64,000 nt of DNA, taken from Candidatus Poribacteria bacterium (lineage in GTDB: Bacteria > Poribacteria > WGA-4E > WGA-3G). Each line of letters opens with the position of its first letter. Within the stretch, counting starts at the first letter, position 1. Of this stretch, positions 1 to 64,000 are shown piece by piece. The notes under the pieces are model-generated. The model saw only the letters and a list, made by a program, of their open reading frames with translations. It ran no database searches and was not told where the DNA came from. The stretch is taken from NCBI GenBank assembly GCA_965205025.1, contig CBDBFU010000014.1, positions 32,001 through 96,000 of the forward strand. Reading direction: 5' to 3'. The position numbers and the translations under genes were made by a program.

Positions 1-2
1 AG

Positions 3-251
3 ATTACGTCAGGTCATATAGATGAAAAGCAGGCGCAGCAGGTAGTATCTAAATTACATTCAGGCAAAAGTTATATCAATGCCTTGGATGAATTGTCTCC
101 TAAATCAAACGACAGTCAAGTCTCAAATAATGAGCTTAATGAAGTTATTGAGCGACTTGATAAAATTGAACGCAATATTGAAGTCATTACCTTATATTTG
201 AGTATAAAAATTGATGACAAAGGTAGAATAATTAAACTGCCAACTGATTGA
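3..251 (+). CDS. 3' end of a hypothetical protein (truncated by window edge)
   Basis: Frame 3 is open from position 3 to TGA at 249-251 (ITSGHIDEKQAQ...LNEVIERLDKIERNIEVITLYL...LPTD*), with a coiled-coil-like tail. Confidence 0.6.
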   Translation: MTSGHIDEKQAQQVVSKLHSGKSYINALDELSPKSNDSQVSNNELNEVIERLDKIERNIEVITLYLSIKIDDKGRIIKLPTD

Positions 252-915
252 AACTAATGGGATGATTCCTAAAATAGTTGGATTGATTAAGGAGTCAGAA
301 ATCTGTCTTATAAGGTAGATCGTGATGCTATCATTATGAGATAATATTTGTGTCTAATAAAATCAAATCGAAATGGTTTTTTATGAATGAACTTGCTTGA
401 TTTCCTTAGTTCCACTTTCTATGAGTTCAACTTTCTGTAGTGTGCTATTTTTGTGGGATTCCATCTATCTACATATTGACCATAGATCAAGTTATATTGC
501 TGAACCAAACCACAAAGTTTTCAGAATATGATCTTGAATTGCGAAGGTATCCTGCCGAGTGACCAGATTCCAGACTATACAGAGAATTTAATGAGAACAC
601 TCCCACAGTATCCGCGAAGTATAAAGTTGAACTAACAAGGGGTGCAGAACTGATTGAAGAATTCTTTATGGTTCTGGATGTGCCTGTAGTCAGTTTACAG
701 ATTGGGAAATGTACCAAGCGGTTGATTGACACATGAAAAGTGAATTAATTCCGTACTTAAGTAAACTTTAGAAAGAAGGGCTTGTTAGTATTATTGGTAT
801 GGTTGAAAATGAATTTGGAGGGAATGTTGCTGTTAGGATTATTTGATTGAATTGGTGCTGGAGGGTAATTCGGGAATAGAGTAAAAGTAGGAACGTATTA
901 TGGAGGTGAATAATT

Positions 916-1509
916 ATTGATACTTTAATTAAAAGTGTAAGAAGGTCATACCGTAGTTCGCTTTCAAAACACAACTTAGAGGGTCGTAAGCATCGGGCAA
1001 TTAGGGAAGCGAAAATAATAAACGATCAGACAATAGAAATAAAAACATTCCAACTCCATAGATTTAGACGAACAAAGGTGTTTTTAGCTAGAGAGAAATT
1101 TGGTTTTGTATTCCTATTCTTTTTAACTGATATATTGTTACCAATCTTATTGTATGATAATTCGTGGTTAGTTTGGCTTTTGTTATTTTATTTGAATATT
1201 ATACTTTTCTGTTTAATATTTCACTTAAGACATTTCCGACAAACGGGTTTAATGACAGTAGGTGATGAATATATGTTAATTGTTGGATGGACTTTTGTCT
1301 ATGGGGGTGGTTTTACTTTAATATTATACTACCCAGTACCTTTAATTCGTGCTGAAATGGTGTTATTTACCCTTTGTTTGACAATAATAGGTGTTTTGTT
1401 AATTTGGTTTCAATGGATAGAACTAAATATCGCCAAAGGAAAAAGAAAAAATACAATGCCGCTTCCCCGTTTATATGAATTTTTATTTAATAAAAATAGC
1501 AAACCGTAA
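916..1509 (+). CDS. Multi-pass membrane protein of unknown function; start uncertain (ATT 916 or GTG 1078)
   Basis: About four hydrophobic segments. Frame is open from 910 to 1509. Strong SD GGAGGTG at 902-908 precedes in-frame ATT codons at 913 and 916. Confidence 0.55.
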   Translation: MDTLIKSVRRSYRSSLSKHNLEGRKHRAIREAKIINDQTIEIKTFQLHRFRRTKVFLAREKFGFVFLFFLTDILLPILLYDNSWLVWLLLFYLNIILFCLIFHLRHFRQTGLMTVGDEYMLIVGWTFVYGGGFTLILYYPVPLIRAEMVLFTLCLTIIGVLLIWFQWIELNIAKGKRKNTMPLPRLYEFLFNKNSKP

Positions 1510-1537
1510 CCAATGTCATGTATTTTGTGCAAAGGTT

Positions 1538-2050
1538 TGTACTGCCATCGGATATTTAGAACACAGTCTAAGATAAGTTTGTGATACAATTACAGTCTAA
1601 TTGAAAGGATTATCCGATGGCAAAACGTAGAAGATTTACACCAGAATTTAAAGTTGAAGTTGTTATTGAAGCACTTAATGCATAGAGTTTACAAGCAGAA
1701 CTTTGTCGACGACGTAACATTAGTCAAGTACAACTTTCAAAGTGGAAACGTCAACTCCTCGAAAATGCGACGACCCTTTTTGAAACTATTGACAATCAAT
1801 CTAACGATGCTATTGAGCGAATTGCGCACCTTGAACAAATTGTTGACAGGTTAACCCTGGAATTAGACATCCAAAAAAAGCATTGAATTTGTTGGATTAA
1901 AACCAACTATACAGGGAGAAACGATTACGGCATTACGCAAAGATTACAGCGTCCTCACTCAGCATTATGCTATTTGACCCCAATTGAATTTGAACAACAA
2001 TTCTTATCTTAACTTTTCTAATTTTTGGTCTAAAAACCGTTGGTACTTCA
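1538..2050 (+). mobile_element. Internally deleted IS3-family element (about 513 bp)
   Basis: Imperfect terminal IRs TGTACTGCCATCGGATATTTAGAACA and (reverse complement) TGAAGTACCAACGGTTTTTAGACCA with TG...CA ends. Contains an orfA remnant, an A7G slippery site, and only the OrfB C-terminus RPHSALCYLTPIEFEQQFLS*. Confidence 0.85.
1617..1886 (+). pseudogene. IS3 orfA (HTH transposase subunit) with premature TAG
   Basis: MAKRRRFTPEFKVEVVIEALNA*SLQAELCRRRNISQVQLSKWKRQLLE...LEQIVDRLTLELDIQKK. Confidence 0.85.
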
Positions 2051-2079
2051 ATACTAAATGCAAATACAAGGAAGACTTT

Positions 2080-2727
2080 ATGACATCAGAATATGAAATG
2101 CGATTTCCATTTACTACTCAGAAAGAGATTCTTGATTGGGAGGCATACTACATTAATGATCTTTCGGAAAAAAGTCAAAGCAGAGAACAAGCCGTCATAG
2201 ATCTCAAAAAAGAGGTAATAGGGCGCGTGAAACCTGATACACTAAAAGGTTATCTGTGTAAAACTGAATTGCTGCAGATGGCACAATGGAAATCTCATTA
2301 TACTCCAAGCAAGATAGATAAAAACCCAGCAGGACTTATAGAAGATGTAACCGGTGAAGCATTTAGTATTGATGACGATTGGGAGAAACTTCAAAAGTTA
2401 AGTAATGAACTAACAGGTGTAAGAGAGTCTGTTGCATCCGTGATCCTACATCTCTATGACCCGATGAAATATCCTATTCTTGATAAACACGCGCTTAATT
2501 CCATTGGAATCGACAACTCACAAGTTAACTACGATGAAACTTTATGGGGTGAATATATCAATCTGTGTCGTGTGGAAGCCGAACGTTATGACGTTTCGAT
2601 GCGAACACTTGATAGAGCATTATATAAATATTCACAGAGTGGAACAGTATCAGCACTTAAAATTATTTCTGATGAATCACTCATTCTTGAGCTTAAACGC
2701 CGAGGTAATAAGCTCAAGTCTCGGTAA
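2080..2727 (+). CDS. Helix-hairpin-helix (HhH-GPD/glycosylase-like fold) protein
   Basis: ELLQMAQWK, LTGVRESVASVILH, YPILDKHAL and MRTLDRALY motifs. ATG 2080 follows AAGGA; the ORF-track start at 1984 lies inside the IS. Confidence 0.6.
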   Translation: MTSEYEMRFPFTTQKEILDWEAYYINDLSEKSQSREQAVIDLKKEVIGRVKPDTLKGYLCKTELLQMAQWKSHYTPSKIDKNPAGLIEDVTGEAFSIDDDWEKLQKLSNELTGVRESVASVILHLYDPMKYPILDKHALNSIGIDNSQVNYDETLWGEYINLCRVEAERYDVSMRTLDRALYKYSQSGTVSALKIISDESLILELKRRGNKLKSR

Positions 2728-2787
2728 TGAAAATAGACGACTGTTAAGATCGTCAAGATCTGTAAACACGCGATGAAAGGGAAAGAA

Positions 2788-3672
2788 ATGCATTATAGAA
2801 CACTAACAGAATCAGATATAGACCATTTCATAAAGAAGGGTCATATTGTACTTAAAGAGTGCTTTTCAAGAGAATTGGCTGCAGAATGGCGTGAGTTTGC
2901 ATTCAAACGGCTTGGATACGATCCTGATGATCCGACAACTTGGGAAGAACCGCGTATCCATCTTCCATCAATGAATCGTATCCCAATCCGCGAAATTGCA
3001 CCAAGAGCATGGGATGCCATTTGCGATCTACTCGGTGGGGAAGATAGAATAGCGAATACAAAACCCACTTGGGGAGATGGTTTTATTATTAACTTCGCTT
3101 TAGGTGCTGATTCAGAATGGCAACCCCCTGAATCACTACTTTCTGGTTGGCATAAAGATGGAGATTTCTTCCGTCACTTTTTAGATAGTCCAGAACAGGG
3201 ATTACTCACAATTATCGTTTGGTCTGATATTGAACCGATGAGTGGCGGTACGTTTGTTGCTTGTGATTCCGTTCAGCATGTTGCCCAACATTTGCATTCG
3301 CATCCTGAAGGATTGTTACCTGGAGAAGGATTTGGTCAGTTGATAGGGAAGTGTAAGGATTTTGTAGAGATTACAGGTCAAGCGGGAGATGTTGTGCTTT
3401 TACATCCGTTTATATTACATTCTGCATCTCAAAATCCATCCGGACGTGCTCGTTTTATCACAAATCCACCTGTTTCGCTAAAAGAACCGATGAATTTCAA
3501 TCGTGCTAATCCTGATGATTTTTCACCAGTAGAATTGGGAGTTTTACATGGGTTAGGAAAAGAAAGATTGGATTTTAAACTTACTGCCCCAAGAGAACGT
3601 TTAGTACCGGAACGTGTAAAACGTCAACAAAAGATGATGGAAGAACAGAAGAAAAGACTTGGAATGAATTAA
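2788..3672 (+). CDS. Phytanoyl-CoA dioxygenase (PhyH) family Fe(II)/2OG dioxygenase
   Basis: LT..DIDHFIKKGHIV N-terminus, WHKD (HxD) and GDVVLLHPFILHSA motifs. Confidence 0.85.
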   Translation: MHYRTLTESDIDHFIKKGHIVLKECFSRELAAEWREFAFKRLGYDPDDPTTWEEPRIHLPSMNRIPIREIAPRAWDAICDLLGGEDRIANTKPTWGDGFIINFALGADSEWQPPESLLSGWHKDGDFFRHFLDSPEQGLLTIIVWSDIEPMSGGTFVACDSVQHVAQHLHSHPEGLLPGEGFGQLIGKCKDFVEITGQAGDVVLLHPFILHSASQNPSGRARFITNPPVSLKEPMNFNRANPDDFSPVELGVLHGLGKERLDFKLTAPRERLVPERVKRQQKMMEEQKKRLGMN

Positions 3673-3682
3673 CTTTCAGAGG

Positions 3683-4759
3683 TTAGGGATTATTTTCAGT
3701 GTCTAATTGTCTTTTCTGCCATCCGTAATCAACATTACCCTCATAAAATTTATCTGGATGTTCAACTGCCCATATCTGCTTATGGATAATCCAGTTTTTT
3801 GGATCAAGTGCTAAAGCCTTCCGCCATTCAATAATTGCCTCAGACTTTTTCCCTATATCTAACAGAAGAATACCCAACTTAAACCGTGCATGTGCCTCAA
3901 CGATGTTCGGATTTTGAGATTTATCAACTGGCGTAATGTCTTGGAGGAGCGTTGTGTTATAGGTAGGATCATACAACCATTTTTCAAGCATCTCAACGGT
4001 TTGTTTATTGTCTACATTTATGTTGAAAGGTGGTTTAACTAAGCGTCCTACCTCATCAATCATAATGCCGTAGGGAATGGCTTTAAGATTGTAGATGTTT
4101 CCCATGACATTTTCTGCATCAACGAGGGTGACAAATTCTGCGGATGCCTTATCATGCCACGGTTTTACGACGGATGCTCCTTGTGCATCAATTGCAATAG
4201 AAACAAGGTTAAGTTTTTCGCTGTGTTTATCAAAGAATTTCTGCCATCCAGACAGTTGTCCTCGACATCCTCACCATGAACCCCATATATACAGAAGAGT
4301 TTTCTTTCCTTGGAAATCTTGTAGGCGTACAGGTATATCGTTGAGATCTGGTAATGTGATACTCGGTGCCAGTTGTCCGGGACGTATTATCTCTAACTTG
4401 TCTTTTGAATATCTATAAATCTCATATCCGAAAGGTTGCGTAATATTCTCAAGTTTCGTGTAATTAGTGCCATCAATATGAAACACATCAGTGTCCAATT
4501 GTAGCGGGACACACAACTCAGAATCACCTGTTCCACATACTGCCAGCATATTCTGCTCTTCCTGTGCTTTGACAGTCAATCCAAGTTTTTTACAGATGGG
4601 ATCTAATGGAACTAACCATTCACTCTCCTGCAAGATAGCAGGGGAAGGGAAGTCAATTATCTGATTATCAATTGAAACCGCAAACTTTCTTATAGGTTCA
4701 GCATTAGCTGCTATACCGATAGACATAATTAGTATAATCGGGAGAATCAACTTTATCAT
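3683..4759 (-). CDS. Exported peroxiredoxin-like/redoxin selenoprotein (UGA=Sec at 4271-4273): signal peptide, stalk-like domain, Trx fold with U-G-C, TPR
   Basis: ORFs 4271..4759 and 3683..4105 are in one frame, separated only by a TGA in APSITLPDL...KTLLYIWGSW*GCRGQL. SECIS-like hairpin CTGTC-TGGAT-GGCAG starts 15 nt after the UGA. Confidence 0.85.
4241..4255 (-). promoter_or_regulatory. Putative bacterial SECIS element
   Basis: mRNA reads UGA-GGAUGUCGAGGACAA-CUGUC UGGAU GGCAG: a 5-bp stem with one G-U pair and G in the second loop position. Confidence 0.65.
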
Positions 4760-5124
4760 AGAGGTTTTCTCTTGCGATGTTTCGCATCGTAGACTAAGAA
4801 TTGGATTATCTTTTCAGCTGTTTTCGGATTGAGACCTGAACCGGGTTTTCGCCGCATCTTATGAACATACTCTCGCCATTCTTCTGGAGGGAAAGACGAA
4901 TTTATGGGTCGTGCGACGGTATGACAACGACTGCATTTCTTGGTAAATAGTTGGTAGAGGGTTTGCATCTCCTCTGGGTAGGTAGAAACATCAATAAAAT
5001 TAGGACCATCATCTGCTGGAAAAGATTTTGGGGTTATTTGAGGAGCACGTATTGCAAAATACATTCCTATTCCGACCAACAGGATAACCCCTACCACTGT
5101 AGTCCAAACAATTGCTTGCTGCAT
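4756..5124 (-). CDS. Membrane-anchored monoheme c-type cytochrome
   Basis: N-terminal TM helix, CSRCH heme motif, candidate distal Met (VHKMRRKP). Overlaps the next gene by 4 bp. Confidence 0.8.
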   Translation of the reverse strand: MQQAIVWTTVVGVILLVGIGMYFAIRAPQITPKSFPADDGPNFIDVSTYPEEMQTLYQLFTKKCSRCHTVARPINSSFPPEEWREYVHKMRRKPGSGLNPKTAEKIIQFLVYDAKHRKRKPL

Positions 5125-5156
5125 CTTTGGTAAATCCTGAGTGGATGATACCGGTA

Positions 5157-7001
5157 TTAGATTATCTCTTTCACCGTCTGTATAATCGGATTCGCACTAA
5201 TACCGTAAAGTTCCAACAATTCTTCAGGTTTACCAGATTTTGGTATACCGTTGACAGCGAGTTTGTGGACGGAGATCCCTTTCGTTGCTACAGCATCTAA
5301 AACAGCATCCCCTAAACCACCTTCAGGATAATGATCTTCTATAGTTATAAGCGTATTGTTTGTATTTTCTGCAGCACTTATAAGTGTTTCTGAATCCAAA
5401 GGTTTAATACTATAAAGGTCTATGAGTCTAACATAAATGCCTTCCGATTTAAGTGTCTCGTATGCCTTTAAAGCTTCGTGTAGTGTTACGCCAGCAGTTA
5501 CAATCGTAACTTTGTCATCAGAATTTTCACGTACGACTTTACAACCTCCTATGGGAAATTCCGCGGTTGCATCATAAAGGATTTCTGTTTTGGGTCGTGA
5601 AGTACGTATATATACAATTCCTTCGTGATCTGCAGCTGCAGCAACCAGCCGTTCTGCGGAAACAGCATCACTTGGATATAGCACAACTGCCCCAGGAATT
5701 GCTCTGAACATGGCAATATCTTCCAAACCCATCTGTGATGGACCATCTTCACCGATCGAAACACCACAATGCGAACCGGCATATTTTATATTTGCCTGTG
5801 AAATAGCGGACATGCGTATTTGGTCATAAGCACGTGATAGAAATGCGGCAAATGTAGAGACAAAAGGTATTTTCCCGCGTTTTGCTAATCCTATACCTGC
5901 TCCAACTAAGTTCTGTTCTGCGATGAACATTTCAAAATATCTGTCTGGATGAAGATCCATAAACTGTTCAGCATAGGTAGAATTCTTGGTATCCCCGTCC
6001 AATGCGACAACGTTAGGGTTAGCCGTTCCAAGTTTCGCAAGACCTGTTCCATAACCGCCCCGTGTTGCTACTTCATCATCCGAACTATAGTCTGGGGGTT
6101 CAACTTCTACAGGTTTAATATTACCATTTTGGATATTCGTCTGATTTGGTGGTTTGATCTGAGTAGGAATATCTGTATGTAGTGGACCAAGTTCAGCTAA
6201 AGCGTTATCAAGTTGTTCACCTTTTTCAAGTGCCTTCCCATGCCAGTTGTCTTCATCGGCAAGAAAGGAGACACCTTTCCCCTTATGCGTCTTTGCAACA
6301 ATCATTGTTGGTTTATCCGTTGATGCGTCGGCTTTATCCAATGCGGTTAATATCTCATCATAATCATGTCCATCAATTCCAATACTTTGCCAACCGAAAG
6401 ATTCAAACCTTTTGCAATATGTATCTATATCAAAGGCGTACATAGTCCGTTGGCTTTGTCCGAGTGCGTTCACATCAACAATTCCAATAAGGTTATTTAA
6501 TTTATAATGAGAAGCGAGTGCAGCGGCTTCCCATACACCACCTTCTGCAGTTTCACCATCACCCAGAAGAACAAATACTCGATAATCCAATTTATCAAGA
6601 TATTTCCCGTTGAGTGCCATTCCCAAGCCAAGGGAGAGTCCTTGTCCTAAAGATCCTGTGGCAACTTCTGTCCATTCAAAGCGGGGTGTAGGATGTCCTT
6701 CAAGTATGCTGTCTATCTGTCTGAGTGTAAGAAGGTCTTCAGTTGGGATGATCCCGGCTTCTGCATAGGCAGCATATAAAAGTGGGGCGGCATGTCCTTT
6801 GGATAAAATGAACCTATCATTGTTTGGGTTTTGAGCATTATTTGTATCATACCGCATTGCATGGAAAAAAATGGCAGCAACAATATCTGCTGCAGATAGG
6901 CATGTTGTTGGATGTCCAGATCCTGCTTCCGATGTAGAGAGGATGGAGTGGATTCGGAGGTTCGTTGCTCTGTGTTTAAGATGTTTTTTCAAAGTATCCA
7001 C
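5157..7001 (-). CDS. tkt: Transketolase (single chain)
   Basis: SGHP, DRFILSKGHA, GSLGQG, GDGE...N TPP-binding motif, IAEQN, HCGVSIGEDGPSQ. Confidence 0.95.
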   Translation of the reverse strand: MDTLKKHLKHRATNLRIHSILSTSEAGSGHPTTCLSAADIVAAIFFHAMRYDTNNAQNPNNDRFILSKGHAAPLLYAAYAEAGIIPTEDLLTLRQIDSILEGHPTPRFEWTEVATGSLGQGLSLGLGMALNGKYLDKLDYRVFVLLGDGETAEGGVWEAAALASHYKLNNLIGIVDVNALGQSQRTMYAFDIDTYCKRFESFGWQSIGIDGHDYDEILTALDKADASTDKPTMIVAKTHKGKGVSFLADEDNWHGKALEKGEQLDNALAELGPLHTDIPTQIKPPNQTNIQNGNIKPVEVEPPDYSSDDEVATRGGYGTGLAKLGTANPNVVALDGDTKNSTYAEQFMDLHPDRYFEMFIAEQNLVGAGIGLAKRGKIPFVSTFAAFLSRAYDQIRMSAISQANIKYAGSHCGVSIGEDGPSQMGLEDIAMFRAIPGAVVLYPSDAVSAERLVAAAADHEGIVYIRTSRPKTEILYDATAEFPIGGCKVVRENSDDKVTIVTAGVTLHEALKAYETLKSEGIYVRLIDLYSIKPLDSETLISAAENTNNTLITIEDHYPEGGLGDAVLDAVATKGISVHKLAVNGIPKSGKPEELLELYGISANPIIQTVKEII

Positions 7002-7022
7002 TAATTTTCTAATCCTTTCAAT

Positions 7023-7589
7023 TTATGATATTTTCTCTTTCAAGTTGGCAGCGCGTCGTCGGGCTGCAATCATAAGGTAATGCTCTTTACAGGTATTAAC
7101 GAGTGATTCAAAGGCTTTAATTGCTTTTGTAAAATCCTGTGTTTTCACGTATGCTTCAGCTTGCCAATACAAAGATTTTGCCAATATCTCGTTGCTATCC
7201 ATTATTTCCTTTTTCTTTCCTCTTTTCTCACTCTTAATAACCTTACTGAATTGTTGAATTGCATATTCATAATTCTTATCTTCGTAGTATGCTCTTATAG
7301 CGTCTGCATAGTCGAAATTATCTGCTTCTTCATCGGTAAACTCCGGTACAACAACACGTTCAATAATTACAGGTGTATCGTCTTCTAAATCATCCTCATC
7401 GGGATAATCGTCATCATTATCATCGGGTTCTGAATCTTGATAGATGGGTGTTTCTGAATTGTCATCCTCGTCATTATCATCTATAGCGTATGTATCAAAT
7501 TCCTCATTATCAGTATATTCATTTTTGTCATCACTATCGTCAATTTCTTCTTCATCAAAGTCGTCTGTTTCGTCAATCTTGAATTCCAT
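7023..7589 (-). CDS. TPR protein with long Asp/Glu-rich N-terminal region
   Basis: AGGAG SD before the ATG at 7589. About 75 acidic low-complexity residues, then TPR-like helices (AKSLYWQAEAYVKTQDFTKAIKAFESLV). Confidence 0.75.
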   Translation of the reverse strand: MEFKIDETDDFDEEEIDDSDDKNEYTDNEEFDTYAIDDNDEDDNSETPIYQDSEPDDNDDDYPDEDDLEDDTPVIIERVVVPEFTDEEADNFDYADAIRAYYEDKNYEYAIQQFSKVIKSEKRGKKKEIMDSNEILAKSLYWQAEAYVKTQDFTKAIKAFESLVNTCKEHYLMIAARRRAANLKEKIS

Positions 7590-7687
7590 CTCATTCTCCT
7601 GAATATAGTGTTTTCCCATAAACCTGCTAAAATATACATACCTAAACACTTCATTTAGGTGTTGTTTGGTTATAGGTATATTAGAAT

Positions 7688-7717
7688 ATCATACCAGTTT
7701 TCAGGTGATAATGTCAA
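7688..7717 (-). promoter_or_regulatory. Sigma70 promoter for the TPR-tkt-cytochrome-selenoprotein cluster
   Basis: TTGACA-18-TATGAT with extended -10 TG. Confidence 0.6.
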
Positions 7718-7747
7718 GAAAAACCTTGTTATTATCATAAGTATAAT

Positions 7748-7776
7748 TTGCTTAAAATAAATGTCTGAAGTATAAT
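7748..7776 (+). promoter_or_regulatory. Sigma70 promoter upstream of the cobalamin riboswitch
   Basis: TTGCTT-17-TATAAT. Confidence 0.7.
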
Positions 7777-7800
7777 ATAGACGTTACAACATAATATATA

Positions 7801-7973
7801 CGGTTCAGGTGCCGAAGTACGGAGAATAGGGAAGCGCGGTGAGAATCCGCCACGGCCCCGCCACTGTGAACGATTATTACCTATGTCAGGTAATTCCACT
7901 GAATATACCACTGTCAACGGTTGATGGGAAGGTACAGCGGAAAGATCGTAAGTCAGGAGACCTGCCTGGATCG
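7801..7973 (+). promoter_or_regulatory. Cobalamin (AdoCbl) riboswitch
   Basis: AGGTGC, AATAGGGAA-GCGGTGAGAATCCGC, CCCCGCCACTGT, CCACTG...GGGAAGG and the B12-box AAGTCAGGAGACCTGCC. P1 is CGGTTCAGG/CCTGGATCG. Confidence 0.95.
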
Positions 7974-8098
7974 AGTTTCACGAATCTGCTTTCGCGGGAA
8001 AGCGGTGGAACAGATGCACATCAGTATCCTCTGGTAAATAAAGAATACAAGTATATTCAGGATTTCCGGATTCAAAAGACACAGATTGTCGCCTTTGT

Positions 8099-8135
8099 CC
8101 CCTGTCTTTCAGTGAAAGCAGGGGTTTCTTTTTTC
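8099..8135 (+). terminator. Riboswitch-controlled intrinsic terminator
   Basis: CCCCTGTCTTTC-AGT-GAAAGCAGGGG followed by TTTCTTTTTT. CTGCTTTC at 7986-7993 can pair with GAAAGCAG at 8114-8121 as an antiterminator. Confidence 0.8.
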
Positions 8136-8150
8136 ATTACGGAGGTTTTA

Positions 8151-9449
8151 ATGAAAACAGGTTTTTTGTTTTGGCGACATTGTTTTTTCAACACTAACCA
8201 AAAATTACATTCGCTCGTAATCCTTGGAGCAATTTTACTTACACTCCTCGTTAGTTCCGCTATAGCACAGACAGAAGTCCAGAATATTGCTATTGCAGTA
8301 AATGCATTGGATAAAGACGATTGGGAGGTCACGTCTTCTCTTTCAATTATTGACCTTGATGACCCTGATCTAAAACGAGCAATTGACAAAGAGGTCATTT
8401 CTATAGGTGATGTTCCCACCAGTATACTTATTCATGGACATCTCGCCTATGTTTCACGTTTCGATTGGTTATCGGGGATGTTTAGCGATAACATTCTTAT
8501 TATCAATTTGGAACACAGAGAGATAATAGACACTATTCCTATTGCGTCAGGATCATACCCACAAAGTCTTGCACTCGTTAATTCCAATAAGATGTATGTT
8601 ACCTGTGATAATTCTCATGAGGTGCATGTAGTAAATATTGGATCCCGTAGGGTAACCAAGGTTATCACAGACTCATCCTTTAATAAAACCACTGGTCTTA
8701 CGATACTAAACGGGAAAGCGTATGCTACCAATCCTGCATGGGAATGGGATGCAGATGCAGGTAAATCTGTATATTATCAAAGTAGTGTTACAGTAATTGA
8801 TACACAAACAGATTCCGTCATTAAATCTATACCGATGCCAATAAATGCCGGTGGTATTCTCAATGATGGCGAATCTACTGTAATAGTTAAAACGACAGGT
8901 AATTACGGTGATATTTCGGGGAATCTTGTGTTAATTGATGCAACGATGGATGAAATCATCAAGACGATTGACCTGAAAATGACACCCGGATCATTTGCTA
9001 TTAATTCACAGAAGCAGATATACCTTCAAGGGGGATGGCCGAACCGAGGTCTACTCATCTACGATGTACCGAGTCAAATGTGGATTCGAGATAAGAATGA
9101 TAGACTCGAAGAGTTTGGTGGTGGATCTGGAATGACATTCGGTCCAGATGGCAATCTCTATATTACCAAGCCAGATTGGACTGGTCGTGGTTTGTCTACG
9201 ATGCTGGTGATGGGACCGGATGAGACACTCCTCAAGACTTATGAGCTTGGACACGGAACTGATAGGGTCGCACTAGCACAGATTATACCTCGAAATGAAG
9301 ATGTTAACGACGATGGTTTCGTTGACATCAAAGATCTGATAATTGTTGGTCAGTCTTTTGGACAACGAGGTCCAGCTATTGAGGGCGATATTAACATGGA
9401 TGGAGAGGTTAATATCTTAGACTTAGTTCTTGTGGTTCAGCACTTCTAA
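8151..9449 (+). CDS. Secreted YncE/BtuG-like beta-propeller with C-terminal dockerin-type domain
   Basis: GGAGG SD before ATG 8151; signal peptide ending AIA-Q; propeller repeats (KMYVT, GKAYATN, SSVTVIDTQTD); paired DVNDDGFVDIKDL / DINMDGEVNILDL EF-hand-like repeats. Confidence 0.8.
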   Translation: MKTGFLFWRHCFFNTNQKLHSLVILGAILLTLLVSSAIAQTEVQNIAIAVNALDKDDWEVTSSLSIIDLDDPDLKRAIDKEVISIGDVPTSILIHGHLAYVSRFDWLSGMFSDNILIINLEHREIIDTIPIASGSYPQSLALVNSNKMYVTCDNSHEVHVVNIGSRRVTKVITDSSFNKTTGLTILNGKAYATNPAWEWDADAGKSVYYQSSVTVIDTQTDSVIKSIPMPINAGGILNDGESTVIVKTTGNYGDISGNLVLIDATMDEIIKTIDLKMTPGSFAINSQKQIYLQGGWPNRGLLIYDVPSQMWIRDKNDRLEEFGGGSGMTFGPDGNLYITKPDWTGRGLSTMLVMGPDETLLKTYELGHGTDRVALAQIIPRNEDVNDDGFVDIKDLIIVGQSFGQRGPAIEGDINMDGEVNILDLVLVVQHF

Positions 9450-9658
9450 ACACTTACGTCTGGTGTGTAGAGAATGCAAAGATCCCTACTAATTCTATCT
9501 AATACCATATCCATAAATGTTTATCCCATGAATAGTTGTAAATCATGTCTTGAAATACCGCACACACTGAATGTTTATGCTACATTAAAGAGACTTTACT
9601 TATCAGAAATGGTATAACCTATAATTCACTTTCATCAATTGATGTAAAGGTTTCTATT

Positions 9659-11569
9659 ATGGAAAAATGGGGATTTTTGCTATTCCTACCAATACTATTT
9701 GTCGGTTGTACATCGGAACTCGTAAACCACTCTAATCTATGGCAAATTACATTTTCTCCACTCGGTGCCAATATTCAATTTACTGAAAATGCTCCGATTA
9801 AGAAGGTGTCTACCTACAATTCTGATGGGACAATGGTTGCTCAGATAAGTTTTCCATCACATCCTCGACAAATAGAATCTCTCTATTTTGAATGGAAAGA
9901 GGGGGAAAGTTATAGATTTGAAGCAACCTTGTCCACAGATCAGGTCAACGTTAAAACAGTGTCAACCCCACGTGACTTTTCTCAAGGTGATTTAGAAATA
10001 GCCATTCCTTACGGTACAAGAAATATCTCTACACAGCAATACTCGGTAGAAAGCAAGCAGAAAGCACTCCTTCTACAAGGTAGTGAGATGACAGTTACAA
10101 TCATCGTTAAAAACGGAAATTCCCCTGCTACATTCGACCTTGAATTATGTGTGCCAGAAACATTGGAAGTTATCCTTGCTCCAGAAAAATGGAATGCTGA
10201 AACAAAAGACGACCTAATCTGTTATTCAGTGAACGATTCACTTGCTGTTGCATTTGAGGTATGGCACCGTGATTTGGTTGTGAAGACACCAGAACTTTCA
10301 ATGGTTGAAATGGGGAAATTGGAAAATCAAGAAATATCTGCTGTTGTTCGGTTTACAACAGCAGATGGAAGGGAATGGGAGCAGAAGAGATCGGTACAAT
10401 TACATATAGCAACTGTCCCTGAAATCTCTCAATTTCTATCCATAGAATCTATAAAAATGCCAACAGATGCAGCGGGTAAAGTTGATGCCAAACAGCGAGA
10501 AGATTCTATTTACTATTCCCGTCCTTTGTTTGGTTGGCTTTCAACACTTCAAACTGATGAATATACCCCAATAAGTTATCAAACAGTCCATATCCGAAAT
10601 CAGATTGACGAGACAATTCATGTTGTTGTCACTTCAATAAACCGTGAAATAACAACTGGTGAAGCGGTTCGTTTTCTTGCTCCACCAGATGAAGTAAATG
10701 CTGGAACAGATCGTAGTGTTAGTTTCGCGAGTCTCGCACCGGGTGAACAGACTCCAATACCCTTGCCGATCTATTTTCATGGGCATTTAGCGAAAGCAGG
10801 TGAATATGAACGTGAGATAGCAGTTAAAATTTGGGGAAGTGATACAACTGTTCTCAGTGAAAAGAGAGCGCTACATATTATTGTTCCAAACCGACATGCC
10901 TTATTCGTGAGTGGATTGGCAATCCTTGCGAGTTCCATCGGTCTTGTAGTTTTACTAAGGTATCATAGACAATTTTTCACTCGTTTTACAACGAAGCAGT
11001 TAATTGTCATCGCTCTGTTCGGTACCACGATTTTTGTTGCAGTTGTTGTACCGTCTACACTTTTTCTGAATCTAAGCCGAGTTATTCTTGGACCTTTTTC
11101 TGGACTGTTAACCGGTCTTATTAATGAGACACTCTACTATGCCTTACTCACTGCATTGTTGATCTATATTTACGGTTCTCCTCATGATAAGTCAGAAAAA
11201 AATCTACAAGTATCTAACAAAGGAGGCGTAATCCTTCTCGTTTCTGCAGTACGATTACTACTCGGGGGTATTACATTCGGTCTGTTTACTCCGATGACGA
11301 TTATCTACACTGGGACAAGTGTTATTTTGTTAGAAATGGGTTTTTTCTTTGTTCGGAGACGCGGTTTACTGGTCTGGGCACTTGTTCTCGGAGTATGTGA
11401 TGCGATTGCAGTTTATGTAGATTTTCAACTTTCAATTCTGTTCTATCGGCTTTTTTTCGCATATTGGTATATTGTATTACGAATATTTATTGAAGGATTT
11501 GCTTATACATTCATCGGTGTATTACTGGGTGCAAAATTAGGAAAGGGTCTATGGAAAGTTGTAGATTAG
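9659..11569 (+). CDS. Lipoprotein with large extracytoplasmic beta-rich region fused to an ECF S-component-like multi-TM C-terminus
   Basis: Lipobox-like LFVG-C; about 400 aa soluble region; several TM helices starting RFTTKQLIVIALFG, which resembles S-component N-termini. Confidence 0.6.
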   Translation: MEKWGFLLFLPILFVGCTSELVNHSNLWQITFSPLGANIQFTENAPIKKVSTYNSDGTMVAQISFPSHPRQIESLYFEWKEGESYRFEATLSTDQVNVKTVSTPRDFSQGDLEIAIPYGTRNISTQQYSVESKQKALLLQGSEMTVTIIVKNGNSPATFDLELCVPETLEVILAPEKWNAETKDDLICYSVNDSLAVAFEVWHRDLVVKTPELSMVEMGKLENQEISAVVRFTTADGREWEQKRSVQLHIATVPEISQFLSIESIKMPTDAAGKVDAKQREDSIYYSRPLFGWLSTLQTDEYTPISYQTVHIRNQIDETIHVVVTSINREITTGEAVRFLAPPDEVNAGTDRSVSFASLAPGEQTPIPLPIYFHGHLAKAGEYEREIAVKIWGSDTTVLSEKRALHIIVPNRHALFVSGLAILASSIGLVVLLRYHRQFFTRFTTKQLIVIALFGTTIFVAVVVPSTLFLNLSRVILGPFSGLLTGLINETLYYALLTALLIYIYGSPHDKSEKNLQVSNKGGVILLVSAVRLLLGGITFGLFTPMTIIYTGTSVILLEMGFFFVRRRGLLVWALVLGVCDAIAVYVDFQLSILFYRLFFAYWYIVLRIFIEGFAYTFIGVLLGAKLGKGLWKVVD

Positions 11570-11759
11570 GTCAGAAGATATTAGAGCATATATCATAAAT
11601 CATATATTTTGAGGATTCTTCAATATTTCCATTTACTATATATTGAACAACGGACGGGAGATCCATCCTTACGTAGAGGAATTATGTCCATACGAACGAG
11701 TTGTATTTGTGAGATACACTGAATATACATCTGAAATTAATAATCATAAGGAAACAAAA

Positions 11760-13412
11760 ATGAAACTATTCAAAAAACTCAGTCTGATGTTATTACTAAT
11801 TATCTTACCCACCAGCATAGTCATGGCTGATTTTAATGTGGTTTGGGTTCGAACAGGAATTGTTCTTGAATCTGAGACGAAAGATGATTTTGAAACTAAT
11901 ATAAGGATTGAAGTTGGACAGCAAGATGATGCTTTTGAAACCGTTAAATCTATAAGACTTGATGATAAACGCATCTTATTACAATCAACATGGCAAGCAG
12001 GTAAAACATATACGATCCGCGTGGATAAAAATACAATTAAGGTTACATCACCACTAAAACCCCAACCTTATCTCATCCATACGATAGAGTTAGATGGATT
12101 ATTATCTTTGTTGGAAAACCTGCGACAACCCGCCAAACCCACTGCAATAGCATTTAGCAATAGAACAGATGAGTTAAAACTGGCTATTGCTACAGATAGA
12201 GGACATATCGCAATACTAAGATCTATAACTGGAGAAACTATATGGAAAACACGGATCTCTGAAGGATATGTTAGACAGATCACATTTAGTGCAGATGATT
12301 CGCTACTTTATGTTGGAGAACAGGCTACCGACGGTTTTGTCTATTGTTATGAATTGTCAAGTGATCCACCGAATCTTCGTTGGAAATATCGCACGGCAGA
12401 TGATATTGAAACATCTACTCCCACTGATCCTGATAGCGTATATGCTTGGGTCAGTTATCCCGGACAATCTTGCATGAAGGCATTGCCGAACGGGGATCTC
12501 TTAGTATCGGGTGTTCATTCCTGGACAAGAGAAGAAAAACCTGAAAAACGTTCTATACTCTATAGGTTTGATTCACAGACTGGTCAGGTGAAGTGGAAAT
12601 ATCCGAGTGAAGAACCGATACAGAAGATATATCGATGGTTTGATGTGAGTGAGGATGGAAAGACACTTGCACTTCTTACAGATGATAGTGGTAATGGAAA
12701 CGGGATGTTATCTGTTTTTGATGTTGAAACTGGCACTGAAAATTGGTCTTCAGAAGTTGAACCATTGACACCATATTTTAAAGGGGTAACTTTTTGGCGT
12801 GGGGTTAGTATGTCGCCTAATGGGAAGTCAATCAATGTGACAACCGATGATGGACGCGCCTTCATTTTTGATGTAGAAAAATCGGAACCAATATGGCAAG
12901 AGAAATTAGCTTCACCATTAGAGGTGAGTGGTGTCCCAATTATCGCTACAACTGGAACAATTGGATCAACGGACACACATGCTCTCTTTGTTACAGGAGA
13001 CACATATATACCATACCATCTTCAAAAAGGAGCACAACGTCCATCTACAATGCATCCTAATGGGATGACCTTATTTGCGTTTTCGTGGAGTGGTGAAAAG
13101 AAATGGCAGTGGAAGCTTGAGAATATGCCACAAGGATTACGAATTGATGGACAAAACCGTTATGCTGCATTAGGAGTCTCAAAACGGAGTAAGAATCCTA
13201 AGGAAAGTCTTCACGGTGTGTCGGTTTTTGATCTGTCTGCTGAAGGAAGTGGTTTATCAAAATATCTTTTTACCTATCGTACTGAAGGGCAACTTCCCTA
13301 TGATACACTTGCGATTAGTTCTGATGGTTCAGTTATTGCCATAGTAGAAATGCCGATTTCATTACCAGATGATACTCTACTTGGTAAAAATCAGGTTCAT
13401 CTGTTATATTAA
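11760..13412 (+). CDS. Secreted PQQ-like/WD40 beta-propeller protein
   Basis: AAGGA SD, ATG 11760, signal peptide, repeated TGExxW motifs (TGETIWK, TGQVKWK, TGTENWS). Confidence 0.75.
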   Translation: MKLFKKLSLMLLLIILPTSIVMADFNVVWVRTGIVLESETKDDFETNIRIEVGQQDDAFETVKSIRLDDKRILLQSTWQAGKTYTIRVDKNTIKVTSPLKPQPYLIHTIELDGLLSLLENLRQPAKPTAIAFSNRTDELKLAIATDRGHIAILRSITGETIWKTRISEGYVRQITFSADDSLLYVGEQATDGFVYCYELSSDPPNLRWKYRTADDIETSTPTDPDSVYAWVSYPGQSCMKALPNGDLLVSGVHSWTREEKPEKRSILYRFDSQTGQVKWKYPSEEPIQKIYRWFDVSEDGKTLALLTDDSGNGNGMLSVFDVETGTENWSSEVEPLTPYFKGVTFWRGVSMSPNGKSINVTTDDGRAFIFDVEKSEPIWQEKLASPLEVSGVPIIATTGTIGSTDTHALFVTGDTYIPYHLQKGAQRPSTMHPNGMTLFAFSWSGEKKWQWKLENMPQGLRIDGQNRYAALGVSKRSKNPKESLHGVSVFDLSAEGSGLSKYLFTYRTEGQLPYDTLAISSDGSVIAIVEMPISLPDDTLLGKNQVHLLY

Positions 13413-13430
13413 CTATTGATATCCTTAGTG

Positions 13431-13459
13431 TTGACAGATGCAGTTTCCAAAAGTATACT
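13431..13459 (+). promoter_or_regulatory. Near-consensus sigma70 promoter of the AlbA-ParA pair
   Basis: TTGACA-17-TATACT. Confidence 0.75.
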
Positions 13460-13535
13460 TGTAATGTTTATAGTAAAGCATTCCTATGGAATACCTTTAT
13501 ATACACCTTAAAGTTGCGTAGTACTGCTAAAAGGA

Positions 13536-14747
13536 ATGGAAATGCGGCATTTTACAGATGAAGAGTTATTGCAAATAATTGAAGATGATGAATCTGATCG
13601 TGTGGAGTTCAAGGAATCATTATCTGGTGATGCTCCTGAGAAAATTAGGATGGCTATCTGTGCATTTTCTAACGATCTTCCCAACCATGGGCAACCGGGT
13701 TTTATTTTTCTCGGTGTAAAACCCGACAGTACGATTGTTGGATTCCAGGTGACAGATGAATTACTCAGACGTTTAGGAGATATGAAAACAGATGGAAATA
13801 TTCTCCCTCCGCCATCACTGACTGTTGAAAAACGGGAATTACAGGAAAAAGAAATTGCTATTGTAAAAGTGGAACCCTCTAATTCTCCACCGGTAAGATT
13901 TAAAGGTGTCATCCATATCCGGACGGGTTCTCGTCAAGACATTGCAAATGCTCAAGATGAAAGAATACTCAATGAAAAACGTCGATACGGTGAACGGCCA
14001 TTTGACTTATACTCTATTCCATCTTCTATAATATCCGATCTAAATCTTCCATTATTTAATTACGAATATCTTCCTCAGTCTGTTTCTCAAGAAATCTTAG
14101 AACAGAATGAAAGAACTCTAAATGAGCAATTAGCAGCAACAAAGATGATAGCCTCCGTGGATGAACCTATACCTACAGTGCTTGGAATTTTGACACTTGG
14201 AAAGAGTCCACAAGATTTTCTACACGGTGCATATATCCAGTTCCTAAGAATTGATGGAAATGAACTAACAGATGAGATTATTGACAGTGAAGATATCAGA
14301 GGTGCAATTTCTGACCAGATACGTCGATTAGATGAGAAATTGATGGGGCATAATCGAGTTGCGGTTGATATTACTTCTGGTCCAGTTGAGAAGCGAACTG
14401 CCGATTATCCTTTAGAAGCACTGCAGCAGATTACTCGAAATGCTATTATGCACAGAACTTATGAAGGTACAAACGCACCTGTTCGGGTTAGTTGGTTTAA
14501 TAATAGAATAGAGGTGTTAAGTCCAGGTGGTCCTTACGGAACAATCTCAGCAGAGAACTTTGGGGAGTCAGGATTAGCAGAATACCGTAATCCAAATCTT
14601 GCTGAAGCTATGAGAACACTTGGTTATGTTCAACGTTTCGGTGTTGGTATATCCATAAGCAGAAGACTCCTTCAAACTGCAGGTCATCCAGAATTAGAGT
14701 TTGAAGTAATCACAAATTATGTTAGGGCAACTATATTGTCAACCTGA
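13536..14747 (+). CDS. Schlafen/AlbA_2 domain + RecG-C/HATPase-like domain protein
   Basis: ESDRVEFKES, AICAFSND, GFIFLGV (AlbA_2); ALQQITRNAIMHRTY, IEVLSPGG, YRNPNLAEAM..GYVQRFGVGI (HATPase-like). Confidence 0.85.
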   Translation: MEMRHFTDEELLQIIEDDESDRVEFKESLSGDAPEKIRMAICAFSNDLPNHGQPGFIFLGVKPDSTIVGFQVTDELLRRLGDMKTDGNILPPPSLTVEKRELQEKEIAIVKVEPSNSPPVRFKGVIHIRTGSRQDIANAQDERILNEKRRYGERPFDLYSIPSSIISDLNLPLFNYEYLPQSVSQEILEQNERTLNEQLAATKMIASVDEPIPTVLGILTLGKSPQDFLHGAYIQFLRIDGNELTDEIIDSEDIRGAISDQIRRLDEKLMGHNRVAVDITSGPVEKRTADYPLEALQQITRNAIMHRTYEGTNAPVRVSWFNNRIEVLSPGGPYGTISAENFGESGLAEYRNPNLAEAMRTLGYVQRFGVGISISRRLLQTAGHPELEFEVITNYVRATILST

Positions 14748-14764
14748 ATTGGAGATTAATTGAA

Positions 14765-15793
14765 ATGTCTGTTCCAATATTAACATTCTTTAATAACAAA
14801 GGTGGCGTTGGTAAAACCTCTCTTGTCTATCATCTCGCCTGGATGTTCTATGATCTTGGGTATCGTGTCCTTGCATGTGACCTTGATCCTCAGGCAAATC
14901 TCACAAGTATGTTTTTACATGAGGAACGACTTGAAGTGTTATGGACTGAGGAGGGGGATAGAAAAACTATCTATAATGCACTACTACCCCTTTTAAATGG
15001 TACAGGGGACATTAAACATGCACATTTGGAAAATATTACTCATGGGGTATTCAGACAAGAGTTAAGTCTTATTGTTGGAGATCTTATGTTATCATCGGCA
15101 GAAGACGAACTCTCAAGACAATGGCCAGAATGCTTAGATCGACGAACTCGTGCTTTCCGTGTAATTTCAGCACTCTGGAGAATATTGCAAAATGCTGCAA
15201 ATGAACGAGATGTTGATATTATCTTGGTGGATGTAGGACCTAATTTAGGAGCACTGAATAGAGCTGTTTTAGTAGCTACAGACTATGTTATTGTACCACT
15301 TGGGGCAGACCTATTCTCTCTTCAAGGGTTAAGAAATCTTGGTCCTACATTACAGAATTGGCGTGATGGATGGAAAGATAGACGTAACCGAAATCCTGAT
15401 CCTGACTTACCTATGCCAGAAGGTAAAATTACACCAATTGGCTATGTCGTTCAACAGTATAGTGTCCGTTTGGACCGTCCAGTTTTGGCTTATGATAAAT
15501 GGGTTAATCGAATGCCAGCAGAATATTCTCGAAATCTATTAAGGGACAAAACTGGACCATATGCAAAAACACCTGAAGAAGATAAGAAGAACTCTCTTGG
15601 GACTGTCAAGCACTATAGAAGTCTCGTTCCAATGGCACAGGAAGCACGTAAACCTATTTTCCATTTAAAGCCAGTTGATGGGGCAATCGGAGCACATGCA
15701 AGTGCTGCCGAATCGGCATATCACGATTTCAAAATCTTAGCTGAGAAAGTAGTGAAAAGAATTGACATTAATACTACCATTTCACTTGAATAG
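14765..15793 (+). CDS. ParA/Soj-family ATPase (orphan, no parB)
   Basis: Deviant Walker A FNNKGGVGKT, DLDPQANLT, ILVDVGPNLG. Confidence 0.9.
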   Translation: MSVPILTFFNNKGGVGKTSLVYHLAWMFYDLGYRVLACDLDPQANLTSMFLHEERLEVLWTEEGDRKTIYNALLPLLNGTGDIKHAHLENITHGVFRQELSLIVGDLMLSSAEDELSRQWPECLDRRTRAFRVISALWRILQNAANERDVDIILVDVGPNLGALNRAVLVATDYVIVPLGADLFSLQGLRNLGPTLQNWRDGWKDRRNRNPDPDLPMPEGKITPIGYVVQQYSVRLDRPVLAYDKWVNRMPAEYSRNLLRDKTGPYAKTPEEDKKNSLGTVKHYRSLVPMAQEARKPIFHLKPVDGAIGAHASAAESAYHDFKILAEKVVKRIDINTTISLE

Positions 15794-16306
15794 TATGTAG
15801 AGTTCCTATACAAGCTCGATATAATTGTGCTAATTTGATTATAGACAAGACTAAATTCCACGTTATTACCCTTTATTTCGCTACTAACCATAATTAACAA
15901 ACATCACCACTCATGAATAGTCCTATTACCACCTTAAACAATAATGAATAGGTGTGAATCCTTGCTAATATAGGGTTTATTTGTATTTAAACTTTATGAA
16001 TTCAGTAACCGTTTGATTTAATCAAACGTATATATAGGAAACATACGGTAATATTGCGTTTTAGCAAGGTCACCTAAATGTTGAATGTTCTCAGAATTGA
16101 GTCGTACCTTGACAGCGGTAAAATTCTGAATAACAGACGGAACCACATTACGTTTTTACTTAATATTATTGTATATAGTAAAATTAATCCATAGTAGTAA
16201 GGTTTCATTGAAATTACATTTCAGTCACTGTATTTACTCACAATAGGTTCTAATGATCCTTAGGGAGTTTTGACTGAAAAACTTAATTATAAAAGGAAGT
16301 TAAATC

Positions 16307-16591
16307 ATGGCAAAGAAATTGATGAAGGATGACATTATCAACAGCGTCGTTGACAAAACTGGTTTGAGCAAAAAAGATGCTGGGTCAGCTGTTGAAGCGT
16401 TCACCTCTACAGTCCAGGATGCCTTGAAAAAAGGTAATTCCATTGGTCTTATCGGCTTTGGAACTTTTGAAGTCAGAACTCGTGCTGCTCGTGAAGGACG
16501 CAACCCCCAAACAGGCGAAGCCCTTAAGATTCCTAAGAAGAAGGTCCCCGCATTTAAAGCCGGTAAAAAACTTAAAGACGCTGTCTCCTAA
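16307..16591 (+). CDS. hup: DNA-binding protein HU
   Basis: GFGTFEV, RAAREGRNPQTGE, VPAFKAGKKLKDAV. Confidence 0.97.
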   Translation: MAKKLMKDDIINSVVDKTGLSKKDAGSAVEAFTSTVQDALKKGNSIGLIGFGTFEVRTRAAREGRNPQTGEALKIPKKKVPAFKAGKKLKDAVS

Positions 16592-16607
16592 GAGTTGGCT
16601 TGCTTGT

Positions 16608-16662
16608 AAAAAAGTCGTTGTATGGCATTCTATCCCTGATATGGTGTCTACTTCGACTTTTT
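16608..16662 (+). terminator. Terminator-like hairpin after hup
   Basis: AAAAAAGTCG...CGACTTTTTT flanking an imperfect inner stem. Confidence 0.55.
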
Positions 16663-16973
16663 TCATTTTAATGGAAATGGTATTTTCACCCTAAACTAAC
16701 CCATTTATACAACGCCTAATTCAGAAAGAATAGTTCTCATTTTGAAATATTCCACCGAAATCTGCTCTGATTTAACCCACCACGGATCGTAAATCCTGTT
16801 ATTTTACCTATTGATTATCTCACTGATGTTCATTAGTGAGTTCTCCAATTTTGATTGTAATAACTCGTTCTCTGTGCTATTATAGAGGGTATATATCCTA
16901 CTTGTATTTGATGATAATAGGTATAAAAAGTAGGATGATTTCATGTTGGAATGGACGGTTTCAGGAGTTTTTC

Positions 16974-18027
16974 ATGTTGATTAGAACGAGATCACCGGTA
17001 CGTATAGATTTTGCTGGAGGTTGGACAGATGTTGCCCTATTCACTGAAGAATCCAAGGGATTAGTTGTCAACGGAGCAATCAATCGATATGCGTATGCTA
17101 CACTCGTTTTTGATGGGGATACCGAATTTTTCAGATTCAGTTGAACTTCAACGCGTCATAGATAAAAGTATACGTATCTATTCAGCAGATTTTGATACTT
17201 TTGTCGAAGCAGAGGATGTCCGTCAGCTTGAATATGACGGAAATATTGATCTGGTAAAAGCAGCTGTTCGACAAATGTCAATTCAGTTTGGTGGGTTTGA
17301 TCTAATTACACAATCAAATGCTCCTCCAGGAAGCGGGCTCGGCACCTCAGCTGCAATGGGTGTCACCTTGATTGGCGTGCTTGGGGCACTTAAGGATGTA
17401 ACCTATGTTCCCTATCAATATGCGGAACTCGCCAGTAGCATTGAACGCCATGAACTCGGTATTCTCGGTGGGAAACAAGACCATTATGCCAGTGCAATAG
17501 GCGGCATTAGTTTCATGGAATTCCAGGATGAAGAAGTAAAGACCTCCACTCTAACTTTACCTTCCGACATCCGATATGAATTAGAGAAAAATTTAGTATT
17601 ATGCTATACCGGTCAATCACGATTATCAGGAAGTATTCATCAGAATGTCACACAGGCTTATAAGAGTGAAGAACCGGGTGTAAGAAATGCTTTAGACTCT
17701 TTAAAAGATATTGCTGAATCCACAAAAAATGCACTCATGCGTGGACGGTTAACCGATTTTGGTGAACTACTCACTGAAAACTGGCAGAATCAAAAGAAAC
17801 TACATCCATCCGTGACAAATGATCGGATTGAGAAATTATTTAAAATTGCAAATGAGAATGGTGCAATTGGAGGAAAAGCTTGTGGTGCTGGTGGTGGAGG
17901 GTGTCTTCTCTTCTATTGTCAACCTACTCGAGAACATAGTGTACGACAAAAACTTGAAGATGCTGGCACAAGAATCATTGACTTCAATTTTGATTTTGAT
18001 GGACTTCAAATCTGGAAGGCAGATTAG
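16974..18027 (+). CDS. hddA: GHMP kinase, HddA-like (D-glycero-D-manno-heptose 7-phosphate kinase), with +1 frameshift near 17107-17131
   Basis: RSPVRIDFAGGWTD in one frame; PPGSGLGTS, GGKQDHYA and GGKACGAGGGG in the next. Removing one base from a short homopolymer restores the frame. Confidence 0.75.
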
Positions 18028-18125
18028 ATTACTATACATAAATACCATAGTTCATGTCAATTGACACATAATTTCCCTTTTAATTCGATTCATTCCAACC
18101 ATAAATACACTCAGAAGGAAACTTC

Positions 18126-19139
18126 ATGGAAAATACAAAATTCGATACTGATTTGGAAGCTGCTGAATTTTTACGAGATGCACGCGAAAGAATCATCACC
18201 GAATTAAAGAAACAGATCATTGGTCAATCCGATGTTGTCGATCAACTACTTATAGCACTTTTTTCTCAAGGTCATTGTCTACTTGTAGGTGTACCGGGTT
18301 TAGCGAAGACACTACTGATTAGTACTTTTGCTCAAATACTCGAACTCCCATACAATCGCATTCAATTCACTCCAGACCTAATGCCATCTGATATCATTGG
18401 AACTGATATTATTGAAGAGGAGATGAATACCGGTAATCGTGCCTTTCGTTTTATTAAAGGACCAGTATTTGCAAATATAGTTCTTGCTGATGAAATTAAC
18501 CGCACACCTCCAAAGACACAAGCAGCTCTACTACAAGCAATGCAGGAATATAAGGTAACTGCAGGTGGAAATACCTATGCCTTAGAACTCCCTTTCTTTG
18601 TTTTAGCAACACAAAATCCAATTGAACAGGAAGGTACGTATCCTCTCCCTGAAGCACAACTTGACAGGTTTATGTTTAATATCTATATTGATTATCCTGA
18701 AAAATCCGAAGAGAAAGAGATTGTCCTGACGACTACCTCTGCTTATGAACCTGAGATTGAACCTGTTCTTACTGGGGATGAAGTATTAAAGTTACAACAG
18801 ATTGTACGGAAAGTTCCAATTGCTGAAGCGATGGTTGATTACGCAGTTGAACTGAGTCTAAATACCCGGCCTACCAATGATGATGCTCCAGATTTTATTA
18901 AAGACTGGGTTGATTGGGGTGCTGGACCGAGAGCATCTCAATATCTCGTGTTGGGTGCTAAGGCACGAGCAATCATGCACGGACGTTATCATGTTAGTTA
19001 TGAGGATATAAAAGCCGTGACGAAACCTGTTCTACGTCATAGAATCCTGACTAACTTCAATGCCGAAGCGGATGGTATCACGAGTTTAGATATTATCACA
19101 CGGTTATTGGATGAGGTAGAACCACCTGAATCAAATTAG
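18126..19139 (+). CDS. MoxR-family AAA+ ATPase
   Basis: GVPGLAKT, RIQFTPDLMPSD, LADEINRTPPKTQAALL, ATQNPIEQEGTYPLPEAQLDRF. Confidence 0.95.
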   Translation: MENTKFDTDLEAAEFLRDARERIITELKKQIIGQSDVVDQLLIALFSQGHCLLVGVPGLAKTLLISTFAQILELPYNRIQFTPDLMPSDIIGTDIIEEEMNTGNRAFRFIKGPVFANIVLADEINRTPPKTQAALLQAMQEYKVTAGGNTYALELPFFVLATQNPIEQEGTYPLPEAQLDRFMFNIYIDYPEKSEEKEIVLTTTSAYEPEIEPVLTGDEVLKLQQIVRKVPIAEAMVDYAVELSLNTRPTNDDAPDFIKDWVDWGAGPRASQYLVLGAKARAIMHGRYHVSYEDIKAVTKPVLRHRILTNFNAEADGITSLDIITRLLDEVEPPESN

Positions 19140-19153
19140 AGGCAATTGATGGA

Positions 19154-21868
19154 ATGATTGTTAGAGTCAGGTCGGAGGATATTCTGGTACAACAGACCAT
19201 GCAATTTCAACATAACATGTTACAAACACATCATTCCTCATTGCTACAACCCACATTTATCGCGATATTATTCTGTTTCCTACTCTTCCCTATATCATAT
19301 AATACCCATGCACAGATTAAGACTCCTGATGAGGTGTTAGGTTATCAGGTCGGAAGTGATTACAAAGTAGCAGGATGGAAAACAGTTTCTGGATATTTGC
19401 GTCAATTAGCAGAAAACTCTGATCGGATTGTCGCACAAGAATTAGGTAAGACGACAGATGGAAAGGATTTCTTACTCCTACTCATCTCAGCACCAGAGAA
19501 TTTTGATAAAGTAGACTTTTACAAGGAAAATCAACGTAAACTGGCTTTTCCAAATGATGAAATGGTGCCTGAACTGGATGCCATCTGCCAAGATGGAAAG
19601 GCAGTTGTCCTCATCAATTGTAACTTACATTCCACTGAAATCGCGTCCTCCCAGATGTCGATGGAATTTGCCTATGAATTCGCTACACAAGATACACCAG
19701 AGATTAATAAAATTCTTGAAAATGTCATTATTCTATTAGTGCCATCTGCAAATCCTGATGGTTTAGACATCGTAGTGGATTGGTACAATCGTACAGTCGG
19801 TACACCCTATGAAGGGGCAGAGCTGCCGTGGTTATACCATAAATATACAGGACATGACAACAATCGAGATTGGTTTATGTTGACACAGGTTGAAACACAG
19901 ATACTCACCCGTGTTCTGTATGAAGAGTGGTTCCCAGAGATAGTATATGATGTACATGAAATGAGTTATCGTGGACCACGATTCGTTATTCCACCTTACT
20001 TTGAACCGATGAATCCAAACATTCCACCAATTCTACAGAGAACATTATCTTTGATTGGGGCACAGTTGGCATACGATTTTACGGATAAAGGTTTTACAGG
20101 TGTACTTTCAAATGCCGTTTATGATTCATGGTGGCATGGTGGATTTCGGACTGTCCCATATCGCCACAATATGGTTGGGATATTAACGGAAGCAGCACGT
20201 GTAGAGATAGCAACTCCAATTTTTCAACCCAGAGAATCCTTAAAAGGGTATAGGAGAGGACTCGACAAATATACACTACGCACCAACTTTCCTGAACCGT
20301 GGCCAGGTGGATGGTGGCGTTTACGGAACATTGTAGACTATGAAAAGACAGCAGCGTTGTCCATACTCACTTTTGCAGCAGACAATAAGGTGATGTTAAA
20401 AAGTAATTTTTATAAGATGGGTCTTAACGCAATTAAAAAAGGACAGAATGAACCACCTCGTGCTTTTCTAATTCCAGAACAACAAAGAGACATTCACACC
20501 ATGCTGAAGATGTTAGATATCTTAAAACGAGGTGGTGTGAAAATACATCAATCCACAAACTTTTTCACTGCAGATGGAGTGGAATACCCAGAAGGAACTT
20601 ATGTTGTATTGATGGCACAACCTTTCCGAGCACATGCCAAAGATCTACTTGAAGTACAACACTATCCAGAACGACGTCCATCTCCAGAATCATCACCCGA
20701 ACGACCTTATGATGTTGCTGGATGGACGCTTCCTCTACAGATGGGAGTTAGAACTGTAACCGTTGTGCATCCTTTTGAGGCAGAGTTGGAATTAGTAGAC
20801 ACAATTCCTAAGGTAGAAGGAAATCTAATTTCTATTGCTGAAGCGACAAGATTTCTTTTTGAGAATCAGACGAATGTTGATGCTATAGTTCTGAACCGTC
20901 TATTTAAAAAGGCTATCGAGGATAAAACTTTATTACTCTATTCCTCAAGTAAAGAAGTAAAGAGTGGGGATAAGACTTTTCCACGCGGTACGATTCTTAT
21001 CAGAAAATTGGCAGATGGAATAACTTTAGATGAAGAAATACAGGACATCGCAGAAACGTATGGGATTCAGATATACGCTGATGATTCGATTGATGAGGAT
21101 ACACTTGATAGATCTTTCCTACCTATTTCCCGACCACGACTTGGATTGTATAAACCGTGGTTAGCAAGTATGGATGAAGGTTGGACACGATGGGTTTTGG
21201 ACTCCCATCAGTTTGCTTATAACAGTCTTACGAATTCTGAAATTCGCGCGGGAAATTTGACTGAACGCTATGATGCTATAATCCTTCCTGATATTGGTGC
21301 ATCAAGGATTCTGAATGGACATCCAACCGGAAAACTTCCACTGGAATATGTTGGAGGTATAGGTAATGAAGGATTGGCTAATTTACGTAGATTTGTAGAA
21401 GAAGGTGGAAGTCTAATCTGTTTGAATGCTGCCACGCAACTCCCATTAGAGTACTTTGGATTAGAAGATAAAGGGATTGTTAATGTTGTAAAACAAGCCA
21501 AAAAACCGGGTGAACCAGAATTCTTCTGTCCTGGGTCTTTATTACGTGTATGGATTGATACAAAACATCCCATTGGTTATGGTTTAGATAAAGAAATGGC
21601 TATCATGTTTAAATTTAGTCCTGCATTTGAAGGAGCACGAAGCGGTGCAAAACCAATTGCCACATATCCAGAATTTAATCCATTGATGAGTGGTTGGATA
21701 GAGGGTGAGAAACGAATTCAACAGAAATCCGCGTTATTGGATGTAGAATTAGGGGATGGTCGTGTGATTCTATTTGGTTTCAAACCGCAACAACGGGGTC
21801 AGTCCCACGGAACCTTCAAGTTGCTCTTCAATGCGATTTATTATAGCTCAGTAGATTCTGATGGATAG
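19154..21868 (+). CDS. Secreted M14 zinc carboxypeptidase with C-terminal GATase-like domain (true start may be further downstream)
   Basis: HSTE (HxxE), NPDG, HDNNRD, DVHEM; later PYDVAGWTLP and DEGWTRW motifs. Confidence 0.85.
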   Translation: MIVRVRSEDILVQQTMQFQHNMLQTHHSSLLQPTFIAILFCFLLFPISYNTHAQIKTPDEVLGYQVGSDYKVAGWKTVSGYLRQLAENSDRIVAQELGKTTDGKDFLLLLISAPENFDKVDFYKENQRKLAFPNDEMVPELDAICQDGKAVVLINCNLHSTEIASSQMSMEFAYEFATQDTPEINKILENVIILLVPSANPDGLDIVVDWYNRTVGTPYEGAELPWLYHKYTGHDNNRDWFMLTQVETQILTRVLYEEWFPEIVYDVHEMSYRGPRFVIPPYFEPMNPNIPPILQRTLSLIGAQLAYDFTDKGFTGVLSNAVYDSWWHGGFRTVPYRHNMVGILTEAARVEIATPIFQPRESLKGYRRGLDKYTLRTNFPEPWPGGWWRLRNIVDYEKTAALSILTFAADNKVMLKSNFYKMGLNAIKKGQNEPPRAFLIPEQQRDIHTMLKMLDILKRGGVKIHQSTNFFTADGVEYPEGTYVVLMAQPFRAHAKDLLEVQHYPERRPSPESSPERPYDVAGWTLPLQMGVRTVTVVHPFEAELELVDTIPKVEGNLISIAEATRFLFENQTNVDAIVLNRLFKKAIEDKTLLLYSSSKEVKSGDKTFPRGTILIRKLADGITLDEEIQDIAETYGIQIYADDSIDEDTLDRSFLPISRPRLGLYKPWLASMDEGWTRWVLDSHQFAYNSLTNSEIRAGNLTERYDAIILPDIGASRILNGHPTGKLPLEYVGGIGNEGLANLRRFVEEGGSLICLNAATQLPLEYFGLEDKGIVNVVKQAKKPGEPEFFCPGSLLRVWIDTKHPIGYGLDKEMAIMFKFSPAFEGARSGAKPIATYPEFNPLMSGWIEGEKRIQQKSALLDVELGDGRVILFGFKPQQRGQSHGTFKLLFNAIYYSSVDSDG

Positions 21869-21903
21869 ACAATGAAATGATAAAAGAGGAACGAGGATTC
21901 TAA

Positions 21904-22491
21904 ATGGAAGAGAATCAGATGCATTTTGGAAGAACTAAAGTATACTCAGATCAGAATACCCTATTCACAGCTGAAGAATTATGGGATCTGGATAATCAAT
22001 ATCGTTATGAATTGATCAGAGGTGAATTATGGATGAAACCCTTGAATGGGTTTGAACATGGTGTCATAGCATCAATAATTGGACATTTTCTTTCCTTGCA
22101 TGTTGAAAGATATCATTTAGGTAATGTTTGTGGTGCGGGAACTGGATTTCATACTTCTCAACATCCAGATACCGTATTGGCACCAGATGCCGCATTTGTA
22201 AACCAGACTTCAATTGATGAACATGGTATTCCGAAAGGATATTGGGTCGGAGCACCTGATCTTGCAGTTGAAATCATATCTCCCAACGATACATATACAG
22301 AAGTCGCAGAAAAGGCAAATCAATGGCTAAATGCTGGATGTAAAATGGTGTGGGTCATAAACCCACGTCGAGAAACAGTCGAAGTATATCGTTCTATTGA
22401 GGATATTACTGTTTTACGTGGGGATGAAATCCTTGAAGGTGGGGAGGTTATAGAAGGTTTTCAGTGTCGTGTGGAGAATCTTTTTGTATAG
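21904..22491 (+). CDS. Uma2 (DUF820) family PD-(D/E)XK endonuclease-like protein
   Basis: YELIRGEL, LAPDAAFV, APDLAVEIISP, VWVINP. Confidence 0.9.
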   Translation: MEENQMHFGRTKVYSDQNTLFTAEELWDLDNQYRYELIRGELWMKPLNGFEHGVIASIIGHFLSLHVERYHLGNVCGAGTGFHTSQHPDTVLAPDAAFVNQTSIDEHGIPKGYWVGAPDLAVEIISPNDTYTEVAEKANQWLNAGCKMVWVINPRRETVEVYRSIEDITVLRGDEILEGGEVIEGFQCRVENLFV

Positions 22492-22507
22492 CGAATAATC
22501 TATCACA

Positions 22508-23890
22508 TTATTCCTTAGAATCTTCTGAAATCAATATGTCACTATCCGATTCATCATCCTGTTTATAGACTTCCAGTTTTCTATGTAAAGTACGCACACC
22601 GATATTTAGTATTCTTGCTGCTTCAGTCTTATTATTTCCCGTCTCTGTCAACGTTTTTTCAATCGCTTCACGTTCAATTTCCTCCATAGTCATACCAACA
22701 CGTCCGATTGAATCTTCTTCAACACTCCTCTGAGTGCCAATAGGGGAGTGTATGCCAGTTCGTCCGTTTTCAGGTATTGGTAACGGGATTAATCCTTCTT
22801 CTGTTCTTTGTTCAACGGCTTTAGCAATGGTTGAAAGTACATCTAAGGTTTTTCGTAGGATTGATGCGGTGTCTTCAGTTTCTGTCGCCTGCAACCAACT
22901 GGTGTCTTCGTCAGGAATAAGTGATGGCATTTCACCACTCTCATTAGCATGGGGTTCCAGCAAACGTACGGCAGAAAGAATTAATCCAAGAATAGTTTTA
23001 TATACCGCTTCGCTTTCTGTTGCGATTAATTGCGGATCAGGATTTACGACTTTAATGGATGTCCCTGACTCATCAAGAATCTGTATCGGATATTTTGTAT
23101 GTTGAGATTCTATATCTGTTGGAATGTCTTTTAATTCAATTTCATCCGATGCTGTTAGGATGATAGCAGATTCAATGGCGTTTTTGAGTTGACGGACGTT
23201 CCCATACCATGCGGCATTTTGAAGATAGTTAAGTGCTTCAGGTTTAATCCCTGTAACCTCTTTACTATGTTTTTCACTTAATTCTGAGATAAATGCATCC
23301 ACGAAGAGAGGAATATCTTCGCGTCTTTCTCGTAAAGGAGGGATTCGGATATGGAACAGGTTTAAACGGTAATAGAGATCTTCTCGGAACTTATCGGTTT
23401 GAACCGAATGTCCAAGATCGACGTTTGTGGCAGCAATTATGCGGACATCTACTTTTACATTCTTTTCACCACCGAGTCGAGTGAATTCCTGGTTTTCTAA
23501 TACACGAAGAAATTTCACTTGAACTTCTGGCGACATCTCACCTATTTCATCAAGAAATAGCGTGCCACCATCAGCCAATTCAAACACACCTCGCCGTTGT
23601 CCAGTAGCCCCTGTAAAAGCTCCTTTTTCATGCCCAAAGAGTTCACTTTGTAGAAGGTCTTGGTAGAATACGCCACAGTTGACAGCTTTAAAGACTTTGC
23701 TTTTCCGCTGACTATTTTCGTGGATAGTTTCTGCGATAACCTCTTTCCCAACACCTGTTTCCCCTGTGATTAGAACAGTGGCATCTGTTGGAGCAACTTT
23801 CGCAACTTTACGCCATACAGATTGTATCTGCTCCGATTTACCTATTATAGGGTATGAAGGTGGATTTGAAAGGGGTGTTGGAAGATTCAT
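22508..23890 (-). CDS. Sigma54-dependent enhancer-binding protein lacking an N-terminal sensor domain
   Basis: [44 protein letters not shown]; Fis-type [25 protein letters not shown]. Confidence 0.9.
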
Positions 23891-23932
23891 TTTTCTCTCC
23901 CTATAGACCCATTGGAAGAAGGTACAACTAAC

Positions 23933-24670
23933 CTACTTGATAATATCAAGTAACACTTCAGGATTATCTTTTACCTGCTCAAAAACCTCAATACCTTGTT
24001 CACATGCTGCTTTGCACAATTTCCTCATAACAACACCTTTCAGTGCCCAGTTTGTGGTACGTAAGCTTTTCTGTAATTCACTTCCTGTTTCAACAACATG
24101 AACATTAGGCAGATTCTCATCTACTGCCTTTTTCTGGCTTTTTGGAAGTAAGAAGACTATAGAAACTGAACGTTCTACTTCAAATACACGTTGCAATGAC
24201 GCAATGTCATCAGGTCGTAATAATGAGAATACAAGGTCATAACCTTCGAGTAAAGCCACTGTTCGTTCAGGAACACCAGTATCATCTAATTCTAAAACAT
24301 CCAGTTCATGAAGTGGGGAAGTATCAAACGGAACGATGATATCCTCTTCGTTGACAGGATCCATCTTGCCGTCAACACGACAATGATACCAAGGAAAATA
24401 CAGATCTATAGAATGCTTTCCATAGTTCTTGTGTCCACGAATCTGATCCAACCCTTTACGTAACTCCACATAAAGAGGACCAGTGAACATATCCTTAGCC
24501 GGTAATCGAAAATCTTTATCTTTGTCGTGCCAACCTTCTTCGTTAAAACCACACAGTTCTTTGATTCTCGATTTTAACCGGTCTGGGGAACTACAATCTT
24601 CCGCATCAAGGGGATTATCAATTTTATGCTTCTGACCCGTTGTATAAGAATTAAAAACCAATACCTTCAC
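23933..24670 (-). CDS. Hypothetical protein, weak resemblance to YaaA/DUF6884-like proteins
   Basis: LPAKDMFTG, IDLYF and IIVPFD resemble the PAxxMYTG / IxPYD pattern of that group; recognised by eye only. Confidence 0.4.
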   Translation of the reverse strand: MKVLVFNSYTTGQKHKIDNPLDAEDCSSPDRLKSRIKELCGFNEEGWHDKDKDFRLPAKDMFTGPLYVELRKGLDQIRGHKNYGKHSIDLYFPWYHCRVDGKMDPVNEEDIIVPFDTSPLHELDVLELDDTGVPERTVALLEGYDLVFSLLRPDDIASLQRVFEVERSVSIVFLLPKSQKKAVDENLPNVHVVETGSELQKSLRTTNWALKGVVMRKLCKAACEQGIEVFEQVKDNPEVLLDIIK

Positions 24671-24673
24671 GCT

Positions 24674-25840
24674 CTATGCCTCCTGGTTATGTTCTCTACG
24701 CTGCCATAAGTATAGAATAGGACTGGCGATGAAGATAGAGGAATATGTACCAATGAGAACACCTACAATCAATGCTAAGGCAAATGTATTGATTTCTTCG
24801 CCTGCACTGGAGAGGACAAAAATAACAATAACAACAAATAAAGTTGTTATGGATGTAATCACTGTTCTACTGAGCGACTGATTGATGCTACGGTTGACGA
24901 CATCTATGTATTCAGTACCACGCAAAGATATACCATTTTCGCGAATTCTGTCAAATACAACAATTGTGTCATTGAGTGAATAACCGATAATTGTAAGAAA
25001 CGCAGCAACAGTTGGTAGATTTATCTCTTTTGTAAGGACAGCAAATAGACCCAGAGTAATCATCACATCATGGACAAGGGCTGCAATAGCACCGATAGCA
25101 AAACGGAATTCAAAACGCCACGAAATATATACGAGTAAGATTGCAATTGACGCGAGAACAGACCATAAAGCAGACCATTTAAGGTCTTTACCAACACTTG
25201 GTCCTACTTCAGTAACATTCACACTATCCGATATTGCTGCCCATCCCTCACCACCTTCAAGAAGTGCGTCGGTGAGTATTCTTCCAATACTTGCTTGTAT
25301 CTGAATAGTAGCATTTTCAGATAGGTCCGTTTCAAATGCATTTGCAAATGTAATATCTATCATACCTGCATCAGCATCTGGTTCAAGGGCAATAATTTCG
25401 TTAATGCGTCGTTCATCCCCTTCAATTATTTCAACGGTATCATTAACCGATAATAGATGTATCTTTTCGACTGTACTACTAACCCTTAGTTTTGTGGCAG
25501 TAGCATCGCCAGGATCACCTTCTATAGGTATGTTAAACGACTGCTTCTGAAATTCGGCTCGATATCCCATTGAGATGAATGCTTTATTTTCGTTCGGATC
25601 GAGTTGTATCTTGGCATCTCCATACCCCAATTCAGATAACTTGGTTTTCAATTCTGCTTCTGTTATAGATTTACTAAATATTGCTTCAATCTTAACGCCA
25701 CCACGAAAGTCTATTCCAAAATTAGGACCTCCATGGAATATGAGGAACGCAATTCCGATTAAGATTAATATGGCAGAGAAAGTAAACCCAGAACGGTATT
25801 TGTTGATAAAATCAAATTTTGTATCTCTTAATAGTTGCAA
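24674..25840 (-). CDS. secF: Protein translocase subunit SecF
   Basis: NFGIDFRGG, VGPSVG, ALVHD, GYSLNDTIVVFDRIRE, GTYSSIFIA. Confidence 0.95.
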   Translation of the reverse strand: MQLLRDTKFDFINKYRSGFTFSAILILIGIAFLIFHGGPNFGIDFRGGVKIEAIFSKSITEAELKTKLSELGYGDAKIQLDPNENKAFISMGYRAEFQKQSFNIPIEGDPGDATATKLRVSSTVEKIHLLSVNDTVEIIEGDERRINEIIALEPDADAGMIDITFANAFETDLSENATIQIQASIGRILTDALLEGGEGWAAISDSVNVTEVGPSVGKDLKWSALWSVLASIAILLVYISWRFEFRFAIGAIAALVHDVMITLGLFAVLTKEINLPTVAAFLTIIGYSLNDTIVVFDRIRENGISLRGTEYIDVVNRSINQSLSRTVITSITTLFVVIVIFVLSSAGEEINTFALALIVGVLIGTYSSIFIASPILYLWQRREHNQEA

Positions 25841-25931
25841 TTTTTAAATCCTCTCAATCTTCGCTTCACTTCGTAGGAAAATATCTATTTTTACCGATAA
25901 AGCCTACCGTGAAGGAAATTGTCTCCTTTAA

Positions 25932-27879
25932 TTAGATGCTAAGTTTCTCCACATCCCGATTTCCTATAGTCAGTCCGTATATTTCACGCGTGACAACAAT
26001 TGCAGTGAACATACTGGCAAGAATACCAATACCAAGTGTTACCGCAAACCCCTTTATTGGACCTGTTCCAAACTGATACAGGACAAGGGCGGTAAAAAAG
26101 GTTGTTAGGTTTGCATCTAAGATAGTCACAAATGCGCGTTGATATCCGCTTGTAATTGCTTGCCATACAGGTTTCCCCTGAACGTAATTCCTCCCGGATT
26201 CGTTCGAAAATCAGAACATTTGCATCGACTGACATCCCAATTGTGAGTACAAGACCTGCTATGCCGGGTAGAGTTAATGCCGCTCCGAATCCTGCCAATG
26301 CCCCGAGAATGATTATCATATTAAAAACAAGTGCGACGATAGCAATTAAACCGGAAAACCTATAATAGATGACCATAAACACCAACACCCCTGCTAAACC
26401 AATGATAGCAGCCTTCACCCCATTATCTATAGAATTCTTACCTAATGTAGGACCGACGGCTCGTTCCTCGCCAACCTGAACACCAACAGGGAACGCACCA
26501 GCTTTAAGGATATTAGACAGATAGTTTGCCTCCTCAAAACTGAAATTTCCTTCAATCATCGCCGTACCGAATATTTGAGAATTAATGACTGGGGCAGACT
26601 GTACTTTATCATCAAGAAGTATAGCTAAGTGTTCACCGATATGATTACCCGTAATTTGGGCAAATTTACGTGTACCTTCGCTATCAAAATCAATGAGAAC
26701 AACAATCTCAAAACTGGTACTTCCTGAACTGGGTCGTGCCTTAGTAATATGATTTCCAGATAAGAGGACAGGACTTTCAAGCACATACCAGTTACCTGTT
26801 TCGTGATGATAACGAATTTCACTGTTTTCAGGAAGGTCATCTGGAGGCGCGGTATCCGCTGAACCCGACCATAAACTTCCACCTGTTGGGGATTTCTTTA
26901 CAATCTTAAACTCCAACCGTCCCATTGTTTGTACAATACGGAGTGGTTTTGAAGAATCCTTCGCTCCCGGAAGTTCAACGATGATTCGAGGTCTATTTGC
27001 TTCCTGTCGAATTGAAGGTTCGGAAACACCAAAAGCATCAACACGATTTCGTAAGACTATCAACACCTGTTCTATCGCTTGATCACTATATTCATTCATC
27101 CCTTTAGTACTAAGTCGCAGACGATAAGTAGTTTGTGTATCTTTCTCTACTAATACCTCCGCATTATCGAAAAAGTTCACATCATTTAACAATTCGACGG
27201 CTTTATCAAGATATTTTTTCTTTTCTTCTTGGTCTGATCTAAGACGCGATGGAATTTCTATGAGTACGTTTAAGGCATCTTCGTTGGGGACTTGTTCAGC
27301 CTGTCTACATAAAACCTGTTCAGCCCTTAAACTCTCTGGAATAGAGAAAGCGTTTTCTTTCAGTAAAGCTTTTTTCGATTCTTCAAGATTGATCTCAAGA
27401 ACCAGGTGTACCCCACCCTTCAAGTCTAAACCTAACTTTAATCGATTCTCAGGGAGTATAGTTCTTAATCCTATCGGTAAACTTCCGTAAAGATGTAAAT
27501 TCTCCAACGTTCCAGCAGGATTTTCTTTAGCTTTATCGGAAATTAAGTTTACGAAAAATTCTTTGTCTTCAGTTGTATCAAACTGATAGTCAGTTGTCTC
27601 TTCTAAACCGAGCTTATTTAATTGGACATTGAAAACATCCTGCAGTTCTTCGGATGCTTCGTGGAAATTAGTTCCCTCAGGTAGATCTACCTCTGATAAA
27701 TCAAGTCTGAATGCATTATCTTCTGTGATTTCAAACTGAGGGATTCTCTCCTGCAACACGCGTGGTATGTTTCCATACAACGGTAGGTATAATTTGTCCA
27801 GTGTAGGGATAAGGTATAAGACTGATAGTAGTAAAATACCTAATATTAAAACAATTCTCCAGATATTGAATCTGTACAT
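25932..27879 (-). CDS. secD: Protein translocase subunit SecD with +1 frameshift at the G4 run 26175-26178
   Basis: LKLGLDLKGG, RNRVDAFGVSEP, GMSVDANVLIFERIREE. Removing one G gives SGKPVWQAITSGYQRAFVTILDANLTT...GPIKGFA. Confidence 0.9.
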
Positions 27880-28091
27880 CAAATGCTCCTGTGTTCTATT
27901 ACTAAATTTACGGATGCAAGAATAGGTAAAGTTTTATTTTCTCACAATTGATTGGCTGTATAGAAGATCTAAGAATATCTAACCAAGTTTATGGTAATTG
28001 AAGTTCGGTTAAAATCCACATCCGTAATACTATGTCAATTGTCTGCATCCCAACTCATAGTATGGGACGCTGCTATTTTCTTGCTAATAAG

Positions 28092-28164
28092 TGCGCCTGG
28101 GAGGAATCGAACCCCCGACACGAGGCTTAGGAAGCCCCTGCTCTATCCCCTGAGCTACAGGCGC
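28092..28164 (-). tRNA. tRNA-Arg (anticodon CCT), CCA not encoded
   Basis: Acceptor GCGCCTG/CAGGCGC, D-arm GCTC/GAGC, anticodon arm GGGGC-TTCCTAA-GCCTC, T-loop GTTCGATTC. Confidence 0.95.
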
Positions 28165-28240
28165 ATTGCCACTCTTATCCCCTCGTATAATTGACGCTGA
28201 ATCTTATAATTTGCAACAGAAAATTATAACATAGTATAGT

Positions 28241-28756
28241 TCAGAATTCAACGAGAGAAAAAACCGGTTGATTTTCTATCTTCTTTCTACCCTCAAGTTC
28301 CTTGAGTTCAATTAAAAGGGCTATACCGATTATGTTACCACCAAGTTTCTCAACAAGTTCAACTGATGCGGCAAGTGTACCACCCGTGGCTAATACATCA
28401 TCACAGATAAGGATACGGCTGCCTTCGGAGAAAGCATCTTTATGAATAGCAAGCGTATCCCTTCCATATTCAAGGTCATACGTCACTTCATAACACTCAA
28501 AAGGCAGTTTCCCACTTTTCCGAATTGGAACAAAACCGATACCAAGCCTTTGAGCCAAGGCTGCCGCGACTATAAACCCACGGGCGTCAATTCCAATTAT
28601 TACATCTATTGACTCAGATTTATATTTGTCCGCAAATACTTCGATTGCCGCATTAAACGCTGTGCCATTTCCTAAAAGCGGTGTAATGTCTTTAAATGTA
28701 ATACCTTGTATGGGAAAGTTCGGTATATCTCGTATGTAATTTGTAAAATCGTTCAT
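28241..28756 (-). CDS. apt: Adenine phosphoribosyltransferase
   Basis: IPNFPIQGITFKDITPLL, RKSGKLP, YDLEYG, ICDDVLATGGT. Confidence 0.95.
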   Translation of the reverse strand: MNDFTNYIRDIPNFPIQGITFKDITPLLGNGTAFNAAIEVFADKYKSESIDVIIGIDARGFIVAAALAQRLGIGFVPIRKSGKLPFECYEVTYDLEYGRDTLAIHKDAFSEGSRILICDDVLATGGTLAASVELVEKLGGNIIGIALLIELKELEGRKKIENQPVFSLVEF

Positions 28757-28867
28757 AATTATTTACGATTATGATGACACAAATGTAGATTCTATTTTGT
28801 TCCTTACTAAATAAGTTGTGTGTTTTATTTTAAATTATACCAGTCTTATCTTCCATTACCACATACA

Positions 28868-29917
28868 TTATGAGGACGCATGTGGATGTATCATTATCTT
28901 CATACCTTTACGTGATTCCATCGTTTCAAAAGCTTTATCAATTTCAATTAGTGGAAAATGATGCGTAATTAATGGTTCAACGCGAACCAAACCTTTTTCA
29001 AGGAGACGAACTGCCAATTCGTGATGACGGGGTACACAACCATGAGAACCTGTGACAAAACATTCCTTATAGTGGATTATATTTGAAAGGATACTCATGG
29101 GTCGCATTGTTTTTGGGAGACCACCAAAAAGGTTTACATATCCACGGTGAGCAACCATTTCTACTGCTTGTTCATGTGCTTCAACTGAACCACAAGTGGT
29201 AACAACAATATCAGGACCTTGACCATCGGTTTCTTCTCGACATCGTTCGACTACATCCTCTTCCTCAGATGCAATATAGACATCTGCCTCATAGTATTTT
29301 GCAATTTCCATCCGAAGCTTACTTCTTTGAATGCCAATAACCTTCGTTGCCCCCATCACACGAACGAGATCTATCATCATACATCCAATAGGTCCCAATC
29401 CAATTATTACTACTGTTTTGCCGAGAGACATATTAACTAATTCAAGACCATTGATAGCACATGCAAGGGGTTCGGCAAGGGCAGCATCATCGAAACTAAG
29501 GGTAGTGTCAAATGGAGTGACGGGACCTTCCTCTAAGACCAGTCGAGGGAGTTTCATATATTGTGCAAAAGCGCCTGGAATTTGGTAGCCAATAGCATAA
29601 TTGATATCGCAATTGTTTCCAAGACCATTTCTACACCAATGACATTGACCACATGGTACATCAGCACCAATAGAAACCCGGTCACCTTCCTTAACACGGG
29701 TCACGTTCTTACCCGTTTTCACGATCACACCAGAGTTTTCGTGTCCAATTATAGTAGGGGGTTTAACACGTGGATTTCCATGATGTAAAATCCGTACATC
29801 AGAACCACAAATACTTACAGATTCAACCCGCATCAGAGCAGAGTCATCATCGATTTCTGGATCTGGGACATCCTGAACTGAAATATTGTCAAGGCTTTCA
29901 AGTATTGCTGCTTTCAT
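28868..29917 (-). CDS. Zn-dependent (MDR) polyol/iditol dehydrogenase-like
   Basis: ICGSD, GHE, CGQCHWC...C structural Zn site, GLGPIG. Confidence 0.9.
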   Translation of the reverse strand: MKAAILESLDNISVQDVPDPEIDDDSALMRVESVSICGSDVRILHHGNPRVKPPTIIGHENSGVIVKTGKNVTRVKEGDRVSIGADVPCGQCHWCRNGLGNNCDINYAIGYQIPGAFAQYMKLPRLVLEEGPVTPFDTTLSFDDAALAEPLACAINGLELVNMSLGKTVVIIGLGPIGCMMIDLVRVMGATKVIGIQRSKLRMEIAKYYEADVYIASEEEDVVERCREETDGQGPDIVVTTCGSVEAHEQAVEMVAHRGYVNLFGGLPKTMRPMSILSNIIHYKECFVTGSHGCVPRHHELAVRLLEKGLVRVEPLITHHFPLIEIDKAFETMESRKGMKIMIHPHASS

Positions 29918-29944
29918 AGTGTACTAATTACCTATGTTATATGT

Positions 29945-31009
29945 TTATGATGGGTGGATAAGTACTTTCGCGTAGAATTCATCCTTATCATTCATCATCT
30001 GTAATGTCTGCGTTCCATTAATCAATGGGACCTTATGGGTTATCAATGGTGTCAGATTCAATTTTCCAGTTGCCATCGCTTGTAATACTGTTCGCCAATC
30101 ATCATCGTTGCCAGCTATACTGTAATCTGAATTCCATGTTCCAAATATACTTGCCTCACGCCGCATGACTTGTGAAATAAGTGATGCGGGTAGTGTGACA
30201 TCTGTATCGGGATTGCCAAGAAATACTACACTCCCACCCCTTCTTACGCTACCTAATGCATAGAGATAGGTTTGTGGTACTCCTGCAGCTTCAACACAAG
30301 TATGAACCCCTTTTCCATCAGTCTCGGCGTTAACAACATCTACAACGTCTTCTATGGATGTATTGTAGACATTATCAAAACCGAATCTCTCAGCTAATTC
30401 CAGTTTTTCATTAAGAATGTCAAACAAGAGAATCTGCTCAGCACCTAATATCCTTGCCCACTGTGCTACCATGAGTCCTATTGGACCTACACCGAATATT
30501 GCAACTGTTTTGCCAACTGGAGACTCTTTGACTCGACGGAGAGCGTGGAGTGCAACAGCAGCAGGTTCGGTTAATGCTGCTACTTCTAATGAGACACCGT
30601 TTGGCATCCGGATAATGTTCTCTTTTGGTGCAACAACATACTCTGCGAATGCACCGTCGCTTCTTGAACCGAGGTAGTCATAGTCAGTACACTGCACATA
30701 TTTTCCACTCTCACAGGCATCGCACTTACCGCACCATAGGAGCGGAAATACAACGACGGGGTCACCTTTTGCAAAACCATATACACCAGGACCACATTCG
30801 TCGATTGTGCCAGCAAATTCATGTCCGCAAACTGTAGGAAAACTATAAGTTCCTTTAGAGAAAATCCGTGGAATATCGGAACCACATACACCACAAAACC
30901 CAATTCGAACACGTACTTGTCCTTCTGTGACGGTAGGAATAGGAATTTGTGAAAGTCGTAAATCACCAATACCGTGTAGCACCAACGCTTCCATCAAACC
31001 GCTCCGCAT
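29945..31009 (-). CDS. Zn-dependent galactitol-1-phosphate 5-dehydrogenase-like
   Basis: VCGSDIPR, GHEF, CGKCDAC...C, LGSRSDGAFAEY, GVGPIG, GTWNS. Confidence 0.85.
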   Translation of the reverse strand: MRSGLMEALVLHGIGDLRLSQIPIPTVTEGQVRVRIGFCGVCGSDIPRIFSKGTYSFPTVCGHEFAGTIDECGPGVYGFAKGDPVVVFPLLWCGKCDACESGKYVQCTDYDYLGSRSDGAFAEYVVAPKENIIRMPNGVSLEVAALTEPAAVALHALRRVKESPVGKTVAIFGVGPIGLMVAQWARILGAEQILLFDILNEKLELAERFGFDNVYNTSIEDVVDVVNAETDGKGVHTCVEAAGVPQTYLYALGSVRRGGSVVFLGNPDTDVTLPASLISQVMRREASIFGTWNSDYSIAGNDDDWRTVLQAMATGKLNLTPLITHKVPLINGTQTLQMMNDKDEFYAKVLIHPS

Positions 31010-31791
31010 CAGTCTGCTCTTTGTTCTAATCCAAGTAAGATCGCTTGATGTATCTGTTGGATATTTTCTGCACGTGTTCCTGATTTATGGAACACACTAC
31101 TCGTTCCACCGACTAAAATATCAGCCCCTGCTGCTACCATTTTAGGTATGTTTTCAAAACTGACATTACCATCGACTTCTACTGGTATATCAATATTATG
31201 TTGATTCAAATAATTCTTGCAATCGGATATCTTACGTAACGTGGCTGGTACCAATTTTTGTCCTGCGTATCCAGGATTTACAGTCATAATGAGTACAAAG
31301 TCAAGACGATCAAGCACATAATCTAACGCGAAAAGCGGGGTCGCTGGGTTCAAAGCGACCCCCGCCTTAATTCCATGTTCTTGAATTACAGCTAAAGTTC
31401 TGTCCAGATGGGTGGCAGATTCAGCATGAATAGCAATTTGTTGTACACCAATGTCTGCTGATTCAGCAACGAAAAAATCGTTATCTTCTACCATGAGGTG
31501 AATATCAAAGGCAAGATCTGTTTTCTGTCTTATTTGTTGTATGAGTGCCAACCCAATTGGCATATTTGGAACGAAGTGTGCATCCATGAGATCAAAATGG
31601 AGCAGACCAATTCCAGATATTTCCAATTCCCGAATATCTGATTCTAAATTACAAAGATCCGCACACATCACCGAAGGTGCGATGCAGATTGTATTCACTG
31701 GAGAACTATCTCGCGGTTTACCAGTGGGTGAGTTATCGCCTGCAGCTGTATCAGAACTGACATCATGGCGTTGACTCGCAGGAGTCGACAA
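31009..31791 (-). CDS. rpe: Ribulose-phosphate 3-epimerase family (Rpe/AlsE-like)
   Basis: IAPSVMCAD, HFDLMDAHFVPN, DIHLMV, MTVNPGYAGQ, EVDGNV. Confidence 0.85.
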   Translation of the reverse strand: MSTPASQRHDVSSDTAAGDNSPTGKPRDSSPVNTICIAPSVMCADLCNLESDIRELEISGIGLLHFDLMDAHFVPNMPIGLALIQQIRQKTDLAFDIHLMVEDNDFFVAESADIGVQQIAIHAESATHLDRTLAVIQEHGIKAGVALNPATPLFALDYVLDRLDFVLIMTVNPGYAGQKLVPATLRKISDCKNYLNQHNIDIPVEVDGNVSFENIPKMVAAGADILVGGTSSVFHKSGTRAENIQQIHQAILLGLEQRAD

Positions 31792-31832
31792 GACATTTCT
31801 CCATATAAATTCGGGGATTCTGGTTGCCGATT

Positions 31833-31861
31833 ATTATAACATAAACTGAACTAATTGTCAA
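31833..31861 (-). promoter_or_regulatory. Consensus sigma70 promoter of the epimerase/dehydrogenase operon
   Basis: TTGACA-17-TATAAT with extended -10 TG. Confidence 0.8.
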
Positions 31862-31882
31862 ATTCGCAGAACTCTAACATAT

Positions 31883-32117
31883 AAGAATACACCTTGTGCT
31901 GGCACCCATTCACAATGTTTTGAAAATATTAGATATAACAGCAGTAGAAAAGGTATTGACGCAATGGGTAAATAACATTGTTGAGAGTCGTCCTGATCTG
32001 AAAGGATGTCTTGACGCAGTATTATCCGTATTCCGGTTCACAGAAGCTACTCGTATCGCTGATATGATGAAATATTATGCTTCAAATCCAAAACTCGTAG
32101 TTAACATCATAAAATGA
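31883..32117 (+). pseudogene. ISAs1-family transposase remnant (internally deleted)
   Basis: KNTPCAGT[+1]IHNVLKILD...LTQWV...LDAV (region just before the AIDGK motif) joined directly to a C-terminal-like LSVFRF...IADMMKYYASNP segment. Confidence 0.6.
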
Positions 32118-32231
32118 GAATTCTTAAAACTAAATAACCTTGAGAAAATTAGACATTATATACAAAGCATGATACTATATCCCAAGATTTTATCTTCAAT
32201 TGTTTCAGTGTAAAACAGGAGTTCAAATAAA

Positions 32232-33047
32232 ATGGAATTTATACAGTTAACTGATGTACAACGTGAGGAATTTGAAGAGAATGGATACTTTATTGTCCGA
32301 TCAGTACTTGATGAAAAAATGATTGAACGGTTGACTGAAGCAGGTGACCGGATTGTCAAATCACGTGATAGTGATGCATATTATGTACATATTCGGGATG
32401 GGTTAGTTCAAGAACCGGCATTTGCAGAATTGACATCTCAAACTAAAGCAATACCTTTGGTAATTCAATTGCTTGGAACAAATATCCATATTACAAATAC
32501 GGCTCTACTACACAAACACCCACAACCACAAGAACTACCACAAGATCGAGGATGGCATCGCGATGTTGGTTTGCATTTAGACCTTGGACATAAAGACTGT
32601 CCGCGAGTAGGACTTAAAGTAGCATACTGCTTAACGGATCTAAATACTCCCAATTCTGGGGCAACCCTATTTATCCGTAAAAGTAATAAATTACGGGAAC
32701 CTTTAGGTATTCCTGAAGGAGAATTAGATCCAGTTGAATCCTACGACGAGCCAATTCTCCGTGCTGGTGATGCATACTTTTTTGAAAACCGTATTTATCA
32801 TTCTGCCGGTCAGAATTACACTGATAAGACTGCTAAGATTGTCATTTACGGATATCATTACGCTTGGATAAAACCTGAAGGATACCTACTACATTATAAT
32901 GACAGACAACAACCAGACGAAGATGTAGTTAGTTACGTAGACGACCTTGGCAAACAATTCCTCGGTGGAGGTGGAGGGGCAGCTGCACAATGGGCAGCAG
33001 ATAACAATCTGAAATTAGAACAAGCACCTCAAGTTGTTACAGTCTAA
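32232..33047 (+). CDS. PhyH-family Fe(II)/2OG dioxygenase
   Basis: LTDVQREEFEENGY, WHRD, AGDAYFFENRIYHSA. Confidence 0.85.
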   Translation: MEFIQLTDVQREEFEENGYFIVRSVLDEKMIERLTEAGDRIVKSRDSDAYYVHIRDGLVQEPAFAELTSQTKAIPLVIQLLGTNIHITNTALLHKHPQPQELPQDRGWHRDVGLHLDLGHKDCPRVGLKVAYCLTDLNTPNSGATLFIRKSNKLREPLGIPEGELDPVESYDEPILRAGDAYFFENRIYHSAGQNYTDKTAKIVIYGYHYAWIKPEGYLLHYNDRQQPDEDVVSYVDDLGKQFLGGGGGAAAQWAADNNLKLEQAPQVVTV

Positions 33048-33129
33048 TTCTGTTTCTCATTCAGTTGTTAATGAAAATAAAATACTGGAATGTTCATATT
33101 AAAATAATTCGATAGTATAGGGAACTCTT

Positions 33130-34158
33130 ATGAAGAAAATTAAAGTAGGTATTGTTGGTTGTGGTGGTATCGCAGGAGGTAAACATCTCCCCGGACATAA
33201 CAGCGTTAAGAATGTCCAAATTATCGCTGCATGTGATATAGATAAAAAACGAGCAAAGGACTTTGCCAAAAAACACGAAATTCCAAATGTGTTTGATGAT
33301 TACAATAAGTTAGTTGAGATGGATGAAATTGATGCTGTAAGTGTCTGCACACCAAACAACTTTCACGCCGGACCAACTATCGCTGCATTAAACGCTGGTA
33401 AACATGTAATCTGTGAAAAACCTATTGCCGCTAACGCTATAGATGGACAAGCGATGGTCGATGCACAGAAAGCAAGTGGGAAAATCTTACAGATTGGGTT
33501 ACAGTCTCGGTTTGGCGCAGGAGCAAGGACGCTCCGTAAACTCTATGATGAAGGATTTTTCGGTGATGTATATTATGCACGTGCAATGGCAATGCGTAGA
33601 CGTGGTGTTCCTGCTTCACCCTCATTTATCAGTAAAGAGATTGCAGGTGGTGGACCACTCATTGATATAGGAGTTCATATCCTTGATGTCTTACTCTGGA
33701 TGATTGGATGTCCAAAACCGGTGGAAGCTTTTGGAATGACTGCGAAAAAATTCGGAAATAAAAAAGATGTCATTAATCCATGGGGAAAATGGGACCCTGA
33801 GGATTTTGAGGTAGAAGACTTCGCAATGGGAACTATTAAGTTTGAAGGTGAGTTGACTGTAACCCTTGAAACCGCTTGGGCATCCCATATCCAAAATATC
33901 GGTGGAACGTTCTTCATGGGAGATTTAGCAGGGGCAACATACGAACCACTTCAAATATATCTTGATAAAAAAGATGAAATGGTAAATTACGAACCAGAAC
34001 TTCTCACTGGATTACCCAGTGAATTTGAATCCTTCCACAAAGCTATACGAGAAGATCTTACATCACCTGTACCTGCTGAAGAAGTATTGAATGTAGCAAA
34101 GATATTTGATGCATTATATGAATCCGCAAGAATTGGACGATCTGTTCCTATTCTATAA
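33130..34158 (+). CDS. Gfo/Idh/MocA family oxidoreductase
   Basis: VGIVGCGGIA, HVICEKP, GGGPLIDIGVH. Confidence 0.92.
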   Translation: MKKIKVGIVGCGGIAGGKHLPGHNSVKNVQIIAACDIDKKRAKDFAKKHEIPNVFDDYNKLVEMDEIDAVSVCTPNNFHAGPTIAALNAGKHVICEKPIAANAIDGQAMVDAQKASGKILQIGLQSRFGAGARTLRKLYDEGFFGDVYYARAMAMRRRGVPASPSFISKEIAGGGPLIDIGVHILDVLLWMIGCPKPVEAFGMTAKKFGNKKDVINPWGKWDPEDFEVEDFAMGTIKFEGELTVTLETAWASHIQNIGGTFFMGDLAGATYEPLQIYLDKKDEMVNYEPELLTGLPSEFESFHKAIREDLTSPVPAEEVLNVAKIFDALYESARIGRSVPIL

Positions 34159-34167
34159 CTAAAACTA

Positions 34168-34192
34168 TTGGGATAGATTCAATCTGTCCCAA
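34168..34192. terminator. Hairpin between convergent genes, probable bidirectional terminator
   Basis: TTGGGATAGAT-TCA-ATCTGTCCCAA. Confidence 0.6.
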
Positions 34193-34193
34193 A

Positions 34194-34589
34194 TCACTCC
34201 TTTACATAACCCGCACGCACAATTGTTTTCATACCACCACGGATATTAAAATCACCTGTCACCTCTACCTCTCGTGGTTGACAAGCGGTAACAAAATCCT
34301 CAAGAACCTTATTCACTACATGCTCATGGAAAATCCCCACATCCCGATAAAACACGAAATATTCTTTCAATGATTTCAGCTCAACACAATCTCTATCTGG
34401 AATATATGTTATACATATCGTAGCGTAGTCTGGTAAACCAGTTTTAGGACAAATTGCTGAGAATTCAAGATTCGTTATTTCAATAGTATAATCTTTATCG
34501 CTATATTGATTTACCCATGTTTCGATAGTTGGCGTTTTAAGTTCACGGATATGGTTTTGTAATTCATCGTATGCTGAGGTATGATTCAT
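34194..34589 (-). CDS. queF: NADPH-dependent preQ0 reductase (preQ1 synthase), short type
   Basis: EFSAICPKTGLPDYA, ELKSLKEY (QueF motif), HEH, RGG. Confidence 0.93.
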   Translation of the reverse strand: MNHTSAYDELQNHIRELKTPTIETWVNQYSDKDYTIEITNLEFSAICPKTGLPDYATICITYIPDRDCVELKSLKEYFVFYRDVGIFHEHVVNKVLEDFVTACQPREVEVTGDFNIRGGMKTIVRAGYVKE

Positions 34590-34668
34590 TTATAACCTTT
34601 TTTGATTTTGTTGTTATGATTGGAAATATGAAACATTTATATTCACGATGGATATTCAACTACCCCAA

Positions 34669-34718
34669 ATTATACTGTAAATTTCATAGAATGATTATAC
34701 TGTAAATTTCATAGAATG
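34669..34718. repeat. Perfect 25-bp tandem duplication overlapping the queF promoter
   Basis: ATTATACTGTAAATTTCATAGAATG x2. Confidence 0.95.
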
Positions 34719-34722
34719 ACAA
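34694..34722 (-). promoter_or_regulatory. Sigma70 promoter for queF
   Basis: TTGTCA-17-TATAAT on the minus strand. Confidence 0.7.
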
Positions 34723-34874
34723 TAGAGCGATATAGTTGATCTTATCGTTAAAAATGCAATTTACAATATAGTTTCCCACTTACATGTTGACAATCAGCAA
34801 TGTATTTGTTAATGTATAAAAAATAATTGAAAAGAGTCTAACTGACTGAATCAAGCACATATAGAGGTTGCACT

Positions 34875-35693
34875 ATGAAACTCACAGAACACCAAGTTAA
34901 TTTCTTCAACACATTCGGTTATCTTTCTATACCCGAGATGTTTTCACCAAGTGAGGTGGAGTGGATTACTGATGAATTTGAAGTCACAATCCAAGAATAT
35001 GGGGGTGGAAAAAACCACGATGGTACAAGTCGAACAATGTTTGGAGGTCCAATTGAACATCGTCCTCGACTCTGTACTATTCTTGATGATGATCGTATTA
35101 AAGGATTGATTGGGGGTGTCATTGGAGAAGATTTCAACTATGCTGGAGGAGACGGGAACTATTATACAGGTGATACAGGTTGGCACCCTGATGGTAATTG
35201 GGGAAGACTTTTTGCTACTAAGGTTGCCTTTTATCTTGATCCATTAACAAAAGATACGGGTTGTCTACGGATTATACCAGGCAGTCAAAACCCGACACAC
35301 TTTGTTCGGGCACAAAAGATTGATCCAAATCAATCTGAAGCACTATTTGGTATTCCTCCACGCGAGTTTCCAACAAGTATAGCATTGGAAAGCAATCCTG
35401 GGGATGTCGTGATTTTCAATCATGATACATACCACGCATCATTTGGAGGTGGAAAACGTCGACGAATGTTTACGATGAACTGTACCCAACACTGTACAAC
35501 AGAACCCGATTTAGAAACACTGAATCAATACCTAAGTGTACATTCAGCAGGAGGCTACAATATTGATACTGGTGCAGGCATGTTCTTTCCAACTATGGTA
35601 GATACAGCAGATGATTCTCGGAATATACACCTTAGGCAGTGTAGCGAGATTCATGACGTATTGTTTCCTCAATATGCCAGACGAACCAAGTAA
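34875..35693 (+). CDS. PhyH-family Fe(II)/2OG dioxygenase
   Basis: LTEHQVNFFNTFGY, WHPD, GCLRIIPGS, PGDVVIFNHDTYHAS. Confidence 0.87.
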   Translation: MKLTEHQVNFFNTFGYLSIPEMFSPSEVEWITDEFEVTIQEYGGGKNHDGTSRTMFGGPIEHRPRLCTILDDDRIKGLIGGVIGEDFNYAGGDGNYYTGDTGWHPDGNWGRLFATKVAFYLDPLTKDTGCLRIIPGSQNPTHFVRAQKIDPNQSEALFGIPPREFPTSIALESNPGDVVIFNHDTYHASFGGGKRRRMFTMNCTQHCTTEPDLETLNQYLSVHSAGGYNIDTGAGMFFPTMVDTADDSRNIHLRQCSEIHDVLFPQYARRTK

Positions 35694-35843
35694 TCCTATC
35701 TCGACAAAACGATTCTCAATTATATTCTCCACATTGGATTATCCTATATGAAACCCACACTTTTACAATGTTTCTCTTGTCAATTCTTTCATTATGTGTT
35801 ATTGTAAGGAGAATAACTCCACACAGTCAGGTAATCCCTTCGA

Positions 35844-38225
35844 ATGCCAAAAAAGTTTATAGGTTTTATATTTTTCTGCCTTTTTCTTCCCATACTTGTA
35901 GAAGCATCCCCACCAAAGGTAAATACCTATCTACCTTCGAATTCCGTTGCCATGACAGACGATTCCTTAGCCACATATTTTAATCCTGCAGGATTAGGAA
36001 ATAATCGCGCCTTGAATCTATACTATTTACGTACATACCAAAGCGATATATCTGGAGATGATGCACTCTTTATATCAACACCGGGTGGTGGATTCGGTAT
36101 GGAATTTGTAACTACACCAAATGAGATTGATTTTACTCGATATAGTGCATCAGGTGGTTATCATTTTGGCAGTGGATTCTATTTTGGAACAAATTATAGT
36201 TGGATAAATTCGGACGATAGAAACTATGACAGATTTAAGTCATTATCTGTGGGTTTGATGTATCGTCGTCGTTATTTTTCCATTGGTGCAATCGGCCGTG
36301 ATCTTAATAGACCAAAACTATATAATTACAAATTTGGAAGAAATTACGATTTTGGTGTGGCATTTCGACCAGGGACATGGCGAACCACTTTCTCAGTTGA
36401 TATGCAGAAAACACAAGGTATAAGTGGATTAAACCTTACTTATGGCGTAGAAATTCGTCCAATTCGTGAATTCATGCTACGCGGTACCTACAACAGTAAT
36501 AATACTTACGATATACGATTCGGTATCAATTTAGGAAATATTGGAATTGGAACAGCGAATAATTTTGATGAGAAAAGAAATACAAATGACGGGGTTGCAT
36601 ATTTTCACTATTCCGCTGCATCACTTACAAAACCAATCCATCGTAAACGGAAATTTATTGATATAGAAATGAATAAACTTGAGCCAATACTTCGAATTGC
36701 TAAATGGGATGAAGATGTCGCAGGTGTTCTGATACGTATCAACGGATCCAATTTTGGTATGGGAAAACTTCAAGAAATTCGTGATGCTATCGTTGAGTTT
36801 AAGGATTCCGGAAGATACGCTATTTGTTACATCACTCATTGTACCACGGGGGATTATATAATCGCATCCGTATGTGATGCAATCTTAATACATCCAAGTG
36901 CCGAAATTCGTCTTATCGGTTTACGATTAGAAAGCACTTTTTATAAAGGGACATTAGACAAACTTGGAATACAAGCAAATCTTGAACATGTAGGAGAATA
37001 TAAAGCTGCCACAGAATCTTTTACACGGGATAAAATGTCAAAAACAAACCGAGAAAATAAGTACTCCATACTTGATGATTTATACGACCAATTATCCTCA
37101 GATATCGCGACAGCAAAAGGATGGAAACCAGACCATGTCAAAAGTCTTATTGATAAGGGACCATTCACTGCAAAACAAGCATATAAGCACAAAATTGTTG
37201 ATGATCTGATTTATGAGGACAAATTGCTCAATGTAGCTAAGGAACTTTCAGGGAGAGAAGTTATAATAGTACCCATGAATGAATATATCAAGCAGGGAGT
37301 TTCAACTCAGGATTGGGAAATCCCAAAACCTAAAATCGCTATTATTGAAGCTGAAGGTATGATGCTAACAGGAGAAAGTTTTACCGATCCATTTACCACA
37401 ACGATGGTAATGGGGGCAGATACAATCGCACGTGCAATTCAACACACAAGAAAGGACGACTCTGTCCGCGCTGTTGTATTACGAATTAACAGCGGGGGAG
37501 GCTTAGTTATGGCAGCAGATATAATATGGCATGAACTAATACGACTAATAGAAGAAAAACCGCTTATCGTATCTATGGCTGATGTTGCAGCATCTGGAGG
37601 ATACTATATTGCAGCACCCGCAGATACAATCATTGCTGAACCTGGAACTATAACAGGGTCTATTGGGGTAATCGGGGGAAAGTACAGTCTCAAAGGTTTA
37701 TATAACAAACTTGGTATAACTAAAGAGATCATCACACGGGGAGCACATGCAGATTTTTACAGCGACTATACCGATTATCCCCCTGAGGAACAAGAAATTG
37801 TATTGAACCAGATTAACGAAATCTACGATGATTTTATCACCAAAGTTGCAAATGGTAGGAAACAGTTAACAAAAAAAGATGTTGATAGGGTTGGACGAGG
37901 ACGTGTGTGGACAGGAAGACAAGCAAAAGAAATTGGACTTGTTGATCAACTCGGAGGTCTGGATTTAGCACTTTCAGTCGCACAACAACGTGCAGGATTA
38001 GAACATAAACAGGTAGAGATAATTCGCCTACCTAAGCTTAATTTGATTTCCCAACTATTGGGTAACATCCGTCTCATATTTCATAGAATTTCGATTTTTA
38101 AAGAGCAATTTAGAACGTCAGATTATCAAGTTAATGATAGAAACAACACCCTAAGTATACTAAACATAATAATTAAGAACCGGACTTTTCTGTTGATGCC
38201 GTATGATTTCATACTTACGAATTAA
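35844..38225 (+). CDS. sppA: Signal peptide peptidase SppA (two S49 domains) fused to an N-terminal PorV/FadL-like beta-barrel region
   Basis: ATYFNPAGLG and about 230 aa of alternating aromatic strands; GEYKAA (Lys), LRINSGGG, VAASGGYYIA (Ser), TITGSIGV, GRGRVWTG. Confidence 0.85.
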   Translation: MPKKFIGFIFFCLFLPILVEASPPKVNTYLPSNSVAMTDDSLATYFNPAGLGNNRALNLYYLRTYQSDISGDDALFISTPGGGFGMEFVTTPNEIDFTRYSASGGYHFGSGFYFGTNYSWINSDDRNYDRFKSLSVGLMYRRRYFSIGAIGRDLNRPKLYNYKFGRNYDFGVAFRPGTWRTTFSVDMQKTQGISGLNLTYGVEIRPIREFMLRGTYNSNNTYDIRFGINLGNIGIGTANNFDEKRNTNDGVAYFHYSAASLTKPIHRKRKFIDIEMNKLEPILRIAKWDEDVAGVLIRINGSNFGMGKLQEIRDAIVEFKDSGRYAICYITHCTTGDYIIASVCDAILIHPSAEIRLIGLRLESTFYKGTLDKLGIQANLEHVGEYKAATESFTRDKMSKTNRENKYSILDDLYDQLSSDIATAKGWKPDHVKSLIDKGPFTAKQAYKHKIVDDLIYEDKLLNVAKELSGREVIIVPMNEYIKQGVSTQDWEIPKPKIAIIEAEGMMLTGESFTDPFTTTMVMGADTIARAIQHTRKDDSVRAVVLRINSGGGLVMAADIIWHELIRLIEEKPLIVSMADVAASGGYYIAAPADTIIAEPGTITGSIGVIGGKYSLKGLYNKLGITKEIITRGAHADFYSDYTDYPPEEQEIVLNQINEIYDDFITKVANGRKQLTKKDVDRVGRGRVWTGRQAKEIGLVDQLGGLDLALSVAQQRAGLEHKQVEIIRLPKLNLISQLLGNIRLIFHRISIFKEQFRTSDYQVNDRNNTLSILNIIIKNRTFLLMPYDFILTN

Positions 38226-38258
38226 AATTTGGTTATGAAATATATTAAGGACTGTTTT

Positions 38259-38897
38259 ATGTCAATTGCCGATAAACATACTATCGTTAGACAAGAAATG
38301 GTGCAAAAACAAATTAAGAACAGAAGCATACGCAATTCTGAAATACTCACAGCTATGCGGAAAATACCAAGACATCTATTTGTTGATCCAGATTTACGGA
38401 AAAGTGCATATAAGGATAAACCTCTTCCGATTGAGGAAGGTCAGACTATTTCTCAACCCTACATTGTTGCATTAATGACTGATTTATTGGAATTAGATAA
38501 TGAAGCCAAAGTCCTTGAGATCGGTACAGGATGTGGATATCAGACTGCTGTATTAGCTGAAATTGCTAAAGAAGTCTATTCTATTGAAATCTTGGAAAGA
38601 CTTGCAGATAAAGCAAAAACCCTATTACAATCATTAAACTACAACAACATACATTTAAAAAAGGGAAATGGATATTACGGGTGGGTAGAACATTCACCGT
38701 ATGATGCTGTAATTGTAACTGCTGCCCCAAAAACTATACCACATAGACTTACGCAACAACTCGTAGATGGAGGACGAATGGTGATTCCAGTTGGTTCAGA
38801 TAATCAAGAATTACTCCTAATTAAGAATCTTTCTGGTAAAATTCAATCATCAAGGATTACCAGTGTCAGTTTTGTACCTATGACTGGTTCACCTTAA
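38259..38897 (+). CDS. pcm: Protein-L-isoaspartate O-methyltransferase
   Basis: IPRHLFV, GQTISQPY, VLEIGTGCGYQTA, PYDAVIVTAA, FVPM. Confidence 0.95.
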   Translation: MSIADKHTIVRQEMVQKQIKNRSIRNSEILTAMRKIPRHLFVDPDLRKSAYKDKPLPIEEGQTISQPYIVALMTDLLELDNEAKVLEIGTGCGYQTAVLAEIAKEVYSIEILERLADKAKTLLQSLNYNNIHLKKGNGYYGWVEHSPYDAVIVTAAPKTIPHRLTQQLVDGGRMVIPVGSDNQELLLIKNLSGKIQSSRITSVSFVPMTGSP

Positions 38898-39048
38898 ATC
38901 AGTCAATTAGTATTGGTAATGAATAGGTCAGAAAGTGTCATTACCTCATTCAAGATAACATTTTCTCTATTGGAATTCGAACCAATTCGGTATTTCCTAC
39001 AAATCGACATTTTGCTTGTTTTGGATAATATAAATGGAGAATTAAATC

Positions 39049-39999
39049 GTGAAGATCAGAAGCATATATTGCTGTATTTTGTCAGTACTAATATTCACAA
39101 GTAGTAGTTTTGCTGTGTATGATGATATTGGTGTAGGAGCTCGTCCACTTGGACTTGGCGGAGCGTTTGTTGCCATAGCAAATGATAGCAATGCTGCTAA
39201 TTATAACGTTGCTGGCTTAGCTTATATTGACGGAATCCACATAGGTGCTACCTATGCACAACGTTTCAACGGACTCATAACATATAATACAATTAGTGGT
39301 ATTCTACCTCTTGGAAAAATTGGCTCGATAGGAGCAAATCTTGGTATACTGGGAGAAGAATCAGACCTATATTCCGAACAGGTAGTACGTTTCTCTTATG
39401 CAAATACTATTTTCAGGCAATTAGCATTAGGTATCAACCTTAAGATGTTGGGGATTTCCTTTGATGCAGAAAACGAATTTGTTGCTGAAAACTCATACTT
39501 TGTTCATACGTCAAGTTCAGCGTTTTCATTTGATGTAGGGTTGCTGACAAAACCATTTAATAGTTTGAATATCGGTGTATCTATTGAGAATCTACTTCCA
39601 GCTGATATGAGTATCTCAGATACACAAACAGATACTGTACCTCAGAATATAAGGATCGGTTTAGCCTACAACCTAAAATCAATTGCAGAGATGAGCGTAC
39701 AAGGAGAAGCAATTACAAACTTGTTAAAAGACACTTTAGGTACAATTGAAGTCACAACACGAAATGGTGAGATCAATACACATATCGGTGTGGAAATCAT
39801 GCTAAACAAGACAATTGGGGTTCGGGGTGGCTACGGTATAAAAAACGCAGGAAATACTGCTTCTACATTTAACTTGGGTGGAAGTGTAAAAATTCCTATA
39901 GGTGGAACAATACCCCAAATAGATTATGGTTTTCAATTATTAACTGGAGATTTCAACGACAACATAACACAACGATTCTCTATTAACTTATTATTCTAA
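39049..39999 (+). CDS. PorV/PorQ-like outer-membrane beta-barrel
   Basis: GVGARPLGLGGAFVAIANDSNAANYNVAGL N-terminal motif; C-terminal Phe. Confidence 0.8.
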   Translation: MKIRSIYCCILSVLIFTSSSFAVYDDIGVGARPLGLGGAFVAIANDSNAANYNVAGLAYIDGIHIGATYAQRFNGLITYNTISGILPLGKIGSIGANLGILGEESDLYSEQVVRFSYANTIFRQLALGINLKMLGISFDAENEFVAENSYFVHTSSSAFSFDVGLLTKPFNSLNIGVSIENLLPADMSISDTQTDTVPQNIRIGLAYNLKSIAEMSVQGEAITNLLKDTLGTIEVTTRNGEINTHIGVEIMLNKTIGVRGGYGIKNAGNTASTFNLGGSVKIPIGGTIPQIDYGFQLLTGDFNDNITQRFSINLLF

Positions 40000-40016
40000 T
40001 ATCAGGATAACATAAA

Positions 40017-41414
40017 ATGAAAAAAATAACTCAATATCTAATACTTCTCATATTTACATTTACTACATTAAGTGGATACAGTGCTGTAACATCAGTTGGA
40101 GAGATTAATGTTGAAGGTGAAACAAAAGGTATTGTTCCTGCAAGCTCTACCATTCCCCTTATCGTATCACTTTCTATTGACAGGTCATTAGCAGAACCGG
40201 GTGAAGAAATAAAGACTATTGAAATTACAATGCCTACCGGTTTTATCACCAAAATAGGGGATTTTAAATATATTACTCGTGATGGAGTAGAACTTATAGC
40301 AAGGGCAGTGATATCTGGTGGAAATATACTAAGAGTTGAGCTTACTAATCCAATAATAGATGACCAAAATGCTTTATACGAAATCGCATTTGACACTCAA
40401 ACACCAAATAATGTCTTTGAAGCAATTTTTAAAGTCTTATTACGTAATAGAGAAGATGTTCCTATTGGAGAATTTATCAGGGAAGGACAAGCAGATGGAA
40501 AATTAAATAATGATGATTTAAATTTACAGGTAATTCCTAATGTACCACCTGCACCTGTAACTGATTTCATAGTCGAAGCTGATACAACTGGAGAAAATGA
40601 CGTAACTCTAAGATGGCAAAAATCCATTGACCCTGATGTTAATGGGTATATAATCTATAGAAATAAAGAATTTACGATCAATGTTGAAAAACGGTCATCA
40701 ACTACCTATCGAGATGTAAATGTCTCTCCTGGAAACCACACATATCAGATTACTGCATATAAGACTATTTTCCTTCAATCCATCCGTTCGCCAATACAAA
40801 CTGTTGAGGTATTAGAAGATACAGCTGCTCCAGAACCACCCACTGCCCTTCGCGTTGTCACCTCAAATGAAGGAGTAGAGGTGTTTTGGATGGGAAGTGT
40901 TAGTCGTGACGTTTCCACTTATAAAGTATTGTTTAGTTCCACCGACTTTGAGAATCTAAAAACTTTCCCCGATGGTGAAATATCTGCAGAAAAACGTGCC
41001 AACGAATCCCCTGAATATAGATATATTGATACACGTCTATTGGAAATTGGTAGTTTCACTTATGCCGTTGTTGCCATTGACGAAGCAGGTAATGAATCTT
41101 CTCCTATAAAAAAGAGATATCGTGTTTTTGATAAACCTTATCCAAATCCATTTACCCCTCTCTCAAATGATCCAGATTTCAACACTGTTATCTTTCCTGC
41201 CAGAGTCGTGGAGGATGCCGATGGAGAGTTTAGTGTTCTTCTTTTTAATTTGAATGGTGTACTAATTAGAACATTAAATGCCCAAATTGGGGAAACTGAA
41301 TTAAAATGGGATGGTAAGAATGAAAATGGGGAAATCGTGGAAAGCGGTATCTACTTATACCAATTACAAGTTGGTGATAACTATAAAACTGGAACCATCA
41401 TATTAGCAAAATAG
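40017..41414 (+). CDS. Secreted FN3-repeat protein with T9SS-CTD/FlgD-Ig-like C-terminal domain
   Basis: Signal peptide; FN3 motifs (VTLRW, YAVVAIDEAGNES); PYPNPFTP...WDGKNENGEIVESGIYLY tail. Confidence 0.8.
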   Translation: MKKITQYLILLIFTFTTLSGYSAVTSVGEINVEGETKGIVPASSTIPLIVSLSIDRSLAEPGEEIKTIEITMPTGFITKIGDFKYITRDGVELIARAVISGGNILRVELTNPIIDDQNALYEIAFDTQTPNNVFEAIFKVLLRNREDVPIGEFIREGQADGKLNNDDLNLQVIPNVPPAPVTDFIVEADTTGENDVTLRWQKSIDPDVNGYIIYRNKEFTINVEKRSSTTYRDVNVSPGNHTYQITAYKTIFLQSIRSPIQTVEVLEDTAAPEPPTALRVVTSNEGVEVFWMGSVSRDVSTYKVLFSSTDFENLKTFPDGEISAEKRANESPEYRYIDTRLLEIGSFTYAVVAIDEAGNESSPIKKRYRVFDKPYPNPFTPLSNDPDFNTVIFPARVVEDADGEFSVLLFNLNGVLIRTLNAQIGETELKWDGKNENGEIVESGIYLYQLQVGDNYKTGTIILAK

Positions 41415-41640
41415 AGTGATTTCTTAAGATAACAAACTTGATAATTTTGTATATTACAAGGAAGAATCTAAATTATTTTACTCATGTAGAAGGATAAATA
41501 AATGAATATGGACTGTCATTGACATCCAATTAATACCGAAAAACGCACATCATTTAATGTTTTTAATTAACATTAGAAACATTTGACTTATGATATAATC
41601 ATATATATACTATAATCAACCCATTTCTAAAGGAGTTATT

Positions 41641-42663
41641 ATGAACAGAATAAAAACATCCCACAATAAATTATCTTATTGCTTAATTGCGATAATTTCT
41701 ACTGCTATTATTGCCTTTCCTGTAACAGCAGAATGGACTATAGTCCAAGAAAATGATCCAGCTATTCGCGATTATATGGCTATAACATTTACAGATGGTA
41801 AGACCGGATGGGTTGCTGGGGCAGATGTTCTTGAAGATTTTGAAAACCCTGGATTTATCGGTTATTCCTTTAACGGTGGTAAGTCTTGGCATAAATCCGA
41901 AATTAAAATTCCAGCAGAACTAACAGGTATCTACTTTCTGGATGCAGACCACGGTTGGGCAATCGGTCAAAAAGGTCTTATAACCAATACAACAAACGGA
42001 AAAGATTGGGATATACAAATTAGCAAAGTCGACACAACTTTGAGAAGTATCTATTTCGTCAACAAAGATGTAGGGTATGCTGTTGGAGAAAATCAAACAA
42101 TTCTATCATCAAAAAATGGTGGACGAACATGGAAAGTTCTTGACGGTGGAATTGTTGGGAACGTTGGTGATGACGAAACAAGTATGTTCAATGCAATGCA
42201 ATTTCTTGATGAATCAACTGGTTGGATTGCCGGTATACGAGTTTTCCCTGCTAAGAAGCAACAAAAAACTATTATACAAAAGACTATTGATGGTGGACAA
42301 ACTTGGACTCTTCAAGAAACCGGAAAAGAAGACATTATCGAAGACATCTTCTTCATTGATGAATCAAATGGATGGGCTGTCGGAGAAAATGGCTTGATTC
42401 TTCACACAAATAACAGTGGTAAAACATGGACAGACCAGATGAGTGGTACTGAGGAGACGATACGTAGTGTAGCTTTTGCAGATAGTAAAGTTGGATGGGC
42501 TGTCGGTGGAGACTTTGGTGTCGGTGTAATACTAAGTACTACTGATGGAGGACAATCATGGACTGTAGAAACACAGAAACAAAAAATGGTCAAAGTCCAT
42601 GTATTAGATAAAAAGAATGCATGGTTAGCTGGAGCGAGTGGTCTTATATTAAAATCAAAATAG
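41641..42663 (+). CDS. Ycf48-like/BNR-repeat beta-propeller, secreted
   Basis: Repeated GWAVG and TxDGGxTW Asp-box motifs; signal peptide. Confidence 0.85.
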   Translation: MNRIKTSHNKLSYCLIAIISTAIIAFPVTAEWTIVQENDPAIRDYMAITFTDGKTGWVAGADVLEDFENPGFIGYSFNGGKSWHKSEIKIPAELTGIYFLDADHGWAIGQKGLITNTTNGKDWDIQISKVDTTLRSIYFVNKDVGYAVGENQTILSSKNGGRTWKVLDGGIVGNVGDDETSMFNAMQFLDESTGWIAGIRVFPAKKQQKTIIQKTIDGGQTWTLQETGKEDIIEDIFFIDESNGWAVGENGLILHTNNSGKTWTDQMSGTEETIRSVAFADSKVGWAVGGDFGVGVILSTTDGGQSWTVETQKQKMVKVHVLDKKNAWLAGASGLILKSK

Positions 42664-42761
42664 GAGAATTCCTGTTAGGTCTAATTACAAGCTCTGGGAC
42701 ATATTACGAATGTTTAGATATTCAAGACATACGATAACAGAATTATATAAGGAGGGACATT

Positions 42762-43934
42762 TTGGGTAGTCCTACTTTCGCCAAGCGTATGAGTCGCTTG
42801 GGAACTGAATCCGCGTTTGAGGTACTCGCCAAAGCAAAAAGCTTAGAAGCCCAGGGCAAAGACATTATTCATTTAGAGATAGGTCAGCCCGATTTTTCGA
42901 CACCTATGAATGTCTGTGAGGCAGCATTCAAGGCGATGAAAGAAGGTCATACGGGTTATTGTCCATCGGCAGGACTACCTGAATTCCGAGAAGTTGCTGC
43001 ACACCACATATCTGAAACGCGCGGTATTGAAATACATCCAGATGAAGTTACCGTAACACCCGGTGCTAAACCCATCATCTTTTTTACAATCTTAGCATTA
43101 GTTGATGATGGAGATGAAGTTATATACCCAGAACCGGGCTTCCCTGTATATGAATCTGTTATTGATTTTATTGGTGGTAAACCAGTACCACTTCCCTTAA
43201 GAGAAGAAGTCGACTTCCGTTTTAAAATTGATGATTTAGTTGATTCTATTACTGAAAATACAAAACTGCTTATACTTAACTCTCCCCAAAATCCTACCGG
43301 AGGAACTCTAACTGAATCAGACCTTGCAGTAATAGCAGAGCTGGTAGAAAAACATAAGTTTTATGTTCTAACTGATGAAGTGTATTCAAGACTCCTCTAC
43401 GAAGGAACTCACCATAGTATACTCAGTATACCTGGAATGAAAGAACATACGATTCTAATTGAAGGTCATTCAAAAACATATGCTATGACAGGTTGGCGTC
43501 TTGGATATGGTATAGCACCAAAAGAAATCGCAGATAAAATCACTCAATTGACAATAAACTCAAATTCATGCACTGCAACATTCACACAAATTGCTGGAAT
43601 AGAAGCACTCACCGGACCACAAACTTTCGTTTCAGAAATGGTAGCAGAATTTCAAGTACGACGTGATGTAATCGTTGATGGGTTAAATGCAATTAAAGGC
43701 ATGAGTTGTGTGAAGCCATTTGGTTCTTTCTATGTATTTCCAAATGTGACTGAGCTGCCCCTTTCTTGTGAAGATCTGGCAGATTATCTAATGGAGGAAG
43801 TTGGAGTTGCTCTATTACCTGGGACAGCATTTGGTAAATATGGTGATGGATATCTACGTCTTTCGTATGCGAATTCATTGGATAACATTAATGATGCATT
43901 ACGAAGAATGGAATCTGCTATTTCAAAGTTATAG
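42762..43934 (+). CDS. PLP-dependent class I/II aminotransferase (aspartate aminotransferase-like)
   Basis: GQPDF, NSPQNPTG, DEVY, SKTYAMTGWRLGY; GGAGG SD before TTG. Confidence 0.93.
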   Translation: MGSPTFAKRMSRLGTESAFEVLAKAKSLEAQGKDIIHLEIGQPDFSTPMNVCEAAFKAMKEGHTGYCPSAGLPEFREVAAHHISETRGIEIHPDEVTVTPGAKPIIFFTILALVDDGDEVIYPEPGFPVYESVIDFIGGKPVPLPLREEVDFRFKIDDLVDSITENTKLLILNSPQNPTGGTLTESDLAVIAELVEKHKFYVLTDEVYSRLLYEGTHHSILSIPGMKEHTILIEGHSKTYAMTGWRLGYGIAPKEIADKITQLTINSNSCTATFTQIAGIEALTGPQTFVSEMVAEFQVRRDVIVDGLNAIKGMSCVKPFGSFYVFPNVTELPLSCEDLADYLMEEVGVALLPGTAFGKYGDGYLRLSYANSLDNINDALRRMESAISKL

Positions 43935-43953
43935 ATAAGTAGGTGTATTTTGA

Positions 43954-44871
43954 ATGTCTCGAAGAATAACTGCTCGGATCCCTGCGAGTACAACAAATTT
44001 GGGTCCAGGATTTGATGTATTAGGTCTTGCATTAAAACTATATAGTACTATTACATTAGAAATAACTGAGAATAACACTGAAGTGATTGTAACAGGTGTA
44101 GACGCGGAGAAAATACCCAGTTCTACTGAAAATGTTGCATTTCAAGCAGTAAAATCCATATATTTACGAAGTGGGACACCACTACCAAATGGACTCAGAT
44201 TAAGCATTTCCAATGGAATTCCTGCAATACGAGGTTTAGGTGGTAGTGGGACTGCTATTCTTGGTGGAATGTTGACTGCAAATGTGTTGTGTGGAAACCC
44301 ATTCACAAATACAGATATTCTTGATTTTGCATCGGCTATAGAAGGTCATCCTGATAATGTGGCTGCCTCACTATACGGTGGTTTAGTCATTTCAATGCAA
44401 GAACATGAACACATACACACAATCAAATTGCATTGTGATCCATCACTATACATAGTATTCGCCATCCCAGAATTTACCTTATCTACTAAAAAAGCAAGAG
44501 ATATTCTGCCAAAAACTGTAGATTTCACTGACGCGATTTATAACATCAGTAGAAGTTCTATGCTGATTGCAAGTATAGCAACTGGAAAACTGGAAAATTT
44601 ATCTTTTGCCATGGCAGATAGACTCCACCAACCTTATCGAAGTTCATTAATTCCTGGTTTTGACAATGTTGTTGATGCTGCAATTTCTGCAGGAGCATTA
44701 AGTATAGCATTAAGCGGTGCCGGTCCAACCATAGCAGCATACTGTTTGGAAAATATAGATGACATTGGAATTGAAATGCATAAGGCATTTAAACATCATA
44801 ATATCAATTGTGAGATAAAAACACTTACACCTGATTTAGATGGAGCCTTAGTTTCTATTAAAGATGACTAA
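43954..44871 (+). CDS. thrB: Homoserine kinase
   Basis: PASTTNLGPGFDVLG, RGLGGSG, EGHPDNVA, DRLHQPYR, LSGAGPT. Confidence 0.95.
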   Translation: MSRRITARIPASTTNLGPGFDVLGLALKLYSTITLEITENNTEVIVTGVDAEKIPSSTENVAFQAVKSIYLRSGTPLPNGLRLSISNGIPAIRGLGGSGTAILGGMLTANVLCGNPFTNTDILDFASAIEGHPDNVAASLYGGLVISMQEHEHIHTIKLHCDPSLYIVFAIPEFTLSTKKARDILPKTVDFTDAIYNISRSSMLIASIATGKLENLSFAMADRLHQPYRSSLIPGFDNVVDAAISAGALSIALSGAGPTIAAYCLENIDDIGIEMHKAFKHHNINCEIKTLTPDLDGALVSIKDD

Positions 44872-44933
44872 ATTTCATTATGGGAAGTTGTCAATAGTGA
44901 TATATTTGACAGTGATATTTAGGGTTGCTTTTT

Positions 44934-47669
44934 ATGAATATTTATGAAGAGAGTATAGCTTTTCTGATAAACCAATACGATACTGATCTTGAATACGGTT
45001 TAAGTCAATCCGCTGTAAAAGATCTTCAAGAACGTTATGGTTTAAATAAAGTAAATACTAAGACTGGGACAGCAGAATTTACTTCTCTTATACATCAGAT
45101 ATTAAACTGGAGAATACTCCTATTGGCACTCACAACTGCTGTGTTTGCTTATACAAATGATATAATCAATACAGCATTAATAGGTGTGATTTTCCTTTTT
45201 ACACTGATTGGAGGAATTATACTTGTACTAAGTTTTCGCTATTCCCAACAGCGTAGAGTGAACAAATTTAAGATAAGCGTCTCAGTAATTCGTGAAGGTA
45301 AACAAGAGAAATGTGATCCGTCAGATATTGTACCAGGTGACCTAATTATACTAAAACCTGGGGACTATATACCAGCTGATGCCCGTATTGTTGAGGCTGA
45401 TGGACTAACAGTTATTGAGTCAGCATTATTTGGAAGCAGCGGTTCTGCAGCAAAAACAAGTATAGAATTAACTGAACCAGGTCTACCTCCAGAAAAACAA
45501 ATTAATATGGTGTTTGGAGGTACTTATGTAGATGCAGGAATCGGACAAGCGATTGTAGTACGAACTGGAAACCAATTGGTGATGTTTCAAGATCAAGGTA
45601 AAGCACGTTCGCTGCCCAATGAGATGACAGTTGCAGAAAATCAGCTAAAGTTTTATGTAGATGTCCTAAAGATTTCAGGTTTAGTTGTTGGTGGCATTGC
45701 TGTTGCCATTCTATGGTGGGGAAAATCTCAACAAAACACACCTAATTGGGTTGAATTAGTCCAATTTGGTTTAGTGTTTGCTATCGCTGCTACCCCATTC
45801 AATTTACTAATACTATTACATTCATATCTCAATCAGAAGGCATCAAAGTTGGTTAATTTTGGTATAGTATTACGAAATCATCATTTCCTTGAAAAATTGA
45901 ACCGTCTTACGGCATTATGTACAGATGAAAGAGGTATAACAAGTACACGATCTCTAACCATTTCCAATATCTTCGTTGATGAACAAATTGTTAACCGAAC
46001 ACAATGGGATAATTGGGTTTCATCGCTTGAGAATCAAACTCCAGAAGAGAAAAGTGAAAGGATTAACTCTATTCCACCCGGATATCAAATACCTCAAGGA
46101 GCCCCAGGATTAGTTTTAACTGCTGGTCTTGGAACCAGCGGGGAACGTTTCTATGACAGATCTGATTTAGATCATGCACACCAACAGGTTATTCAAGAGA
46201 CTATGGATAAACTTGGATTCCAGTTGAACAATCTAAAGACAAATATGCAACTTGTCGCTGAATATCCTTGGACCCCTAACTTTGGATATGAATTACATGT
46301 GTTTGAATCAGGAAATGAAGAATATCTTAACATTATCTTTGGAAATGCAAGGAATGTTCTTGAGGCATGTGATTCAATACTTATAAATGGGGAAATGAGT
46401 CAATTCAATTATGATCAATACGAAATGTGCAGTGAGATACTTAATTATCTACAAAATTCAAGAGACTCTGTTTATGGAGTAGCATCTTTACATTCTGAAA
46501 CAAGTCTATCACCACAAGAAGTCCAGGGAATATCTACTTTTTTAGGTTTTATCAGTTTCTCTGTTACTGATAATGTTGAAACAAAAGAAGTGGTTAAGTC
46601 ATTCCTTGATACAGGACTGAAAGTTATTCTAATTAGTGATAGTGATGAACAATCTACGACAGACATAGCAAAAGAACTCGGTCTCGTCCATACTCGAAAC
46701 GCGGTTGCAACAAGACAAGAGCTTATGCAACTTACTACACAAGAATTTGATAGAGATGTACCAAATTGGAATGCATATTCTCAACCGACAGACGAACAAC
46801 GGAGAAATGTAGTCTTAAGTCTAAAACGACATAATCATACAGTAGGATATTTAGGACAAAATGCAAACGATCAACGGGCAATGGTTTCTGCTGATCTTGC
46901 TTTTGCTGATGTAAGAAATGCAAGCCATTTTGCTCAAGATCATGCCGACTGCTTAATAATAGAGAAAGGTTTTAAGGCAATTAAGGATTCACTATTATTG
47001 GCACGGAAGGCGTATCACAACCTCTCAGGATCACTCCGATGGTGTTTTTCATGTACTTTCGCACAATTTTTTACTGCTATCTTTGGTTTAATACTATATG
47101 CAGGATTCAAAATTGAGCTGCCTTTTACCCTATCACAAATTGTGTGGGTTCAGTTCTTAACAACTATGGTTCCTGTTATTGGGTTAGGATATGAGAAAGT
47201 CGCAATGAATGAAAAACAAAACCAACCTGGTAGGGCAACACAACTATTTCCAAATATGTCAGTCCTGGATATCGTATGTAGAAGTCTTGTCATCAGTCTA
47301 ATGACAATAATACATTTCTTATTAATGACAACTTCTGTTTTTGAATCTACTCTTGAAGAGGCACGGACGGCTGCCTGTACCACACTAATTCTTACTCAGA
47401 TTATAGTATATTTTCAATGTACACGTTACCCATGGGAATCGCTGTTTAAAAGGATGTTCTCTAATGTACGCTTCTTTATAATATCAATAATCGTAATTGG
47501 AATTCAGACAGGAGCAATCTATCTTGAACCGGTTAATGATGTATTCCAGTTTACAGCACTTGAGAATGAATGGATAGTGTCAGCATTATGTAGTCTAATT
47601 TTATTGTTGCTACCATTGAATTTAGCAATCAATCCTCGTAAAGATAGATTCTATACCCAGAATCCGTAA
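44934..47669 (+). CDS. P2-type ATPase homolog with degenerate catalytic motifs
   Basis: Overall P-type layout (YGLN, IVPGD, IPADAR, NMVFGGT, QIVWV). DKTGT reads DERGI, TGES reads FGSS, TGD reads SDS, GDGxND reads GQNAND. Confidence 0.8.
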   Translation: MNIYEESIAFLINQYDTDLEYGLSQSAVKDLQERYGLNKVNTKTGTAEFTSLIHQILNWRILLLALTTAVFAYTNDIINTALIGVIFLFTLIGGIILVLSFRYSQQRRVNKFKISVSVIREGKQEKCDPSDIVPGDLIILKPGDYIPADARIVEADGLTVIESALFGSSGSAAKTSIELTEPGLPPEKQINMVFGGTYVDAGIGQAIVVRTGNQLVMFQDQGKARSLPNEMTVAENQLKFYVDVLKISGLVVGGIAVAILWWGKSQQNTPNWVELVQFGLVFAIAATPFNLLILLHSYLNQKASKLVNFGIVLRNHHFLEKLNRLTALCTDERGITSTRSLTISNIFVDEQIVNRTQWDNWVSSLENQTPEEKSERINSIPPGYQIPQGAPGLVLTAGLGTSGERFYDRSDLDHAHQQVIQETMDKLGFQLNNLKTNMQLVAEYPWTPNFGYELHVFESGNEEYLNIIFGNARNVLEACDSILINGEMSQFNYDQYEMCSEILNYLQNSRDSVYGVASLHSETSLSPQEVQGISTFLGFISFSVTDNVETKEVVKSFLDTGLKVILISDSDEQSTTDIAKELGLVHTRNAVATRQELMQLTTQEFDRDVPNWNAYSQPTDEQRRNVVLSLKRHNHTVGYLGQNANDQRAMVSADLAFADVRNASHFAQDHADCLIIEKGFKAIKDSLLLARKAYHNLSGSLRWCFSCTFAQFFTAIFGLILYAGFKIELPFTLSQIVWVQFLTTMVPVIGLGYEKVAMNEKQNQPGRATQLFPNMSVLDIVCRSLVISLMTIIHFLLMTTSVFESTLEEARTAACTTLILTQIIVYFQCTRYPWESLFKRMFSNVRFFIISIIVIGIQTGAIYLEPVNDVFQFTALENEWIVSALCSLILLLLPLNLAINPRKDRFYTQNP

Positions 47670-49603
47670 GTGGGTATACCTGCTATTATACCAAGAATAG
47701 TCCATAAACTTCCTACTGTAAATTCACCAAGAATAAGTCCTAAAAAGAAGGGGGCAATTTTACGATATTTTACAGGTCCTCCGTATTTTAATATTATCCA
47801 TTTAATTAACCAACTCATGAAAAGGCAGCTCCATGTTACATGCATTCCCCAACTTGTTGATATCGCAAATCCTGCTGGATGAAATGGCCACCAAACAAAT
47901 CGCATTCGGAACATCATTAATATAGATGTTAGTATAAAGCCTATACCCATAAATATGCTTTCCGGTATTTCTGGGTCTGTGGGGGATTGAAGCCAACCAG
48001 CTAAACGGCGATAAGGTTCAATTCCAAATGCACTCAAAGAAGGCCAATACGCACGAACTTCCATACCTAAACTATGTCCCCTATCAATTAGTGCCCAAAA
48101 ACCTGCTAACGACCCTAAAACACTTGCCAATACCACCGCTACTATTATCCGACGCATACTCATCTTAGTACGCTCCATTATCTTAAAACCTTCTAATTGA
48201 TGAGGCATCGGATGACTTCGATATGCCCGGTTGATAAACCAGAACATTGAGAACATAATTAGATTATCTCTACCTAATCGACGGGTTCCTACTACACGCG
48301 TTAATATCTCATCAGGACCCGAATAGTGTAAATCATGAACAGGAGTTCCCAATTCAGCACGCATACGGGTAATCGCTATAGAGATCATATAATATATTAC
48401 GAAAAACCCAAGCATCACACCTAAATTTGCACCACCGTAATAACAGAAGAGAACTAAAAATGTCATTACAATAATGAATCCAATAATAGCTGTCCTATAT
48501 GATATTGCTTCTTCTGAATCTTCAGGTGATTTACCTCTTCTAACCAAAATATGTCCTACATTGAGTAAATGACGCCGACTTGCCCAAAGTGCCAATACAC
48601 ATAATGCCAAATATCCACCAGATGCTTGCTCATTCATATATGGGAAACGTGGCATGCTACGAAAACCAAACATAGCACCCCCCACCCGCATAAATCGCCA
48701 GAACCAAAAGAAAAACCAACATGAGAATGAAAGATCAAGTGGAATGAAAAAACCTAATCCAATAGCAAACGGATAGAGAGAAATGGGTATGTTCCCCATT
48801 GCATTCCATGGACTGTCGGTAAAGAGTGGATAGCTACGGATACGAGTACGTAACTCAGGCAATACTGGGTAAAGAAAATTCATTCCATTCCACAATGCTA
48901 AGCCACCGGCAACGCCAAATCCTAACCACATAATCTTATTCTGAAAAAAGTGGTTGTTTCTGGTTTCTGTTAGATGAAGTGGAAGATGGATGATCGGATA
49001 ACTTAATTTCTCATATTCAATCCACTGTTTCCTAATAATTATATTAATGCATAGCATTCCTAAAACCAGCATACTGATAAAGGTCGTCCACCATAGAACA
49101 GGAGTTGCCCAACCCAGTAGTGATTCAAATGTATAAAGTGGTTGATCTCCTTCATAATACCCTTGTAATAAACGAGGACTATCAATGGTAAGCCATTCCG
49201 GGAGAAATGGAACAAATAGTTGATGCCATTCATTTTCTGGAGATGCAAAACGGAATGCATGACCTAACATAGGAACTAATATTTCAAGCATATCATGTCC
49301 TGTTATCCCTGAGGCAATTGACAACATCAGATAGACAATTACAAGTTCGCTTTGTATTAATGCCATTTTTGGTATAAAACGACGCAGTAACTGATTGAAA
49401 CCAACAAGTAAGAATAGACTAAAGATAACATTAAAAAAGAGAGATATGGTAACGGGGTGACCAGAATAACGAATTACTTCCATTTCAATCACCCAATAGC
49501 AATTGATAGGAATAAGGATAGTAGAAATTAGAATAGATTTAAGGGTTACACCGTGGGTAGGAATTTCGTGAGAACTTAGCAGTGTGGATTTTCGGTCTTC
49601 CAT
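47651..49603 (-). CDS. DUF6785/DUF6784-type (OPT-like) polytopic membrane protein
   Basis: Many TM helices; RKQWIEYEKLSYPI, RMRAELG, WWPFHPAGF, YGG...PFFLGLILGE motifs. Confidence 0.75.
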   Translation of the reverse strand: MEDRKSTLLSSHEIPTHGVTLKSILISTILIPINCYWVIEMEVIRYSGHPVTISLFFNVIFSLFLLVGFNQLLRRFIPKMALIQSELVIVYLMLSIASGITGHDMLEILVPMLGHAFRFASPENEWHQLFVPFLPEWLTIDSPRLLQGYYEGDQPLYTFESLLGWATPVLWWTTFISMLVLGMLCINIIIRKQWIEYEKLSYPIIHLPLHLTETRNNHFFQNKIMWLGFGVAGGLALWNGMNFLYPVLPELRTRIRSYPLFTDSPWNAMGNIPISLYPFAIGLGFFIPLDLSFSCWFFFWFWRFMRVGGAMFGFRSMPRFPYMNEQASGGYLALCVLALWASRRHLLNVGHILVRRGKSPEDSEEAISYRTAIIGFIIVMTFLVLFCYYGGANLGVMLGFFVIYYMISIAITRMRAELGTPVHDLHYSGPDEILTRVVGTRRLGRDNLIMFSMFWFINRAYRSHPMPHQLEGFKIMERTKMSMRRIIVAVVLASVLGSLAGFWALIDRGHSLGMEVRAYWPSLSAFGIEPYRRLAGWLQSPTDPEIPESIFMGIGFILTSILMMFRMRFVWWPFHPAGFAISTSWGMHVTWSCLFMSWLIKWIILKYGGPVKYRKIAPFFLGLILGEFTVGSLWTILGIIAGIPTYGFWV

Positions 49604-49637
49604 TTAATTGGATATTTCACGGTAGTAATTTATATGT

Positions 49638-49666
49638 AGTCTATCCTATCGGATTCCACTTGTCAA
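49638..49666 (-). promoter_or_regulatory. Sigma70 promoter of the DUF6785-type gene
   Basis: TTGACA-17-TAGACT. Confidence 0.65.
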
Positions 49667-49733
49667 CTGCTAATTATCCAGTTGTATCTATCATTACAGG
49701 TCAGTCAAACAAAGACAGTCACATTATATGTAA

Positions 49734-49901
49734 AAGTATGGGAAAACCCAAGACATCATCTTAGGAGGGAGCTCCATTCACTCCTATCACTGGTAACGAT
49801 CCTGAGATCGTTACTACAGAAGAAACTTATATCAGAATGTAGGTATTCGACAATTGAATACCTTTGAAATCCTGAAAGGATTCTATTACTTAAACATACT
49901 T
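49734..49901 (+). ncRNA. Candidate multi-hairpin structured RNA (unassigned)
   Basis: Five consecutive hairpins, three with G-U pairs on the plus strand, enclosed by AAGTATG/CATACTT. Confidence 0.4.
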
Positions 49902-50019
49902 ATTCATGGTATAATTGATAATACACTCTCTGTGAAATCATGCTCATACTAAAGAGTATAGTTAAGAGAACAGTAGATAGACACCATTATAGTTTGTTAA
50001 CCATTTGTAAAGGCTTCTC

Positions 50020-50823
50020 ATGAAACCATTAAAATACCTTAAGAACCAGATTGAAAAAAAGTTCTATGCTGCATATCAAAGACAATTAGAAGCAGAAGCA
50101 GATACATGGAATATACCTAAACACATTGGTGTTATCCTTGATGGAAACAGAAGGTATGCAAAGGCAAGTGGATTAGACAACGTAATTAAAGGACATTATG
50201 AAGGAGCAGATAAACTTGAAGAAGTACTCCATTGGTGTGATGAACTTGGTGTAGAGATTTTCTCTATATGGATTTTCTCACTTGATAATTTCAACCGGGC
50301 TGATGATGAAGTTGAAGGTATATTAGGTTTAATCGAAAGGAAAATGCGTGAATTAGTAACAATAAAAGGTCTCCATAAAAATCAAATTAAAGTGCGTGCT
50401 ATGGGACAAATAGAACGTTTACCACAAAGTCTGCAAGAAGCCATTAAACAAGCGGAAGAGGCAACAAAGGATTATGATAATTTCATTCTAAACGTGGCTG
50501 TAGCTTATGGTGGACGGGAAGAGATAATAGAAGCCTTCAAAGGTCATTTAAATGCAGAATCGGGAAATGGTAAGGATGTAAATCAGATTGCTGAGGAATT
50601 GAGTGTTGATAAAATTTCTCAATACTTATATACATCAAATCTACCTGACCCAGAACTAATTATTCGAACAAGTGGTGAAGTCCGTCTCTCCGGGTTCTTA
50701 TTATGGCAGAGCGTCTATTCAGAATTTTATTTCTGCGATACTTATTGGCCATCCTTTCGAAAAATCGACTTTTTAAGAGCAATACGGGATTATAGTCACC
50801 GAAAACGTCGTTTTGGGAAATAA
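50020..50823 (+). CDS. uppS: Cis-prenyltransferase (UppS family)
   Basis: PKHIGVILDGNRR, FSLDNFNR, YGGREEI, IRTSGEVRLSGFLLWQ, RRFG. Confidence 0.88.
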   Translation: MKPLKYLKNQIEKKFYAAYQRQLEAEADTWNIPKHIGVILDGNRRYAKASGLDNVIKGHYEGADKLEEVLHWCDELGVEIFSIWIFSLDNFNRADDEVEGILGLIERKMRELVTIKGLHKNQIKVRAMGQIERLPQSLQEAIKQAEEATKDYDNFILNVAVAYGGREEIIEAFKGHLNAESGNGKDVNQIAEELSVDKISQYLYTSNLPDPELIIRTSGEVRLSGFLLWQSVYSEFYFCDTYWPSFRKIDFLRAIRDYSHRKRRFGK

Positions 50824-50891
50824 ATCTTAAGTAAAAACATGTTGTTAACAGTTTCCATCTTTTATTGATCTTAATAACTTATGTGATTACA

Positions 50892-51257
50892 ATGGATATA
50901 ATATTACATTGGATTATACATCTACTTACATTGAGCGTTTCGGTCTTGATAGTCACCTATATTCTTCCAAGTATCAGTGTTAAGGGTTTTGGTACAGCAG
51001 TTGTAGTTGCACTGATCTATGGTCTTTTTAAGTTCTTTCTAACTGGTATCCTAACAATTTTAACATTACCTTTGATAGTTATTACTTTAGGTCTGTTTTA
51101 CTTTGTAATCAATGCCTTCTTGCTATGGATCACAAGTAAAGTAGTAGAAGGATTTGAAGTAAAAGGATGTGTTACCACGGTCATTGCAGCACTTTTGATT
51201 TCTGTGATAGAAATCTTAATTCATCATCTCTTTGTAGTTGTAAATGTTAGTATGTAA
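50892..51257 (+). CDS. YvlD/DUF360 4-TM membrane protein ('phage holin family' label)
   Basis: LTILTLPLIVITLGLFYFVINAFLL, GFEVKG. Confidence 0.85.
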   Translation: MDIILHWIIHLLTLSVSVLIVTYILPSISVKGFGTAVVVALIYGLFKFFLTGILTILTLPLIVITLGLFYFVINAFLLWITSKVVEGFEVKGCVTTVIAALLISVIEILIHHLFVVVNVSM

Positions 51258-51490
51258 AAATGACAGTACTCCTTCTTGTGATAATTTCTGTAAATCTACT
51301 AACCCATAGATAATGATATAGTTAGAAAATGAAACTCATATATCTATTATGAAACTCACGTTATAAATACGTTGAATATCTAAACATTTGCAACATCTTA
51401 ACGAAACAACATATATCAACATTCAATGCAAAACGGGTAAAAACACGAAGAATATAGATTCGACTGACATCTGTTTTTTGGAGTAATTAT

Positions 51491-52258
51491 ATGCAATTTG
51501 GAATATGTACTGGATTGGAAAATGTTAACCGATTAGCAGAAGTAGGCTACGATTACATAGAATTGGGAGTACAAAGTTCACTAATGCCTGAAGCCAGTGA
51601 AGCTGAATTCCAGGCAATTCGAGATAAGGTGGCAGATGCACCGTTAAAACCTGAAGCTTATGCAGGGTTCATTCCGAGGGACTTAAGAGTTGTTGGTGAA
51701 AATGTTGATTTTCCACGTCTATCTCGCTATGTTGAAACCGCATGTCGCAGGAGTAGCGAAATCGGTGGTGAAATAATCGTATATGGGAGTAGTGGTTCTC
51801 GAAATATAGAAGATGGTTATTCTGAAGCACAAGGATTAGATCAAATTACCGAATTCCTTGATATGGCAGCAGATCACGCAGAGGAATATGGTATAACTAT
51901 TGTTGTGGAACCCATCTGTATGAAAGAAGGTAACATAATTCGTACTGTATCGGATGGACTTGCCCTGGTAAAAAGAGTAAACAGAAAAGGAATAAAGGCA
52001 TTGGCGGATTTATATCATATGTGGCAGGAAAACGAACCTATGCAGAACATCATTGATACAGGTCCTTGGTTAGCCCATATCCATATTGCTGAACCAGTCA
52101 AACGGTCTTATCCTGGTAATGACGATTTCGACTTCACAAATTTCTTTACTGCACTCAAAGATGTAAATTATAATGGTCGAGTTTCATGTGAATGTAAATT
52201 TGACGATTTTAATTCAGATATTGTAACCGCATTAAAAACTATGAAAAAATACTTATAG
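51491..52258 (+). CDS. Sugar phosphate isomerase/epimerase (TIM-barrel AP-endonuclease-2 family)
   Basis: GYDYIE, IVVEP, ADLYHM, HIHIAE, YNGRVSCE. Confidence 0.88.
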   Translation: MQFGICTGLENVNRLAEVGYDYIELGVQSSLMPEASEAEFQAIRDKVADAPLKPEAYAGFIPRDLRVVGENVDFPRLSRYVETACRRSSEIGGEIIVYGSSGSRNIEDGYSEAQGLDQITEFLDMAADHAEEYGITIVVEPICMKEGNIIRTVSDGLALVKRVNRKGIKALADLYHMWQENEPMQNIIDTGPWLAHIHIAEPVKRSYPGNDDFDFTNFFTALKDVNYNGRVSCECKFDDFNSDIVTALKTMKKYL

Positions 52259-52316
52259 ATGTGAGTGATATACAGGAGTACAACCAATGTAAAAGGATTA
52301 TCTATGAATAAGAGTT

Positions 52317-53294
52317 TTGACACATACTATACTGGAGGTGGCGTTTATTCTTTCACATGAACAAGGCAAGGTTATTCGTGCAAGAACAGGATTTTACGAC
52401 ATTAGGCACCAAGAACTTGTATTGAGATGTACTCTCCGAGGAACACAAAAGAAACAACGATATTCTAATACTGGTCGTAGACTATTTGCTGACCCTATTG
52501 CTGTCGGAGATAAGGTCATATTTACACAAATTGATCAAGAAGAAGGTGTAATAGAAAAGATCCTCCCTCGACAAACCAAGTTTTCACGCCAATACGCTGG
52601 AAAGCATGAATCAATTGAACAGATAATTGTTGCTAATGCTTCGCAAGTAGTAGTTGTGGTTTCAACACAAATGCCTCCGCTCAACTATCGAACACTGGAT
52701 CGTTTCCTAATTTTAGCGGAAGCAGGGGAGATGTCGGCAATTATATGTGTGAATAAGATGGATTTAGTCGATTCTGAAGAAAAAGATGAACTCATTTCTA
52801 CATTCAAAACCTATGAGAATCTTGGTTATCAGGTAGTATACACGAGCATTAAGTCCACAGAAAGTGTAGAAACACTCATAGGTGTGTTAAGAGATAAATT
52901 CAGTGTAATTGTTGGGGCTTCTGGGGTGGGAAAATCAAGTTTACTAAACACCATACAGCCAAACCTTGAATTACGGACCGGAGAAGTTGGAGAGAAGACA
53001 CAGAAGGGAAGACATACCACTACGCTGGTAGAATTATTTCCACTTGATATTGGGGGAGAAGTAGCTGACACACCTGGAATCAGAGAAGTCGGTCTATGGG
53101 GAGTGGATACAGAGAATCTTGAATACTATTTTCCTGAAATGGAACCATTAATTGGTTCATGTAAATATAAAGACTGTGCACATATAAAAGAAACTGATTG
53201 TACTATACAAGATGCTGTGGAAAATGGAGATATACATCCACAGCGATATAAGAGTTATGTTGTCTTAAAAACTGGAAATACTGGAGAAATTTAA
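52317..53294 (+). CDS. rsgA: Ribosome small subunit-dependent GTPase A (start may be ATT 52347)
   Basis: AVGD, NKMD, GASGVGKSSL, GRHTT, DTPG, CKYKDCAH...C zinc finger. Confidence 0.95.
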   Translation: MTHTILEVAFILSHEQGKVIRARTGFYDIRHQELVLRCTLRGTQKKQRYSNTGRRLFADPIAVGDKVIFTQIDQEEGVIEKILPRQTKFSRQYAGKHESIEQIIVANASQVVVVVSTQMPPLNYRTLDRFLILAEAGEMSAIICVNKMDLVDSEEKDELISTFKTYENLGYQVVYTSIKSTESVETLIGVLRDKFSVIVGASGVGKSSLLNTIQPNLELRTGEVGEKTQKGRHTTTLVELFPLDIGGEVADTPGIREVGLWGVDTENLEYYFPEMEPLIGSCKYKDCAHIKETDCTIQDAVENGDIHPQRYKSYVVLKTGNTGEI

Positions 53295-53297
53295 ACT

Positions 53298-54218
53298 ATG
53301 TCTATAAAATATTTAAGAGTGTTATACTGTATAATAGTTTTACTTTACTCAGTCAATTTACTCGGTTGTGGTTCTGATGATATTGATGATGAAGAACCAA
53401 CAAATAGTCCACCTAAAGTTGATGCTTTTATTATTCCCAAAGAATTCAGTCCAGAAGAAATACTCGAATTTAGGATACTTGCATACGACGATGATGGTGA
53501 CACATTAAGTTATGAATGGTCTGTGAGTGCAGGAAAACTTGATGAAACCACTGGAACAAAAGTGAAATGGACTGCACCAACAGATGTTGAATCTGTTACT
53601 GTTACTGTTTATATCAGTGATGGAATTGGGAAGTCCACAAAGAGAGTGAAAAAGATCCTTAATGAGGCGTTTATTGAACCACCACCTATAGAAATCGCCT
53701 TTGACCCTACTCCAGATCCACCATTAAATTCTATTGTACCCGGAAAAGGTTGTTTTGGAATTAAACTTGGGGATCCATATAAGAAATTAATTGAAGTTCA
53801 TGGAAAACCTGACAATCCTCCAGATAAAATCGGTTATTTCAGTTATAATCAACAAAATAAAGGATTATCTGGATTCCTTGATGGTATAGATTTGATAGAG
53901 GATCTGTTCTTAAGGCATCCTAATAAGGCAAAAACTGCCGGTAAAAATGGAATCAGGAGTAAACTTGAAAATGTTGAGAAAGAACTTGGAAAAGCACAAG
54001 AAGTTGATAATAATGACTTTGGTGGTATTAGGCATTGGTATTGGCGAAAGGGAATTGAATTTACATATGATGGAGAGAACAAGGTGGAAAGTATTTTCGT
54101 CTTCAAACCGATTGGTATAGCACCTTCGGCAAACGGTTTGCCTTTACATCAGCAACAGCAAATACAAAAAGAGATCTTTAGAGTCTTACAAGGAAAAGAA
54201 TTCATCAAGTCTCAGTAA
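53298..54218 (+). CDS. Lipoprotein with PKD/Ig-like domain
   Basis: Lipobox LLG-C; NSPP...AYDDDGDTLSYEW...WTAP; C-terminal repeats (IKLGD..HGKP, ELGKA). Confidence 0.7.
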   Translation: MSIKYLRVLYCIIVLLYSVNLLGCGSDDIDDEEPTNSPPKVDAFIIPKEFSPEEILEFRILAYDDDGDTLSYEWSVSAGKLDETTGTKVKWTAPTDVESVTVTVYISDGIGKSTKRVKKILNEAFIEPPPIEIAFDPTPDPPLNSIVPGKGCFGIKLGDPYKKLIEVHGKPDNPPDKIGYFSYNQQNKGLSGFLDGIDLIEDLFLRHPNKAKTAGKNGIRSKLENVEKELGKAQEVDNNDFGGIRHWYWRKGIEFTYDGENKVESIFVFKPIGIAPSANGLPLHQQQQIQKEIFRVLQGKEFIKSQ

Positions 54219-54344
54219 TTGCGATTCAATTGTATAGGACTTACGATTTTTTAGTAAGGTATTAAACACACGACATATTCATAGAAAACTGTTTCACTGA
54301 CTCTAAATATACCATATTCATATTTCTGTTTGTTTCGTAGAACT

Positions 54345-56408
54345 TTACTTATTTTCTTCTTTAGATTTGTCATCTTTTGAAGCTAATATCAAAGCACATC
54401 GTGCTGGAACATAAATCTGAATAGACTGAGTTTGCCCATTTAACGGAATATCTTGCCAAGGATAATGTCTCCCATCTACCAAACCGTTACCCCCAAAATC
54501 AATGTCATCAGTGCACAAGATTAAACAATAATCCGTTCGATCTGGTATAGGGACACGCCAATCTGATACTGAGTTAGTTGGATGCAGATTAAATGCAAAA
54601 ACAAGACTTCCGCGTGAAAAGACAATCTGTTTTGCATCCTCATGGATTAATAACAGCTGAATGTATTCATCGGTCAGTAATTGGTATGTTTTCTCAAGAT
54701 GATGCATAGATCTATCAAACATGTTCAGATGCTTGTAGTACAATGTTTCATCATCCACAAGGCTCCATTGTCTTCGCGCATACCAGTATGAATGATTATT
54801 TCCAACGCGCGGAAAATCTATCCACTCTGGGTGTCCAAATTCATTCCCCATAAAGTTAAGATAACCCTCGCCCCCTAAACTAAAAGTCAGCAGACGTATC
54901 AACTTATGCAATGATACACCCCGAGCAATTCTTAGATTTGAGGAAAAGACACTCATATCAGTATATAGTTCTGCATCCATCAATTGCATAGCAAGGGTTT
55001 TATCACCTACAATACTCTGATCGTGGCTTTCAACATAAGCAATATGTTTTTCTCCTGATCGGCGGTTTCGAAGCATGTCATAAATCTCACCAATATGCCA
55101 GTCATCATCTTTTCTTTCTTTCAACAATCGAATCCAATAATCAGGTATTCCCATTGCTAAACGATAATCAAAACCGATCCCACCATCTTCAATAGGTCGT
55201 GCTAAACCTGGCATTCCACTCATGTCTTCTGCAATCGATATACCCTCTTGATTCACTTTATGCAGCAATTCATTCGCTAACATCAGATATACAATAGCAT
55301 CCAATTCTATATTTGAATCGAAGTAATCGTCATAAGAAGTGAATTCACGCCCAAGGCCATGATCGTTGTAGATCATACTTGTAACACCATCAAATCTGAA
55401 TCCATCAAATCGAAAATTCTCTAACCAATAACGTAAATTACTAAGAAGAAATCGTTGCACTTCATATTTACTGTAATCAAAACATAATGAGTCCCATGCA
55501 ATGTGTTCCCTCTTCACACCAGAATGAAAATATTGATGCTCTGTCCCATCAAAGAAATTCAATCCCTCGTTAAGATTCTTGATTGCATGGCTGTGCACTA
55601 AATCCATTATAACCAGTAATCCCATTCCATGGGCGGTATCAATCAATTCTTTGAGTTGTTCAGGTGTACCAAAACGACTCGAAACAGCAAAATAATTACT
55701 CACATGATACCCAAAACTACCGTAATATGGATGTTCCATAATTGCCATCAATTGAATAGCATTATATCCTAAATCTACAATACGATGGAGTATGTTATCT
55801 GTAAATTCTGTAAATGTCCCTACCCTTTCTGCTTCCTGTGCCATACCAATATGTGCTTCATAAATCCGTAATCCATCCTTCTCCATATTAAAACAGGGAT
55901 TAGTATTCTTCCATTGATATGAACTCTCTGGTGCCCAATATTGTCCCACAAAATCTGTATCTCTCTCCTGAATAACCCGTTGGATATAAGCCGGAATCCT
56001 ATCCATAGCTCCGTATTCTGAGGTCACATGCACTTTTACACGTCCACTATGAATAAATCTCCGTATATATATATCATCAGGTAAGAAAGCGTTCCAGATC
56101 CCCCACTCATTAACAGTCATAGGGTTTGTATCTCGGTTCCAATCATTAAAATCCCCAATCAGAGAAAGAGAGTGTGCTCCTGGTGCCCACTCCCGATACC
56201 ATACCCCTTCCTGACCATCGTTTTCACCACGATTAAATCCAAAATAATGATGTCCTTGACTTATTTCACCTAATATACCTCCTGTCTTTTCAATCTGTGT
56301 TTTGACACGTTCAAAGTGTTTAACTCTATTTGTGAATTGAGGAGTATAAGGTCTTAGCAAAGGATCTGATTCTATTAGTGGGATTCGGGAAGGATTGTGT
56401 TCTTTCAT
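54345..56408 (-). CDS. glgB: 1,4-alpha-glucan branching enzyme (GH13, eukaryote-like type)
   Basis: YREWAP, IYEAHIG, MEHPYYGSFGYHV, FDGFRFDGVTSM, AEDMSG, YVESHDQ, NFMGNEFGHPEWIDFPR. Confidence 0.93.
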   Translation of the reverse strand: MKEHNPSRIPLIESDPLLRPYTPQFTNRVKHFERVKTQIEKTGGILGEISQGHHYFGFNRGENDGQEGVWYREWAPGAHSLSLIGDFNDWNRDTNPMTVNEWGIWNAFLPDDIYIRRFIHSGRVKVHVTSEYGAMDRIPAYIQRVIQERDTDFVGQYWAPESSYQWKNTNPCFNMEKDGLRIYEAHIGMAQEAERVGTFTEFTDNILHRIVDLGYNAIQLMAIMEHPYYGSFGYHVSNYFAVSSRFGTPEQLKELIDTAHGMGLLVIMDLVHSHAIKNLNEGLNFFDGTEHQYFHSGVKREHIAWDSLCFDYSKYEVQRFLLSNLRYWLENFRFDGFRFDGVTSMIYNDHGLGREFTSYDDYFDSNIELDAIVYLMLANELLHKVNQEGISIAEDMSGMPGLARPIEDGGIGFDYRLAMGIPDYWIRLLKERKDDDWHIGEIYDMLRNRRSGEKHIAYVESHDQSIVGDKTLAMQLMDAELYTDMSVFSSNLRIARGVSLHKLIRLLTFSLGGEGYLNFMGNEFGHPEWIDFPRVGNNHSYWYARRQWSLVDDETLYYKHLNMFDRSMHHLEKTYQLLTDEYIQLLLIHEDAKQIVFSRGSLVFAFNLHPTNSVSDWRVPIPDRTDYCLILCTDDIDFGGNGLVDGRHYPWQDIPLNGQTQSIQIYVPARCALILASKDDKSKEENK

Positions 56409-56669
56409 AATGTTTAGGTATTGAATAGGTCGTTGATATGGTATATCTTGTCTTTCAAAGGTAGAAAATATGTTAACTTGCTATAAGTAGGGAAAATGTT
56501 TGATTATAGAAACAATTGATGGTTGTGTTGAAAGTTTTCGTCAGTGCGTCATTACCATACGAGATCTTTACATTGCTAAGCAGAAGAATAAGTGCAGCAC
56601 AGTTATTTCTAACTCATAAACGTCCCATCAAGGTTTGGGTTGACGGAAAACTTGTATTTTAGCAAGTAA

Positions 56670-57386
56670 TTATCCAGCTTCGCACAGACACGCATTTACC
56701 GGACAAATTCCTGAAACACAGAGTTCCTTGGTTGGAAATGTATTAGAAATAGAGGATAGAGTGGATTCGGATGAAGACTGTCGTAATTCTATGAAGGATG
56801 CTTTTAAAATTGAAATGGCAGATTTAAGAAAGATTACTGTAATTAACAATCCTACAACTAAGTCCGGTAATTTGGACTGGGTTATAGCAACCAGACCTGC
56901 CGCTATAAAAACACTTGAATTCGCAATTATGTCATTCCGTGAGCATACCCACGTTGAATGCATATTTAAATCATCTGTTCTGTGTTTTGATAATAGAAAC
57001 AGACAACCTGCATTTGCGATAAGAGCAACAATACTCATAAGGAACATGAAACTTGATTCTGGAACACCACCAACAAAGAATTTATACCCGCTTTGAATTA
57101 ATACACCAGTACCAAATATTGCCATAATACTGCCTTTCAAAAAGGCAGAACCGGTACGCCATCGATCGCTTTTTCCAATTGCATATAGACTGAATCCGTA
57201 AACAAGAGTATCACTTAACATATCAAGTGAATCTGCTTGCAAAGCAACAGAGCCTGCAAGCAATCCAACTACAAGCTCTAAACAAAACATGGCTCCGTTA
57301 ATGGCAAGAACAATCCATAGTGTCTTGGATTGTTGTTCCTGAAGTTCTTCAAGTTCACCTGATTTATCGTGACAACAATTATCCAT
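56670..57386 (-). CDS. Cation diffusion facilitator (CzcD-like, short form)
   Basis: SVALQADSLDM, DDLNMHSTWVCSRNDIIAN, PDLVVG; Cys-rich termini. Confidence 0.85.
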   Translation of the reverse strand: MDNCCHDKSGELEELQEQQSKTLWIVLAINGAMFCLELVVGLLAGSVALQADSLDMLSDTLVYGFSLYAIGKSDRWRTGSAFLKGSIMAIFGTGVLIQSGYKFFVGGVPESSFMFLMSIVALIANAGCLFLLSKHRTDDLNMHSTWVCSRNDIIANSSVFIAAGLVAITQSKLPDLVVGLLITVIFLKSAISILKASFIELRQSSSESTLSSISNTFPTKELCVSGICPVNACLCEAG

Positions 57387-57559
57387 ATAACCTTTCTGTA
57401 CTCTATTGATATTGATTTATTTCATAGTGGGTGACATGCTAACATTTCTGAAGGATATATTTCAACCCAACTTTAACAAGGTCTATACATTTCTTCTTTA
57501 CACATGCTGATGCAGAATCTTATCTATAGTAAACTTTAAATTTAATTAGATACTTTACT

Positions 57560-57603
57560 TGTAGGAGCGACCTCCCGGTCGCGACCAGGAGGTCGCTCCT
57601 ACA
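57560..57603. repeat. GTAG-type REP/REPIN-like palindrome
   Basis: TGTAGGAGCGACCTCC-C-GGTCGCGACC-A-GGAGGTCGCTCCTACA: 44 bp, one mismatched pair, GC-rich in an AT-rich spacer. Confidence 0.8.
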
Positions 57604-57738
57604 GAAGAGGTGTGGGACACAAACGTTAATTGAGCCAATAGAAAATGTAGTATTAATTTTATTATTTACTATAAATACAACGAAATAACATTTTTATAGC
57701 TAAATAAACTAATTTCTCTTAATTTTCTGTGATTCCTG

Positions 57739-58956
57739 TTAGTAATACATCTGAAAAGAGGAGAAGAATAGATTGGGATATGAACCGAACTCGGATTGTA
57801 GACCAAATTGATTATCTATAGGACGTTTTCCAATGCTTAACAACCCACCAACAGAGATATGTAGATCTTCAGCAACATTATAAGATACTTGTGGAATAAT
57901 AGTTGCTGACTGATCAGACATATTGAATAATATCTGACCACCCATATTAATCAATGGATTTAGTTGATAACTCATTCCTGGTGCAAGGTAATGAACACCG
58001 AATAGATAAACACCACCTACCATGTATGCAGGTTGGCTAAGATTGTCAATGTAGTTATCTGGGTTCAGAGTTCCTGCCCCATTAAAATGATACTCAATAA
58101 ATGTAAACAACGACCCATTAAAAGAATAATCCAAGCCAATTGAGGATCGTAGGTAATTATCTGAAGCAGAATTCATATCCATAAGTGGTTCAGTAAATAC
58201 ATAAGCGGTTTCCAACCAAAATCCTGCTCCACCAATTCCCCGAGTAATGTCTATCCCAGCGAGTAGATTTCTTTGAAATTGGATAAGCGAAATAGAGAAA
58301 TCTGTTTCAATAGCATTGAGTTGTGTACGTAGAAAGAGGGCACTCTTGTCATAGTCGAAGTTTTCACCGATAACATATCCTGTATCCACCTCACCCAATA
58401 CACCGATTGGAATTCGGATACGAATTGCATCTACACCTACACGATCTTCAGTATCCAATTGGTCAAAACTAAACGGGGCAACTACATCTGTTGGGTTTAT
58501 AATCCTCGCACTCCCCCAGGCTATGGCATCTCGTCCAATTGATATGTCAGCATATTCAGTACTATAATTTAGTGATGCTCTATCAAGATTATGATAGATA
58601 CCAACATTTCCAATCGGATCATCATCTACAGGATAGATCAAGGAATCTGATTTCGAGATACGGTATCTGCTTGATGAAATACCTACAGCAAAAGGAGAAT
58701 TAGAAAAGAAAGACAGGTCTTGAATTCGGGGTGATATATCATAAGATAAGGATAAGGAAATCACATCAGTTGGTACATAAGATAGATTAACACGGACACG
58801 ATTTACAACCGCACCTATTAGTGGTTCATTGTCTTGAGGAAGGTCAAGAGTAGTAAAAAAGTTCTTGTAATACCCACCAATATTAAGGTCAGCAGTTACG
58901 ATATTTACTTGAAAAATCAAAATTAGACAGAAAACATATCGAATTAGTGCTTTCAC
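57739..58956 (-). CDS. Outer-membrane beta-barrel protein associated with the LolA-like/ABC cluster
   Basis: Signal peptide, LDRA, IGRDAIAWG, NPTD, GVDAIR; C-terminal YY. Confidence 0.75.
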   Translation of the reverse strand: MKALIRYVFCLILIFQVNIVTADLNIGGYYKNFFTTLDLPQDNEPLIGAVVNRVRVNLSYVPTDVISLSLSYDISPRIQDLSFFSNSPFAVGISSSRYRISKSDSLIYPVDDDPIGNVGIYHNLDRASLNYSTEYADISIGRDAIAWGSARIINPTDVVAPFSFDQLDTEDRVGVDAIRIRIPIGVLGEVDTGYVIGENFDYDKSALFLRTQLNAIETDFSISLIQFQRNLLAGIDITRGIGGAGFWLETAYVFTEPLMDMNSASDNYLRSSIGLDYSFNGSLFTFIEYHFNGAGTLNPDNYIDNLSQPAYMVGGVYLFGVHYLAPGMSYQLNPLINMGGQILFNMSDQSATIIPQVSYNVAEDLHISVGGLLSIGKRPIDNQFGLQSEFGSYPNLFFSSFQMYY

Positions 58957-58968
58957 AACAAACCCATA

Positions 58969-59667
58969 TTATTTCGTCTCATCAGTCTCTATTTTACCAT
59001 CGCGTAGTGTTATTAGCCGATGTGCACTATCCATGACCATTGGATCGTGTGTGGAAAAGATGAATGTCATACCAGTTTCAGCATTTAATCTACTCATCAT
59101 ATCCAGCAGGTCTGATCCAGTTTTGGAATCCACGTTTGCTGTAGGTTCATCAGCCAATATAATCTCAGGTTCAGAAACCATAGCGCGTGCGATTGCAACT
59201 CTTTGCTGCTGTCCACCAGATAGTTGCGTCGGCAGCCTATCTTCAACACCTTCCAAACCAACGGATGCAAGCATAGAAGTGACCCTTTGATGGCGTTCAG
59301 ATTTTGGAATACCTGCCAGAAGCATGATATATTCCACATTTTCCTCAACTGTTAATACAGGTATTAGGTTATATGCCTGAAAAACAAATCCTATATTATC
59401 ACGTCTGAAATCCGAGAGTTCTCTACCACTCATTTCTGACAGAATTTTCCCAGATAGCGTAACTGTTCCATCCGTTGGGGTATCCAAACCGGAGATAATG
59501 TTAAGAAACGTTGTCTTTCCGGAACCAGATGGACCGACCAAAGCTGTAAATTCTCCAGTATTAATGGTTAGATTAACACCGTTAAGAGCGTTCACAGGTA
59601 TTCCATCTGCCTCATAGACTTTGGTAACATCTTCAGTGATAATAACTTTCTCTTTTGTTTGTTCCAT
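58969..59667 (-). CDS. ABC transporter ATP-binding protein (LolD/MacB type)
   Basis: GPSGSGKT, LSGGQQQRVAIAR, ILADEPT, STHD. Confidence 0.95.
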   Translation of the reverse strand: MEQTKEKVIITEDVTKVYEADGIPVNALNGVNLTINTGEFTALVGPSGSGKTTFLNIISGLDTPTDGTVTLSGKILSEMSGRELSDFRRDNIGFVFQAYNLIPVLTVEENVEYIMLLAGIPKSERHQRVTSMLASVGLEGVEDRLPTQLSGGQQQRVAIARAMVSEPEIILADEPTANVDSKTGSDLLDMMSRLNAETGMTFIFSTHDPMVMDSAHRLITLRDGKIETDETK

Positions 59668-59676
59668 TTTAATTTC

Positions 59677-60906
59677 CTAAAAGCTACGCCGCATTGCATC
59701 TACAGGGGTCATTCTGGCAACATGCCAAGCTGGATATAAGCCGGCAATAATAGTGAAAATAAAGAGAGATATCGGAAATAATATATACTGCTCTAACGTT
59801 AATACCGGATAGATGAATTCTTGTAATGTAACCCCCATCATTTCAATACCTGTATAATTAATTCCAAAATGACTAAATGTTGTCGTTAATAAAAAACCAA
59901 TAATTCCACCAAGAACAATACTTACAATTGCTAAGGAGGCAGCTTCAAATAGAATTAGTCGTGCCATACCAAACGGTCTGGTACCAACTGCACGTAGTAC
60001 ACCAAACTCAAACATCCGTTCATACAACGACATAAACAGAGTATTGATGATACCAAAGACCACTACAACGAATAACAGAGCACCTACTATATATTTACTA
60101 TATTCAACCATATCAAACATTGCTTGTAGTTCAGGAAGAATATCTGTCCAACTTAATACTTCGTTTTCGTATTCAGAATATGTATCCCAAAATGCTAAAT
60201 CTGGGTTTTGTCCGTGTGAAGCCGATTTGAATTTAATAGCAATTTCGTGCACATTATTTTCAAGTGCCAACATTTCTTGTGCTTTATGTAACCGAATGAA
60301 CGCCATTCCACTATTCATTCCTTCATCTGCAAAATAGTAGATACCAGATATTCTGAACCAATCTTCAAAATAATCTCCACTACCTGCCTGAGCTACCGTG
60401 ACAACCACCTTATCTCCTAACCCAATTTCTAACGTTTCAGCGAGTTTATTCCCGATGACAATATCATGCGGGTTAGTCTCTTCAAAAAAAACTCCTTCTA
60501 TTATCCTATCATCAATCTGTGAAAGGTGTATCTCTCTTGGTGGATTAACACCAACAAGATTAATAGCACTTGTATTTGCAGATGATACAATCATGCCGGT
60601 ACTAAAAGTTCGTCGTGCAAAATTATGAACGATTGTCTCTTTAGCTAACTTCGAGGTTATCTCATCAACTTCCTGAATCGTCATTGAAACATCCTGTGTA
60701 TCACGATAATCCTTGAAATGTATTTGTGCGTCACCCAGAAATGAGTCAGTAGCAGTCTTCGCTAAAATATCACTCATTCCTAACATAAGTGCATCAAGAA
60801 AAATAAGGGCAGCAAGACCTATTCCTATAGCAATAGAGGCAATAAATGTGCGACGTTTATTCCGGAAGATGTTCTTCCAAGCAAGTTTTACTAAAATAAG
60901 AAACAT
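59677..60906 (-). CDS. ABC permease (LolE/FtsX/MacB type)
   Basis: AWKNIFRNKRRT, MSLYERMFEFGVLRAVG, YPAWHVARMTPVDAMR. Confidence 0.9.
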   Translation of the reverse strand: MFLILVKLAWKNIFRNKRRTFIASIAIGIGLAALIFLDALMLGMSDILAKTATDSFLGDAQIHFKDYRDTQDVSMTIQEVDEITSKLAKETIVHNFARRTFSTGMIVSSANTSAINLVGVNPPREIHLSQIDDRIIEGVFFEETNPHDIVIGNKLAETLEIGLGDKVVVTVAQAGSGDYFEDWFRISGIYYFADEGMNSGMAFIRLHKAQEMLALENNVHEIAIKFKSASHGQNPDLAFWDTYSEYENEVLSWTDILPELQAMFDMVEYSKYIVGALLFVVVVFGIINTLFMSLYERMFEFGVLRAVGTRPFGMARLILFEAASLAIVSIVLGGIIGFLLTTTFSHFGINYTGIEMMGVTLQEFIYPVLTLEQYILFPISLFIFTIIAGLYPAWHVARMTPVDAMRRSF

Positions 60907-60915
60907 AGTCTATCC

Positions 60916-62130
60916 TTAATATGTCCGCATCGCTCTTGCAGGTATAATCCGTGCAGCCTTTATCGCCGGGAATAGGCTAACAAGGATTGCGGATAGTATA
61001 ACAGTTATTGCTGGAATAACCAGACTTGCAGTAGTAACAGCACCGTAGAGTGTTTTGATTTTCATTCCCCCAAAAGTTATTTCAGTAGGATATGTTATTC
61101 CATAAACCGAGAAAAGATAGTTGATTACTGTTCCGAGAATTGCACCAACACATACACTCCCTATAGCGATAATAGTGACTTCTGAAACTACTAACCCGAA
61201 GATCTGTAACGGTTTTGTACCAACAGCCTTCAAAACACCATATTCTCGAGTTCGCTCCAGCACTGACATAAGAACTGTATTAAGCACACCAACGGCAACG
61301 ATAAACATTATAATCAGACGACTAATCGCATCACCCTTCCTATCGGTTTGCATTGCAACATAAAATGATTTTGCAAATACTTGCCAAGGAGCAATCTCAA
61401 GTTTAGGATTGTTAAGGCTATTTTCAAGACTTGATAGAGTTTTAGTAACACGATTTATATTTGAGACTATTACGACTATTTCATGAATCCGTCCTTGTAG
61501 AACAAATAAGTCTTGAGCATCATCAATATGTAGATAACAGGTTGCTCTATCTGATAAATCATCCCCACTCTCAATAGTGCCAACAATTGTGTATTCATCA
61601 TTGGCAAGTGAGCCATCCGCTGCTTGTGAAAAGAATGCTATCTTACTCCCCACCGAAGCTGATAATCTCTTTGCAAGTCCTATCCCAATTACTGCTTCAT
61701 GTGATGCAGTTTCTGCTAAAGTTTTGCCTTCAACCAACTTCTTGTCAAAGTTTGTCGCTTGATTCTCTCTGATTACATCAATCCCAACCACTCTTACAGC
61801 GGTACTTTTCTCATTCACCGAAGCCAGACCTGCCGCATACACACGTGGTGTCCATTCTTCAACATTTGCATTGCTTTGGATAGTTTGTCCGATAGATTCA
61901 TAGTCAGTTATAGTATTATAAATAGTTGGTTTATCAAGATAACCGGCGGAATGGACTTGAATATGTCCCATCCTGTTTCGGGTGAACATATTAATTATAT
62001 TCGAATACGCACCATCAGAGAGACCTATGGTAAGAGAGGAGAGCGTAAAACCAACAACCATTGCAAGTGCGGTTAGAATTGTTCTACGTTTTTGACGGAA
62101 GATGTTTCGGAAGGCAATTTTAAGAATCAT
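60916..62130 (-). CDS. ABC permease (LolE/FtsX/MacB type)
   Basis: AFRNIFRQKRRT, MSVLERTREYGVLKAVG, FPAIKAARIIP. Confidence 0.9.
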   Translation of the reverse strand: MILKIAFRNIFRQKRRTILTALAMVVGFTLSSLTIGLSDGAYSNIINMFTRNRMGHIQVHSAGYLDKPTIYNTITDYESIGQTIQSNANVEEWTPRVYAAGLASVNEKSTAVRVVGIDVIRENQATNFDKKLVEGKTLAETASHEAVIGIGLAKRLSASVGSKIAFFSQAADGSLANDEYTIVGTIESGDDLSDRATCYLHIDDAQDLFVLQGRIHEIVVIVSNINRVTKTLSSLENSLNNPKLEIAPWQVFAKSFYVAMQTDRKGDAISRLIIMFIVAVGVLNTVLMSVLERTREYGVLKAVGTKPLQIFGLVVSEVTIIAIGSVCVGAILGTVINYLFSVYGITYPTEITFGGMKIKTLYGAVTTASLVIPAITVILSAILVSLFPAIKAARIIPARAMRTY

Positions 62131-62195
62131 TTCGGTTTTTTGAATAACCTACAGAGAATTCAATCAAAATTAGGTCATTTGGAAGTTAATACAGT

Positions 62196-62765
62196 CTAAA
62201 AATAGGCATGTATACCTGCACCAATATATACACCAGCCTGATTTTTATACAGGGAACTGGAATTTTCTCTTCCAACTCCTTGACCGATTGACATATTTAT
62301 ACCCAGCGGAATCCCCCCAAGTGGAAAAATCAATTCACCACCGAAAGAAATTCCACCTGCCAGTGTAGTGGCTTCGGACATTTCCACATGATTATAATAA
62401 TATTTATCTCTATAGAAACGCCATCCACCTTCTAAGGAGAAATAGAGTCGTGCGTGGTTCCATTTGCCTTTATATTCATAGATTGCATAAGAAATACCGG
62501 CACCTAACATATTATCGGTGATTTCATCATCAAGGTAAAAACGGCCTACGGCTTGTAGGTATACTGGGGCAAGGCTATTATAGCGTAGACTAATACCTCC
62601 AAATGAAGGAGTTGCACCATGGGCACCAATACCGAATGTTCTTGTAAGATCAGCTGTTTCCGCATGAACTGTTGAACTCATTATTAGGCAGATAACAACA
62701 TAAAATAGAGTAGAATTATAGATTATTTTAAAAATACATAACGAGTGTTGTTTACTATTGGTCAT
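62196..62765 (-). CDS. Small outer-membrane beta-barrel-like protein
   Basis: Signal peptide (VHA-E), Gly/aromatic-rich strands, C-terminal GIHAYF. Confidence 0.65.
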   Translation of the reverse strand: MTNSKQHSLCIFKIIYNSTLFYVVICLIMSSTVHAETADLTRTFGIGAHGATPSFGGISLRYNSLAPVYLQAVGRFYLDDEITDNMLGAGISYAIYEYKGKWNHARLYFSLEGGWRFYRDKYYYNHVEMSEATTLAGGISFGGELIFPLGGIPLGINMSIGQGVGRENSSSLYKNQAGVYIGAGIHAYF

Positions 62766-62780
62766 TATTGTAGATTACCC

Positions 62781-63611
62781 TTAAAAGTTACTTTTTTGTA
62801 GATTTCGGCGACTAAAGATTGTATCCTCAATTTTGGTATCGAATTTTCCATCATTCCAACGGACAATGGTTTTATGTCCTTTTTTATTCTGTGGTATCAT
62901 TTCCATCACTGAAGGAATAGTCTTACTTCCAAATGTTTTTATATCTTTGTAATTAAGAATTCGCATTAATTTACCTTTTTCATCATAGAAATGCTGCCAT
63001 ACTGGTAAAAAGTCTGACGATCTGACAGCAGAAATAATTTTTCCCCAAACAATTGTAGAATCTTCATTTGGGATAAGTTCGATATAAATTAAATCCGGTG
63101 TAGCATCCTCAGGCGTAATTAACTTATATGTATAATCTTCCTGCATTGATGATTCTTTGACTAAATCGTCATTAGAAAAGTCTGAACCCATCCATGATCC
63201 CATCATCATCGATGGTGAAATCTTCATCACCTTTTTTATTTTTGGTAGATAGTTCCACATCTCGTTTTTAATACGTAAAGTCGCAACACCCCGTTCTTTC
63301 TTTGGTGATGTAATTCTTATAAATGTTCTATCCATCCCCTTTGTCCAGACCAACATTTTTAATGTGCGTTCGTAATGTGGGGTTACAATATGCATCTCCA
63401 TATCTGCATAACTTGTCTTACTACGATATAATTGATCTATGAAATTTACTATCTGCTCAACTTCTTGTGTGGATTGTTCCTTTCCTATTGCACTGATAAT
63501 AATCGAAAACAGTAAGATTCCACAAACAATAGAGAATAATGGCAGCTTTTGTTTCCTGATAAAAAGGTTATACTTCCCTTTAATTATTGAAGAAGAGTTT
63601 GATCCGATCAT
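62781..63611 (-). CDS. LolA-like outer-membrane lipoprotein-sorting protein
   Basis: ITSPKKERGVATL, MWNYLP, SWMGSDFSNDD. Confidence 0.85.
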   Translation of the reverse strand: MIGSNSSSIIKGKYNLFIRKQKLPLFSIVCGILLFSIIISAIGKEQSTQEVEQIVNFIDQLYRSKTSYADMEMHIVTPHYERTLKMLVWTKGMDRTFIRITSPKKERGVATLRIKNEMWNYLPKIKKVMKISPSMMMGSWMGSDFSNDDLVKESSMQEDYTYKLITPEDATPDLIYIELIPNEDSTIVWGKIISAVRSSDFLPVWQHFYDEKGKLMRILNYKDIKTFGSKTIPSVMEMIPQNKKGHKTIVRWNDGKFDTKIEDTIFSRRNLQKSNF

Positions 63612-63916
63612 TAATTCCTCCTTATCAGCCGATCTAATCCAACTTTGTCATTTCCCTCGGCATACTTTAAAAACTCCATATCCTTTATATGTGGTTCAAT
63701 TTCATAGAGTTGGAATCGAATCTCACCTAAATCCTCATTTATTTGGTTTAAATCTTCTTCGATTTGCTGATATTTTATCTGTGAATTATTGGGATGATAC
63801 CCATGTTTTTTAAGTGCACGTGTAGTGCCAATTCTAACAGTAAGAAGGACAGTAATCGTTATACTTCCCATTACTATGAATGTTAGGATAACAAAAAAGA
63901 ATATAATATTTGACAT
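63611..63916 (-). CDS. Small single-TM coiled-coil protein
   Basis: N-terminal hydrophobic helix and heptad IEEDLNQINEDLGEIR; TAATG stop/start coupling to the next gene. Confidence 0.6.
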   Translation of the reverse strand: MSNIIFFFVILTFIVMGSITITVLLTVRIGTTRALKKHGYHPNNSQIKYQQIEEDLNQINEDLGEIRFQLYEIEPHIKDMEFLKYAEGNDKVGLDRLIRRN

Positions 63917-63924
63917 AGTTCTGT

Positions 63925-63999
63925 TTACTCACTGATACCTTTAGCAATTTTGATAAGTTCTTGTATCTGGTTCTTAAGTGCATCTGTTTCTTTACGGAT
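63925..63999 (-). CDS. 3' end of an upstream gene (truncated by window edge)
   Basis: IRKETDALKNQIQELIKIAKGISE* ends 8 nt before the next ATG. Confidence 0.5.
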   Translation of the reverse strand: MRKETDALKNQIQELIKIAKGISE

Positions 64000-64000
64000 T

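Follow-up and report, generated by a model that had tools for sequence, protein, structure and literature searches.

What can remain of an ion pump once the residues that define it as a pump have been replaced? It is their phosphorylation chemistry that defines P-type ATPases, and the signature motifs are treated as near-invariant. The question is raised by a gene of Candidatus Poribacteria, a group of prominent sponge symbionts, located at positions 44934–47669 (+) of the window, the 64,000-nucleotide stretch of contig CBDBFU010000014.1 that was analysed. The first-pass annotation, made from the letters of the window, had described an uninterrupted ORF of about 910 aa with P2 topology and altered catalytic motifs, and had read it as a retained, non-pumping pseudo-ATPase rather than a decaying gene.

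Gene and domain content

The ORF is intact, encodes 911 aa with P2-type ATPase architecture and contains no internal stop, in agreement with the first-pass annotation; its assignment is supported by profiles, an AF2 model and Foldseek. It runs from an ATG at 44934 to a TAA at 47667–47669. An in-frame TTG is present upstream at 44925 and would add three residues if used, but the ATG was preferred as the start because 911-aa orthologues align over residues 1–911.

The Pfam scan detected E1-E2_ATPase (PF00122, E 4e-24), Cation_ATPase_C (PF00689, 1e-20) and Cation_ATPase_N (PF00690, 1.5e-7), all above the cut-offs. The same scan produced no match to Hydrolase/HAD (PF00702) or to the Cation_ATPase N-domain (PF13246), and the gene is missed also by the whole-genome PF00702 scan. 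The generic P-type ATPase model TIGR01494 was passed with 70.1 bits (cut-off 62.3). All equivalog models stayed far under their cut-offs, including the best NCBIfam model TIGR01522 (PMR1/SPCA-type; 198.7 vs 798.3) and TIGR01116 (119.9 vs 703.4). At E ≤ 1e-3 the protein matched 21,482 P-type ATPase representatives, and with homology this overwhelming a chance ORF is excluded.

Pfam scans of the poorly alignable N/P stretch (residues 340–560 and 541–689, E ≤ 10) gave only chance-level matches (E ≥ 0.057). The GxGxxG-like string GLGTSG at residues 398–403 had no Rossmann or kinase family match and was given no weight. No fused forms turned up among proteins of 1596–4555 aa at E ≤ 1e-60, a result of little weight, and the ESM Atlas lookup returned ordinary P-type ATPase clusters only.

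Replacement of the signature motifs

The motifs were mapped in a phmmer alignment to LMCA1 (6zhf, E 1.3e-49), read residue by residue, and in an alignment to 13 canonical representatives; the family counts below refer to 118 full-length homologues of 41–91% identity. All features are on the forward strand.

The A-domain loop TGES is replaced by FGSS (residues 166–169, 45429–45440) in the LMCA1 alignment; F166 is present in 118/118 homologues, and the Glu position is occupied by T, S or A. The structural motifs of the domain, GDxxPAD.R, DES and NMxFxGT, are retained. The phosphorylation segment CTDKTGTLT reads CTDERGITS (residues 329–337, 45918–45944). Asp331 is kept here and encoded by GAT at 45924–45926, the codon reported in the first-pass annotation. 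Across the family the nucleophile position holds N in 71 sequences, D in 43, S in three and H in one, and the Lys of DKTGT has become Glu in 116 of the 118.

In the N domain, FGNAR stands for KGAPE (residues 469–473, 46338–46352), with the ATP-binding Lys gone and its position taken by F (111 of 118) or V (seven). The alignment to canonical representatives places DNVE opposite DPPR (residues 546–549, 46569–46580), and the Arg of this motif is gone as well. Alignment to LMCA1 sets LISDS opposite MITGD (residues 566–570, 46629–46643), the position of the TGD Gly being E in 92 and D in 22 of the 118 homologues. GDGxND (GDGVND in LMCA1) has changed to GQNAND (residues 641–646, 46854–46871), which has Gln for the first Asp and keeps the last one; the family has Q (94) or E (19) at the former position and D646 in 117/118.

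Also the cation-binding residues of the membrane domain have been replaced. In M4, PFNL stands for PEGL (PEAL in LMCA1; residues 288–291, 45795–45806), with F289 in place of the ion-ligand Glu. This position holds H, Y, Q, G, F, S, N or P in the family and E in 0/118, and the position following it is a family-specific D (86) or N (32) in 118/118. In M5, SCNxGE has become SCTFAQ (residues 706–711, 47049–47066), the ion-ligand Asn and Glu giving way to T708 and Q711; T occupies the Asn position in 113/118, and L (74) or Q (44) the Glu position. In M6, WxNLxTD has become WVQFLTT (residues 738–744, 47145–47165), that is, NLVTD has changed to QFLTT with the ion-ligand Asn and Asp gone; Q740 is found in 118/118, and the T744 position is T in 109 and S in nine. 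Not one of the 118 homologues has Glu or Asp at the M4, M5 and M6 cation-ligand positions. After M7, a family-specific RYPWE (residues 831–835, 47424–47438) is found where canonical pumps have a CRSE-like sequence; R831 and E835 are invariant in the family alignment A1, and RYPWE served as a scan pattern.

Several of the replacement residues are fixed or near-invariant, namely F166, E332, F469, R623, D646, Q740 and T744. R623, an Arg in 118/118, occupies the position that we take to be equivalent to K684, and together with S/T568 and D646 it sits at phosphate/Mg ligand positions. Each alteration listed in the first-pass annotation, in TGES, PEGL, DKTGT, TGD and GDGxND, was thus found opposite the canonical motif in the LMCA1 alignment, and the losses in KGAPE, DPPR, M5 SCNxGE and M6 NLVTD extend that list.

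Predicted structure and likeness to known pumps

The AF2 model built with an alignment of 146 sequences has the full P2-ATPase fold (pLDDT 91.4, pTM 0.87), although its confidence leans on the canonical pumps within that alignment. A family-only alignment of 40 sequences gave a pLDDT of 64 and values under 50 for the P domain and for part of the N domain; this model was excluded from the fold comparison. The top Foldseek matches were full-length Na,K-ATPase, SPCA and SERCA (prob 1.00, TM up to 0.74). The likeness to Na,K-ATPase and SERCA lies in the fold (Foldseek E 1e-42 to 3e-47), whereas identity is 15–19% and the catalytic and ion-site residues are not in common. The model reached TM 0.67–0.74 to E1-type states against 0.57–0.62 to most E2-type states, an E1-like pose that may be AlphaFold bias only.

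The best sequence matches were bacterial P2A Ca2+-ATPases, that is, LMCA1 of Listeria monocytogenes (6zhf/9euq) and PMR1/SPCA-type pumps. These share with the protein a length of about 900 aa, the N- and C-terminal Pfam domains and a predicted 10-TM and A/P/N fold, but differ from it in that all its catalytic, nucleotide-, Mg2+- and cation-binding signatures are replaced. Its identity to any canonical representative is only 20–27%.

Distribution, ancestry and selection

A relative was detected at E ≤ 1e-20 in 174 of the 176 Poribacteria genomes, including all 133 high-quality genomes, and in all 31 genera. Canonical motifs were found in none of the 118 full-length homologues. When ten divergent genomes were checked for motifs, nine best matches (families f4–f10) were degenerate and a canonical pump was met only in one genome (G003, family f11). 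Close and distant orthologues alike lack the canonical motifs, which speaks against the alternatives named in the first-pass annotation, recent decay or sequence error. Partly degenerate forms were seen as well: the copy in genome G001 (L096), a possible intermediate, and the representatives P0160, P0167, P0182, P0260 and P0264, candidates for independent dead P-type ATPase clades in other phyla. Intact reading frames longer than 500 aa with the PADA motif were recovered from 78 of 80 related loci.

A quick ML tree of 61 rows placed the 18 degenerate sequences on the same side of a branch whose SH-aLRT was 99; the branches are long and compositionally odd, and long-branch attraction may inflate the single origin. 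The motifs would have been lost a single time, at an early stage of Poribacteria, after which the gene would have become near-universal and single-copy in the phylum.

The whole-genome PF00122 scan of the host found only the pseudo-ATPase and one CopA-like P1B pump of 741 aa, which is located on a separate contig and has DKTGT, TGES, TGD and GDGIND intact. The PF00122 and PF00702 scans of the host genome revealed no canonical P2 ATPase, and the canonical P2 paralogue that had been suggested as a partner is therefore not among its genes.

Compared with three orthologues of 88–91% identity, the gene has a dN/dS of 0.083–0.113; the corresponding range of the neighbouring housekeeping gene thrB is 0.10–0.18, and purifying selection on the two is similar. 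By domain, omega is 0–0.015 in P1, 0.04–0.10 in P2 and 0.04–0.07 in A. The whole headpiece (0.06–0.10) is tighter than the membrane part (0.11–0.125), in which M1–M2 is the least constrained (0.24–0.31). Across the 118 sequences conservation is alike in all domains, and the M5–M6 core ranks with the most conserved segments (mean top-residue frequency 0.75). In operational terms the protein is a pseudoenzyme, that is, an enzyme homologue without catalytic residues and under purifying selection.

Gene neighbourhood

Upstream of the gene lies a conserved array, in the usual same-strand order Ycf48-like gene, aminotransferase, thrB and pseudo-ATPase. The first member encodes a Ycf48-like BNR beta-propeller (41641–42663, +; 77/80 loci) and the second a class I/II, aspartate-type aminotransferase (42762–43934, +; 78/80). 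The homoserine kinase gene thrB (43954–44871, +; TIGR00191 280.7 bits, cut-off 168) ends 62 nt upstream of the pseudo-ATPase; it is present in the flanks of 78/80 loci and directly upstream in seven of nine divergent lineages. In one locus (L110) the Ycf48-like gene directly precedes the pseudo-ATPase. The conservation of gene order with thrB and the aminotransferase may reflect phylogenetic inertia. An interpretation of these two genes as a PduX/CobD-like cobalamin pair was rejected, as thrB passes the homoserine-kinase equivalog model and the closest matches of the aminotransferase are aspartate aminotransferases.

Downstream and convergent, a gene for a polytopic membrane protein of 650 aa with DUF6785 and DUF6784 (47651–49603, −; Pfam E 1.7e-166 and 1.3e-34) overlaps the pseudo-ATPase with its 3' end by 19 nt. 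It is present in the flanks of 73/80 loci, and in eight of the nine divergent lineages it was not found within about 8 kb. Another locus (L112) has two DUF6785 homologues upstream of the array. Close relatives share about 15 kb of synteny at this locus. A search for sequencing runs listed two DNA-type entries from one study and no RNA entry.

Discussion

The signature motifs of this P2 ATPase are lost, while the gene is conserved throughout the phylum under purifying selection, its fold is retained and the host has no canonical P2 paralogue. Most probably the protein is an ancient, selected pseudo-ATPase that descends from a bacterial P2A-type (Ca2+-pump-like) ATPase and, instead of pumping, has a conformational, ligand-binding or scaffold role as a membrane protein. 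The reading of the first-pass annotation, a retained gene instead of a decaying one, gains support from the absence of canonical motifs (0/118) and the dN/dS of 0.08–0.11. The whole A/P/N and 10-TM architecture is kept, and the residues for ATP binding, for accepting and removing the aspartyl-phosphate, for Mg2+ and for the transported cation are lost. With these residues gone, an E1/E2 phosphorylation cycle and cation pumping are most likely impossible, and we infer from the sequence that the protein has neither ATPase nor pump activity and fills a non-catalytic role. The remodelled P and A domains are under the tightest selection, and the replacement residues are fixed, which suggests that the cytoplasmic headpiece is still working. 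Rather than a vestige on a passive membrane anchor, the headpiece would be a conformational module that binds a ligand or partner and is coupled to the membrane domain, serving as a sensor, regulator or scaffold, possibly with a gated neutral pathway.

Recent gene decay, or an assembly or sequencing artefact, would be suggested by the altered motifs alone, and its probability is negligible: the ORF is intact here and in 78 of the 80 related loci, with more than 500 aa and PADA, dN/dS is about 0.1, and the same substitutions occur in independent assemblies across the phylum, which refutes this reading. An ATP-driven pump that still works by means of unconventional catalytic residues, at least within the Asp-keeping subclade to which the window's protein belongs, would be consistent with Asp331, with the Asp of 43/118 homologues, with the passing of TIGR01494 (70.1 vs 62.3) and with D646 (117/118), S/T568 and R623 (R in 118/118) at phosphate/Mg ligand positions, where residual phosphate or metal chemistry may persist. 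It is nevertheless very improbable. Orthologues of 41–49% identity, which are equally conserved, have Asn, Ser or His in place of the nucleophile (75/118), so the common function of the family should be independent of phosphorylation. The Lys and Thr of DKTGT, the Glu of TGES, the Lys of KGAPE, the Arg of DPPR, the Gly-Asp of TGD and the first Asp of GDGxND are gone, and the equivalog models are far under their cut-offs (TIGR01522 198.7 vs 798.3).

Two other explanations dispense with catalysis. A passive, ATP-independent carrier or channel would let a solute that is neutral or of a different kind follow its gradient through a site formed by T708, Q711, Q740, T743, T744 and the D/N at the position after the lost M4 Glu, the headpiece being a gate or a structural need. 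The neutralisations are conservative and not random (Glu to Gln/Leu, Asp to Thr, Asn to Gln), the M5–M6 core is highly conserved (0.75), the D/N is present in 118/118, and the palytoxin-converted Na,K-ATPase channel (9vj0) is among the fold matches, which indicates that P-type folds can conduct. This explanation is unlikely all the same, as a headpiece tighter than the membrane part (0.06–0.10 vs 0.11–0.125) is unexpected for an accessory, M1–M2 is the least constrained part (0.24–0.31), and a candidate substrate is lacking. A non-catalytic subunit or regulator, acting as a scaffold of the DUF6785/DUF6784 protein or of the CopA-like pump, is an improbable role. The flanking DUF6785/6784 gene (73/80 loci), its 19-nt overlap here and the two DUF6785 homologues upstream of the array in L112 would speak for the first partner, and the single canonical P-type ATPase of the genome for the second. 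However, DUF6785 is absent within about 8 kb in eight of nine divergent lineages that keep the pseudo-ATPase, the two genes are convergent and not co-transcribed, adjacency in close relatives is uninformative given the synteny of about 15 kb that they share, and CopA lies on another contig.

A bolder version of the selected pseudo-ATPase can be put forward only tentatively: the first bacterial pseudo-P-type ATPase family, in which a P2 chassis has become a phylum core gene and a ligand-gated, ATP-independent transducer or channel built from a pump. The remodelled P site would then be internally salt-bridged or bind a small anionic ligand, and would set the conformation of the neutralised membrane pathway; its elements would be the Glu replacing the DKTGT Lys, the Arg at the K684 position and the new acidic residues of the TGD loop. 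The literature search, which covered sources outside subscription journals and supplements, returned no description of a bacterial catalytically dead P-type ATPase, of the Poribacteria protein or of DUF6785/DUF6784. The Saier-lab 'FUPA' surveys may list degenerate families.

A parallel comes from the P4GC guanylate cyclases of alveolates and stramenopiles. Their P4-ATPase-like (flippase) module is kept although some lineages have replaced the Asp of DKTGT and the Glu of the A domain, and the authors consider that ATPase activity has possibly been lost (PMC13466520). That module belongs to eukaryotes and to the P4 type, is joined to a cyclase and has degenerated in some lineages only, whereas the Poribacteria protein is bacterial, P2-derived, stand-alone and degenerate in every family member sampled across the phylum.

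A full-length P2 pump that has lost all signature motifs is yet near-universal and strongly constrained across Poribacteria, which would mean that the scaffold of the pump serves a selectable function for which ATP hydrolysis is not needed. The family offers a natural system for studying what an A/P/N headpiece and a membrane core do without the phosphoenzyme cycle. In databases its proteins appear as 'cation-transporting P-type ATPase' or 'Ca2+-transporting ATPase', and the current names probably mis-state the ion-transport capacity inferred for Poribacteria.

Reading frame and replaced motifs

The uninterrupted reading frame reported in the first-pass annotation was borne out: it spans 44934–47669(+) and includes 911 codons from the ATG to the TAA at 47667–47669. 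An alternative in-frame start, TTG at 44925, is possible, with the ATG favoured by orthologues of exactly 911 aa that aligned over residues 1–911. In its product, the pseudo-ATPase, Pfam identified E1-E2_ATPase (A/M), Cation_ATPase_N and Cation_ATPase_C, and neither a HAD-type Hydrolase domain nor a Cation_ATPase N-domain. The top NCBIfam model was the PMR1-type Ca2+-ATPase equivalog (198.7 bits vs a cut-off of 798.3), and only the generic TIGR01494 was passed (70.1 vs 62.3). The closest solved structure by sequence was the Listeria Ca2+-ATPase LMCA1 (6zhf; E 1.3e-49), and databases name the family 'cation-transporting P-type ATPase' or 'Ca2+-transporting ATPase'. The protein is a P2A-type pump relative by descent and fails membership by the defining enzymatic features.

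All the substitutions listed earlier from the sequence alone lie opposite canonical motifs in the LMCA1 alignment: TGES is replaced by FGSS, PEAL by PFNL, CTDKTGTLT by CTDERGITS, MITGD by LISDS and GDGVND by GQNAND. The Asp codon placed at 45924 was also confirmed (Asp331, GAT). Alignment with 13 canonical representatives revealed losses beyond that list, namely KGAPE to FGNAR in the N domain, DPPR to DNVE in the P domain, SCNxGE to SCTFAQ in M5 and NLVTD to QFLTT in M6. Residues were matched to canonical positions from the sequence alignments and not from the SERCA labels, which we take to be E183, E309, D351, K352, K515, T625, K684, D703, D707, N768, E771, N796 and D800.

Conservation and selection

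A word-indexed search gave 487 matches; among the best 120 of these 487, 118 exceeded 850 aa in length (query included; 41–91% identity to the query) and were aligned. None of the 118 had the canonical form of any of the five motifs. The nucleophile itself is missing in most orthologues, the DKTGT Asp position being occupied by Asn in 71, Asp in 43, Ser in three and His in one, while the adjacent Lys position has Glu in 116. At TGES, the Thr position has Phe in all 118 and the Glu position Thr, Ser or Ala. The KGAPE Lys position is Phe (111) or Val (7), the TGD Gly position mainly Glu (92) or Asp (22), and the first Asp of GDGxND mainly Gln (94) or Glu (19). In the membrane, the M4 Glu is present in no sequence, the M5 Glu position has Leu (74) or Gln (44), the M6 Asn position Gln (118/118) and the M6 Asp position Thr (109) or Ser (9). 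Three positions are kept: the last Asp of GDGxND (117/118), the Thr of TGD as Ser or Thr (105/118), and the P-domain Lys site of canonical pumps, which stays basic and is always Arg (118/118). As the replacement residues are themselves fixed, the replaced sites appear to be under new constraint rather than drifting. Conservation was similar in every domain, and the family has invariant motifs of its own, such as RYPWE (following M7), AYSQPT..QRRN (P domain), IPQGA..L..TAGLGT (N domain) and LLPLNLAI (C-terminus).

Against three orthologues of 88–91% identity, dN/dS (omega) was 0.083, 0.113 and 0.088, compared with 0.10–0.18 for thrB and 0.04–0.07 for the aminotransferase, DUF6785 and uppS genes. 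The tightest part was P1, the remodelled phosphorylation segment (0–0.015); P2 had 0.04–0.10, the A domain 0.04–0.07 and the N domain 0.06–0.085. The headpiece overall had 0.06–0.10 and the membrane domain 0.11–0.125, M1–M2 being loosest (0.24–0.31).

Predicted fold

With the family-only alignment AlphaFold gave an uncertain model (pLDDT 64), with values below 50 in the P domain and in some of the N domain. With canonical pumps included (146 sequences), pLDDT was 91.4 and pTM 0.87, and the secondary-structure complement was complete. Foldseek matched this model to full-length Na,K-ATPase, SPCA, SERCA and LMCA1 (E down to 3e-47), and TM reached 0.74 against E1-type states and lay at about 0.57–0.62 against most E2-type states. 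The prediction shows that the sequence is compatible with a complete pump fold; its E1-like pose should not be over-read.

Distribution and origin

Of the best 80 loci in species-representative genomes, most have Candidatus or uncultured Poribacteria in their titles and a few only 'uncultured bacterium'; 78 contain an intact ORF exceeding 500 aa. In a six-frame search across the phylum (E≤1e-20), a match turned up in 174 of 176 genomes, including all 133 high-quality genomes and all 31 genera; the two genomes without one are 81 and 79% complete. A single 'stop inside' was common among the matches and was read as the orthologue's own terminal stop, since the alignment extends to query residue 911. 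Because this E-value cannot by itself tell dead from canonical copies, ten divergent genomes were inspected. Nine had degenerate best matches, each differently altered (G007, G008, G017, G005, G001, G062, G059, G016 and G012; families f4–f10, 23–31% identity in BLAST alignments), and G003 (f11) alone carried a canonical pump without a dead copy.

An exhaustive search of 1.84 billion representative sequences agreed with this: it found four close clusters (1177–527 bits), then a few of 24–28% identity, the latter all degenerate (P0124–P0127, P0132, P0162), P0132 bearing the NCBI name Candidatus Poribacteria. Canonical pumps came next, with both DKTGT and GDGxND in 132 of the 148 new representatives. 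The representative library also included sporadic P2-type ATPases with one or a few signature motifs altered (P0160, P0167, P0182, P0260, P0264; e.g. CTNKTGT/ITND/GDNVRE, TGSH/GDSVSD, DKTGN/GGTVDD), which may reflect independent partial degeneration elsewhere.

In a quick ML tree (61 rows, LG+G4, SH-aLRT as the only support), the 18 degenerate sequences all fall to the same side of a branch whose SH-aLRT is 99. This is consistent with a single ancient loss of the catalytic motifs, a reading that is provisional because the branches are long and compositionally odd. Between the dead clade and the canonical pumps the tree placed the partly degenerate copy of G001, a basal Poribacteria lineage (L096, G001:C23, ORF 1417–4299(+); CSNKKGIMT, DHPR, ITDEC, GDSAND), which may be an evolutionary intermediate.

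Proposed role

The protein lacks the residues that a pump needs to bind ATP, transfer the phosphoryl group, dephosphorylate, coordinate Mg2+ and ligate cations, and the entire pump architecture is retained under strong purifying selection. Judged from its residues, the protein would have no phosphoenzyme cycle and would not pump cations. Because the formerly catalytic headpiece is where constraint is highest, we infer that it is still at work. It would most plausibly be a conformational and binding module, coupled to the neutralised membrane core, in a protein that acts as sensor, regulator or scaffold. More speculatively, the invariant Glu at the DKTGT Lys, the new acidic TGD-loop residue and the conserved Arg residues might be linked by a network of internal salt bridges or line a pocket that binds anions.

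Among the rival explanations, decay, like sequencing error, was ruled out by the intact ORF, the lack of any canonical motif among the 118 homologues and the fixed replacements. An active pump with unconventional chemistry is another rival, an improbable one given the catalytic losses. A passive carrier or channel is also less likely, as the tightest constraint is in the headpiece and the loosest in M1–M2. Less probably too, the protein could be a subunit of another transporter. The canonical P2 paralogue suggested earlier as a possible partner was not found in the host genome (5.66 Mb, 95% complete). Its only other P-type ATPase, and only canonical one, is a 741-aa CopA-like P1B pump on another contig (L001, G000:C13, ORF 472–2697(-)) with an N-terminal CxxC metal-binding domain, CPC, and intact DKTGT, TGES, TGD and GDGIND; there is thus no canonical P2 paralogue for partnering or backup.

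The nearest described analogue found is a flippase-like module in the guanylate cyclases of alveolates; in some lineages this module has lost the Asp of DKTGT and the Glu of the A domain (PMC13466520). Full-text searches of largely open-access literature turned up neither a family of bacterial dead P-type ATPases nor any account of the Poribacteria protein or of DUF6785/DUF6784. The protein is a stand-alone, phylum-wide pseudo-P-type ATPase, a robust finding and one unexpected for the field.

Genome context

The pseudo-ATPase gene is the fourth and last of a co-directional array. It is preceded by genes for a Ycf48-like BNR beta-propeller (41641–42663(+); photosystem II assembly factor family, with a hydrophobic segment at the N-terminus), an aspartate-type aminotransferase (42762–43934(+)) and thrB (43954–44871(+); TIGR00191 above cut-off). 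Simple scans, which are weak evidence, found promoter-like sites only upstream of the first gene and no plus-strand terminator-like site inside the array. The array neighbours occur in the flanks of 77–78 of 80 related loci. Among nine divergent lineages, thrB lies directly upstream in seven and the complete array is present in six; at L107 a contig end interrupts it, at L110 the BNR gene is directly followed by the pseudo-ATPase, and at L109 no array gene is near. Co-transcription with housekeeping amino-acid genes is likely; a functional link specific to one of the neighbours is unproven.

The convergent gene at 47651–49603(-), overlapping the pseudo-ATPase gene by 19 nt at the 3' end, encodes a 650-aa polytopic membrane protein (DUF6785 E 1.7e-166, DUF6784 E 1.3e-34; no matching NCBIfam model). 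It is strongly constrained (dN/dS 0.03–0.065) and was found in the flanks of 73 of 80 close loci and near the pseudo-ATPase in one of nine divergent lineages.

Elsewhere in the window, two genes lie at 39049–41414(+). The first encodes a PorV/PorQ-family outer-membrane protein (NF033709, 91.8 bits vs a cut-off of 90) and the second a protein of 465 aa whose C-terminal domain is a weak FlgD-Ig-like match, a pair suggestive of genes related to type IX secretion. A 130-aa membrane protein of the four-TMS 'phage holin superfamily IV' (PF04020; 50865–51257(+)) has its gene in just three of 80 related loci, unlike the conserved neighbours.
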